Below are positions 1 to 64,000 of a DNA stretch of 64,000 nt, piece by piece. The translations under genes and the position numbers were made by a program. Within the stretch, counting starts at the first letter, position 1. The number at the start of each line of letters is the position of its first letter. Source of the stretch: the human T2T-CHM13v2.0 reference genome, Homo sapiens; the NCBI RefSeq assembly GCF_009914755.1, contig NC_060928.1. One strand, 5' to 3'. The notes beneath the pieces are model-generated. The model was not told the DNA's origin and made no database searches. It worked only from the letters and a program-made list of their open reading frames with translations.

Positions 1-97
1 ACATATATATATATGTGTATATATATATATGTGTGTGTTTGTATATATATATGTGTGTGTATATATATATGTATATATATATACACACACACACACA
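1..97. repeat. Compound (TA)n/(TG)n/(CA)n microsatellite
   Basis: Dinucleotide runs visible directly; they explain the spurious ORF 13..381. Confidence 0.95.
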
Positions 98-389
98 ATA
101 CTCTTCATTGCTATGTTTGGACTAGTGCAGCAGTCAGGATGACAGAAAGAAAAGCAGATGTACAAAAATGCAGAAAAATAAAGTGTGAAGTGTTTGTAGG
201 TGGAGAGATAGAATTCTTTGCTATTTGTATTGAATCCTTAATATATTCTAGTGCAGAAAGCATGAAGCATGGCTACCGGAAGCACACATGTCACACATCA
301 AAGGGAAGCTGCAGAAAACAGCAGCGTTGGTGCAATTACTCTTTCTTATATTTCCCCTCCCCACACTGCTGGGCCCACTAATTTGATTA

Positions 390-2360
390 TCTTTATTGTG
401 GGATAATTTGTATACTTCCCCCCCTTCTTTTAGATGCACAGTTCGATAAGTTTCAAAATATATATATATATATTCACTTATGTAATTGCCAGCCCAATCA
501 AGACATAAGTTTGATTCCATCACCCTAAAAAGTTACCTCATGCCCCTTTGCATTCAAAGTCCCCCATCTCCAATCTCAAGAAACCATAGATCTGCTTGCT
601 CTTAATCTCTTAATATAGACTAGTTGTGCTTGTTCGAATGCAGAAAGCCACAATAGGGTTTTCTTTTTTTTTTTTTTTTTTTTTTTTTTTGAGACAGAGT
701 CTCTCTCTGTCATCCAGGCTGGAGAGTGCAATGGTGCGATCTCAGCTCACTGCCACCTCTGCCTTCCGAGTTCAAGCGATTCCCCTGCCTCAGCCTCCTG
801 AGTAATTGGGATTACAGGCGCCTGCCACCACGTCATGATGATTTTTGTATTTTCAGTAGAGATGGGTTTTCGCTATGTTGCCAGGCTGGTCTCGAACTCC
901 TGACCTCAAGTGATCCACCCGCCTCAGCCTCCCAGAGTGCTGGGATTACAGGTGTGAGCTGCTGCGCCCAGGCGCCATATTAGTTTTGACTGTTTATATG
1001 AATAGTATCAGATAGTATACACTCTTTTGTGTCCGGACTCTTCAACAAAGCATTTTTGAGATTCATTCATGTTGTTATCAGTAATTTGTTCCTTTTTATT
1101 TCTGAGTGGTAGTCTATTTATAAATATACCACAATCTGTTTATCCAATCAAACCACACATTTGGGTTGTTTCCAATGGTTGGCTGTTATGAACAAAGCTA
1201 CTATGGAGATTCATGTGCATATACATATGCTTTGATTTCTTCTGGGTATATACTGAATAGTGAGATGGTAAATATACATTTAACTTTATAAGAAATTGTC
1301 AGATGGTTTTTCACCAGCAATGTTGCTTCTTACCTTCATTAATACTAGATATTGCCAGTCTATTAAATTTTATCCATTCTAAACTATAAGTGCAGTTATA
1401 TTTTATTTTGGTTTAAATTTGCATTGGTCTAAAGACTAAAGATGTTGCCTATCTTTTCATGAGTTTATTAGCCAATAAAGCATCCAAGTCTTTTGTCCAT
1501 TTTTTACTGGATGTTTGTTTGTCTTCTTGTTATTGAGTTGGAAGAATTCTTTATATATTCTGAATACAAGTGTTTTCTCATATATATGGATTGTGAACAT
1601 TTTCTCACAATCTGTGGCTTGTCTTTGCATTTTCTTAATAGTGCCTTTTAGAAAGGACAAGTTTTGATAAGGTCAAATCTATCAATTTTTCTTTTATGGT
1701 GTGTCCTTTCTATTCTATCTAAGAAATCTTTGCCTGTCCCCAAAGTTGTGAGGATTTTCTTTTGTGCTTTTTAATGTAAATTGTTTTCCGCCTTGTAGAA
1801 GCTTTGTAGTTATGGCTTTTTCACTTAGGTCTTACCCATTTTAAATGAATTTTAATGTGTGGTGTGAATTAAAAATTGAGTTTTTTTTTTTTGCGTATGG
1901 ATAGTTCGTTTTTTGCATATGGATAGTTAGTTTTTCAACACCATTTACTAAAAAGACTACTGTATTTCCATTTGTTTATTTTGGCATTTTCAGCAAAAAT
2001 TAATGGGCCGTATATGTTTGCATATTTCTAAACTCTTCATTGTCTTGTCTTCCACTGATGTGTATGTCTCTCTTTGTATCTCTGTCATACTGTCTTAGTT
2101 ACTGCAGCTTTCAAATAAGTTTTGAAATGAGGTAGTTTAAGTTCTTAAACTTTATTCTTTTTTTGTTTCAGAATAGTTTTGGCAATTCTATGTCATTTGG
2201 ATTTGCAAATTATTGAATTAACTTGTCAATCTTTACCAAAAATACTTGCTGGAAATTTGATTGGGTAGAATTGACATCTTAATAATATTGAGTCTTCCAA
2301 TCTATGAAAGTGACTCTCTATCAACTTAGCTCTTCCTTAATTTATCTCAGTTTTCTGTAA
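390..2360 (-). mobile_element. Old L1M-type LINE (3' end plus ORF2 remnants), interrupted by an Alu
   Basis: T-rich antisense L1-like sequence; minus ORF 1457..1660 (KKMQRQATDCEKMFTIHIYEKTLVFRIYKEFFQLNNKKTN) resembles L1 ORF2; boundaries approximate. Confidence 0.8.
659..972 (-). mobile_element. Alu (AluS-like), full length
   Basis: Poly-T followed by gagacagagtct...ctgggattacaggtgtgagc; dimeric Alu structure. Confidence 0.97.
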
Positions 2361-2394
2361 AAAAGTTCAAATTTGAATATGGACAATTCTGCAT

Positions 2395-2401
2395 ACACAC
2401 A

Positions 2402-2435
<34 letters not shown>
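2395..2435. repeat. (CA)n microsatellite
   Basis: Direct observation. Confidence 0.95.
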
Positions 2436-2439
<4 letters not shown>

Positions 2440-2925
2440 TCAGGCCAGGCAAAACATGTTCATGCCCTGAATTTGTAGAATGCTACCTATGGCCTTAAAT
2501 ATTTCAGTTGCATTGGTATGTTTTTTTCTGCGTCAAAAATTTTGGCATTCTTTTCTAGATCACTAATTGCCAAATAAAATCCTGACCTTGAGAAAGACTT
2601 AATTGTAACTAATTGTTGGTATCTTTTAAAACTTCTTTTGGCTTAGAGGTGAGTTTTCATTTCCTTTATCTAAATATTAATGAAGAAAAGATGTCAAAGA
2701 GAATCCTAACCCCTCTAGCCATTAGTTCCATAATTTTTACTTAAAATAGAATGTGTGAATGTGTGGAGAAAAAAAGTCCTCTAAAGGACTTTAGAGTTAT
2801 GCTGAAAAAGGACTAGAACTCTTTCTATTATTTTAGAATCTTTGTGAGGCTGACATTTGCTATTAAAGTAGCTTGTTACAGTTTCGTTATTTATAACCTT
2901 ATAATGTCATTATTTGTTATTACAT

Positions 2926-2941
2926 GCTGCCACCTAGTGAA
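2926..2941 (-). promoter_or_regulatory. Candidate CTCF motif
   Basis: gctgccacctagtgaa reads TTCACTAGGTGGCAGC on the minus strand, one mismatch to the CCASYAGRKGGCRS core, in non-repeat DNA. Confidence 0.4.
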
Positions 2942-4098
2942 ATTCATAGGCTTGACGATAAAGAAGCAGGAGAGCTGTGCCTGGGATCTCAGATTTGTGC
3001 TTTTTGTTTCTGAATTTTGATAAGTATCGGGATTTTCCCAAATTATGTAGCACTTTAGGGTGAAAACACTGGTATAGGTAAGATTTCCTAGGAAAAGCTC
3101 TCTATAATATCTATATGTTTAGTCTTTTTTCCTTAGGAGAAAGTTACTTTGTTAGATTTTTGGAGGACCAAGATAAAATTCAAAGGGATATTATGTATTA
3201 AACATGTTTTAGCCGTACTTACACCTGCTTTGTTTTGAAAATTGTCATTTTCCCCAGATATGTGAAAGTTTAGGAAAAAGGGGAATTTTCTGGAAAAAAA
3301 AAGTCATCATTAGTTTGATTTTTTTTAAAGAAAGTTGCTCCTGCTCTACCAGGCTGCAATCTAATAAATATTTCCTATTATTCATGGCTTTTCCTGCCAT
3401 TCCCCATCACCAAGCCTTCTTGTGCCTAATTCTGAGGATTTGTCTAATTTCTCAGTGAAGCACTTAGGATTTGAAATTCATAATATGTTAAAAACAAGAT
3501 CACTTACTACAATTAGATAGATTCATAGCATTTCCCTTAGCTAGCCATGACCTCAAACATTAAAAACATGTACCTCCCTTACTTTATAGAAGAAACATAC
3601 ACCCAGACAGGCCAAGTAGATTTACCCGGTCTCCGAGCTTCTTCATGGCAGAGCTGAGCTTAGGCTGAAGTGTCTTGATAGCCATCGAATGTGCTAGATG
3701 CTGGGATGTGCTCCTTGTCCTCGGTGAGAGAGCGGGATAAGACTTACCTGGTGTGGAGAGGAGCTGCAGTATGGTAGGAGGAGCAGGATTAGCTGCTCAG
3801 AACAGGGCACTTCTGCTTAGCAGCATCTGCAGATGTCAGCAGCCCATGAAGAAGGGCTCATCAGCAAAGTCTTGGCTCCCCTGTCCCTGCCCAGCACATG
3901 CAGGGCAAGGAGAGACAAGACAGAGCTTACAGGGCATGCTTCTGCTTTCTCTCGCTGAGGGCTGGCCTAAGCAAAGGGGTCCTGAGCTTGCAGGCTGGCA
4001 GCCCAAGCCATGCTCACTGCCTCCAGGAAATGAGTTTTCTATGCAAGCCCTCCTCCCCAAAAAGTTGTGATAGCAATATTAAAAGTAGCATTATTATT

Positions 4099-4468
<370 letters not shown>

Positions 4469-4539
4469 TTAGGGATAAGAGAGTGACTATATAACAATAA
4501 AATAAAAACAGGAAGTTAAAATAGTCTGACCCCACCTGC

Positions 4540-5485
4540 GGCTAAGAACATCGTCTTTCAAAAAGCTGAAGTAAATACCTAAAGAATTTCATGGGTATAT
4601 TCTTACTAAATATGGGAGAATTTATCATATGTTCTCAAAATTTGATAAAACAATTTGTTTAAGGATTTAGAAAATTTGAGCAATACAATAAGATGAACAT
4701 AATAGAGCCCTGATCCCATTAGTTAGAAAATACACATATTACTGAATGACACACAAAAAAATCTGAGCCACAAAAAAGTTATATTACCTAAAAATTAATA
4801 TGCTGTAGGCCCTGTTGTTTGACTGAAATGCAATTTAAACTAGCAATTGATACTAAAAACAATCCCCATAGTTTTGGAATTTAAAAAATTCATAGCTATC
4901 AATTAATAATGTATATCAAGAAGAAATTATAATAAAAATTACAAAATATTAAGAAGAGAATAACAACGAAACACTACATATAAAAGATAATGGGATTTAG
5001 CTATTGCAATACTTTAGATTTATGGCTTTAATACATTTATTAGACAAAAGAAGATATAAAATTACAAAAGAAATTATTTAGTCTGAGAAGTTAGGAAAAG
5101 AATGGCAGAGTAACCTTAAAGCAAGAGAAAAAGGGAATAATGAAAATAAAAGCAGAAATTAATTAAATGGGAGGCAAAAAAATAGACCATCAGTGAACAT
5201 TAAAACACTTCTTTGAAGAGGCTAACAAAACAGACAAACTTACAGCAATGATAATTGATATTAAGCATTTATTACTGGCAAATGATTATTAACATTAGGA
5301 ATGAAAAAGGAATCACAACCAGAGACAGAAGATATTACAGATATTTCCAACTTTATGCCAAAAAGTTTGCAAATAGTTCAGTAAGCTTGTAGAAAAACGT
5401 AGAGAACCAGAAATGATTTAAGAAAATATGGAAAATCTGAAAAGTCCTGTTAACACTAGAGAAATTGAATTTGTCTTCAAAAACA

Positions 5486-5522
<37 letters not shown>

Positions 5523-5760
5523 TCACTCACCTGGATCAGACAACTTTCAACACTAAGCCCATCAAATTGTGAAGAAAGATTCTTCACTAGCTTATGCAGA
5601 CTGTTCCAGTGACTAGAGAAAGACAAAGTTCTTAAGTTCATTTTATAAGGCTGATCTCCCCTTGAAAACAAAACAAGGACAATATGAGAAATGAAAACAG
5701 ATGAATCTTCCTTAAGAATATTTATTTGTAGAATTCAAAATAAAGCATTAATACATACAG
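4540..5760 (+). mobile_element. Degenerate old L1 ORF2 fragment containing a (CA)n run at about 5487-5519
   Basis: A-rich sequence with L1 ORF2-like motifs (aataaaagcagaaattaat, caactttatgcc); boundaries approximate. Confidence 0.65.
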
Positions 5761-5892
5761 TCAGCAATTTATATATGTGAACAAGATTTGGTAGTTGAGA
5801 AAGGAGAAATTATAAAAAATTGGGTGTTAATTTGAACTAGCTTAAGTTTAGCAACATTGCTGAAGAAATGGTCACTGAGACTGCCAAGATGG

Positions 5893-6665
5893 TGTTAGGA
5901 GCTCGGTGTCAAAATTGTGGCAGGAGACCTATACCAACCTGTTGTCACTGAAACCCACTGGGCTCTGCCTTGTAAGTGCTGCAGGTGTCTCCATGGAGCC
6001 TCATGCTGTGGGTCACTAATCCAGAAGGGCCTTGAGAATGGGCCTCCTCTATTGTTTTCCGCCCTCATTTCAGGGACTGTTTCCCTGCACAGGTAGGGAA
6101 TGACCTCCCTGGAGCCTGTGTCTTCGCAGGAGAGTCCCAACTGTAGCCGTGTTTCTGAACAGCCCTGGCTTTTATTGTAACAGGGAAACAGCAAACGAAC
6201 TAACATAACTAACTCCATTTTTATTTAAGGAGCATTTACCCATTCCTGCACCTAGGCTAGGATAATTTTAGAGCACTGAGATAATATGCAAAAACAGCAG
6301 TCACGGAGTTTCTGTAACTAACTCTGGAATTAGAGGGAAAGTAGGTAAACAATTAACTGTACTTTGTTAAAGATATACGGGTACACTGTGACCTGACTGA
6401 CGACAAAGAAGTTCCCAACCTCCTCCAACCCTCACTGGTGCTCAGATGTCTGCAGTCATTTGTCACCTCTTGATCACAACTCCCTCTTCTTCCCCCTGCC
6501 CTTAACATGAAAAGAACCTGAAATTTGTACCAAGTTAAGATGATACTTTAGGATGTTAGTCCACCATCTTCTTGGTTTGCTGATTCTCCAAATAAACCTG
6601 CTTTTCCTCCCACCAACCCTTGTCTCTGGAGTTTAGGCTTCCCAGCGGTGAGCAGCAGAACCACT
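5893..6665 (+). mobile_element. ERV1-class LTR remnant (MER4-group-like)
   Basis: LTR-like motifs (aactaactccatttt, gcactgagataa), AATAAA followed by cctgcttttcctcccaccaacc; subfamily not determined. Confidence 0.6.
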
Positions 6666-7779
6666 CATCTATTCCCAAGCCTCTTCTCACTCATTGAGCT
6701 GCACTTTGTGTCCATACTGGCTTCAGAGACAATCATCTGTCTCTGTCTCTGAGGCTGTAGGAACTGAAGCAGCTTTCATCTAAGAGCCTGACTGGTTTGG
6801 CTCAGAGGCCTCCTAAGGCAGCATCACTGGTGAGCCAGTATCCCTAAAAAGTAGTTACTACTGGAGGACTGTACCACTACTTGTGTTCACCATAGGACTT
6901 GGTCACTTGGACCATCTTTTGGGATCATAACAGGATCATCAATGCCTGCTTCTACTCAAACACTGTTTCTTTGATTCACACATACATTGAAATACACCTG
7001 TGCCTTGATGATATCTACCACCACTACCCCTCAACCAAGACATCTGTCAGCACTGGGGAGTCCTGAATAAAAAGCACAGCATCAGTTGGCACTGGGATGG
7101 GAGCCCATGGGCTTTTTGATTTCCTGCTCTTATTGGCAGTTGGGAGCTAAATTTTCTCACTCTCAATTATCTTCAAATCCTGAACAGTGCAGAGGGTTAA
7201 ACCTTACTTAATAAGGCATTGGTTGGACCTTCAGCTACCCCATAGATTCAGTTTGCTGGGAACTGATTCAAGTTAACATGTGTCAGGGGCTATGATGAAT
7301 GGACTGACTCTGGATACCTTTGGAGAGCTTAAGAAAGCACTACAGACAGGACTGGGGAGCAACCCACCCAAGCCTTGGCAAAGGACCAAGAGGCGGTGGT
7401 GGTAGTAGCAGCACTCACTGATCAAGACCTTTAGGAGAAGTGAGATGGGACATAGAGCCAAGAAAATTTTCTGGGACTGAGGTTTCCTTGGAAGCCATCT
7501 GATACCTTGTCAAGGCAGCTAAGGAGACTTAGAGTCTTTCCAGGCAAGCACTTGGAGTTGTTCCACAGGACTTGGTTTCCCCAAGCCAGTGAGGCTCACA
7601 GGGGCAAAGATTCATAGTTCCTCACCTCTGTGGTTACCTGCAGCACAAGGCTTGGGTGACCAGAAGGAAGAATGGTCACACACTGAGCCTACATATTCTA
7701 ATCATTATTTTCAATGGGATTTTGTAACTAAATCCCTTTTTTGCTGGAACAAGGGCAATCAAACCTATGTATGGCAGAT

Positions 7780-7960
7780 TCTAAATAAAATTCTAAAGGA
7801 GAAATTCTGACAAAAAAAACAACCCTTGAATAATGGCAACATCATGAGAATATTTGTAGCCCCAGGGTGACTACTTTGGATGCTATACAATTACCTGTAT
7901 ACGGATGTCAGGTAAGTTTATTGAATCATTATTTTTAAAATCTTATTTGCTTACTCACAG
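7780..7960. mobile_element. Ancient mariner relic (MARNA-like)
   Basis: aatggcaacatcatgagaatatttgtagccccagggtgactacttt resembles the recalled MARNA consensus. Confidence 0.5.
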
Positions 7961-7999
7961 AGCCTATTTTTTCAGAAGTCTTAATAATCACATTTTACA

Positions 8000-8215
8000 T
8001 GCTTACAAATGCTTGCTGGTGTCAGGCTCTGCTCTATGAATTCCACATGTACAGCTCATTCATTCTTGTAGCAGTCCCAGGAGGAATGGCTTCTTGCTTT
8101 CTCCATTTCACTTTTAAGCAATTTGCCCAAGGTTATACAACTATTCAGTGGAGGAAGTGAGGTTTAAACCCGCAAGGCCTGGCTCCGGAGCTTGGTTCTT
8201 AACCACTACCTCCAC
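8000..8215. mobile_element. MIR SINE
   Basis: Core motif ttaagcaatttgcccaaggttatacaact...ggtttaaacccgc...cttaaccactac. Confidence 0.7.
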
Positions 8216-9834
8216 TGCATCTGATTATGTCATCTACTCACAGGATATTTTCCAATTTAAAATGACCGCAAGCAATCCTTAGAAACAGCCCCAATTTGCC
8301 AGATAATCATGACTGTCTTCCCTCCTATCAGGGGAAGCCATGTGGATCTGGCTTAAATTTCTTAGGAGAGGTGTATCAGTTAGGGTTCCTCTTTGGAAAG
8401 CCACAAAAATGAACTCTGGCCAAGATCTTATAAAAGGGGAATTTGTTAGAGGGATGTATGGATTAGGTAATAAGAGGGAAACTGGAGAATCAAGCTTAAA
8501 AATAGGATGGGAGGAGCCACGAACATAAACTATGTCTACTGTGGAAGTATAAGCAACAGGAACTTCACAAAATTCAGGGCACTGCTGCTGGAGCAAAAAA
8601 ACCCCAATTCTTCTGAGCCTTGGGAGCCTTGGGAGCCTTGGAAGAATGAATATAAATGGCCAAGTTGGACCATGCACTTCCTAGGGACTGTACAGAATGG
8701 TGAGAGGAAGCTTCTTGGGGAAGGAGCCTCTGGGTATTTCAGAACAGAAGTAGAAAGTATTGGGACTTTAGTAGTGGGAGGGAAGAACTTCATGTTTTTC
8801 TACTGATATTGCACAGAATGGGGAAGAGGTAAGTATGAATGGGGAAGAGGAGGGAGTGAGCAGGAAACTGACTTGAAAACTATTACAATAGACCAAGTAG
8901 GTGGTCATGTAAGATTAAAACTTGGATAATAGAAGAAAGAATGAGAGGAAAAGTAGGATTTAAGAGGATGACTTAACAGCAGTTTTCTTTTTTCTTGTTC
9001 TCCCCTATTTTCGGAGTTCTCAACCATCATCTCCTGCCCCCAGGAGGCGACTCTGGGAATTAGAGGTTGTCTATTCCCATGTCTGAATTCTTGCCTAAAG
9101 GCCTTCAATTGCTGACCTCTTTTCTCAAATTTTCAATCTCATCTCAGTATCATTTTGCTTCCCAGTATTTTCGATACAAATCATTTTACTTATGATAGAA
9201 ACCGAAGCAAGTATGGTTTGTCTTTGTAATGTAAACGTAATTTCGGAAGTAGACCATTCCTCTTGATCATAAGCAAAGTCAAACCTAATATTAGTTTGGA
9301 TTTATATTACTGTTAATATTATTTACTCTCTGAAAACAGACTGCCCCCAATTAACATTGTGAATTGTCTGCCCTGTAATGACCAGATATTCCATTCTATT
9401 ACATTATTGAAATCATTTGCATGGTAATTATGGTTTAGCTCTATCGGTAATTGGAATTGTTTGCCTTCTGGTAATGTTGTACAATGGTGGCTCATTAATC
9501 ACATAGAAAACCTTGCCACGTGGCAGAATTAAGGAAGTATAATAATACACTCCCACTAAACTCGTGGTTCTAAACCAGCGTTTCAGTTTGTTCCATTACC
9601 TTTCCTGTGATGTAGGTTTTTGTTTGTTTGTTTGTTTAGTTTCTAAGCCACTCATGACAGAAAAACAATATAAACTGCAAATGTGAAAATGTGATTGTTC
9701 TAGGAAAATTTTATTTAAAAATTCCACAGCACGAATTACCCATCTCATCTTCCTCTTCTCTTCAATATTTCTCCTTCCTCCAATCTGATAAATGAAGCAA
9801 ATATCATAGGCTGCCAAGGGAATTGAGATATTTT

Positions 9835-9837
9835 TGT

Positions 9838-9872
<35 letters not shown>
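9835..9872. repeat. (TG)n microsatellite
   Basis: Direct observation. Confidence 0.95.
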
Positions 9873-9876
<4 letters not shown>

Positions 9877-11271
9877 ATTTAAGTAAACCAAATGTATAGG
9901 AAAAATCTGAGTTTGCATTAAAAACAAAACAAAGCAAACAACTGGGGACTTAACCTTTACTTTACAAAAGGATTCTTTTAAAAACGGTCTTTAAATCCCA
10001 AAGTGCCCCTGGTGCGGTGAAATTACTATTTAATCTCTAAAATTTATATTTTTTTCAGGAAGTTTAATAGAATCAAATGATCCAAAAATCCATATACACA
10101 CACACATGTGCATGCAATTAAAATATGGTCATCTTCTTGTCTGATGTGCTGGATCAGTGCCTGACATGTCAAATGCACTCAGAGATGATTTCTTCAATGG
10201 TGGTGATGGGGCATTCTGGCAGGTGATCGCCCCTCAGAGCCACATGTGTAAGTGAGGCAAGTGCCGTCTTTCCTTGGCGTCCTATACCTTCTTGGATGCA
10301 CCCTCCCCTTTCCCATTTTTAGGGATTTTTAGGGATGCACCCTTCCCTATTTCCCAGCCAGAGCCCAGAGAGGGGAAACAAGGACAGGCTGTCTCTTTGG
10401 CTGCTGGTCTACTCGCACTTCCACTATATCCCCTTGGGACCAGAAGTGAGGATGGGTTTCTCATTCTTGTCTTTTCCTCTCTCCCAGGACTCCTTCTGGT
10501 ATCCACAGTCTAGAGGAGGCAGGGACCGGGCATCTGACACCCCTACATAACATTCTCTTTTTTCTTAATTCAGCTCCATCATTAAGTTTTAATAATGGGA
10601 AGAGTGGATTACATGTGTTTCAGTTTTTTGATATATGAAATTTGGGCTGACTAAGTACTTAATCTGAAATGACATTGTTTTAAACTGGAAGAGTGTTGCA
10701 AATTTAGATTTTTTTCTACTATCCATTGGGTGTAGACAGGTATTAGGTGGAATAGTTATTTTTTTCTGCACATCTGAGTCCAGAGAACAAATTTGCATCT
10801 GTCACTACACAGGTCTAAGGGTTCATCTTGGGCATCTGCAGAAAGACTGGGTGAGTGTTTGAATGTGGGATCAGAGATGACTGTGAACTTGGGGCCCCTT
10901 CAATGAGCCCAGCCTTTGGGGGTACAGTTTTGGGCCATACTATAGCCTAGTTACTCAAACTAGGGATGCATAATGGAAAGAGAAAAGCTTTTGGAGTCAA
11001 ATACCTTCAGTTTTCTTTTTTTCTTGTTAGATAGGGACAATTATTCCTATCATAATAATTAAATGAGATAATATATGTAGGGCACACGGTATGGCACCTG
11101 GGACATGGTAAGTTCTCAATACGCATCAGCTGCTATCTTTCATGTTATTAATGGGCCTCGGGGCTTTTTGCAACATTGTCCGCATCAGAGCCATAGTCGT
11201 GTCGTCCTTGAGTAACACAACTTTTGCAGGAAGCCAACAGAAGGCTTTAGAGAGTTGCCAATTTTGGAAAG

Positions 11272-11659
11272 ATGCATTAGTCAGCTAGGTCTGCCATAAC
11301 AATATACCCCAGACTGGGTGGCTTAGACAATAGAAGTTTACTTTCTCATCGTTCTGGAGGCTGGAAGTTCAAGATTAAGGTACCAGAAGGGTTGGTTTCT
11401 GGTAAGGCCTCTCTTCCTGGCTTGCCATCTTTTCACTGTGTCTTCGCATGGTCTTTCTTCTGTGTGTGCTCATGGAGAGAGAGAGAGCACTCTGGTGTTT
11501 CTTCCTCTTCTTATGAGGACACTGGCCCTATCAGATTAGGGCAACATCCTTATGACCTCATTTAACTTTAATTACCCTATCTCGAAATACAGTCACATTG
11601 GAGGATGGGACTTCAACATATAAATTTTGGGCAAAGGGAACACAGTTCGGTCTGGAACA
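11272..11659 (-). mobile_element. MaLR solo LTR (MLT1A-like)
   Basis: tgccataacaatataccccagactgggtggctta...ttctggaggctggaagttcaagat...gtcacattgg...cttcaacatataaattttggg. Confidence 0.85.
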
Positions 11660-12246
11660 TAAGGCCTAATTGGACTTCCAGGTATATTTGCTTCTTGTTC
11701 AAAGCAGTGTGAGCTTGGATTTACAGTTATTTGCAGCTTAAATCCTTCTAGTAACCATAATTGTATCTAAGTGATACAACTATCACATCAAAGAGCTTTT
11801 ACCTGAGGATTCATGGAACTCCCTAAAATTGTATGCAAATTTTTGTATTCACGCCCATTTTCGGAGCTACCAGCAGATTATAAAGTGGACCCCAAAAGGG
11901 TAAAAGTCCAATTATTTAAAAGCACTATTTGGGCAAACAAATGGTCATAGTGGTTAAATTTAACCTTTGAGCATCCAAATTTTAACCACTGATGTTAACA
12001 TTTTTAGAAGTACTTTGGAACCAGGTAAAAACTCCTTAAATAAAAGTCACAGAATATGGCCTTATTAGTGAACCATTATAGAGTTTCTTTGTCTTAATCT
12101 TCTTATATCTTAATCTTGTATCCCACCATCTATCACAGTGTTTGACATATACTCTAGTATATGATCAATGAATAAATGAATGAAAGAGTAAATATATCAA
12201 TACTCAAGAGCCAAGATATTTTGTTTATTCCCTATCCCCAGTGCTG

Positions 12247-12595
12247 GGTTTTTTTTGTTTTGTTTTGTTTTGTTTTTCTGAGACAGAGTCTTACTCTGTT
12301 GCCCAGGCTGGAGTGCAGTGGCACAATCTTGGCTCACTGCAACCTCCGCTTCCCAGGCTCAAGTGATTCTCATGCCTCAGCTTCCTGAGTAGCAGAATTA
12401 TAAGCATGTGCTAATAATTATAGCAGAATTATAATAGTAGCAGAATTATAAGCACCTGGCTGATTTTTGTATTTTTAGTAGAGACATGGTTTTGCCATGT
12501 TTCCCAGGCTGGTCTTGAACTCCTGGCCTCAAGTGATCTGCCTGCCATGGCCTCCCAAAGTGTTGGGATTACAGGCATGAGCCACCATGGCCGGC
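12247..12595 (-). mobile_element. Alu with an internal micro-rearrangement
   Basis: T-rich tail, gagacagagtcttactctgttgcccaggctgg...gagccaccatggccggcc; three copies of tagcagaattataa inside. Confidence 0.95.
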
Positions 12596-13852
12596 CAGAA
12601 TAAAGACTTTAAATCAACAACCCACTGCTGTTTTTTGTTTGTTTGTTAGGGATTTCACAAAATAACAACATAACAATGACAATATAACTCCTTATACTTA
12701 CCTGCTACTTTACAGTTTACAAAGCACTTCTGGATAAAGTGTTTCTGTTAGGAGAGGTGGTTCCTGCAAGAAAAATTGGCAACATGATACCAGAAGAAAG
12801 GGAATAAACCATTAAGACTAAGATGTCACTGTAACCTGCAAAGTAGAGAGGTGGCAAGATTCCTGGTCTTTAATGACATCCCTGAGCCATCAAACTTTGC
12901 CTGCCCGTGGACTTCTGTGATTATTCTCTTCTTATTCAAAGCAGTTTGAAGCTGGGTCCTCAGTTTGGAGCTGCCCCTAAAGTCACCCTAAGTGATGCAA
13001 CTGTGTCATAACGGAGACTTTGCCTGGGGGGAACTTTTACCTGGGGTGAGTTACTAGAATAAGCAGGGAATGGATAATGGGCAGGTGGAAAGCTAGACTA
13101 TCTTCAGCACATAGTTGAGAAAGAAGTAGAAATGACACTAAAATTAATATCTTCTGACTCCAACCTGGAGTTCTTTCCACTATCACAGGAGGAGACAAAT
13201 TTTTACATGAAGTTTAAGACAGTAAATATTTTTGGTTTTGTAGGTCATGGGCTTCTGTCATGACTATTCAACTCTGCTGTTTAGTGGAAGCACCCATGGT
13301 GGTATGCCAATGAATGGTGTGCTCTAATCCCCACTTATCTTAATGGTACTGGTGAGGGACATGGTACTGCTGAGGGACAGTGGTGGTGCTGGTGAGGAAC
13401 AATGACCTCAAAACAAAATCAATCTCAGTCCAAATCTGACCGAAGTAGGGGCACCTCTCCACCACCAATATGTCACAAAATGTTAGTAGTTACATAAAAA
13501 GACATCCTCCATACACCACCTTCTCCAACGAGTCTCTCTCCTCTCCACTTTCCACTAACCTTAGGAGAACTAGACTCAAAAGAGGAAAGGGATGGATGTT
13601 CGTGTGTCGGGAATTACACACCTCTCCTTCTCCTTTAAGGGGTCTGAGACTGATTAGGAAAGAGTCCCCAACTTCTATCCTAATTCTTTATGCCACCAAA
13701 ACAGCCTGAGGTTGGCAGTGTTGAGGAGGGAACAGAGAGAAGATGAGATTTAAATCATATTTAAGTCTCAAGTTTTAAACTGGTCTGGACTTTTAATTGC
13801 AGGATATGTCTGGAAAGTTATAGCACCTGCCCAAGATGTCCCTCAAACATGT

Positions 13853-16164
13853 TGATATGGTTTGGCTCTGTGTCCGCACCCAAATCTCATGTCAAATTGT
13901 AATTCCTAATGTTGAGGGAGGGACCTGATGGAAAATGATTGGATCATAGGGGCAAATTTCCCCCATGCTGTACTCATGATAGTAAGTTCTCATGAAATCT
14001 GATTGTTCGAAAATGTGTGGCATTTCTCCCCCACCTTCTGCCACCACGTGAAGAAGGTGCTTACTTCTCCTTCACCTTCTGCCATGATTTTAAGTTTCCC
14101 GAGGCCTTCTAGTCATGCTTCCTGTTAAGCCTGCAGAACTGTGAGCCAATTAAACTTCTTTTCTTCATAAATTACCCAGTCTCAGGTAGTATCTTTATGG
14201 CAGTATGAAAACAAATTAATACAGAAAATTGGTACCAGGAGTGGGGCACTGCTATAAAGATGCTTGAAAAAGTAGAAGTGACTTTGGAACTGGGTAATGG
14301 GCAGAGGTTGGGACAGTTTGGAGAGCTCAAAAGAAGACAGGAATATGTGGGAAAGTTTGTAACTTCCTAGAGACTTGTGAAATGGTTTTGACCAAAATGC
14401 TGATAGTGATATGGACAATGAAGTTGAGGCTGAGGTGGCCTCAGATGAATATGAGGAACTTTTTGGGAACTGGAGTAAAAGTCACTCTTGTTATGTTTTA
14501 GCAAAGAGACTGGCAGCATTTTGCCTCTGCCCTAGAAATCTGTGGAAATTTGAACTTGAGAGAGATGATTTAGGGTATTTGTTGGATGAAATTTCTAAGG
14601 AGCAAAGCATTCAAGAGTTGACTTGGTTTTTCTGAACATGTATGCTCATATGCATGAACAAAGAGATTATCTGAACTGGAACTTACATTTAAAAGGGGAG
14701 CAGAGCATAAAAGTTTGGAAAATTTGCGGCCCAGCCATGTGGTATAAAAGAAAAACTCATTTTCTGGGGAGAAATTCAACCTGCTGCAGACATTTGCATA
14801 AGTAAAGAGTAGCCAAATGTTAATAACCAAGACAATGGGGAAAATGTCTCCAGGGCATTTCAGAGACCTTTCTGGCAGCCCCTGCCATCACAGGCCTGGA
14901 AGCCTAGGAGAAGAAAAATGGTTTCATGGGCCAAGCCCAGGGACCTGCTGCTTTGTGGAGCCTCTGGATATGACATCCTGTGTTCCAGCCATTCCAGCCC
15001 CAGCCATGGCTAAAAAGGGCCAAGGTACAGCTCAGGCCATTGGTTCAGATGGTGCAAGCCCCAAGCCTTGTTGACTTCCACATGCTGTGGGGCCTTCAGG
15101 TGCCCAAAAGGCAAGAAGTGAAGGTTGGGAACCTCCACCTAGATTTCAGAGGATGCATGGAAAAGCCTGGATGTCCTGGCAGAAGTCTGCTGCAGGGGAA
15201 GAGCCCTCATGAAGAACCTCTACTAGGGCAGTGCAGAGGGGAAATCTGGGGTTGCCTAGTGGAACTGTGAGAAGAGGGTCACTATCCTTCAGACCCCAGA
15301 GTGGTAGATCCACTGAAAGCTTGCAGCATACACTTGGAAATGCTGCAGGCACTCAATGCCAGTCCATGAAAGCAGCCACAGAGGCCGTACTCTGCAGAAC
15401 AACAGGGATGGAGCTGCTTAAGATCTTGGGAGCCCATCCTTTGTGTCAGTGGAGCTTGGATATGAGACATACAGTCAAAGGAGATTATTTTTGACCTTTA
15501 AGGTTTAATGACTGCTCTGCTGGATTTCAGGCCTGCATAGGGCCTGTAGCCCTTTGTTTTGGCCAATTTCTCCCTTTTGGAATGGGAGCATTTACCCAAT
15601 GCCTGTACTCCTATTGTACCTTGGAAGTAACTAACTTGGTTTTGATTTTACAGGCACATAGGCAGCAGGGACTTAGCTTGTTTCTGATGAGACTTTGGCC
15701 TTGGATTTTTGAGTTAATGCTGGAATGAGTTAAGACTTTGGGGGACTGTTGGGAAGGCATGATTGGTTTTGAAATGTGAGGACATGCAATTTGGGAGGGT
15801 CCAGGGGAGGAATGATATGGTTTGGCTCTGTGTCCCCACCCAAATCTCATGTTGAATAATAATTCCCAATGCTGGTGGGAGGTGATTGGATCATGGGGGC
15901 AAATTTCCCAAACTTCTCATGATAGTGAGTGATTTCTCCTGAGATCTGATGGTTTAAAAGCGTATGGCACTTCCCCACAGCCGCCATCATGTAAAGAAGG
16001 TACTGGCTTCCCCTTCACCTTCTGCCATGATTGTGAGTTTCTTGAGGCTTCCCATTCATGCTTCCCATTAAGCCTGTGCAACTGTGAGTCAATTAAACCT
16101 CTTGCTTCACAAATTATCCAGTCTCAGGTAGTTCTTTATAGCAGTGTGAAAACAGCATAATACA
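13853..16164 (+). mobile_element. Full-length THE1D-like MaLR element (5' LTR 13853-14223, internal 14224-15812, 3' LTR 15813-16164)
   Basis: Two direct LTRs starting tgatatggtttggctctgtgtcc and ending taataca; internal region gives broken MaLR ORF fragments (14411..14635, 15231..15494); polypurine tract before the 3' LTR. Confidence 0.93.
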
Positions 16165-17703
16165 GATATCAAAGAGTCTATATGAAGGGAATAATTGTAG
16201 AAAAGTTAATGTTTCAGGTCTTCATGTTTACATCCCACTGAAACTATATTCCTGGTGTATATTGAGTTGTTGCAAAACCATGTATCATCTGTAGGTGGAG
16301 CTGTAACCTTTTTCAGAACCATAACATTTTGAGTTGGGAGGAACCTTGGAGAAGCTGAGGGTAAATTGGGGTGCCCTCTGAGTCACCTGAAGAGACTTAA
16401 AAATTTGGATTCCTGGGCACCAGAATCTTGGAGATTCCAATTCAGGAGGCCTCCAATGAGTCCCAGTGATAGGGATGACGGGGGATGGAATCCTTCCAGC
16501 TCACCTTGGGACCACTCTGCACAACATAGACACCAACTCTGCCTGATGAATTTGCAGAGGAGCATTTATCATTTTCCTGGAGAGACAGCACTTGTTACTT
16601 GTTTCTCCTCATGAGACCAACGATCTTTCTAAAAAATTTCGTTTGCCCAATTTTACGGTCCTATAAATGGGAGTTATCTCATCTCTTTTGATAAAACCAC
16701 AATATTGGTGTTTTGGATTATAACAGAAGACCCCAGAGACTGGAGACTGCTTAGGAGTTTTCTTCTCCATTTAGCTCTTTTTAAATAAAACTTCAAATTG
16801 TTGATCTGCATGATCCCTGCCTTCTACTAGGAGATGGTGTGGGAAAGTAGAGAAGATATTTTTGTATCTGTATGTATAGGGCTTTCTGAGTGAAGAAATC
16901 TGAGGCTTAGGATAAAGAACAAGCCTGAAAGTGAGATGGTGATTTAAATCCAGGAGACCTTAACAGGGATTTAAAGAGTTAGCTACGTATTTACATTTCA
17001 AATGGGGGAATAAGGCCCTTGGTTGTAAACTCCAGTTTGTCTTACTTACCCTTGGGGATGTGACATTTATTTACATTCAGAAGGGAAAGAAACCGGAAAC
17101 TTCCTCTTTCCTTCCCAAAGGGCCTACATGTACAGTAAGACCAGATTTCCCTCCCTCTCTCTGGAGTGGAGAGGGCAACTTGTATATAGGCTTGCAGATT
17201 CGTGTTTTCTGGGGTTCCTCTCCCGTGATACAAGAAACTCCTTTGGGTGGGCATGTGTGGCTCTCATTGTGCCACTCCTGAAGGGAAAAGAATTGAGGCA
17301 TGAGGAATGGATGCAGTTATTGCTATAAATAAGTAATAATTATTGATTTGATCCAGAAACCTCACGTTTGCATTTGGGATAATACAAAGCAACATAGATA
17401 TTAAAAGCTTATCAGCTGGGAGTCTGAAGAATATTATGGCTCCAGAGATGGTATAGATGGTATGGTTCCATTGATGGGGTCAAACAGCTGAGAGCTTGCC
17501 TAGACTTATGGCTGAGCCTCTTCATTGACAATGGCGTAGTGTCTAATGTAGAAGTGAGGTGGCAGGGCACGGACATCTTCTGATTTCTTTTTCTGTTTCA
17601 ATCAGGAAAGAAAGAAAGGGCCCATGGTGATATCTGTTCACTATCTTCCTTTGCTTTTTTGGCATTTAATATTTTGGTATGTTTATTTGGCATATGTACA
17701 ATA

Positions 17704-17901
17704 CAGGGGTGTGCTGATAACTTTTACAGCCAGCTCCCTAGGAAAAAAGTCCTAATTTGTAGTGTTTGCCAATATCTATGGTGTAAACACTCCCACCATA
17801 GTTGATTTTAGGCTACCAACATGATGTCAACCAGTATGCAAAGTTTCTGAAAATTTAACAATAGGCTCTTTCAAGCTATGAGCCAACTGTGCCACACCAT
17901 T
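17704..17901 (-). mobile_element. hAT DNA transposon relic (MER63-like)
   Basis: Ends caggggtgtgctg / gccacaccattg and internal ggtgtaaacactcccaccat...gctaccaac match the recalled MER63 consensus. Confidence 0.7.
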
Positions 17902-17989
17902 GATATATGGCTAAAACAAACAAAACAAAATAGAACAAGTGTATCAAAAGGTCAAGCAATATAGGAGAATTTCAAATGACATATGTAGT

Positions 17990-18380
17990 GGTCTCCCACT
18001 CCATTAAGAGTTGGAGTTTAATTCCCCCACTTCTTGTCATTGAGAGTGGACTACATTTAATGACTCCTTCCAAAGAATAACACAGGGACAGGGAAAAACA
18101 GTACCTTTGCAGTGGAGAAACCTGGAAAACACTGTCTTAGTCAGGTAATAAAAGTTAAGGTAGTATAGTGGTATCATGCAAATATCATGTATCACCTAAT
18201 CTGATGTGATGTAATTCACATCAGTAAGGTTTTTGTAAAAAGCCAATAACCCCAGGATAATTGCAAGAAAAACATCAGACAAACTCAAATTACAGGACAT
18301 TCTACAGGACATCTGGCCAGTATGCCTCAAGACTCCCAAGGTCATGACCATCAAGGATAGACTGAGAAGTAAATTCATTT
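17990..18380 (+). mobile_element. L1MC-type 3' UTR fragment
   Basis: gcagtggagaaacctggaaaacac...catcagacaaactcaaatt...caaggtcatg. Confidence 0.65.
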
Positions 18381-18898
18381 TTTGAAGTACATTCTTTAAA
18401 TCAAAGGAACGCTTGTCTGCTTTTGCATATTATATGGCTTTGTTTTGGGTATTTTTAGAAAGTGTTCATTTTCTATCCATTTAGAAATGTAGACATTAGG
18501 ATCAAATTTTATATTTGTAAATCTCATTTTACCACCAGATTTATAAAATTACTTCAGAATTACTGCAGATAGGTTATATCATCCGTCTGTGAGATAAATC
18601 GATACAAAAGAAAATATGTACAAAATTTCTTGGAGGTTTAGCCCCTTCAAGTTCTCAAACTAACAAAAGTACAATGCACAGTGATCTTCACTCTGTGACA
18701 AGCAAATGCTATTTGATGGAATGTTAAATGTGGTGAGAACGTGGACAGAATGTGGGCTCTAGCCCCTGATTTGACAGAGGAAAATGGAAGCTCAGTGGAC
18801 CTGCTCAGTGTCAAGTCAAGCCCCCAGGCATTTCGACTCTCACCCCATGATTTCTTCCATCACCTTCAGCTGGTAAAAGTGCATTAGAGCATGAGAAA

Positions 18899-19975
18899 TG
18901 TGAACTAAAAGAAAATCCGAACTCCCCCAACTGACTGAATACACCACCTCCCCTTGGCCAAGGGTACCCCAGAGAAACTAAAAACTGAGTTCCTGGCCAT
19001 GATGGGACAGTAGATCAGATACCCCTCATTATAACCTCTTCCTTTTGGGTTTAGACACGACTGATCAGCATTGATGTTAAAATAGAGATCATAAGACTGA
19101 CAGAATGGACTCTGTGGCAATATGATCCCAACCTGTAAACCTAAGACCATGCCAGGCAAGACCTATGCCCCTACACTTAAAAGACTAAAATATGTTCTTT
19201 TTTTAAAAAACTGCTTAACATTTTTTGTTTCTTGTTTTTATCTATTTACTTATTTTTATTTTTAGTAGAGATGGGGTTTTGCCATGTTGTCCAGGCTTAT
19301 CTTGAGCTCCTGGGCTCAAGCAATCCCCCTGCCTCGGCCTCCAAAAGTGCTGGGATTATAGGCATGAGCCATCACAGCTGGCAACAAATAAACTATGTTC
19401 TAACTGCCACAGGTTTTTATTTTTCTCTAGCAGTGAAACAAGCACTGGCTTCAAGATAAGCAATATTAAAATAATTTGCTGCTCATCTACCACAAGATAC
19501 TGACTGGTTCTCCTGTTCCAAAAGCCACAGGTATAGCTTTCACTGGACAAGAGACTGATTTCAATCACTTTCTCCTGATAAGAGGCCACTGATCATGAAC
19601 TGGTTTTGGTCAGTTTACAGAGACTGCACACTGGAATGCTTTTGTGTCCTGTAAAGACCTATATAATACACTTAAAGGTTAAGTCTCTATCCCATAGTGA
19701 ACATAGGTTGTATGTTTATTCAGTACACTTGAGTTAGGACCACCTTCATGAATATTCATAGCTCCTCCTGTAATCTGTTGAATAAGTATACTTGGACAAC
19801 CTGTTCAGCTTAAATTCCTGTCTCACGCTTCCCTCTCTCCAAGTGCCTGATTCTAGGCTTGGACTGGAGGCTACACTCTGAGCCTGTCAGAATGGTCACT
19901 TTACAAGCTGTAATCCTCTATAAGAAATAAAGTGTCCTTTCCAAACTTATAGATCTCATTAGTCTTAAGTTGACA
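18899..19975 (+). mobile_element. MER4-family (ERV1) solo LTR interrupted by an Alu monomer
   Basis: TG...CA ends (tgtgaactaaaa ... ttaagttgaca), ccccaactgactgaat, cttcatgaatattcatagctcc, AATAAA near the 3' end. Confidence 0.85.
19200..19382 (-). mobile_element. Free left Alu monomer (FLAM-like)
   Basis: T-rich tail plus a left-arm-only Alu sequence; flanked by taaaatatgttct / taaactatgttct, an approximate TSD. Confidence 0.8.
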
Positions 19976-20775
19976 GGAAGAACCATAACAAAGTATTAAG
20001 CAAACAATGCTGAAAAGAAAAATTAATATATCTACAGCACTTTAACAAGCATCCTCTTGTTTTCAACAATAATCCATGTCTGGAAAACAATCATTTATCA
20101 ATGTACTAACTTTTCTACAGCTGCTTACTCTTTCTTGAGCAAAAATCTTTAACTTTAAAATATATTTTAAAACTTTGCTTTTAGCTTTAATTGCCTATCC
20201 ATTTGCCTCCATTGTAGGAATTATAAAAACACTCATTTTTTTCTTCCCTAAATGAGAAATACCTGATAAACTAAGGGTTTTCCTGTGTACTGGTGTGCTA
20301 TAAAACAACTTCAGGCAAAGGATGATTCCAACTAGATATCAAATTCACATGGACTAAGTCTCCTGCCTGTGAAAGAATTTTTTGAAATGCCACAGAAGCA
20401 AGAGAGAAGGTGGTGGATCTGAGACTGTGAATAAAAACTGTAAAAAACTCCCAGAGACAAAACAACGGTTGGGTCACAATATAGAGGAAAAATGGCAGCT
20501 TAGAATAGAAGAAGGCAGGAACTGCAGACGGTGGAAGCTCTGTCGTTGTGTTTGTTTCTCTCTCTAATGTTTTCTGCCAATATAAATCAGAAAAACAGTA
20601 TCATAAGCTTAGCCCTCGCTATAGACCACAGAGAAATGATACATGCAACTGGGGTGGGAAGAAAATAAAAGCTGAGGACAAACCTCTCCATTCCTCTCTA
20701 CAGAGCAAGGATTAGTTATTTAGATTATAAAATTGCAGCACCCAGGGCAGAGGTCCAGGGAGGTACTTTGAAGGC

Positions 20776-23400
20776 TGTTATGGATTGAATTGTGTCTTTC
20801 AAACTATATATTTTTTATAAAGGCATCAAAATTTATATGTTGAAGTCTTAAGCCCCAGTACCTGAGAATGTGACCTTATTTGGAAATAGGGTCGTCATAG
20901 ATATAATTAGTTAAGATGAAATTATACTGGAATAGGGTGGGCCTTTAATCCAATATGCTGTTGTCTTTATAAAAAGGAGAAATTTGGACACAGACATACA
21001 CACAGGGAGAATGCCATGTAAATATGAAGGCAGAGACTAGGGCGATATGGCTAGAAGTCTAGAAATGTCAAAGATTGCCAGGTGATATGGTTTGGCTGTG
21101 TCCCCACCCAAATCTCATCTTAAATTCCCATGTGTTATTGGAGGGAACTTGTGGGAGGTAATTGAATCATGGGGGCAGGTCCCTCCTGTGCTGTTCTCAT
21201 GATAGTGAATAACTCTCAAGAGACCTGATGATTTTTGAAAAGGGGAGTTTCCCTACACAAGCTCTCTTCTCTTTTCTGCCAACATGTGAGACATGCCTTT
21301 CACCTTCCACCATGATTGTGAGGCCTCCACAGCCACTTGGAACTGTAAGTCCAATAAACCTCTTTCTTTTGTAAATTGCCCAGTCTTGGGTGTGTCTTTA
21401 TCCACAGTGTGAAAACGGACTAATACGCTAAAATGGTATGAGTAGAGTGGGGTGCTGCTGAAAAGATTCCCAAAAATGTGGAAGCGACTTTGGAACTGCA
21501 TAACAGGCAGAAGTTGGAACAGTTTGGAGGGCTCAGAAGAAGACAGGAAAATGTGGGAAAGTTTGGAACTTCCTAGAGATGTGTTGAATGGCTTTGATCA
21601 AAATGCTGATAGTGATATGAACTATAAGGATCAAGCTGAGGTGATCTCAGATGGAGATGATTGATATGAACTATAAGGTCCAAGCTGAGGTGATCTCAGA
21701 TGGAGATATTGTTGGAAACTGGAGCAAACAACTTTGTTACAAAGAGCAAAACTCTTGTTATCTTTTAGCAAAGAAACTATTGGCATTTTGCCCCTGCCCT
21801 AGAGATTTGTGGAACTTTAAACTTGAGAGAGATGATTTAGGGTATCTTGCAGAAGAAATTTCTAAGCAGCAAAGCATTCAAAAGGAGTCTTGGGTGCTGT
21901 TAAAGGTATTCAGTATTATAAGGGAAGCAGAGCATAAAAGTTTGGAAAATTTGCAGCCTGACAACGTGATAGAGAAGAAAATCCCATTTCAAGAGAAATT
22001 CAAGCCTGCTACAAAATTTTGCATAAGTAACAAGAAGCCAAATGTTAATCCCAAAGACATTAGGGAAAATGTCTCCAGGACATGTCAGAGGTCTTCATGG
22101 CAGCCCCTCCCATCACAGGCCCGGAGGCCTAGGAGGAAAAAATGGTTTCGTGGGCTAGGCCCAGGGTCTTCGTGCTGTTTGCAGCCTAAGAACTTAGTGT
22201 CTTGCATCCCACCCACTCTAGCCATGACTAAAAGGGGGCAAGGTACAGCTCAGGCCATGGCTTCAGAGGGTGCAAGTCCCAAGATTTGTCAGATTCCATG
22301 TGGTGTGGGTACACAGAAGTGGAGAATTGAGGTTTGGGAACCTCTGCCTAGATTTCAGAGGATGTATGAAAACACCTGGATACACCAACAGCTTGCACTG
22401 TGCACCTGGAAAAGCCACAGACACTCAATGCCAGCCCGTGAAAGCAGTGAAGAGGGAGGCTGTACCCTGCAAAGCCACAGGGGTGGAACTGCCTGAGACC
22501 ATGGGAACCCATCTTTTACATCAGCATGACCTGGATATCAGACATGGAGTCAAAGGAGACCATGTGGAGCTTTAAGATTTGACTGCTCTGCTGAATTTCT
22601 GACTTGCATGGGGTCTGTATCCCCTTTGTTTTGGCCAATTTCTCCCGTTTGGAACAGCTGTATTTACCCAATGCCTGTACCCCCATTGTATCTAGGAAGT
22701 AACTAACTTGATTTTGGTTTTACAGGCTCATAGGAGGAAGGGACTTGCCTTGTCTTGGATGAGATTTTGGACTACGGACTTTTGAGTTAATGCTGAAATG
22801 AGTTAAGACTTTGGAGGACTGTTGGGGAGGCATGATTGGTTTTGAAATGTGAGGACATGAAAAGGCCAGGGGAAGAATGATATGGTTTGGCTCTGTGTCC
22901 CCACACAAATCTCATCTTAAATTCCCATGTCTTATGGGAGGGACCCTGTGGGACGTAATTTAATCATGGGAGCAGGTCTTTCCTATGCTGTCTTGTGGTA
23001 GTGAATATGTCTTTTGGTAGTGAATAAGTCTCACGAGATTTGATGGTTTATAAAATAGGAGTTTTCCTGCACAAGCTCTTCTTCTCTTATCTGCTGCCAT
23101 GTGAGACATGCTTTTCACCTTCTGCCATGATTGTGAGGCCTCCCCAGTCACTGTAAGTTCTTTCTTTTGTAAATTGCCTAGTCGTGGGTATGTCTTTATC
23201 AGCAGTGTGAAAATGAACTAATACACCAGCAAACCACCAGAAGCTAGGGGAGAACTGGAACCAGTTCTTCCTCACATCCCTCAGAATGAAACAAGTCTTC
23301 TGACACCTTGATCTCGGACTTCTTGCCTCCAGAACTATGGGACAATATACTGTTTAAACCATTCTGTTGGTGGTACCTTGTTAAAGCAGTGCTAGCAAAG
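20776..23400 (+). mobile_element. MLT1B/C-like MaLR LTR split in two by a THE1 insertion (pieces about 20776-21082 and 23226-23400)
   Basis: tgttatggattgaattgtgtc...aaagattgccag resumes as ccagcaaaccaccagaagctagg...cctccagaact. Confidence 0.85.
21083..23225 (+). mobile_element. Full-length THE1B-like MaLR element (5' LTR 21083-21427, internal 21428-22877, 3' LTR 22878-23225)
   Basis: Direct LTRs tgatatggtttggc...ctaatac(a/g); 5-bp TSD ccagg/ccagc; internal ORFs 21452..21664 and 21651..22496. Confidence 0.95.
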
Positions 23401-24696
23401 GTCAATGTTGCTGGTAGAAGTGGCAAGTGGACAATACCAAGATAAATAAGTAATCCTAGAGGCCCAATGTCCTGAGGCAGGATCCATTCTCCTCAGACTT
23501 ACAGGAGGGAAACCAGGAGCTGAACTTTTGCCTCTCCTGGTAGAGATGATATGGTGAAGCCATTCATATTTACTAGATGCAGTAGAATGAATGGAGCATA
23601 TTAAAAATATCTAAATAGATATAGTAAATATCTCAAAGGAGTAGTCAAGGGAATTTGTAATAAAGGCCAGAACAAGCACTTGCAAAGAATAACCAACTTG
23701 AAAATTAGGATGTGAGAAGTCTATAATGGAAACAGTGGACTCTTATCAAACCAAAAAAAAAAAAAAAAAGGAGAAGGAATGAAGATAATTAGGGTCTTTG
23801 TACTGTTTGGAGAAACGTAGAGTTAATGCTAAGTTTTAGAGACCCATATAGAAAAATAAACACAAGTATAGGTCTTAATAGTTAAGGGTAAACACTTTGA
23901 AAGTAGAATGAATGACTTTCATGCAGAAGACAACTTGATAACAGATATATAAGCAAAAAAATCCTAACTGATGACATTTTCTTTTAGCACATGAGAAATA
24001 TTAATGAAAATTAACTAGGTATCCAAATAAATGGTCTAAATAAGAATAATTGTATGATTAGTAGATTAAAATATCTGATAAAATTCAAAATATATTTATG
24101 TTAAAACCTCTTAGCAAATTCAGACTAGCAGGGAATTTCTTAAACTTGATAAAATATCCATACCTAAACCTTACTGTAGGATGATCTTTAATGGTAAAAT
24201 CTTTGATCATTCTCATTAGATCAGGAAAATAGAATGCAACCTTTTATTACTGCTACTGTGAATGTGGTTTTGGCTTTGGAGGTCTTGGGTGCTACTGTCA
24301 GCCAAGAGAAATAAAATTTAAAGACTGGAAAGGATGAGAAGAGTAACATAATTGAAGATGATATGATAATCTACACAAAACTCAAACCGTCATGAACTAG
24401 AATTAATAAGACATATCAGTAATATTTGCAGAGACTGTATCAAATGATAATAGTGTTTCTCTATACCAGCAACATCAAACTAGAACATATAATGGAAAAT
24501 AACATAACATTTACAACAGCAATAAATCTCTAGCATATTTAAGAATTTACTTAACAAAATATAAGAGCTTTACAGATCATAATTTAAAGCTTTATTAAAG
24601 GAAATAGACAAAGACTTGAATATATGAAAATGCCATTATGTTAATGGGTGGAATGACCTAAAATTGTAATAGAGTCAGTTCTTTAAAAATTAATTT

Positions 24697-25013
<317 letters not shown>

Positions 25014-25412
25014 TTAGAAATTAATGCAGTTTATAAACATCAGCATTTTTAAAATAAACTTAAGACTTATCTCAAATTTGTGGTTAATACTAAAAGTCCA
25101 TGAATAGCTAAGTTAATTTTTAAAAAGAAGAGAAAATGAAAGAGAATTTCTTAGCAGATATGAAGATATACTACAAAACCATGGAAACAAAAACAGTACT
25201 ATCACAGGAACATTCAACTATCACAATGAAATGGAACAGGAAATTCAGAAGCAGATCCATATATATCTAGGAATTGATATATGATAGAGGTGGCAAGACA
25301 AGTCGGTGGCTCAAGGACAGATTGTTAAGAAGTTGATATTGGGAAATAGACTCATATTAAGGAGAAAAATAAAGTGAGATCTTCATCTTATTCCATAAGC
25401 AAGGAGAGGATC

Positions 25413-25635
25413 TTTCATTTATTTCTTTTATTTTTCAGACAGGGTTTCATTCTGTCACCCAGACTGGAGTGCAGTGGCACGATCACGGCTCACTGTAGTC
25501 TCCACCTTCAGGTTCAAGCGACCCTCTCACCTCAGCTTCCTGAGTAGCTGGGACCAAGGCATACGCCACCATGTCTGGCTAATTTTTGTATTTTTTAGTA
25601 GAGATGATGTCTCACTCTGTTTTCCAGGCTGGTCA
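25413..25635 (-). mobile_element. 5'-truncated AluJ-like element
   Basis: agacagggtttcattctgtcacccagactggagtgcagtggcacgatcacggctcactg...caggctggtc. Confidence 0.88.
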
Positions 25636-26729
25636 AGGGAGGAACTTTTAGATAATTAGAGACTTCAATGTGAAACATACAGCTACAATCTAATGAAAAA
25701 AATAGGAGAATTTTTGAATGGGATTAATACCTAGAATATACAAAGTACTCCTGCAAACCAACAAGAAAAAGGTAAGAAAGCCAACTCTGTCATCAAAGGA
25801 CATAAGTAGGGGAGTCATAGAATGGGAAATTTAAATAGCTTAGGAGAAAAGTTCAACATCTCTCATAACCATAGAAATTCCCAAGTTAAATGGCAACATG
25901 ACCCCACAGTACATCTATCAGATTAATGAAAATCATATTGTTGGAGGATATTTAGTTCAACAAGGATGGCAGGGTTGGAGAGGGAGAAACAATAAGCTTC
26001 ACCTCTCAGCCTGTGGGAGCTGTGGGAAATGTGATCTAGCCCGTTGTTAACTGGATCAACACTCTGGGGAGTGGGCTGGCAAGCAATATGGCAGAAACCG
26101 GGAAGATAATATTTTTTAAGTTGTAAACTAAACAGGTTTTAATTAAAAATATAAACTTACAAAAATAGTGTTTTTTTGCACAAAATATCATGCTGGAGGA
26201 CATAAAATAATTTATATCAATAGTCATGCGCACCTCAATGAGCAGCAGAAGTCCATATTTATTCTCCAGGCTATGTGGTTTGGAGGAACAAGGGTATCCT
26301 TTGGGTCAGACCCTCTACCTCCAACTTCAGTGCTCTTTCTACTGCACCACAGACAACTTGCTGTTGCTGTGAAAACCACTAGTGCCAGGAGACCGAAACC
26401 AGCTGCAGATTGCTCTTGCTAATGGTCAGCCCAGACTGAAAAGCCAGCCACACAGGCCTAAATAAAATAATACTTAAAAAAATTACTTGGGTTGCCATCC
26501 CAATGCTGATTGAAAGGTTTCAAAGATTGGATCTATTAGAGCAAACTGCTGATTCATCTTGTTTCTCTGCTGTTAACTGAGTTTCTAACATTTAGGGACA
26601 TCCTAATCACTCCTACAGAAATAAAGGACAAACTCCTTGATTTCAAAATCATGGGAATACATTTTTTGGAGAGAGTGACCTCAGCTTCTTTTCCTTTTCT
26701 GAGGGTCCTATTATTCAAGAAACATGTTT

Positions 26730-26940
26730 TGATCCCCAGCTGTGTGCCAGGAAACATGCAAAGTGCATTACATACCTTGACTCATTGAATCCTCCCACAG
26801 ACCCCACATATAGGAACCATCGGATCCCTGTGTACAGATGAAGAACTGAGTCTTGGAAAGCTTAACTACCTTGCTCACAGTCACACGTTAAGGTCTAAAG
26901 TGAGAAATTAAACCAAGTCTTCCAATCTCAAAGACTTTAA
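26730..26940. mobile_element. MIR SINE
   Basis: ctcattgaatcctc...tacagatgaagaactgag...cttgctcacagtcacac. Confidence 0.7.
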
Positions 26941-29695
26941 AGGAAAAGCTACAAGCTACAAGGTAAGCCCCTCTCTTGTTATGATAGAAGCTGCAAAATG
27001 AAACCAGACATGTTTTCTTTCCTTAAGAACCTATCTACTCAGGCAATTATAAACAGTAGAAAGTCTGAAATATTTAATGTGAAAACTTAAAAAAATAGTC
27101 TAAGAGATCACAAAGGGAAAGTTTAATTCTCTCTGATTAGAGATTGACTTCCCAGAGATGGTAGTATATGAACCGGGGCTTGGAGAGTGAACAGAATTTG
27201 AACGTGCCCAGAAGTGTTTCTTGAGAGGAGATCAACATGGCTACAGCGTTAGCCATAGGGAAGGGCAGGATGTTTACATCAGAAATAGTGAGGGCGGTTG
27301 GAAACAAAGGACTGGATATAGAAAAGAACCTGGCATCTGAGATACCTCTTCATAGGTGTGATAGTTACAAGTCTAGGATTCCATAACATCACTGAAGGAA
27401 GTACTGTCAAGCAAAGGTTCTAAACATGGAACCAGGAACTTTGTGAACCCCCCTGAAATTGTTGGCTGAAATGTGTGAGCATGTATGTGAGTGTAGGTGT
27501 GTGCAAGTGTGTAAGAGTGTGTGTTCTGTTTCTATCAGAGTGTGTGTGCCAGGAGGGGCACAGTCATCTGAGTGTCTTTTTCTGGAAAGAATGTCCGTGG
27601 ACCATGGGTGACCATTGGTTTTCTATGGGTTACAAAACCTGTGACAAGGTGCATAACCACTACATCTAGAAAGAGAAGGCAAAGAACATACCTTAGGAGT
27701 TACATAGATAAAGTAGATTTGGTGAAGGCTGGAAGAAAATGGCCAGAGAGAACCATGAACATCTACTATTACAGAGGGCAAAGAGAGAAGTTATTTAAAG
27801 CATGGAATGACAGGCCAACTGTGCCTAAGGAGGATGAGATATCAATAAACAGATGAGTTCCACCAGGTGTGTTCATCTATGTTCTCTTGGGTTACCTGGA
27901 AATCATTTGCAGACTTTAATGGATGCTTTACATGATTAGGAACAGTCAAACAAATGCAATCACAACTGAAAACAAAGCCCTATTTAAAAATGATCCACAA
28001 GATGGCACTGTGGGCCAATAAGAATATTCATCTGGTTTTCACAGTGAAATGTTTCTCGTTCATTCGTTTTTCTCTATCTTTTGCTAATATACTGCAGCCT
28101 GATCCCATACCTTATTTGTCTATTAAAAACCCTGGCATTTGAAAATAATATTCCTAATTTTTATGATTCCTGCTTACTCTTTATATAATCCTCAGTAGAG
28201 TTTGGAAAACCTTCATTTAAATTCTGGTTTCAATACAGGAAGTTGGATCTTATTTCTAATATACTGAAAACCCTTAGAAGGCTGTGTGTAGTCAATGCCG
28301 GAATTTATTGGTCCTTGGGGAGCTTCGAGATTGGGAAAGACAGGAGGGAAATAAAGGGAAAAGAGAGAGAAGGACTCTAAGTTTGATCAGAAAAGCAGAG
28401 AACACAAGTTTCAGCCATGATTAGCCTGGCAAGAACATAAAGCACCCAGGAAATCCACATAGGTGTAGTGTTGCTTCCAAGAAAAAGAATCTCATTCTGG
28501 GGAGTGTGTTAGCTAGGGCTTTCACTTTGAAACATGCATTATTTATTTGTTATTATTATTATTATGCAGAAAGAACAACAAATGGCTTAAATTAGGCACC
28601 AAGACACAGGAGTTAAAATGTGTCCTTTTGTCAAAGAGAATCATAATGCAATCTTACCCGTATATGGCATGTAACTATATAGTTTACAAAGAGCTTTTAT
28701 ACGTTCATCATCTTGCTTGATTCTCAAAACCACCCTGTGCGTGGGAAAGGTCACCAACCCCACTTCACATATCAGGACACTGAGACCTTGGATATGTTCA
28801 GAGACTTGCTCAAGGACACACAAGCAGGACAAGCTGGCAGAGGAATCTAAGTCTTCAATTTTCTTCTCTGCAAAATGGGGTTAATGGCGCTTACTGTCGC
28901 AGAAGTGTGTTAAACATAACCACATAGTAAAAGTCTAGACAGAGAATCAGTAAATGTTAGCTGGTTTCATTATTCATAAAAAGAACATTACAATGTCTAT
29001 TTCCAATGATATATATTTTAAAGATATTTAGTTGCAACAATAGAAACCACTTATCTTGCTAACTTAACTTGCCAACAATCTGCTAAATTACCTTCCGTAT
29101 TTCCTCCACGTGCCCATTGTTCATGGGCAATAAAAAAGGAATTTATTGGAAGGACACAGAAGAGCTTCAGAATCACAGGAAGAGCAGAATAATGTGGCTT
29201 TGGAAAATACAGGACACAGGAGAGAGGCTGGCTAACCTCAGGGTACATGTATACGCCATAGTGAGGGGAGGCAAGGATCCCTGGCTGATAGTCAGCCAGG
29301 GGGACAAGTTCCCTGAAAGGGAAATTGGGATGCTATTTTAGAAGAGAAGAAGAAATAAGTGCCTGGTAGGAAAAAAAAAAAAAAAAAAACATGAAATGCC
29401 ACTGCACAAAGTATTTCTAGAATGAAGGAGACCTTAACGTCACTTTACGTAAAGCTAATGATAATGACCGATGTTTATTTAGCACTTATGTGTCAGGCAC
29501 TGTTACATTTATTCACTCATTTAGTCCTCGTGATAACCCTATGAAGCAAGCAGTATTATTAGTCTCATTTTACATGGGAGAAAACGAAGGCACATTTGAC
29601 CAGAGTAGCAGAGCTGAGTTAAAAACCCATCTAGAGCTCATAACAAAAGACAACAACAGTGTTTAGAAGATTGTTGTAAAAATCAAAAGAGTTAA

Positions 29696-29777
29696 TCTTA
29701 GATAGAAATATGAAATTGCTGGTGTTTATCCATTTTTGGCCTAGAAAAACAGCCGCTGCATATGACTCTACCTAATA
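29696..29777. mobile_element. MADE2-like mariner MITE within a MIR
   Basis: About 80 bp with degenerate terminal inverted repeats: ttagatagaaatatgaaattgc ... gcatatgactctacctaata. Confidence 0.65.
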
Positions 29778-31129
29778 CCTTTACAGCAATCAGAACAGTG
29801 CTAGAACTTAGTGCCTGATGATGTTTCTCATTGTTACTAGATTATCCTGCCTGTCTATAGGCAATGGGCTTTAAAAACTATTAAAGTGTGCAGGTCCATT
29901 GTCATTTAAACTGGACTGGGTTGGGGTAAAGCCCAGGAAGGTGTCTTTTGTCTAGTGCCACATTGCAGTTTTCTAAGGAGCTAAGGAGCAAGTTAGGCAT
30001 TGTATTAGGTTTTATTATTATTATTATTATTTGTGATTTCTATGTGTCTATGCATCTCCTTCGGATCTTTCTTCTCATACATCAGCTTACAGCTTATTCT
30101 TTGGGACTGGGAGCACAGCGAGAGGTCATTGTTTCATGGCAATGCAACAAGAAGTGGAGAAGCCCTGCCTTACCATTCAAAGCTGGATCCCCTCTCCCTC
30201 CTCCGTTCACCCCATGCCCCATGCTTCTTGCCCTGATGTGTCTCTGAAAGCATCCTGAAGAAATCAATTGCATGACCAGAGCTGGAAGTGTCTCTGGGAG
30301 CTGTTTAGTTCAACCTATTTATCAAAGCTGTTTATCAATGAGGAAGTGGGCTCAGCTAGTCAAACAGCTGCAAAAAAGGTCGGGGGGCTGGTTTACATCT
30401 AGGAGGAATTGTGGAGGACCAGTACCAGCCCGGAGTCCTCTGAACCCCAGATTAGGTGGAAAAATCAGTGACTACACCGTTCACTGCAGGTCCAAGCACA
30501 CAGCTCCACACGCCACCCTGAAGGAGAAAAATAAGTGCTGCAGGCACATTTCCATTCTTTTCTTTCAAACACAATCCTCTCTCCAATCTGCCTGAAGAAG
30601 AAAGGCCATGCACGAGCCACAGGTTACTTATTTTCTGGAAGGATAAATGTGGGCCTGTTTCCAGTAAAAGTGACTTCCAAGAAGCATGAGCCTTCTTGAA
30701 TACTGACCCACTTCCGGATGTGATCCTGGCTGCGGCAGTTTCCAGAATATCATCAGGGTAACTTTCCCGCTGTGCGGTCTATGTTGGAACTTACATCGTC
30801 TTTAAAAGGCACAAATAGCTGAATAACATAATGTAACCTGATGTTCTGACAACCCCACTTATACTCAGGCTAAATTTAAAGGTCACCATTGCAGGGAAAT
30901 AGTGGCATGAGAATAAAAGTGCCTTAAACATGGATTTCACTGATGTTTCCTCATTTCAAAATTCTTACGCTGTAAAATAGAGGCAAAATGGCCTGTGAGC
31001 TTGAAAATATATGTAAGTGAAGAATCCATTTCTTGGGAACAAGGTGGTTTTAGGAAAAATTGTAAAATAGGTAGACACAAGTGTACAGTAGCCAAAGTTT
31101 ATCTTAGATGTTCTCTGTAAAATCGTGCT

Positions 31130-31530
31130 TATTCATTCTTTTCCTTTGTATTTACCAAATGCCTACTATGTGTCAGGAATTGTGCTAAGCCCTGTGATCA
31201 AATGGCATGGGAGACAAACAATCCCTGCTTTCACAGAGCTCACAGTTTAGCAGGGAAGAAAGACATGGAAATAAATAATTATAACAAAGTGAGATGAAGG
31301 TGGCGAAAGAGGAAATGCATTTGGGAGCACACAGCAGGGGGGCCTGTAATAGTCTAAAGGTGTGGACAGCACTTTCTCCTGATGAGGTAATGCTTTACTG
31401 AAAGCTAACACATCAGTAGAAGAAAAGCATTTAAGGAAAGGGGAAAGTGTAATACAGATCAATGGGACAGCAGAGCTAGAAGCTAGGAGAGGCAGAAGAG
31501 CAGGCCACAGCTGGGACTAAAGATAACCTG
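31130..31530. mobile_element. L2 LINE 3' fragment
   Basis: tgcctactatgtgtcagg...tccctgctttcacagagctcacagtttagcaggg. Confidence 0.65.
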
Positions 31531-31680
31531 GAGCAGAACTGGCAGACTACTGCCCACTGGCCACATCCTGCCTGCTGCCTATTTTTGTAAATAAAGTTTT
31601 ATTGGAATACAGCCACATACATTTGTGTACTTATGGTTTATGGCAGCTGCTGCCATACAATGGCTGAGTTGATTAGCGTG
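31530..31680. mobile_element. MER58-like hAT relic
   Basis: gctgcctatttttgtaaataaagttttattggaatacagccac. Confidence 0.75.
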
Positions 31681-32419
31681 TGGCAAGTATCATAGTAGGC
31701 CCTTGATAAATAGTTGTCTGTATTCTCCCCATTTTACAGGTAAGAACATTGAAGGGAAATGGCTTAAGGAAGAACAGAAAGTTCCTATCTTCTTAGGAAA
31801 GGGCTCATTGTTCTTTGGCCTTGAAACAATTGCCAGACATGGTTTTAAACTTTTCCTAATTGGTCATTAGCTATTTTGCATCAGCACAAACACTGCTGAA
31901 AGTCATCCAATCAGCAAGACTGTCACTCAGGCATACAGCTAAATATTACCCAATCTGTAAGTACCCCTACTTCTGAGAAATTCCATGAATCCCTGAACTC
32001 CATACATCCCAAATAAATATATATAGCCAGCTCTCAGCTGTGCTCAGAGAGACTGGGCTTTACAAGTTGTTTTTCTCACTGGTTATTATGGCCTCTTTTT
32101 TGGAATACCCAAAATGAGTGAAGGAACTGAACTGGGATTCAATTCCGGACTATCTTCTTTCAAATCCCATACTCTCTTGTCTACTCTTCTTCTCTTAGAG
32201 TTTTGAATGCATGCTGCTGGTGTTAGTGGAGACGATGGTAGCTGGGTAGCTGGTACACAATATTGGCATTAAATAACATCACATAGGAAGGAAGTCATTT
32301 CCTTCTCTACCTTCAATTCTGTTTTAATCCTTCTTCATATACCCAAGATAAACTCTCAGTTGAGAGATAGTACACATAGCAGTTAACAAAACAGGCTCTG
32401 GAGCCAGATTTTCTACTAC

Positions 32420-32940
32420 TATTTTAGTTATCTATTGTTGGATATGAAACTAGCCCCAAACTTAGAGATGGAAGACACCAATAAAAATTTATTATCTTGC
32501 ACATATCATGTGGGTCAGGAATGAAGAAGTGTCTAAGCTTGGTGGTTCTGACTCAGCATCTCTCATGAGATCATAGTCATGATGTTAGCCAGAGCTGGAG
32601 TCATCTGAAGACTTGAGTGAGCAGGAGGATTCTCTTCCAAGAATGCCCCCTCCCATGGCTTGCAAGTTGGTGCTGGCTGCTGACAGAGGCCTCAGTTTCT
32701 TGCCTTTCCATAGTGCTGCATGAATGTTGTCATGACGTGGAAGCTGGCTTCCTTGAAGTAGCTGATGCCAGAGAGCAAGGCAAAAGGAACAATATCTGTT
32801 ATGATCTATCCTTGAAAATCACACAATATCACTTGTGTGTGCTTTGGTCACAAATACACTATGGGAGCTGACTACACAAGGGAGTAAATACCAAGAGGCA
32901 AAGACCACTGGGGGTCAGTCACCTGGGAGGCTGCCACTAC
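32420..32940 (-). mobile_element. MLT1-type MaLR LTR inserted in a MIR
   Basis: tattttagttatctattg...gtgggtcaggaat...gtcatctgaagacttga...; MIR pieces on both sides. Confidence 0.7.
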
Positions 32941-34184
32941 CACTTACTAGCTCTGTAATGTTGGGAAAATTATTAAACTTCACTGTGCGTCAGTCTCTCT
33001 ACCTATAAAGTGAGAATAATAATATAACCTACCTCATATGCAAGGTTTTTTTTTGAGAATTAAATGAGGTAATATCAGTAGGGCCTATGAAAGAGTGCTT
33101 AGAACTGAGTGCATACTAAGAAATGTCCACCGTTAGTACTTTGATAACTGTCTAATCCTGTAATCCAGTGTTACTCAAAGAGACAGTACTTCTTGAGATC
33201 AGGAGTCTGACACAGCAATGTAAATCAATGCCTTGCTTTCTTCATTGAAGAAGTCATAAATTTGTTTTTAATGTCAGTTGTAATATTGTATATAGTGATT
33301 TAGTTAATTTACATTTGGAGCAAGCTTATTAAGTGTTTGTAAACTAAAAAAGCAGTTTGTAGGCCAATAATCTGTCCATAAACCACACTTTGAGTACTGC
33401 TTTCAACACTTGCTAATCTTTTGTTAACATAAGAGTATAAGGAATAGTCCTTAATGGCATCATTTTCTTTTCTTTTCTTATCTTCTAAATTTCTCAAAAT
33501 ATAGAGGGAGGTGGGTAAGAACAGATAATTTTATGCAACTGATAATGTGCTATCAAAATGCAGAAGGATGGGAAGAATGAGCTAAGAGGAATAGATATTT
33601 ACAGGCAAAGAAGTTTTGGAAAGTCATGGAAGGGAAGAATTCATCTTTGTAATGGCAAATGGCTGTTTTTATCCATTTATAGACATGTTATAAATTTTTT
33701 CTTTTAAATAATCTTATATCTTAGCCTGGGTTCTCCAAAAGCAAAGCCCAAGACGAAGGTTCTCATATGGGCTAATCCTCTGGAAAATGATTTCAGGGAG
33801 CAGAAATTTGGGAGTAGATCAGGAAGCAGATACAAGAATGAGTTGTTGAACTGGCCTCTGCTGCGAGGGTGGGAGTTCGGTCTCACCAGGATGTTCTGAG
33901 GGCCTTTTGAAATCCTTATGTCCCTGGGAGATGAAAGAGAAAAACATTTATCCATCGGCTTCTTTCCTTCCATTAGTCAAAGATGGTCCCCTGGTCACCA
34001 CTCTCTTTTACTTCCAGGATGCATGTTGCATGTAAGTGTTCTATGGGTTCCAAAAGGGAGTGGGCAGCAGTGTGGAATTCCAAGCTAGGCAACAAGAGGT
34101 ATGTGGTCTAGCTAGAGGCCAAGAGCTCTTTGGTTATTTCTTTGCAGAGCTAGGAAAAGTCTGCTGCTTAGAACTTTCAGAGTT

Positions 34185-34488
<304 letters not shown>

Positions 34489-35865
34489 TCAGAGTCACGG
34501 CGATCACAAAATACAACAAAATAAGACTCAAGAAGATTTCTGTGGATAAGGAATGTTCAATAGAATCCATTAAAATAAAAAAGCACATTTTGAAAATATA
34601 AAACATTAAGTAGGGACTTTGAGTTTTAGCTCAAGCATGTAAACAGCTAGGAAGCCATCATTCCCGTCTTTAAAAGAAAAGCTGGACAAATTGAAAATCA
34701 GTGACTTTTCCTGGAATCATCAGGGAAGTGTGATTGCACAACAAGCTGCCAGCTTAACACGGTAGAGAGACAGGTGCATCCAGAGATTTGCTTACCTAGA
34801 GGGAAGCTACTAATGCCATACACTGGGGAATATCTAAGTGGTAATTTAAATGAATTACCAGAGATACAATGAGAGAATGGGAAACTGGTGGAGGTCTCCA
34901 AACTTTCAATGGGCCTTCCCTCTAGGAGCCACATCGAGTTCTCATGATGGGGAGACTGAGAAAAACCTCCTTGAGGCTCTGGCAGTGGAAAGGGAGAGTA
35001 ACTATTGTGAAATAAGCTCAGAGCCTACTTGGTGAAGAAGGGCAGCTCTCCTAAAAATAACTTTAATGGAAACTTATTCTAGCTGGAATGAGGAAATTCC
35101 TCCCCACTCCAGATCCCATTGGCTTTCCTGTCCCTCCTGAGGAGAAGAAAACTCATAGTCATCAGAGGACAGGGCTTCAAGGAAATAGAGTTGGAATGCT
35201 GAGGCCAGAGAGGGATGCCAAGGGGCATGGCAGAAATTTATATCATGGAAGAAATACTTGTGAAGGTCATGATCCCAAGACCCAGGCACAAGAAAAGTCT
35301 GAGTTTTAATCAGAAGATGGTAAGATGCTCTCTCTCGCTGATATCTGGTGACCCCACCAACAAGGATGCAGTATCACGGTGGATTGCAGCTGAAAGAACT
35401 GCAAGGCACTCTCTCTGAGGAAGAGCATACAGGGAAGGCCAAAGTTAAGAGGGAAGACAAAAAGAATGACACTAGAGGAATCTGAATTGTCAGCAGCTAC
35501 AGCTACAAGAGAATGTGGAGCAGTGACAATAGGTATAACTTCTGTGTGGTGGAAATGCAAGAAGGCAAAGAAAGGGAGAATAGAGCAGAAAATATATGTA
35601 AAGTAATCATGTCCAAGAACTTTCCAAAATTAATGACAGACATCAAACTACAGATCCAGAAAGCTCAGAAAATATCAAGCAGGATAAATATCAAAAAGTC
35701 TACACCTATGTATATCATATTCAAACTGCAGAAAAGCACAGATGTAGAGAAAATCTTGAAAGAAGTCAGGGGAAAAAAGCACCTCATCTATAGGAGAAGT
35801 GAGGATAAGATTTACATCAGACTTCTTATCAGAAAGCATGCAAGGAAGAAGAGAGTACAATGACA

Positions 35866-36872
35866 TATTTATTTATTTATTTATTTATTTATTTTTTATA
35901 GATTTTTTTTTCTTTCTTTTTTTTATTATTATACTTTAAGTTTTAGGGTACATGTGCACAATGTGCAGGTTAGTTACATATGTATACATGTGCCATGCTG
36001 GTGCGCTGCACCCACTAACTCGTCATCTAGCATTAGGTATATCTCCCAATGCTATCCCTCCCCCTCCCCCCACCCCACAACAGTCCCTAGAGTGTGATGT
36101 TCCCCTTCCTGTGTCCATGTGTTCTCATTGTTCAATTCCCACCTATGAGTGAGAATATGCGGTGTTTGGTTTTTTGTTCTTGCGATAGTTTACTGAGAAT
36201 GATGATTTCCAATTTCATCCATGTCCCTACAAAGGACATGAACTCATCTTTTTTTTATGGTTGCATAGTATTCCATGGTGTATATGTGCCACATTTTCTT
36301 AATCCAGTCTATCATTGTTGGACATTTGGGTTGGTTCCAAGTCTTTGCTATTGTGAATAGTGCCACAATAAACATACGTGTGCATGTGTCTTTATAGCAG
36401 CGTGATTTATAGTCCTTTGGGTATATACCCAGTAATGGGATGGCTGGGTCAAATGGTATTTCTAGTTCTAGATCCCTGAGGAATCGCCACACTGACTTCC
36501 ACAATGGTTGAACTAGTTTACAGTCCCACCAACAGTGTAAAAGTGTTCCTATTTCTCCACATCCTCTCCAGCACCTGTTGTTTCCTGACTTTTTAATGAT
36601 TGCCATTCTAACTGGTGTGAGATGATATCTCATTGTGGTTTTGATTTGCATTTCTCTGATGGCCAGTGATGGTGAGCATTTTTTCATGTGGTGTTTTTTG
36701 GCTGCATAAATGTCTTCTTTTGAGAAGTGTCTGTTCATGTCCTTTGCCCACTTTTTGATGGGGTTGTTTTTTTCTTGTAAATTTGTTTGAGTTCATTGTA
36801 GATTCTGGATATTAGCCCTTTGTCAGATGAGTAGGTTGTGAAAATTTTCTCCCATTTTGTGGGTTGTCTGTT
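35866..36872 (-). mobile_element. Young 5'-truncated L1 (L1PA2-like), about 1 kb
   Basis: Minus ORF 36244..36738 is the ORF2p C-terminus with the zinc knuckle [18 protein letters not shown]; 3' UTR reads gctagatgacGAGttagtggg (GAG, not the Ta ACA diagnostic). Confidence 0.95.
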
Positions 36873-36887
36873 TAAAGTGTTGAAAGA

Positions 36888-37225
<338 letters not shown>

Positions 37226-40200
37226 CTATATCCAATGAAATAATTCTGAAAAAAGAAAGGAGGAATAAAGAATTTCTTAAACAAAGACAGGAAATTCATT
37301 ATTAGCAGAACTCTCTTGCAACAAATGTTAAAATATATTCTGCAGGGAGAAGAAAAATGATATAGTTCAGTGACTTGGATCTACATAAAGAAAGGAAGAG
37401 TGACAGAGAAGGAATAGATGAAGGTAAAATAAAATTTTTTCTATTTCCTATTCCTAATCCACCTAAAAGATAACTGTCAGTTTGAAGCAGCAATAGTATC
37501 AATGTATTGGGTGATACTAGCATATATGGATAAGTGAAATGAATGACAGCAATGTCACAAGAGACAGACAGGAAGGAATTGGTAATACTTTGTTATAAGA
37601 TTATAAGATACTTGCATTACTTATGAAGTGATGTAGAGCTATAATTAATTATGAATGTGTATCACTTAACTCAGGGCAACCACTCAAAAAGAAGTTAAAA
37701 TGGAATCATACTCAAAATGGATCATAGATTTAAATGTAAAATGCAAAACTATAAAATTCCTGGAAGATAACATAGGAAGAAATCAGGTTGACCTTGGGTT
37801 TGGTGATGAGATTTTCAATACAACAGCATGATCCATGAAATAAAAAATTGATAATTAGACTTCATTAAAATTAAAAACTTCTGCTCTGTGAAAGACACTA
37901 AGAGAATGAAAAGACAGATCACAGACAGAGTAAAATCCTTGTAAAAAACATATATATTAAACGGCTGGTAATAAAATTATGCAAATAACTCTTAAAACTC
38001 AACAATAAGAAAAGCAATGTAATAAAAAAAATCAGCAAAATATCTGAATAGACATCTCACCAAAGAAGATATGCAGATGGCAAATAAGCATAAACAAAGG
38101 TGCTCAACGTCACATGTCATTAGGGAATTGTTAATTAAAATGAAAATGAGACACCCCCATATGCCTCTTTGAATGGCCAAAACCCAAAACACCAACAACA
38201 CTAAATGCTGACAAAGGTGTGGTACAGCAGGAACTCTCATTTATACCAAGTGGGAATGCAAAATTGTACAGTCACTTTGCAAGATGCTTTGGACGTTTCC
38301 TAAAAACTAAAGTTATTCTTATCACATGATCCTGCAATCATGCTTTGCTTTTTGGCATTTTTTGTACATGAATTGAAAACTTATGTCCATGTAAAATCTT
38401 GTACATACAGTTTTCTAGTAATTTGATTCATAATTGCCAAAATATGGAAGCAAAAAAACTGTGGTACATCCATATAATACTATTAATACTATCCAATAAT
38501 AGTGGATAGTATTCATAATAGTATCTAATAATACGATCCAATAATATACTATGATTCAGTGATTTTTAAAAAATGAGCTATCGAGTCATGAAAAGATATG
38601 AAGAGTCCTTAAATGCTGAACTAGAGAAGCCAGTCCGAAAAGGCTACATATTGTATGATTCCAACTATCTCACATTCTGGAAAAGGCAAAACAGTAAAAA
38701 GAGAAATGATTGCCAGGAGTTAGGGGGAAGAAAGGAGTGAATAAGCGAACAGGGTTTTAGGGCAGTGACAGTATTCTGTTTGGTACTATCATGGTGGATA
38801 CATGTCATTATACATTTCTCAAAACCCACAGAATGTTCAACACCAAGAGTTGAAACCAGGACTTTTGGTGGTCATAATGTGTTAGCGTAGGTTGATTGAT
38901 GGTAACAAATATCCCATCTGGAATGGATGTTGACAGTAGGGGAGGCTGTGCCTGGGTGGGGGTATGGGACATAGGGAACAGTCTGTACTTTCTGCTCACT
39001 GTCGCTGTGAACATAAAACTGCTGCAAAAATTATAGTCCATTAATAATAAAAAGGACACTAGGTATAAACTAATACGGTGTGAATAAAGTATGGAGTTTA
39101 ATAACGAGTTATCAACATTGCTTCATTAGTTGTTGTAAATGTACCACAGCAATGTAAGAGGTTAACATGGGGGACCCTGGGTGACTGTGGGGCAGGAATA
39201 TTCTTTGCAATTTTTCTGAAAATGTAAAATGATTCTAAAGTTTTTTTTTTTTTTTCAAATGTAAAGAATGAAAGGGAAAGAAAGAAAAAGAGAGAGAAGT
39301 TTTTCAATGTATGGCACATTACTTCATTTTAATAAAAATAACAGAAGTGATATTTAATTCTCTAATTTCATTGTGTGTCAGACACGTGTGCTAAATACTT
39401 TGTACAGATCTCACTTAAGCATAACACAACCCTGTGAGTGGATACAGTTCTCCCCCATTTACAGGTGAGGAATCTGATTTTCAGGTCAAAGGAACTTGCC
39501 TAGCAAGCTCTTTTTACCCTCTCTGTGCTTTTGTTTCTGTATTCTCCTTTCTAAATGAAAGGAGACCATAGCTGGGTTGCTGTAAAAATGAAGTGAGACA
39601 CGTTTTTACAGCAGTGCTTTGAATGGAGAAGTACCATGTTGCTGATAGTTATTATCAGTATCATCATTATCATCATTATTTAGATATATTGGAAGAAAAT
39701 CACTTAATATCTTAAAGCTCAGTTTCCTTAGTGTAAAATAGGAATAACTGTCTCACCAGTCTGCTGGAAGGACAAAATGAGTTCTGTTAGGTGAATATTT
39801 CTCAGCTTCAAGCACCCTAAAAAGAGTCATAATGACATGAAGGTTCCTTCTACCCTGGATGTCCAGCCCTGTCTCTGCGCCATTGCTTCTCTTTCCATCT
39901 CCCCTGTAGGGTTGGTTGGTTGGAGACAAATCCTTTCTCAGACCAAGGGGAGACATCCAACCCTGGGACTTTAGATAGTACTGGCTCTACTTTTTCTCCA
40001 GGGTTATTAAACCTGAACAAAATGTGAAGGAAAGGAAAGCCTTCCATGGAAGTTCTACTCCTGATGCATGTTTACTTTCTTGCTTAAAGCTTGAGGATGC
40101 TGTACAGGATAAATTCGCTGACTCTTCTGTTTAAGAATGAGGATCAAAAGCTCTTCCCCCATCTACAGCAGAACCAGCAGACAGGTTGTTCTTTATGCTG

Positions 40201-40877
40201 GCATTCTGGAGGCTGGGGTTGAAATGGCCTCTGAGGCTGTATTCAGGCTCGTGGGAGTGCCAAGAAGCCTTCCGGGGGCACTGGAGGGGAAAGTGATCCA
40301 GGTGAATTGTCATCTTTGGCCAGTGGGACAAACTCTTCAGCTTTGCAGTTAAGACCTCTCTTCGACTTTGCAATCTTCCTTCTACTTCTCCCACCACAAA
40401 CCTGCTCCTTCAGGCAACTAGATTACTTACTGATCCTCCAACAGAGTGTCTCATGAGTTTGAGATAGCTTCCTGAATTAGTTCAATGGTACCCAGCCCCA
40501 AGGAAGTCTTTCTCAATAATATAGCCAACTGGCTGATGGCTGTGAATTGTTTTTGTAGTTTATTATCTGGATTAGTTCCTATCTAATGAGTAACTCCTGA
40601 AGTGCAGGCATGCAAGTTGTATCCGTCTTTTTCTGTGGACAGTAGAAGCCCCTTTCCTGTTGAGAACTGCCCTCCTCTACTCTGTGGGTTTCTGGGCGGC
40701 TGTACACCATGTGGCCGCTGCTCCCTGTGACAGACTCAGTGATTGTACCAGGGGTGGGCAATGAGAGATCCCTTCAGAGTTCACATGAGTGCTAAGGAGA
40801 TAAAGGTCAGGTTCTTTTATTTTGCAAATAGAAGGAACATGCTTGAGAATGAAACTAGATAATGGAAAGTGCCCAGC

Positions 40878-40938
40878 AGAGAAAGAGAGAGAGACAGGGA
40901 GAGACAAACAGAGAGATGTGGAGAGAGACAGAGCTACA

Positions 40939-40971
<33 letters not shown>

Positions 40972-41015
40972 ACCCAGAGCCAGAGCTACAGACACACACA
41001 CACATACACAGAGAG

Positions 41016-41049
<34 letters not shown>

Positions 41050-41360
41050 CTACACACACACACACACAGACACACACACACACAGAGCTACACACATACA
41101 CAAAGAGAGAGACACACACACAGATGTGGAGAAAGATACAACTACTGACACACACACACAGAGCTACAGACACACACACACACAGATGTGGAGAAAGATA
41201 GAGCTACCGAGACACACACACACACGCACACAGAGACAGAGCTACAGACACACACACACAGAACTACACACACAGAGAGAGAGAGAGAGAGAGAGCTACA
41301 CACACACACAGAGACACACACACACACAGAGACACACACACACAGATGTGGAGAAAGAGC

Positions 41361-41397
<37 letters not shown>

Positions 41398-41525
41398 AGA
41401 GACAGAGCTACAGACACATACACACACAGCTACACAGAGACAGAGAGAACTACAGAGAGAGACAGGGAGAGAGACAGAGCTACAGACACACACACACACA
41501 CAGAGAGACAGAGACCAGACAGAGA
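40878..41525. repeat. Compound CA/GA-rich tandem array punctuated by gagctaca and gatgtggaga motifs
   Basis: Direct observation; it generates the spurious His/Thr and Val/Cys ORFs. Confidence 0.95.
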
Positions 41526-42447
41526 TTATGTAAACATTTGGATCCATGTCTATCTGAACCATCTTCACTTCTTATATACAGTGAGCCAGCACGTTTTTCT
41601 TTTCTTTTAAGCTCGTTAAAGTTGAGATTCTCAATCTATTACTGAAATAATTAGACTAAGACATCTAGTATATACCAGGAAGTGCTATGGAGAATGGAAG
41701 ATGGAGGTATCTAAGACGGAGGGATTGTCTTTTCCCCAAAATCTATGGGAGGGAGAGGCTCAGATTTAAGAACCATATGACAATGCCCCAAACACTCTGC
41801 TGGGAGGTTCATTGCCCATAGACCCAGGCAAGTCCAGGCTCTGCTTTCTGAGCTCTGCAGCATTTGCCAAAGGATTCGGCCCCTGTAAGCCGCAGTTCCC
41901 ATCTATCCTATGAGAACCTGGGCAGACTTTGCCCCTAGGTTAGGGTTCTTGTGGAATAAAAGCCAATGGGCCTTCACACATTCATCTCTAGGAGTTACAT
42001 ATCCCCTCAGTCCTGGGAGCATGGGGAGGTGGAGAGGCCTGTAGCTGCAGGAAACTTCTATGCACTGTATGGCTTCATGTCCTCTGCAGTCTCCCCAAGG
42101 GCACTGGAAAAGAACATTTCCTAAGCTCATCTAGATGTGAAGAAAACTTGGGGAAACAGCCTTTGCACATTGCCCAGCACGCCATAAGCTCTTTGGAGGA
42201 AGCATGCATTTCTCCCCGTGGACATCCATGAAGGTGTGGGGTGGTATGGTGAGCATCACGAGCCAATGGCACCAACAGAGAGGGGCTCGCATTGGAGCCT
42301 GGCCTTGAAGGATGAGGCGGTGTGTGCCAGGCAGAGAGGGAAGGGAAGGGGATCCCAAGTGCAGGGGACAGCAGAGGCAAAGGCAGGAAGTGGGTGTGGG
42401 CACAGAGCGTCTGCAAATGGTGGGACAGGGTTTCAGTGTGGCCAGAT

Positions 42448-42451
<4 letters not shown>

Positions 42452-42490
<39 letters not shown>

Positions 42491-42607
42491 TGTCGGTGTA
42501 TGTCTCTGTCAATGTCTGTGTGTATCTGTGTATGTGTCTTTGTATGTCTGCATGTATCTTTGTGTGTGTGTGTGTCTGTCTGTGTATATGTGTGTCCCTC
42601 TGTGTGT
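42452..42607. repeat. (TG)n microsatellite with a degenerate TG-rich extension
   Basis: Direct observation. Confidence 0.95.
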
Positions 42608-42792
42608 ACCTGGGGATGGATGACAGGATAGGCCAAGCAGGCAACTGCGCCACTGCAGGCTTTGATACTGTGCCACCCATTCTAGAAGGAAAAGACCAAG
42701 GCAGATGCTAGGATGGGAGTCACAGAAGGGGAAGGGTCCCAGAGAGCCAGTGGGGAGTGTGTGGTGTCACCTGGCAAATCTCAGAGAAGCAC

Positions 42793-42897
42793 TTCCCAGA
42801 AAGACCCTGTAGTCTGTGTGTTTCCTTATAAATATGCTTTGTGTTCCCATTGCAATCTTCCTCCAGAAAGAATCTGCCTGCCTCCCGAGGATCAAGT
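42793..42897 (+). promoter_or_regulatory. Candidate remnant promoter / first non-coding exon of the FGFBP1-like pseudogene
   Basis: TATAAAT at 42827-42833 and GAS-type TTCCCAGAA at 42793-42801, in unique DNA about 2.5 kb upstream of the acceptor; the assignment is inferred. Confidence 0.3.
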
Positions 42898-43892
42898 AGA
42901 ATTTCACATTTTGTAGGAGACCCACCGATTTATGTCTCCCTTGTTGAGCAAAACAGCTTTATCTCCTTATGTCCAAATAATCCTCCAAAAAAAAATACTG
43001 CAACAGAGCACCTGTTTGCAGAGGTCAGGGCCTCAGTGGAGTGTTTGCGAGGACAGTGAAGATGGACCCCTGGGTGAGCCAATTTTAGGAGAGGTACACA
43101 CCTTCAGAAATGGCTGCTTCCGGTGGATTTATGCAGAGACTGAGCAGCTGAGTAAATCAGTCAACATCTGTAGCTGTGACCACAGAATTCTCAAACAGGT
43201 GGACTATACATGAAATCCAAATACAGTTACAAGTTTTAACCTGTACATCGTTAGATCAAGACACTGCTTTTCGGAAATTTGGATTACATGTCAACCAATT
43301 TCATATAAACACACCTTTATTTTGAAGCATCTCTTAAAACAATCAAAAAGTCTGACAATACTGAGCCCTATCCACACACACCGTCTTAGTCAATTGGAGC
43401 TGACTGTTGACCTTTAGAGAGGCAGAAGCTCTAGTTTGCTGCAGTCCCTACCATGATGCCTGCCCCAAAGCCAAAGGTCATTTACCATTCATCATCAAAG
43501 TTGTACTACTGCTTTTCTTATTCTTGAGTTAAGAAAGAAGTGAACAATTTTTTGTATGCCCAAATCTATGAAAAGTGAGGTGACAAGGTATACTGAAGTC
43601 CACATCTTTTTTTTTTAATGGATGTGAGTCTCTTACTATATGATGAATACATAAATATGTCTTTTTGTGAAGAACTAAGTTTCAGACCCCATTATGAACC
43701 AAATTTCTTTTGCTTCACTTTATGTTAATAACTCAGCACTGTGAGTATTGAGTATGCAACCATACATGAAGTGCTGCTTTTGTCAGGACAGGGAGGATGA
43801 GTAGATGGAAGATTAGAGAGGCTAAGTAGTTTGGCCCAGTCATCATTGAGTCATCAATCATTGAGTCAATGATTTCTTTCAAAAAACATTGA

Positions 43893-44210
<318 letters not shown>

Positions 44211-44520
44211 TGATTATGGGTCTTCTTTATGCCCTGGGTTCACTTTACCCAGTCAAATCAGATGACCTTCCTTCCTTCATGCCTTTCCTGAGGCTCTTAC
44301 CTCTTCCCCAAATGCTCCTCCTACCCCCACAACCCCACCCACTTCAGTGTGTCAAAGCCCATGCATGTTCAACCCTCTGTCAATGTCAACATCATCTTTT
44401 TTGACACTTTCATGAGCTTTACCATGCCTTTTCTCATTTTGTGGTCATCTGTATCCATGTGAGATTGTGAGATAGAAATTTAGCACATTGGAGCTGGAAG
44501 AGAGCTTGGTTATCATTTCA

Positions 44521-44937
<417 letters not shown>

Positions 44938-45328
44938 TTAAATTTCCCAATGAGTAGCCTCTAAGGTCTTTAAAACCTGAGGCTTTCTCATTCACAGTAG
45001 TATCTTGAATACCTAGTCTAGTGCATGGCAAGTACTAATAGTAGGCACTTAATAAATGCTTGTTGAATGAGTGAATGAGAGTGAGGAGTGAGTAAATGCA
45101 GGAGTTCTTGAGTGAGTAGATGAGAAATAAGGGTTCATGAGGCTCCAAAGAATGGTAGTTTTGTGACACTCAGGACTCAAGCCAAGTGGAAATGTGAGTA
45201 GACAGGCTGCTTGTCTAGTGATTCCAGAAGGCAGAAGCGTTCTTGGTCTATTCCTAATTTAGGCAGGCACCTGTCAGGGTGGAGGAAGGCCAAGGTGCAA
45301 TCCTGCACAGCGGAACTGCTGCCTGCCA

Positions 45329-45355
45329 CTGACTCACCTGCCTTTTGTCAAACAG
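45329..45355 (+). other. Splice acceptor upstream of the pseudogene coding exon
   Basis: ctgactcac (branch-point-like), cctgccttttgtc pyrimidine tract, aacAG|gtgcc, 19 nt before the Kozak-context gccATG at 45375. Confidence 0.65.
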
Positions 45356-45374
45356 GTGCCACCCAGATGTAGCC

Positions 45375-46511
45375 ATGAATACCCATAGCCTCACCCTGTT
45401 CTCCTTTCTCCTACTGGCTTCTCAGGTGCTCCTGGTGGAGGGGAAAAATGGAGTAAAGCAGACAATAGAGTAATGCCCGGGGATCAATGGGTCCCCCTGG
45501 GAAAGCCCTAGAGCTCCAGATTGTGACAAAAACCCTGCCATACAAGTTCCCAATCACAGCAGCCTTGTCACTAAAGACCAAGCCAACTGTAGATGGGCTG
45601 TGACTGAGTAGGCAGAGGGCATCACTCTCAAAGTTGAGGGTGTTTGAATGAACAGTGAGTTTTCCTGTGTCTCTGTGGGCAATCCAGACTGTGCCTACGG
45701 TTTTTGGACAACAATGTGGTCTACTGGAAATAAATTAGCTAGAACCTGTGCCACAAGAAACATGCCTATGAGAACTCCAAGGCCAACCTGGTGACCAGGG
45801 CATGTTGTCAGAAGTATCCAGAATCCAATGTCAAGCTGGTGAATTCCACTCTGATCACAAATAAGAGACCCAGCCACAATGACATGGAACTCATGCCCAC
45901 GGTGTGGGATAAGGTCGAAGAGTCCACTTGTAGGGACCCAACCAAGGTCAAACCATGCTTCCCCAAGCAGAAGACCCAGATCCAAGAGTTATTCTCCACA
46001 GAGTCATTGAGGATAGAAGAGATCACCCCCACAGGGCCAATCAAGACCAAAAAGACCATCCCTACAGTGCCAATCAAGATCTCAAACACCACCCCCACAG
46101 AGCCAATCACCACCAAGATACCACCACCATAGAGCAAACTGAAGAGTCCACTCCCACTGAGACAATCAAGACAGAAAAGATCACTACCACAGAGCAGGTG
46201 GAAGTGGAAAAGACCATCCCTACAGAGCTAATGGAGGTCCCAGAGACCATTCTGAAATATCGGATAGAGATGAGAGAGTTCACAAAGCCAAACCAGGACT
46301 TAGAAAGCACCCTCACCAGCTCAACACAGACACAAATCTTGACCACTGCTAAACCAAGTTATGCAAATACACAAGGCAGCAAAACTCTGTTAAAGACAAC
46401 CCAGCAGACAGATCAGCAAATGGACCAGCCAGTAGATCAGTAGTAATGTGGAAAGTCCTGGAGCTCCTTCTGCAATATCTTCCTCATGGTATTACAGACA
46501 TGTAATGGTAA
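45375..46511 (+). pseudogene. FGFBP1-like unprocessed pseudogene (FGF-binding protein paralog) with an internal 11-aa repeat expansion
   Basis: Translates to [24 protein letters not shown] (FGFBP1: [24 protein letters not shown]), LVTKDQANCRWAVTE*AEGITLKVE, EFSCVSVGNP, CLRFLDNNVVYWK*IS*NL, TRACCQKYPESNVKLVNSTL and CGKSWSSFCNIFLMVLQ (FGFBP1: CGETWSSLCTFFLSIVQ). Stops at 45471, 45609, 45645, 45731, 45740, 46441 and 46444; 1-nt frameshifts near 45687-45691 and 46106-46137. Confidence 0.93.
45908..46323 (+). repeat. Degenerate 33-nt coding tandem repeat, about 13 units
   Basis: Units start at 45908, 45941, 45974, 46007, 46040, 46073, 46106 (32 nt), 46138 (27 nt), 46165, 46198, 46231, 46264 (27 nt) and 46291; for example atcaagaccaaaaagaccatccctacagtgcca and atcaagatctcaaacaccacccccacagagcca. 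Confidence 0.85.
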
Positions 46512-46804
46512 TTAGGTTAAGAGAACAGGGCAGGTCATGTCATAAGCCCCTCTGTATGCTGTAAAGTTTCCCATAAGCTATGAACTTTTGTGGTATGAGA
46601 GTATAGTGGAATATTTAACAGATTTCATAATTTTTGTTCTTTGTGTTTTGCTTTATATTCACTTCCTTGGATATGATTTTCAGAGGCTATCTACCTCATT
46701 ATATACTTCCATGGCCCACACGGCAATGTGCATATGAGCAGAGAAGACCTGTCCTTGAGCTGAATGAGGCAGAGTGATGAACTTACTGCTGAATTAGCAA
46801 AGAT

Positions 46805-46810
46805 AATACA
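46805..46810 (+). terminator. Variant poly(A) signal AATACA closing the pseudogene 3' UTR
   Basis: About 300 nt after the former stop, at the end of a stretch resembling the recalled FGFBP1 3' UTR (ttccatggcccacac...ttgagctgaatgag...ctgctgaatta); followed by T/GT-rich DNA with no genomic poly(A) tail. Confidence 0.45.
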
Positions 46811-47819
46811 GCTCTGAATGATTTTCAGACATGTTTTCAACCACTGTTTGATTTCTTTGTGTCTAGTACCAAGTGAACTCATAATGTAGTCCCTATACAT
46901 CAGTGGAAAAACTAAGGAACAACTTCCAGTTTTCTACCTATTTCCTAATGCAACCCATTTCAGAATCCCCCTTTATAGTTTTATCCATTGGTCTGTGGTG
47001 CTTGATGCTTATTGAAGTGTAATAATTAGGATCCCTGTTTTCAGGCAGGATACTCGGTACATGGTATGATTAAATCGCCTGTTGGGGTCTTATCGGTGGT
47101 AAGAGGGGAGGCAGGATTAGAACCCAGGAGTTCTGACAGCAGAGTTCACAGGATTGAGGAACCTCCTGTACTGACTCAGGTCAGAGCTGCCCATTCTCAC
47201 CATCATCTACAGGACCCGTGTCCTTGCAGAGCTCATTTCTGGAGAAGAAAGATCTGGTTGCATAGAGTGCCCTGTGATGAGGGCTGTAATGGAAGGGGCA
47301 GAGAGTTCCATGGAAAACTGGAGAGAGGAGGCAGAAACTGCTGCAATATCTGGGCTTGAGCTTCACAGGGAAGGTAATATTGGCTCTGGATTTTGGAGAG
47401 ATTATCTTTAGGAATAAAATGGCGCAAAGTAGAGGTACTTTAGGTGTTTGACAACATGAAAGAAAGATGGGAAATTCCAGATTCTGAGAGAGGTCAGGTG
47501 GCTGGGATGGGATGAGACGAGACTGCTGTTAGTCATTTACTACTATGAAGGATCTGAAAGTGTTTCACTTCGAGAGTTGGGGAAGAGGATGAACAGTCCC
47601 CAATGCCTAATCATAATTTCACAGACAGGGAAAAGTGAGGAGCAGAAGTTGGTGAAAGCACTGTTCTCTAGCATGTCTGATGGTGGCAGGGAGGAATGGA
47701 AGGTAGGGTGGAAGGATGGTCCTTTATACTCCCCAACCTACTGAGATATACACTGAGAATGTCAGAGGCCAATCCACAGTGCCACTGCCTCAGAGTGACA
47801 TTTGGATGTCATTATCAAC

Positions 47820-48240
47820 ATCATCAAAACGAACACTTATCTCTCATCTGCTATGTGCCGGGCACTGTGCTAAGCTTTTCCTATGCATGATGCCTGCATT
47901 CATTTATTCACTCACTTACTCAATATATAACTTACAGAGCACTGACTCAAGCCAGGCTGTGTTCTAGGTGCCAGAGATATAGCAATGGATGTACAAGAGA
48001 TGGGTGCTCTGCCCTCATGGAAATTGGCAGTGGGGAAATTGATGATGAACTCATGATTACACATGAGTTAAGAGGAAAAGCATAGCAAAGGAAGAGAATA
48101 AAAGCGGTAGAAGGTAACTATTTTTAGGTGGGGTGGTCAGGTGAGGCATCCCTGTGGAGGTGACTTTTGAGTCTAGACCCAAATGGAGGAATTTAGCCAT
48201 TTAACCCTGGGCTAAAGATGTTCCAAATAGAGGAAATGGT
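47820..48240. mobile_element. L2 LINE 3' fragment
   Basis: cattcatttattcactca...gctctgccctcatggaa...ggtggtcagg...ggaggtgacttttgagtctagacc. Confidence 0.7.
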
Positions 48241-48667
48241 CAGAGAAAATTCCCTGATGTTAATTAATTTATTTATTGCTTATTATGAACTCTAACTATA
48301 TGCTGGGCAGTGTTCTGGGGACAAGAACTAGCAGTAAACAACAACAACAACAAAATGCTTGTCTTCACATCTTATATTCCAGTGACTAGGATCCACTCTG
48401 CCTGTTCAGGAAACATCAAAGAATGTGTATTATTGTAGGATGGGGCCAGGCCTGACTGTGAACCCTACCACGACACCAAGGGAGTTGAACAGACATTCCA
48501 GACCCTCCCCAAGCTCCTTTTAGCCACAACAAATGAGGGAATATTCCCTTGAGGTCTACACAGATTCTCACAGGTCCCCTACCTGACTTATACCACTCAA
48601 CTGAGATTGGAAAAGACTGGTAAACTCTTCTACAGATTATTACATAATAACCCTGGTCTAATGTGGT

Positions 48668-49046
48668 TGGTGCTGTGGTTTCAATGTTTGTGTTTCCTAG
48701 AAATTTCATGTTAAAACTTAACCCCAATGCAACAGCATTAAGAGTTGGGACGTACAGGTGGTGATTAGGCCATGAAGGCAGATGAGATTAGTACCTTATA
48801 AAAGGGCTGGAGGAGGGAACTAGCTAGGCCCTTTTTGCCACTCGAGGACATGGTGTTTGACCTTTCCAAAGGACACAGCAAGGTCCCATCTTGGAAGCAG
48901 ATACTGGGCCCTTGTCATACAGCTAACCTGCTGGTGTCATGATCTTTAACTTCCTAGCCTCCAAAACTGTGAGAAATAAATTTCTCTTCTTTAGAAATTA
49001 CCAAGTCTCCTATATTTTATTACAGCAACAGGAATAGACAAAGACA
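48668..49046 (+). mobile_element. MaLR solo LTR (MST/MLT1A-like)
   Basis: tgctgtggtttcaatgtttgtg...cttcctagcctccaaaactgtgagaaataaatttc...agacaaagaca. Confidence 0.8.
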
Positions 49047-50299
49047 GCTGACAATAACATTGCAGAACCCACCCAACTCAAAGCCACTGTAAGATCCTTT
49101 CCATTCCATGAGGTTGTGACTTCTTGTAGCTCACTCATGGCTTTTGGACACTGGCAGAACTGTGGGGAGTTTTGCTTTCCAACATGGTAGTGTCGCCTGG
49201 ACCTGGGATAGAGGTTTGCCTCTGCTGATAGCTACCCTGTTTCTGGGCAAATTATTAACCCCATGACCACCAATCAGATCCTCTCCACATGGGGATAATA
49301 AATCTCACCTTAAGAGTTGCTGGAACACTGATGTTTGCCAATATTTCTAAAGCACCTGTAGTAACACCATTTACATAGTAGGAGTTTAACACAAATGATC
49401 ATTAAAAGTATAGCACAAGACTGGATTTCTGAGGGAGGTCAAGAATTTTCTTAGTGAAAATTTTTTAAAAGTGGGAATTTTGTTTTATCCTCTAGGATGG
49501 CCAGTGGACAGGAAACATTATTATTGTTTACCTATGATGTGTCAATGGCTTTGCTCCTATTCTCTTATTTAATCCCTCCACAACCCCATCTGGTAGGAGT
49601 TCTCATCCTTACTTTCTATATGATGAAGCTGAGGAACTTGCCAAGGTTGCAAAGCCATTAAGCGACAGAGCCTGTAAAGAGAACTTCTGGTCTGCAGGTC
49701 CCCAAACCCTTTCTTCCCCTGAAGCTCATGATTTTCTTTACTTGATAAGAGAAGAGTGACATTTATGGCCTTCAGACATGGGCCAAACCTGACAGTGAAC
49801 AGGATCTGTCAGTCCCTGTGTGCAACCCCAACCAAGTCCTTATGAAGAGAAAATTCTAGAAGCTAATACTTTCATTTATGCTCAACCTGGAGGGGACATT
49901 TAAAAAACACAGTAAAAAAGTCTCTACAGACTTTCCACCAGCTTCTACCCAACTTATTACTGTATATGTTCTCCATGAGGACTTTCTGGATATCAAGTAG
50001 AGGAGCGAGCTCATGTGTGTGTGTTTCTTAAGGAATGATTTGACTTGAAAGCAATAAGATGGGAAGGTTTTTCTAGGTGAGAGATACTAAAAGTTGGCTT
50101 GTCTGTATGACCCAAAGCTGTAAACAGTAGGAATGTCTCTTCTCTGTAAAATCATCGCAGCACCAGCTCTGTATAGCAACCCAAACCAGACCAATGCCAA
50201 TTTGAATTGCTGGAATCCAGCACATCTCCCCTGGCCATCCATCTATCTACCTCCTTCCCCACCTTCCCTTCTAAGTTGTTATTGGCTGAACAAGCAAAG

Positions 50300-50905
50300 A
50301 TGACCTCTCACCTAGCTTCTGGTGGCTCTAGCAATTTTTGGCCTTCCTTGGCTTACAGACGTATCTCTCCAATCCCAGCTTCTGACATTACATGGAGTTA
50401 TCTTTTGCTAGTCTTTGTGCAAACCTCCATCTTTTTTTTTTTTTTTTTTTGAGACAGAGTCTTGATCTGTCCCCTAGTCTGGAGTGCAGTGCCACAATCT
50501 CGTCTCACTGCAACCTCTGCCTCCCTGGTTCAAGCGATTCTCCTGCCTCACCCTATTGAGTATATCTGGGATTACAGGCGCGTGCCACCATGCTTGGCTA
50601 ATTTTTGTATTTTTAGTAGAGAAGGGGTTTCACCATGTTGGCCAGGCTGGTGTCGAACTCCTGACTTCAGGTGATCCACCTGCCTCTGCATCCCAAACTG
50701 TTGGGATTACAGGTGTGAGCCGCCTCACCCAGCCTCAAACCTTCCTCTTCTTAGAAAAACACCAGTCATCAGATTGGAGCCCATTCTCATTCATTATGAG
50801 CTAATTTTAACTTTGCTGTATCCATAAAGTCCCTATTTCCAAATTCACATTAACAAGTTCAAGGTAGACATGAATTCTGGGGGGGACACTGTTCAACCCA
50901 GCACA
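50300..50905 (-). mobile_element. Partial MLT1-type LTR interrupted by an Alu
   Basis: cctagcttctggtggct...ccctatttccaaat...ggggggacactgttcaaccc. Confidence 0.7.
50432..50735 (-). mobile_element. Alu (AluS-like)
   Basis: Poly-T plus gagacagagtctt...gggattacaggtgtgagcc. Confidence 0.96.
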
Positions 50906-50984
50906 GCCACCCAACAGCAATAGCAAATAGCTGAAAAGAAAGAGAAGTGAACCTGAAAGTGAGCAACTCTACATAAGTCCTAAT

Positions 50985-51495
50985 AAAGAACTTTATCCAA
51001 AATATACAAAGGTAATCAAAAACAAGAAAAGTCTGAAAAGCTGTCACAGCCAAGAGAAACCTAATGAGACAGGATGACCAAATGCCATATTCGGGATGGG
51101 ATTCTGGAACAAAAAAGAGGACATTTGTTAAAATAAAAATTAAGAAAATCTGAATAAACTTACAGAGTTTAGGTGATAATAAAAATGTATCAATATTTGT
51201 TCATAAATTGTGGCAAATATACCATCCCAACATAAGATGTTAATAATATGGAAAACTTGTAGAGGCTATGTGGGAACTCTCTGTACTATCTTCACAAATT
51301 TTCCATGAATCTAAAACTCTCCTAAAATAAGCAAGTTATTATTTTATTCTATTTTATATTTCTATTTCTTATTGTATACCCTTTGCAATCCTATAGGCAA
51401 GTTATTTTTATTTTAAGTTCTGGGGTACATGTGCAGGAAGTGCAGGTTTGTTACATAGGTAAATCTGTGCCATGGTGGTTTACTGCACCTATTGG
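50985..51495. mobile_element. L1 3'-end fragments (L1MC-type on + to about 51330; short L1PA 3' end on - at about 51400-51495)
   Basis: gggaactctctgtactatcttcacaaattttc; ttttaagttctggggtacatgtgcagg...tgccatggtggtttactgcaccta. Confidence 0.75.
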
Positions 51496-54400
51496 GTCAT
51501 CCAAGTTATTTTAAAAATTAAGTGAAAAGTAATGCAGGCATGACTGTATAGCAAGACAGAATCACAAAACTGATGTTAAATAGCTAGAGTTTGGGGCTCC
51601 CCACTCATCACTGTGCTATGTCTTTACCTTTGAGGAGCTTAAAACATGGAGGAAGATGGGTGAGGGCCAGGAACTGTATGCCAACTAACAATGAGATATA
51701 GGGATGCAGAGGCAGGAGGTGAGGAGCAGTTAATAAGAGGCTTTGCAGAACAATCATGGAAGGGCATGGAAAGGCGTTGCAAACAAAGGGAAGAGCCTGA
51801 ACAAAGACATAGAGGTGGAATCTTTGCAGTTTTGACAAGAAGACATGTTCGTTGGAAGCTTGGCAGCTGTCTTCGATGGTGTCTCTTTCTTTGCCTCCCA
51901 TTTCCAGCTTTATTGCAATTTACTTATTTAGTGTGATGTCTCTTGAATTAATCCTTTTCTCTGAACCTCTTCCAAATTACTTTGGTTTAGGCCACCTTCC
52001 TCTGGCACTTGGCACACTAGTCTGGTTACTAGCTCAGGTACTGAAACCTAAACTTCAGTTCTTTGTATTTTGGTTCCCTCCTCTTTAAAATGGGGATTGT
52101 AATGCTGCCTAACATCTCAGCGTATTTGTGAGGACTAAATTAGTTAATAAGAGAAAAGAGCTTAGGATAGGGTCTGGCACATAACATGATATAAGTGTTA
52201 GCTATTATATTATTATTTTTTTGTTTTTAACACGGAGCCAAAATTACTTATAAAACTTAAATTTAAGAAGCAAAAGCACTACATATGTGTGATATTTGCT
52301 TTGGCCTCATTTCTTTCTGATTTGATAACATCCATGCAATTCAGTGGTGATAATTTGTGTGACTGCTGATGTGAAATCATTCATTCCATCAGCTTTGAGT
52401 GCCATTGGTGGCAGATGCTGGCTGTGTATCTAGAACTGTGTCTGAAAAATAAAATGAATTCAAGGTCTATCACTAACCAAAGAGGATAACCTTGGGGTTT
52501 TTCACAGTCTGTGTAGGGGATATTGCCTTTGCAAAATCGATGTCAGAAGAGACCCAGTCCATCAGCGGAACAGCTACTGGTAAGGAAGGAAGACAAAGCA
52601 GATAGTGATGGTCACACTACAGGACATCAGGGGGCCTGCAGAGAGCATTCTGAGACAGAGCAGTATAGAGGCTATGAGAGTGGACTGTGGTGTTTAGCCA
52701 GGGACTTCTCCTCTGCCACTTGCTTGCTCTGCGATCTGGGAGGGGTTAGGTAACCCCTGAGCCCTGGTTTCCTCATCTGTAAAGTAGGAAAAGATGAGAG
52801 CACCCACCTTTGATCTTAGGATTGGTGTGCAGCTTTAATGAGTTAATAACTATAAAACACTTGGAGCAGTCCTGACCCTTAAGGAGAACTTCCTAAGGAG
52901 TCAGAGACCCCAGAAAGGTGAATGATCTCATCTTGACCCCTTGATGTCTCTCCATTTTCCAGAGCTGCTCCTGTGAGGCCAGTCTGCGTCACTCTGTGAT
53001 GCTGGGCCAAGACCATGCAAAGAATTAGTGTCAAGGGTTGTCAGTGGAGGCCCCCCTCTGGACATCTTCAGTGATAAGCCAATTGTGAGCTTGAGAGCTG
53101 GCTCATTCCAGCTTCAGACCATCCTAATGAGGAGAAAGAACCCCTGCTGGATGGGCTAGAAGCTTCCTCCCATTGCTTCCACCCACTGGCTATCATTTTG
53201 CCCACTGGTCATAATGGACCTTGTCCTTCTTCCTGACACTCCATCAGAGCACATGGAATTAGCCATCAAGCCACTCTGAGTCTTCCTTTTTCCAGCCTAA
53301 CTGGAGATGGATAAGAGAATGTCTGGGTGTAGTAGGCTGACTTTAGATATCTAAAGTAGACACAGTCTGTTTTCTCGAAGCCATCGCATCAGAACCTGTG
53401 TGCCTCTGCAGGACTCAAGTACCAGCTCAACAAAGCGTGAAGCTGCCTGTGTTTTGGAAGAAGGGATGACTGTAAAGGCATTTTGTTCACAAGTATGCTT
53501 GCCCAAGGGCCTGCACAGTCTAATTTCCTTCAAGCCTCTCCAGAAGCTCCATTTCCTGATGATCAGTGGTAAACTCCCTGCAACAGGATAGGTGGCGTGA
53601 AATTTCAGATTTTATGCAAGTTCACGGCTAGAACCAATGCACAATTACTGCTAAGAGTTTGATTTTGTCACTGTGAAAGCCCCGCGGATTAGGCCTTTCA
53701 GAAGAAAGGGAAAAGCCGCTTCTGAATTTTTAGCCTCTGTTGGGTACTTCACCATAGAACAGTGCTCATACTGCCAGTGCATTTACAATGTAAATGTTTT
53801 CTTTCCAAGGTCAAGGTTTTAGAGCCCAAGGCCACTATTGAGACCGCAGGGGCAGAGCCATAACAATTCTGCTGGCATCCTAAAAATAAAAAGCTTTATT
53901 TTCAAATTGATGATGTGGTTTAAAAGACAGAGTCTCAATAATTTACTTTTCTGCCACTTGCATCCTTTTTCTGTTGATTGGGCCTGGGAGAAAGAGGTTG
54001 GCTTCATATCGAGGGAGTGCCAATTTCTGAGACTTGCGTAAGACTAACCCTCTTGGATTCTGGTACTAATGTCCCAATCTTCTCCTCCCTTCTCCATCCA
54101 GGTGTGAGCTGTTAGATTCACTGAATCCTTAGGCCGAATCCTAAGCATGGTCAGGCTTCTGGCAGACACACCAGCAGAGTGTGGTGACACAAATTCTGAA
54201 AAGACACCAAAGGGGCAGCAATTGACAGAACTGAAGTGCCAAAGGCTTTAGGGAAAAGCTTCCCATGGCCGCCTCAGAGGGTCAGACAAGCATAGGAGGC
54301 AGGCTAGGGTTCTCAGTTCCTCATCATCATCCCTTTCTTCTTTCCAGGTCTCATCCTCCACGGAACAGAGAATGGTTTTTAGAGTAACAATGCATCCAAG

Positions 54401-54844
54401 GTATTTACTAAAATGGACACAGTATTAGCACTCTTAAAATTTGTCTTGAAGTTGCTCTTCTCCAAAGGCCCTGGAAGATTCTAGTAGGAGTCATTATTGC
54501 TTTCTCTGGAGGGGTGGATCTTTGCCTTGACCATACTGGACTCAGGCAGTATGAAGTTGGGGCCCTGGGGAATAAATCTGCGGGGGGCAGAGGAGAAAGA
54601 GGAAGATCAGAGAGTATAGCAAAGAAGAGAATGCACAGGTGAAGGGCACTGACCTATGAACAAGTTCAGTCTTGAGTATGTGTGAATGGAAAACCAACCC
54701 ACAGGCAACAGCAAGTTCCTGCCACTGTCTTCTCAGTTGGCCCACGGTCAGCTACCAGTTAAGAGCAGGTGTTTGCTGTTACTGGACTGCACCAGCAGGC
54801 CCATGCAGAATTTGATGTATATAATAGCAGTCTTTCACATAGTT

Positions 54845-55020
54845 TTCATTTATATATAAACATATATTCATTCATACATATATATATTTATACATGTGTT
54901 AATATATGAATATATCAAAATATATAAATATTATATTCATATATACTTTTATAAATTTATATATGAATATGCTATGAATACAGAATATACTTTATACATT
55001 TATATGTATATATTTTTTTC
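54845..55020. repeat. AT-rich (TA)-type low-complexity tract
   Basis: Direct observation. Confidence 0.85.
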
Positions 55021-56867
55021 CAAGCACCATGTTATTCATAACATCTCCCTCGAAATCCAACCTGTTTTTCCCAAGATTGAAGCAACCATTTCACAGCCAT
55101 CAAATGATAGCTGTTAATCTTTTTTCCATCAGTCTTTTGGGATTTTTGAAAGACACTTTTTAAAAATGAAGTATCATTTAGAATTGTTTTTATGGTGCTT
55201 GAGAATCTTGACTGACTGAGTACTTCTCTGAAGGGAAGGGTTTAATATGCGTTTGAGTGCTTTTCTCTACTCCCTCCAACCCCAGAGCTAAATCATTGTT
55301 TTCTACTTCCTTGCTAAAGTCATGTCATAGATTTCTAATACCTATGGAAGTTTAACATTTGTCTTGTAGGGGAATATAAAAGATGGTGTCAGAATAGCTG
55401 GCTAACTGGTGTTCAGGAAGGTCACCTTTAATCATGTTGCCCAAGCAAGGTAGCCTTGATAAAATTACTACCTTTTCTGAATCGCTGTTTTTATATCTGT
55501 ATAACAGAAGAGTTAAGATGGCTCGATGATGATAATATTTTTTTAATATAAATTTGAAACTCCCTCTTCCATTCTTTGATTCTTTGAATCCATTTTATTA
55601 TAGGATTTGCCCTTATTGGTCTTTGCTCCTAGATTATTATTTTCCTAGTTTTTCCAATATATGCTTCATTTTTATTCTTTAAAGTTCATGTATCAAAAGT
55701 TACCTCCTTAACAGGCCTTCCTGAACCACTCTGTCTAAGTCATCCTGACCTGCAAATGCCCTGTTTCTGTGTTGTCATGTATTTATTTTTCATGTCCCAC
55801 AAGAGGGCTGGGATCTTGTGTTTCTTGCTCACTGGGAGCTCATAAGCTTGAAGAGTGCCTGGTTCATCATACATGTTAAGATAAATGAATAACTTGTACT
55901 TTTTTCAAAATTAATTTCATACTTTGCTATGATAGAGTTTAATTTCTTAATTGTACCAACTTTAGAGATGTGAGAGGTAGGGAGAGGATGATGGCTTTTG
56001 TTTCTTGCCAATCTGGCATGAGACCTCCTGCTGTAGGCCATGTGGGAAGCCCTGGAATTCAGAAACCAGGGTGTGAAGTGTGGGCAGCATATCCCGCTGC
56101 CTTCTAGCTGCAGTGAGTAATCGGCAGGGGGACCCAGTGACTGTTTCTGATGGAGAAGTCATTGGAAGAGTTTGATATGGTTCCTTATGCCAAATTATCA
56201 TTTTAAGTGATTCAGTGTCCAGCACATCAGTGTTTGAGGGGGAAAAAGAAGCTGAGATTACCCATGTACACATCTCATGCTAATAACTTGATGACTGGGA
56301 GCAGCGGTTTTTATCGCTTTCTTTGAGACAGTTTTGTGTTCATAGAAACTACATATACATAGCAAAGCAGATCAGTCAATCAGCAAACATTTCTTGCATA
56401 CTTATTTACCATGCAACATGCTGTGGAATATTTCTTGTCATAACCTCCTTCAACTTAAAAGCATCCAGGAATGCTCTTCATGAACAGGTTTTAAAATGAT
56501 TAAGTATGATCCTTATCCAGGGGTTGCTGCAAGTGTTGGATTTATCTAAACCATCTACCATTCTTAGATGATATCACAAAGTTTTCGGTGTCTACTTCTC
56601 ATTTTTCAAATCAACTATGTAAGGGGTTCATTCACCTCTTAAAAATTGGCTCCTAAAATGGAATCTTTTAGTGGCAGCCTTCTAAGGTCACGTGGTCGAA
56701 ATAGTTTGGCAAAAATTAGAAGCAAGGCTTGTCTGAGGTAAGAATTTAGCATCTTTTGCTAAGCCTAAAAAAAAAAAATCCAAATGTACTGGTTTAGAAG
56801 GAGAGGGAAGCATGTGCCAACCTCAAAGAAATCTTCTACAGTTCAAATTTTATAGCAAATCCTTTCC

Positions 56868-57166
56868 TTTTTTTTTTTTTTTGAGACAGAGTCTCGCTCT
56901 GTCGCCCAGGCTGGAGTGCAGTGGCGCCATCTCAGCTCACTGCAAGCTCTGCTTTCCGGGTTTTACATCATTCTCCTGCCTCAGCCTCCCGAGTAGCTGG
57001 GACTACAGGTGTGCACCACCTACGCCTGGCTAATTTTTTTGCATTTTTAGTAGATACGGGGTTTCACCATTTTAGCCAGGATGGTCTCGATCTCCTGAGG
57101 TCATGATCTGCCCACCTCGGCCTCCCAAAGTGCTGGGATTATAGGCATGAGCCACCGTGCTCAGCC
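56868..57166 (-). mobile_element. Alu (AluY/Sc8-like)
   Basis: Diagnostic cactgcaagctc, cattctcctgcc and ttagccaggatggtctcgatctc; flanking TSD caaatcctttc. Confidence 0.96.
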
Positions 57167-57479
57167 ACAAATCCTTTCTTAAAGCAAATTTTTATTTTTG
57201 AGGAAAAAGAAAATGAACACATCATTGGGTACCTTTTATTTCTGCTACATGGTATGTATTATTATTAGAAATTACAGTCATTTTCTAGCAAGATTATGAG
57301 CTTTAATCAGTGATGACCCAAACTTCTTCAGCTTTGGCAATCACTCACCCAACTTTGTGCCATTTCTACAGAGAAAAAGTGCAAAGAAAAACACTGAGCA
57401 ACCTCAGAAGCACACAACAAATCGGGAGAAACACTTGCTCAATGTTTCTTGAATCCTAGACAAATGGCTCACTAGAAAT

Positions 57480-58148
57480 GGTTAAGAGAAAGACCCATGG
57501 TCAGAAGACAAATGGCTAAAGGATGTAAACAGACAGAAAAAAATTATAAACAGAAGTATAAAACATACAAAAAGATGCTCAACTTATTCTTAAAAAGAGA
57601 AACACAAATTAAAGCTATGCAAGAATGTCATTATTGCAAATCATACCGTCAGAAACCATACTAGCAAAAATCCAAAATTTGGATGTTATTGGGGTCACAG
57701 GAAACCAGGTATTTTTATACATTTCTGGCAACAATGGAAATTTGCACAATTCTACAGAGAACAATTTGAAGGTAGCTATCAAGTTTGCTAATGTATGTAT
57801 TCTTTGACCTCATACTCCTACTTCTAGAAATTTATCCAGCAGATATGCTCCCATGCATGAGAAATAATGTTTGTACAAGCAAGGTTAATTTTTGCATGAT
57901 ATGTAATTGTTTGTAATTGCAGAAGACTGGAAACAACCAAAATGTTAAACAGAAGGTGACTGTTAAATTTTTTTTTCATCTACAGAATAAAGAAGTTCTT
58001 CATGTATATTTATGGGAAAATTGCTAAGGTGTAGTCTCAAGTCCTAAAAAAGCAAAGTTCAGGAAGTGTAAGTATGCCATCATTGTGCAAAGAAAAATAA
58101 TAAAAACTTGTATGTGTGTATTGTGTGTAGATAGATAGGTATTTGCTT
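57480..58148 (+). mobile_element. Old L1ME-type 3' fragment
   Basis: aaaagatgctcaactt...ctttgacc...cttctagaaatttatcc...gactggaaacaacc. Confidence 0.75.
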
Positions 58149-58149
58149 G

Positions 58150-58670
58150 TTGTGTTGGTCAAGATTCTCCAGAGAAACAGAACTGATAGGTGTAGATAGA
58201 TTAATATAGAAATGGATTTGTTACGAGAGATTGGCTCACATGTTTATGGAGTCTGAGAAGTCCCATGATCTGCTTGTCTGCAAACTGGAGGCCCCGGGAA
58301 CAATAGTGGTGTAGTTCCAGTCCAAGCCTGAAGGCTTGAGAACCAGGAGAGCCAATGGTCTAAGTCCCAGTCTGAGTCCAAATACCAGAGAATCAGGAAA
58401 AGTAATGTCCAAGGGCAAGAACATTTGTATTTCCCAGTGTAAGAAGAGAGTAAATTTGCTCTACATTTGCCTTTTTGCTCTATTTGAGACCTCAACAGGG
58501 ATAATGGCCACTCACATTGGTGAGGGTGATCATCTTTACTCAACCTACTGATTCAAATGCTAATGTCTTCTGGAAACACCCTCAGAGACACACCCAGAAA
58601 TAATGTTTTGCCCAGCTATCTGGGCACTTCTTAGACAAGTCAAGTTGACACATAAAATTAACCATCACAG
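58150..58670 (-). mobile_element. MLT2-family (ERVL) solo LTR
   Basis: gattctccagagaaacagaac...gagaagtcccatgatctgc...caagtcaagttgacacataaaattaaccatcaca. Confidence 0.9.
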
Positions 58671-59658
58671 TTGTATATGCATGAAATATCTATGGAAGTA
58701 GGAACTTACTGCATAAGTAAGGAAAGAGACAGATGAGGAATGATTCTGTTACCGTGTAAAATGTGACATTACAAACAAAAGTACAAGGCCCCCACAAGGG
58801 CCTAGAGGAAAGAGTGACTCTTTGTAGGGCTTGGTAAACGAAGAGGTAAGTCTTTATCTGGAGGGGGATTCTTCAGACAAAGAGGAACGGAAGGGACACT
58901 CCAGGTCAAAAAAATGTGCAAAGGCTTGAAAGAGGCTGACGTGACATTTGATGCTCAGTAAGAAGTGCGATGTGTCCAGAATTTCAGGTGAACTGGAATG
59001 GAGTGGCAAGAGATGCGTCAGGTAAGGCTGAATTCCAAGCCAAGGGAGCAAGATGGGTGACAATGCTTGGGTGTCTCCCAAGGATATCAGGTGAATGACA
59101 CCAGCCTCGCCATGGCAGAGCCATTGCTTTGAGCCATTGGGAATACAGCTGAAGTAGCCAGGGACAGCTTTGCACAAACTGAGTTAGCCTCACAACTCTA
59201 ATCCTTCTCATGGATGCTCGGGTGATAACAACAGCCGGGTTTCTAGCACTGCCTCATCTAATCTACCCTCCATTTGGCTGACAATGTCACTTCTAAAGCA
59301 ACATCCACCTACTGCTCTATTGTTCTCAGAATCAAGTCCAGTTTCCTTAGTGTGACACATAAGGCCTTTTGTAATCCGGTCCTGGCCTTGTCTCTCCCCA
59401 GCTTTATTTCTCTGAACTTAGTCCTCCAGCTATCCCATACTACTTGAGTCTGGCCAGAAAGTCTTATGCTATTCCATGCCTCCCTGCTTTTCTCCTGCCT
59501 AGGATGCCCCATCTCCACCTCCCCTTCCTTCTTGACTCATGGCTCAACATTTAAGACATAGCTCCCTCAGCGTTCCTCAAAGACCTATTCATTCCTACCT
59601 CTACCCTAGGCTGATTTCAGTGCCCCCTTCTCTCCTTCTAAACCATACTATATACATC

Positions 59659-60027
59659 TCTATTAGTCTTTTCTGATGCTGCTAATAAAGACATGCCCGA
59701 GACTGGGTAATTCATAAAGGAAAGAGGCTTCATTGACTTACAGTTCCACGTGGCTTGGGAGGCCTCAATCATGGCAGAAGGTGAATGAGGAGCAAAGTCA
59801 CATCTTACATGGTGGCAGGCAAGAGAGAATGAGAGCCAAGCAAAAGGGAAAACCCCTTACAAAACCATCAGCTCTCATGAGACTTATTCACTACTACGAG
59901 AACAGTATGGGGGAAACTGCCCTCATGATTCAGTTATCTCCCACTGGGTCCCTCCCACAACATGTGAGAGTTATGGGAGCTACAATTCAAGATGAGATTT
60001 GGGTAGGGACACAGCAAAACCATATCA
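59659..60027 (-). mobile_element. THE1 (B/C-like) solo LTR with a perfect 5-bp TSD
   Basis: tattagtc...gctaataaagacat...gatgagatttgggtagggacacagcaaaaccatatca; TSD acatc at 59654-59658 and 60028-60032. Confidence 0.95.
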
Positions 60028-61315
60028 ACATCCTTGGGAGAAGTGGGGAAAAAAATCAAGATTTTGGTGTCAGGGAGAGATTTTTCCCTCTCATTTGCTC
60101 TGCTTCTCTGTATCTTGGTGTCTTTCAGACAGCTACTTAACCTTGCTGTAGCTCCGTTTTCTTTTCTATGGAATAAGGATCATAATCTTGTTTTGCATGA
60201 TTACCATGTGGATTAAATGGGGTTGTGTATCTAAAGCATGATTGACAATGTCTGCCTTGGCTGGAGTTGCCTACCACTGCAGGTATTATTGCAGGCATGT
60301 CTCTGCTGCTGTCATTATTATAGCATTTCTATTTTTTACATCAAAATTATCTGTTTATGTGCTCTGTATGTCTGCTTTTTCCCTTTGTCATGAAGGAACT
60401 ACCTTCTGCAGTCTCTGCATGCCTATGCTCAGCACAGTGTGTATCTTGTACTAGGTGCCCAAATGATATTTATTGAAATCAACTATAAAATATTTAAAAA
60501 TATTTCCTATGATATATATTACACATGGTTATAACAATGGTGGTGATGGCAATAAACATTTGCACAACTTTACAGTTTAACAAGGAAATTTGGCATATTT
60601 TAAAGCTATGTTCCTTGCTTCATTTTTCTTTACCAAAGAGCATCTTTATTTACCAATTCCTCCACTTAAAAAAAGAATGTGTTACTTACTGCATTCATTA
60701 ATGTTCGTAAGGAATGTACCTGTGTGCTATTCTTTTGATGAATTTGACCTATAATTTGATTACATAAGAAAACATCTCTGCAGGGACTCCCTGAAGAAAC
60801 AGGAAAGAGCACAGGAGATGAGGAACAAACACAGCCAATGGTGAGGCCCTCAGCAGGGAGCAAGGAGGGGGTGCTGTTGTTAATAAAAAAAGAAGAAAGA
60901 AGATTTTCATCTAAAATGAGAAAAGAGGAGAGAAAACAGCTGCATTTATGCAAGATGGTATGATTTGCTTCTATTCGTGGGCATAATGGGAAAAAATAAC
61001 TTGAGCATTGGGGTTAAAATTGGGTTGAATTGAAAAGAAATCCAGCTGGATAAAACGGCAGATCTGAACGGAAATGTAAGGTATCCTTGAAATGGCATTA
61101 AAATGGTGAGGAAAACAGTCATATTTTAGGAGGGGTGATTGCTCTGTGACCCAGAGGAGCCTGGGCTATATTATTCATTTAAAGTTCTCCGGTTTCCAGC
61201 CTGTAAGAGTTCAGAGACTTGAGCTTCGCTGGGCTCAGTCTGCACTAGGTAAGTGTGGGGCTGAGCTGGCTCCACTGGCATTGTGGCAATCTATGGAAAG
61301 ATACCTGTGCTTCTG

Positions 61316-61668
61316 ATCCTAGTTGTGCAGTAGATCAGTATAAATTGAAGCCCCAGTCTACCTTCACCACCTCCTCTCTACCACTCAGCTTGTCATGACC
61401 TGCTCAGCAAATAGCTCCACAATTCCTATTTCTCCATCCTAGTTGTGCAGTAGATCAGTATAAATTGAAGCCCCAGTCTACCTTCACCACCTCCTCTCTA
61501 CCACTCAGCTTGTCATGACCTGCTCAGCAAATAGCTCCACAATTCCTATTTCTCCATCCTAGTTGTGCAGTAGATCAGTATAAATTGAAGCCCCAGTCTA
61601 CCTTCACCACCTCCTCTCTACCACTCAGCTTGTCATAACCTGCTCAGCAAATAGCTCCACAATTCCTA
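61316..61668. repeat. 120-bp tandem repeat, about 2.9 copies, nearly identical
   Basis: 61321-61440 is identical to 61441-61560; the third copy differs only at 61637 (G to A) and stops at 61668. Confidence 0.97.
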
Positions 61669-63419
61669 GGAGCTGTCCTTCAATGCTTTCCTCTCAACTC
61701 CCTTATCCAGTCTATCAACAAGTGCTCTCAATTCCACCTCCTAAATATGTCTCTAATCTGAATCCATTCCTCCTCTACTCTGAAGCCACTAGTCCAAGCC
61801 TTTGATATCTTTTACATTCTAATTAGTCTCTCTGCTTCTCCCCTATTGCCCTTTTCATACTCAGTCTCTTAATAGGAGCCAGAAGGTGTTCTTAAAATGG
61901 ATCAGATTTTCAGTGGCTTGAAAAACCAACCCTCCCAAAATGGCTTAGCCAGCCCTGCATTATGTGGCCCATGCCTTCTGCTCCAGACCCTTTTCTTACC
62001 ATTCTACAGTTCATCCACCACACTCTATACACTGGCCTTTGTTCAGGGTTTTCCCCTGGCCACGCATCTTCTATTATTCTGTGGGTAACAGGGCCCCCAA
62101 GGCTCACTTATGTCCCTCAAGCCTTATGGTTCATGTGCATACAACCCAGGTGTCTAACCTTGACCTCCAATGACCTGTCCCTTATCATATTCCCAACAGA
62201 TGTGGTTACTTTGTCCAAAGCACTTGGCCTTCCCCCTTCATCTGGTCTGTGCTGGATTGGTGAAAAGAGACAAATCTAAACCATTTTTAAATCCCATTCC
62301 TTCCCCCTTTTAGAGGTTTAGCTGGCAGCTGGTACAGTGGGTCTGCTATCCTCTCTCCTGGAACAGATCCTGTATCAGGCACAGCCCAGCTTTGTCTAGG
62401 GGATAATGAGTGCTGGAAGATTGTGTATTCTGTGCTACTTCAAGACATATAACCTTCCCCCTCTGAAGCCCATTTCATATATATTGCAATGCATAGTTTC
62501 AGTGTCTTTCTGCCCCTTTTGCCAAATCACTAAGTTCATCTCATTCTCATCACTAGAAAATCAGCTCCAAGGGGGCAGGAACCCATCTGACACATTTACC
62601 TCCATATCCCCCTCCCCTCCTAACATGGTGTTCAAGAGCACCAATGCTGCACCCAATAGCCTGGGCAGAATCTTAGCCTAAAACTTTCTGCATGTTTTGA
62701 AAGAGATACATCAAATCTCTGTACCCCCTTCTTATTCTTTGTAAAATAGGAAAAGTAATAGAAATTACTTTCTACGTTTGGGTAGATTAAATGAGTTAAC
62801 ATACATCAAGCACTTAGAATAGTGCCAAACACTTGAAAGTTCTCACATAGGTTTGAATGATTCTTTTTATTGGTCTGTGATAGATGCTCATCAAATGTAC
62901 TTTGAAAGAATGAATGAATGGACTCTGCAGGTATCAGCTTAAACATCATCTCTTTAGCGAGGTTTTCCAAGAAATCCAAGCTATAGTAGGTTCTTTTCTA
63001 CAAGGGCACATTACTCCAGTTTGGCCTTCTCTTCTTTGTCTCGCTCTCAGGATCTCTCTCTCTCTCTGACTAGACATGATCACTCTGAAGGCAGCCTGTG
63101 TTTGCTTCATGGACACATTTTTCCAGCAAGTGCTTAGCACATGAAGTTGCCCAGGGTTAAGTACTGAATGAAAGAAACATAACTGGAAGACCGAAAGGTT
63201 TCTGGAGTGTCTTAGTAGTTGTGTGTGTCCAAGGAATGCAGGACATCAGAGGTCAAGGTTGGATATCCTCAGATCTTATGCACATGGACCAGAAGACTTT
63301 GGGGATCCAAGTGCAATTAGATAAGGGAGCTCTGGGGACCCAGATGCCAGTGACTAATGGGATCAAATTTGCAAATCCACACATACACACTTAAAATCAG
63401 AATGGTGCCAAATATAGCC

Positions 63420-63605
63420 AATATAGTCATGGTCTTTGGAGTCAAAACTGGTCATAAATTCATGGCCCTACTGGCCATGTGACCTAGGCAAATGCCTTAA
63501 CATCTTTGAGTCTCAGTTTCCCTATCGATGTAATAGGGATAATTATCATTCAATTCATAGGATTATTGTGAGAATTAAATGACAGAATGTGTAAAACTTG
63601 CTTAT
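63420..63605. mobile_element. MIR SINE
   Basis: ctggccatgtgacctaggcaaatgccttaacatctttgagtctcagtttccctatc...gtgagaattaaatga. Confidence 0.8.
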
Positions 63606-64000
63606 GATTTATAGTATTGAATTATGTCTATTCAGCTCCCCACTAGATCATCACTAAAATGAAAGTAAAGGAATGAAAGAGGAGAGGTAGGAGAGGAAAA
63701 AACAATCTGTGAGAAATAACAACATATATCAGAAGCTGGAAAGTGCATGGAGTAGAGCTCAGTGACACAACAGAGCAGAAAAAGCAGAAGCAGAGAGGAA
63801 TGAGCGTACAAAGCAAGTCTGAATTTACCCTGGAGAACCCCACAAAGGCTTGAAACTTGGAAACATCATGAACTGCTGGGCCAGAGGTGAGGATCCAGAT
63901 GAAAATCAAAAGAATTAACTGAAAGTCTGAACTAGAACAGTAAGACTTCTGGATGTCTCCACCTCTCGCTGCCCAAAGACAGCTCCTTTCCTCTCCTCCA

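What the first reader, a model, noticed from the sequence alone, without database searches (positions are those of the whole stretch)
45356..46810. Dead FGFBP1 paralog: a lost extra member of the FGF-binding-protein family
Seen in the sequence: hand translation across stops and frameshifts gives a signal peptide, the TKDQANCRW...FSCV...YWK...KYPES domain and a C-terminal CGKSWSSFCNIFL motif, all colinear. The ORF track shows only two fragments of it. Established (recalled): these match human FGFBP1, a 234-aa secreted FGF chaperone whose CDS lies in one exon. Inference: the retained splice acceptor, the FGFBP1-like 3' UTR and the lack of a poly(A) tail or TSD point to a genomic duplicate rather than a retrocopy, probably near FGFBP1/FGFBP2 (human 4p15). 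It may be a unitary pseudogene of a gene still intact in other mammals. I cannot tell whether it is already annotated.
Basis: partly seen in the sequence, partly recalled or inferred. Interest (0 to 1): 0.85.

Follow-up and report, generated by a model that had tools for sequence, protein, structure and literature searches.

The report
Dead human copy of FGFBP1-like gene
This is a long-dead human gene related to the growth-factor carrier FGFBP1, and it appears to be the remnant of a fourth family member that horses, rhinos, rabbits and some carnivores still carry as an open gene.

Summary
Window 45375-46446 (+) reads, across 5 premature stops and 2 frameshifts, as a signal peptide, an FGF-BP1 domain (Pfam PF06473) and a Thr/Pro-rich repeat tail. 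A relic of the C-terminal CGxxWxxxC motif follows two stop codons.

It is a genomic duplicate, not a retrocopy. Unique two-copy DNA homology with the FGFBP1 locus, 371 kb away and inverted, runs from window 41881 to 50290 through the intron, the splice acceptor, the 3'UTR and flanks. These flanks differ at about 21% of sites.

It is probably not simply a dead FGFBP1. Public protein sets hold open "FGFBP1-like" proteins from horse, black rhino, mink, lynx, mole, colugo, rabbit, pika and hare. Many of them show the same added block after the domain, 11-residue TP repeats and a Q/D-rich tail. All 12 scanned lack the C-terminal FGF-binding part. The human remnant groups with them in two trees, but with only moderate support, and synteny could not be checked.

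A titi monkey copy is decayed as well, at the identity expected for neutral drift.

RefSeq already lists the first half as an FGFBP1 pseudogene. The text searches found no paper describing it or the paralog lineage. Interest is modest.

The parts
41881..43834 (+). Upstream flank homologous to the region upstream of FGFBP1 (C4:15922929-15920902)
   Evidence: 80.5% identity over 1898 aligned sites. In the genome only itself and the FGFBP1 locus match its full length; a repeat of about 155 bp at 42452-42607 matches many other sites.
43892..44240 (+). Alu-like insertion at the point where 1.8 kb of the FGFBP1 locus (C4:15920902-15919086) has no counterpart
   Evidence: It matches many Alu-like copies in the 100-kb FGFBP1 region at 78-84%. 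The missing FGFBP1 segment is single-copy in the genome. That the segment holds the FGFBP1 core promoter and exon 1 is inferred from a recalled gene span, not shown by any search.
44232..45355 (+). Homolog of the 3' part of the FGFBP1 intron, interrupted by a second Alu-like element at 44532-44867; ends in the acceptor AG at 45354-45355
   Evidence: 76% identity for 44232-44500 and 84% for 44874-45374. The acceptor context TTTTGTCAAACAG|GTG is identical in both loci. That this AG is FGFBP1's real exon boundary is recalled gene structure, not taken from an annotation seen here.
45375..45689 (+). Coding remnant, piece 1: ATG, signal peptide and first half of the FGF-BP1 domain, with stops TAA 45471, TAG 45609 and TGA 45645
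   Evidence: (PF06473 profile 1-86, E 7e-13). TAG aligns with CAG and TGA with CAA in FGFBP1.
45690..45691 (+). One-base deletion (frameshift) in the codon between GNPD and CLRFLDNN
   Evidence: DNA alignment with FGFBP1: GACT-GTGC against ACCTCATGC. Frame 0 changes to frame 2 here.
45692..46117 (+). Coding remnant, piece 2: second half of the domain (VVYWK, KYPES) with stops TAA 45731 and TAG 45740, then the lineage-specific block and the start of the TP-rich repeats
   Evidence: profile 83-182, E 2e-13. The part after the domain matches horse (E 1e-6) and mink (E 1e-5) FGFBP1-like proteins but not human FGFBP1 (E 3.4).
46020..46135 (+). Tandem repeat of 33 nt (11 residues), 3.5 copies, inside about 420 nt that FGFBP1 lacks
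   Evidence: Tandem Repeats Finder score 120 with 76% matches. Window 45852-46442 faces only 171 nt of FGFBP1.
46118..46119 (+). Approximate place of the second frameshift (frame 2 to frame 1), inside the repeats
   Evidence: Frame 2 ends in TAG at 46130, while frame 1 carries on the TP-repeat reading (TTTIEQTEESTPTE...). The exact base is not determinable.
46120..46446 (+). Coding remnant, piece 3: TP repeats and Q/D-rich tail, ending in TAG TAA at 46441-46446
   Evidence: It matches rabbit FGFBP1-like at E 1e-9. Horse, rhino and rabbit proteins also end in a Q/D-rich tail whose last residue is Q.
46447..46515 (+). Relic of the C-terminal CGxxWxxxC FGF-binding motif, lying behind the double stop
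   Evidence: Pfam profile 168-227, E 2.4e-3. 53% identity to FGFBP1 residues 214-230.
46516..46810 (+). Homolog of the FGFBP1 3'UTR, ending in a decayed poly(A) signal AATACA at 46805-46810
   Evidence: 73% identity over 291 sites; alignment.
46811..50290 (+). Downstream flank homologous to DNA beyond the end of FGFBP1 (to C4:15913699)
   Evidence: 78% identity over 1800 sites for 46811-48630. The blocks further out are 71-74% identical. In the genome the long matches are only to itself and to the FGFBP1 locus.

Best explanation
The locus is a non-functional unitary pseudogene. An inverted genomic duplication of about 8-9 kb copied the whole FGFBP1 gene with its flanks to a site 371 kb away, at roughly the time of the early placental radiation.

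The copy became a distinct secreted protein, here called FGFBP1-like. It kept the signal peptide and the N-terminal cysteine domain. It gained an extra block, 11-residue Thr/Pro-rich repeats that look mucin-like, and a Gln/Asp-rich tail. It stopped being translated before the C-terminal FGF-binding motif.

That gene is still open in horse, rhino, mink, rabbit and others. In the line to humans it lost constraint before the split from New World monkeys. It then collected 5 stops, 2 frameshifts, 3 lost cysteines and a broken poly(A) signal, and it probably lost its promoter and first exon.

Shown: the homology, the lesions, the genomic mode of duplication and the open relatives. Inferred: orthology, the dates, the loss of FGF binding and the promoter deletion.
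For: Pfam PF06473 matches all three pieces colinearly, and tblastn with FGFBP1 agrees.

Unique colinear DNA homology with the FGFBP1 locus covers window 41881-50290, including the intron and the DNA beyond the 3'UTR. Flanks differ at 20.8% of sites, JC about 0.18-0.33 by block.

Open FGFBP1-like proteins are held from horse (394 and 436 aa), black rhino (388, 371), mink (324), lynx, mole, colugo, rabbit (349), pika and hare.

All 12 scanned match the Pfam profile only as far as position 144-194 of 228. Human and donkey FGFBP1 match 1-228 and 2-227.

The remnant's region after the domain matches horse, mink and rabbit FGFBP1-like (E 1e-6, 1e-5, 1e-9) but not human FGFBP1 (E 3.4). The block TKVKPCFPKQKTQ aligns with TKVIPFFPKKGIQ of horse. 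In the alignment this block is absent from all 5 FGFBP1 rows and from the unnamed early-branching relative P0011.

Two maximum-likelihood trees put human and titi remnants with the FGFBP1-like clade, with support 80/81 and 85/50.

Human against titi model: 154 of 200 residues identical (77%). A neutral simulation gives 76-80% at 10-12% DNA distance.
Against: Tree support is not strong. An AU test does not reject placing the remnant with primate FGFBP1 (p 0.196).

Over the N-terminal domain the remnant is as similar to human FGFBP1 (49%) as to rabbit or pika (43-47%) and horse (36%) FGFBP1-like.

No genome of another mammal could be read. Synteny, the position of the stop codon in the open genes and their intactness at the DNA level are therefore untested. 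The other species' proteins are automatic predictions.

The coding part differs from FGFBP1 more than the flanks do (30.3% against 20.8%, Fisher p 6e-6). This is not explained and could mean the flanks are not neutral clocks.

Thr/Pro-rich repeats could in principle expand independently.
Confidence: 0.75

Rival explanations
1. It is an old duplicate of FGFBP1 that was dead from the start or died soon after. It is not orthologous to the FGFBP1-like genes of other mammals, which arose by separate duplications and grew similar repeats on their own.
For: The AU test does not reject a placement with primate FGFBP1 (p 0.196). Domain identity is highest to FGFBP1 (49%). FGFBP1-like genes have duplicated again within perissodactyls and lagomorphs, so the family does duplicate repeatedly. 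FGFBP1 itself has a short Thr/Pro-rich stretch that has duplicated in donkey. Seven lesions in about 355 codons fit a long period of decay.
Against: The block after the domain and the Q/D-rich tail are shared with horse, mink and rabbit proteins and are absent from FGFBP1. Both trees place the remnant with the FGFBP1-like clade. The flank divergence gives an age compatible with a duplication before the orders split (the rate is recalled).
Confidence: 0.15
2. It is a processed retrocopy of FGFBP1 mRNA.
For: The whole coding sequence is uninterrupted, as a retrocopy would be. But the FGFBP1 coding sequence lies in one open frame of genomic DNA anyway.
Against: Homology continues upstream of the acceptor into intron sequence at 84% identity and about 3.5 kb past the poly(A) signal. 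There is no poly(A) tract after 46810.
Confidence: 0.01
3. It is a recent, primate-only segmental duplication of FGFBP1.
For: It lies close to FGFBP1 on the same chromosome arm.
Against: Non-coding flanks differ at about 21% of sites. That is well above the roughly 11% recalled for human against New World monkey genomes. A titi monkey copy exists and is 77% identical at the residue level.
Confidence: 0.04

Closest known systems
Human FGFBP1 (C4:15917609-15918313, minus strand)
   Same: Same Pfam family. The signal peptide is nearly the same, and TKDQANCRW, FSCV, YWK and PES are kept. The gene layout is the same: an acceptor just before the ATG and the coding sequence in one exon. Intron, 3'UTR and flanks are homologous.
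   Different: The remnant has 5 stops and 2 frameshifts, and it has about 420 nt of extra repeat-rich sequence. The reading frame ends before the C-terminal motif. It is 47% and 38% identical at the residue level over the two halves of the domain, or 49% over the domain columns.
Predicted FGFBP1-like proteins of horse (P0003, P0070), black rhino (P0071, P0072), mink (P0073), rabbit (P0014) and pika (P0005)
   Same: Signal peptide plus N-terminal FGF-BP1 domain, an extra residue in the CLRxLDN segment, and 11-residue TP repeats. The block after the domain is full in horse, rhino and mink and partial in rabbit and pika. Horse P0003, rhino P0072, rabbit and pika carry a Q/D-rich tail, while horse P0070, rhino P0071 and mink end otherwise. 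None has the C-terminal FGF-binding part.
   Different: Those are open reading frames and the human locus is broken. Identity over the domain is only 35-47%. Repeat numbers differ. They are automatic predictions, and I found no paper on them.
RefSeq LOC100421364, 'fibroblast growth factor binding protein 1 pseudogene' (hub table, window 45375-45981)
   Same: Same locus and strand, and the same start at the ATG.
   Different: The annotation stops at 45981. The repeat region, the tail, the stop at 46441-46446, the C-terminal relic and the 3'UTR homolog to 46810 are left out. The name implies descent from FGFBP1 itself rather than from a separate paralog lineage.

Membership tests
FGF-BP1 family (Pfam PF06473) | Significant match to the family profile | tested here: met
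   Two pieces score 49.3 and 51.3 bits against a cut-off of 25. The third scores 18.1 bits. The genome search places the locus among only four in the genome.
FGF-BP1 family (Pfam PF06473) | N-terminal signal peptide for secretion (the review PMC13732962 names it as a family feature; passages read) | tested here: inconclusive
   [23 protein letters not shown] aligns with the start of FGFBP1, [23 protein letters not shown]. No signal-peptide predictor was run.
FGF-BP1 family (Pfam PF06473) | Conserved cysteines of the N-terminal domain | tested here: not met
   Three conserved cysteines are replaced: KVEGV for KVEC, HAYENS for ICxxS and KPSYAN for P(E/S/N)C. This is expected in a decayed copy.
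FGF-BP1 family (Pfam PF06473) | C-terminal FGF-binding domain within the protein (named in PMC13732962; passages read) | tested here: not met
   The motif CGKSWSSFCNIFL lies after TAG TAA. All 12 FGFBP1-like relatives scanned lack profile positions beyond 144-194 of 228.
Unitary pseudogene (a lost gene with no working copy in this genome and an intact ortholog elsewhere) | Disabled reading frame | tested here: met
   5 premature stops and 2 frameshifts.
Unitary pseudogene (a lost gene with no working copy in this genome and an intact ortholog elsewhere) | No intact copy of the same lineage elsewhere in the genome | tested here: met
   A whole-genome search with horse P0003 finds only FGFBP1 and this locus. 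The Pfam search finds only FGFBP1, FGFBP2, FGFBP3 and this locus.
Unitary pseudogene (a lost gene with no working copy in this genome and an intact ortholog elsewhere) | Intact ortholog in other species at the syntenic place | tested here: inconclusive
   Open relatives exist and share derived features. Trees agree with moderate support. Synteny cannot be tested with these tools.
Processed pseudogene (retrocopy) | Homology confined to the mRNA, with a poly(A) tail and no intron or flank homology | tested here: not met
   Intron and flank homology are seen, and there is no poly(A) tract.

The most novel reading that the evidence does not exclude
Placental mammals had a fourth FGFBP lineage, an FGFBP1-derived secreted protein. 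It swapped the FGF-binding C-terminus for mucin-like Thr/Pro repeats and an acidic Gln-rich tail, so it probably no longer carries FGFs. It evolves fast and has duplicated again in perissodactyls and lagomorphs. It was lost in anthropoid primates, and no rodent form turned up in the searches. The human locus is its fossil, and the excess divergence of its coding part over its flanks may record adaptive change after the duplication.
Probability: 0.6. Interest if true: 0.45.

Novelty: new member of a known kind. Interest (0 to 1): 0.35.

Why it matters
A 2026 review of the family states that the human genome encodes three FGFBPs and does not contain the words pseudogene or paralog (PMC13732962; passages only).

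If the reading here holds, humans lost a fourth member that other mammals keep. That member has a different build, with no FGF-binding end and a mucin-like tail. This bears on how FGFBP1-like genes in horse, rabbit or mink should be named and studied.

It also explains why the RefSeq pseudogene annotation stops halfway. And it gives a dated example of gene birth, change of function and loss next to a medically studied gene.

It has no evident consequence for human biology today.

Tried and rejected
- **Long open frames as a sign of recent constraint: rejected.** The 129- and 169-codon frames lie in a stretch with 13.7% T. Shuffles of 45743-46440 give a mean longest open run of 100 codons, and 1.9% of shuffles reach 169. 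The minus strand also has a 139-codon run.
- **Upstream extension of the duplicate to 38374-39392: rejected.** That stretch is a dispersed repeat with 4765 first-look candidates.
- **A second relic elsewhere in the genome:** none found with the Pfam model or with horse P0003.
- **AU test of the remnant with primate FGFBP1:** not rejected (p 0.196), so the protein tree alone does not settle orthology.
- **Rfam on 41000-51000:** 0 matches at gathering score.
- **Literature.** No paper held LOC100421364, FGFBP1P1, FGFBP1-like or 'FGFBP1 pseudogene'. The phrase 'growth factor-binding protein 1-like' occurred once, in a fish transcriptome paper seen only in the listing. 'FGFBP1L' hits were the label Fgfbp1_Low. 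The search for FGFBP1 + FGFBP2 + FGFBP3 + paralog gave 0 papers. The listings held nothing on this locus.
- **Horse GWAS paper PMC13244276** (passages only): it lists genes near TAPT1 and LDB2 but does not place the horse FGFBP1-like genes.
- **Exon 1 of FGFBP1:** I could not confirm its position from any tool.

Full report
**What is there.**

On the + strand an ATG at 45375 opens a reading that can be followed through three frames.
- Frame 0 (45375-45689) gives [23 protein letters not shown]..., TKDQANCRW and FSCV. It has stops TAA 45471, TAG 45609 and TGA 45645.
- After a one-base deletion at about 45690, frame 2 (45692-46117) gives CLRFLDNNVVYWK and KYPES. It has stops TAA 45731 and TAG 45740, followed by a 129-codon open stretch.
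- After a second shift near 46118, frame 1 (46120-46440) gives Thr/Pro-rich repeats and a Gln/Asp-rich tail that ends in TAG TAA (46441-46446).
- Directly behind these stops, in the same frame, lies CGKSWSSFCNIFL.

Pfam PF06473 matches the three pieces colinearly: profile 1-86 at E 7e-13, 83-182 at E 2e-13, and 168-227 at E 2.4e-3. tblastn with human FGFBP1 gives 47%, 38% and 53% identity for the three pieces, and no other convincing hit in the window. The Pfam model finds only FGFBP1, FGFBP2, FGFBP3 and this locus in the whole genome.

**How it arose.**

DNA homology with the FGFBP1 locus is not confined to the coding part. FGFBP1 lies at C4:15917609-15918313 on the minus strand.
- Colinear blocks run from window 41881 to 50290, facing C4:15922929-15913699 in inverted orientation.
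- Aligned-site identity is 80.5% upstream and 76-84% in the intron homolog.
- It is 73% in the 3'UTR homolog, 78% in the next 1.8 kb and 71-74% further out.
- The acceptor context TTTTGTCAAACAG|GTG is identical in both loci.
- The FGFBP1 poly(A) signal AATAAA is AATACA at 46805-46810.

The flanks are two-copy in the genome, matching only themselves and the FGFBP1 locus, apart from a short repeat at 42452-42607. An apparent further block at 38374-39392 is a dispersed repeat and was dropped. The locus is therefore a genomic duplicate of about 8-9 kb, not a retrocopy. Its ATG is 371,062 bp from that of FGFBP1.

One 1.8-kb single-copy segment of the FGFBP1 locus (15919086-15920902) has no counterpart here. 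An Alu-like element (43892-44240) sits at that place. From the recalled span of the FGFBP1 gene, this segment should hold its core promoter and first exon. That is an inference I could not check.

**Age.**

Pooled flanks differ at 20.8% of sites, or 19.9% without CpG sites. JC distances by block are 0.18-0.33. Halved, that gives about 0.09-0.16 substitutions per site per copy. With recalled estimates of human-lineage neutral change since the early placental radiation (about 0.12-0.15), the duplication dates roughly to that time. This estimate is imprecise.

**Relatives.**

A full HMMER scan of 1.84 billion representative proteins, using the second piece as query, gave 13 hits. Word-index searches added names.

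The best hit, P0001 (73% identity), is a titi monkey gene model. It is made of Alu-derived exons plus pieces of the same pseudogene and is misnamed UPF0764 protein C16orf89. It skips the part of the domain where the human copy has most of its stops, and it does not include the signal peptide.

The other relatives fall into two groups.
- **Ordinary FGFBP1 orthologs.** These are 221-303 aa long and end in CGExW...C.
- **Open "FGFBP1-like" proteins.** These come from horse (P0003 394 aa, P0070 436 aa), black rhino (P0071, P0072), mink (P0073), lynx (P0008), mole (P0079), colugo (P0081), rabbit (P0014 349 aa), pika (P0005) and hare (P0015). Unnamed P0002, P0006 and P0009 belong here too.

The second group has the signal peptide and the N-terminal domain. 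Many members then carry an extra block, 11-residue TP repeats and a Q/D-rich tail. In a Pfam scan, 12 of 12 match the profile only to position 144-194 of 228. Human and donkey FGFBP1 match 1-228 and 2-227.

**Is the human remnant one of them?**

For:
- The region after the domain (window 45860-46117) matches horse P0003 at the colinear place (E 1e-6) and mink P0073 (E 1e-5). It does not match human FGFBP1 (E 3.4).
- The tail piece matches rabbit P0014 at E 1e-9.
- In the alignment the extra block is filled in the human and titi remnants, both horse proteins, rhino_b, mink and lynx, in part in mole, rabbit and pika, and in none of the 5 FGFBP1 rows nor the unnamed early-branching relative P0011. 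The block reads TKVKPCFPKQKTQ in human and TKVIPFFPKKGIQ in horse.
- The human tail ...QQTDQQMDQPVDQ-stop resembles the tails of horse_a, rhino_b and rabbit, which all end in Q.
- Two maximum-likelihood trees place human and titi remnants with the FGFBP1-like clade. One used 41 rows and gave support 80/81. The other dropped FGFBP2, FGFBP3, mole and colugo as long branches and gave 85/50.

Against:
- That support is moderate.
- An AU test does not reject a placement with primate FGFBP1 (p 0.196).
- Raw identity over the domain is no higher to FGFBP1-like proteins (35-47%) than to FGFBP1 (44-49%). This would follow if FGFBP1 keeps more ancestral states.
- Synteny in other species could not be examined.

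I put orthology at about 0.75.

**The C-terminal motif.**

None of the open relatives carries the FGF-binding end. The human tail runs straight into TAG TAA two codons before the Cys, where FGFBP1 has GAG TTC. The simplest reading is that the stop is ancestral to the lineage and the CGKSW motif is a 3'UTR fossil. It is then not a part of the lost protein.

The review PMC13732962 (passages read) locates FGF2 binding of FGFBP1 in the C-terminal domain. So the FGFBP1-like proteins probably do not carry FGFs in the canonical way. This is inference.

**When it died.**

The human and titi readings share 154 of 200 residues (77%). A neutral simulation on the human sequence gives 76-80% at 10-12% DNA distance, which is the recalled human to New World monkey divergence. 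FGFBP1 itself is 88% identical between human and squirrel monkey over 165 residues. This fits decay in both lines since before their split.

Titi has Tyr where human has TAA 45471, so that stop probably arose on the human side of the split. Three of the five stops face CAA or CAG in FGFBP1 and one faces CGG.

No primate FGFBP1-like protein turned up in the searches, only FGFBP1 of lemurs, loris and monkeys. That is weak evidence of absence. Colugo has a predicted one (P0081), but it is on a long branch.

The long open frames in 45743-46440 are largely an effect of T-poor composition and are not a sign of recent constraint.

**Unexplained.**

The 5' coding part differs from FGFBP1 at 30.3% of 459 sites. 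That is more than the flanks (Fisher p 6e-6, and 1e-5 without CpG). The differences are spread over all three codon positions: 34%, 25% and 32%. Possible causes are adaptive change after the duplication, or constraint or gene conversion in the flanks. I cannot tell which.

**What is known.**

- RefSeq lists LOC100421364, an 'FGFBP1 pseudogene', at 45375-45981 (hub table). That is the first half only.
- Full-text searches found no paper with LOC100421364, FGFBP1P1, FGFBP1-like or 'FGFBP1 pseudogene'.
- The 2026 review says the human genome encodes three FGFBPs and does not contain the words pseudogene or paralog (passages only).
- Subscription journals and supplements were not searched.

**Verdict.**

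This is a real, partly annotated pseudogene. Its likely identity as the human fossil of a distinct, remodelled FGFBP1-like lineage is a modest new point. Interest 0.35.

Noticed in passing
window 42452-42607: A stretch of about 155 bp inside the upstream flank matches tandem arrays on many chromosomes at about 80% (for example C20:59976351-59977260, C7:100456682-100457831, C12:2725289-2726224). It is also included in the aligned FGFBP1-locus copy, so it predates the duplication.
   Followed up: no
P0001 (titi monkey protein model): A 518-aa public gene model named 'UPF0764 protein C16orf89' is a chimera of Alu-derived exons and pieces of this pseudogene. It looks like an annotation artefact.
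   Followed up: partly
P0003, P0070, P0071, P0072, P0014, P0005, P0015, P0006: The FGFBP1-like lineage seems to have duplicated again. Horse and rhino each have two forms that pair across species (support 97/82 and 97/82, then 99/84 and 97/82). Lagomorphs have two types, one rabbit/pika-like and one hare-like.
   Followed up: partly
names: Public names are inconsistent. Horse P0003 (394 aa, repeat type) is called 'FGFBP1'. Meanwhile bat (Sturnira, Pteronotus, Saccopteryx) and gundi proteins called 'FGFBP1-like' group with true FGFBP1 in the trees.
   Followed up: partly
window 38374-39392 and 51012-51327: These are copies of an old dispersed repeat that also lies upstream of FGFBP1 (C4:15922934-15924165). 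They mimic an extension of the duplicated block.
   Followed up: yes
window 45375-45852 against flanks: The coding part is more diverged from FGFBP1 than the intron and flanks are (30% against 21% of sites). The 3' end of the intron is the best-kept block (84% identity).
   Followed up: partly
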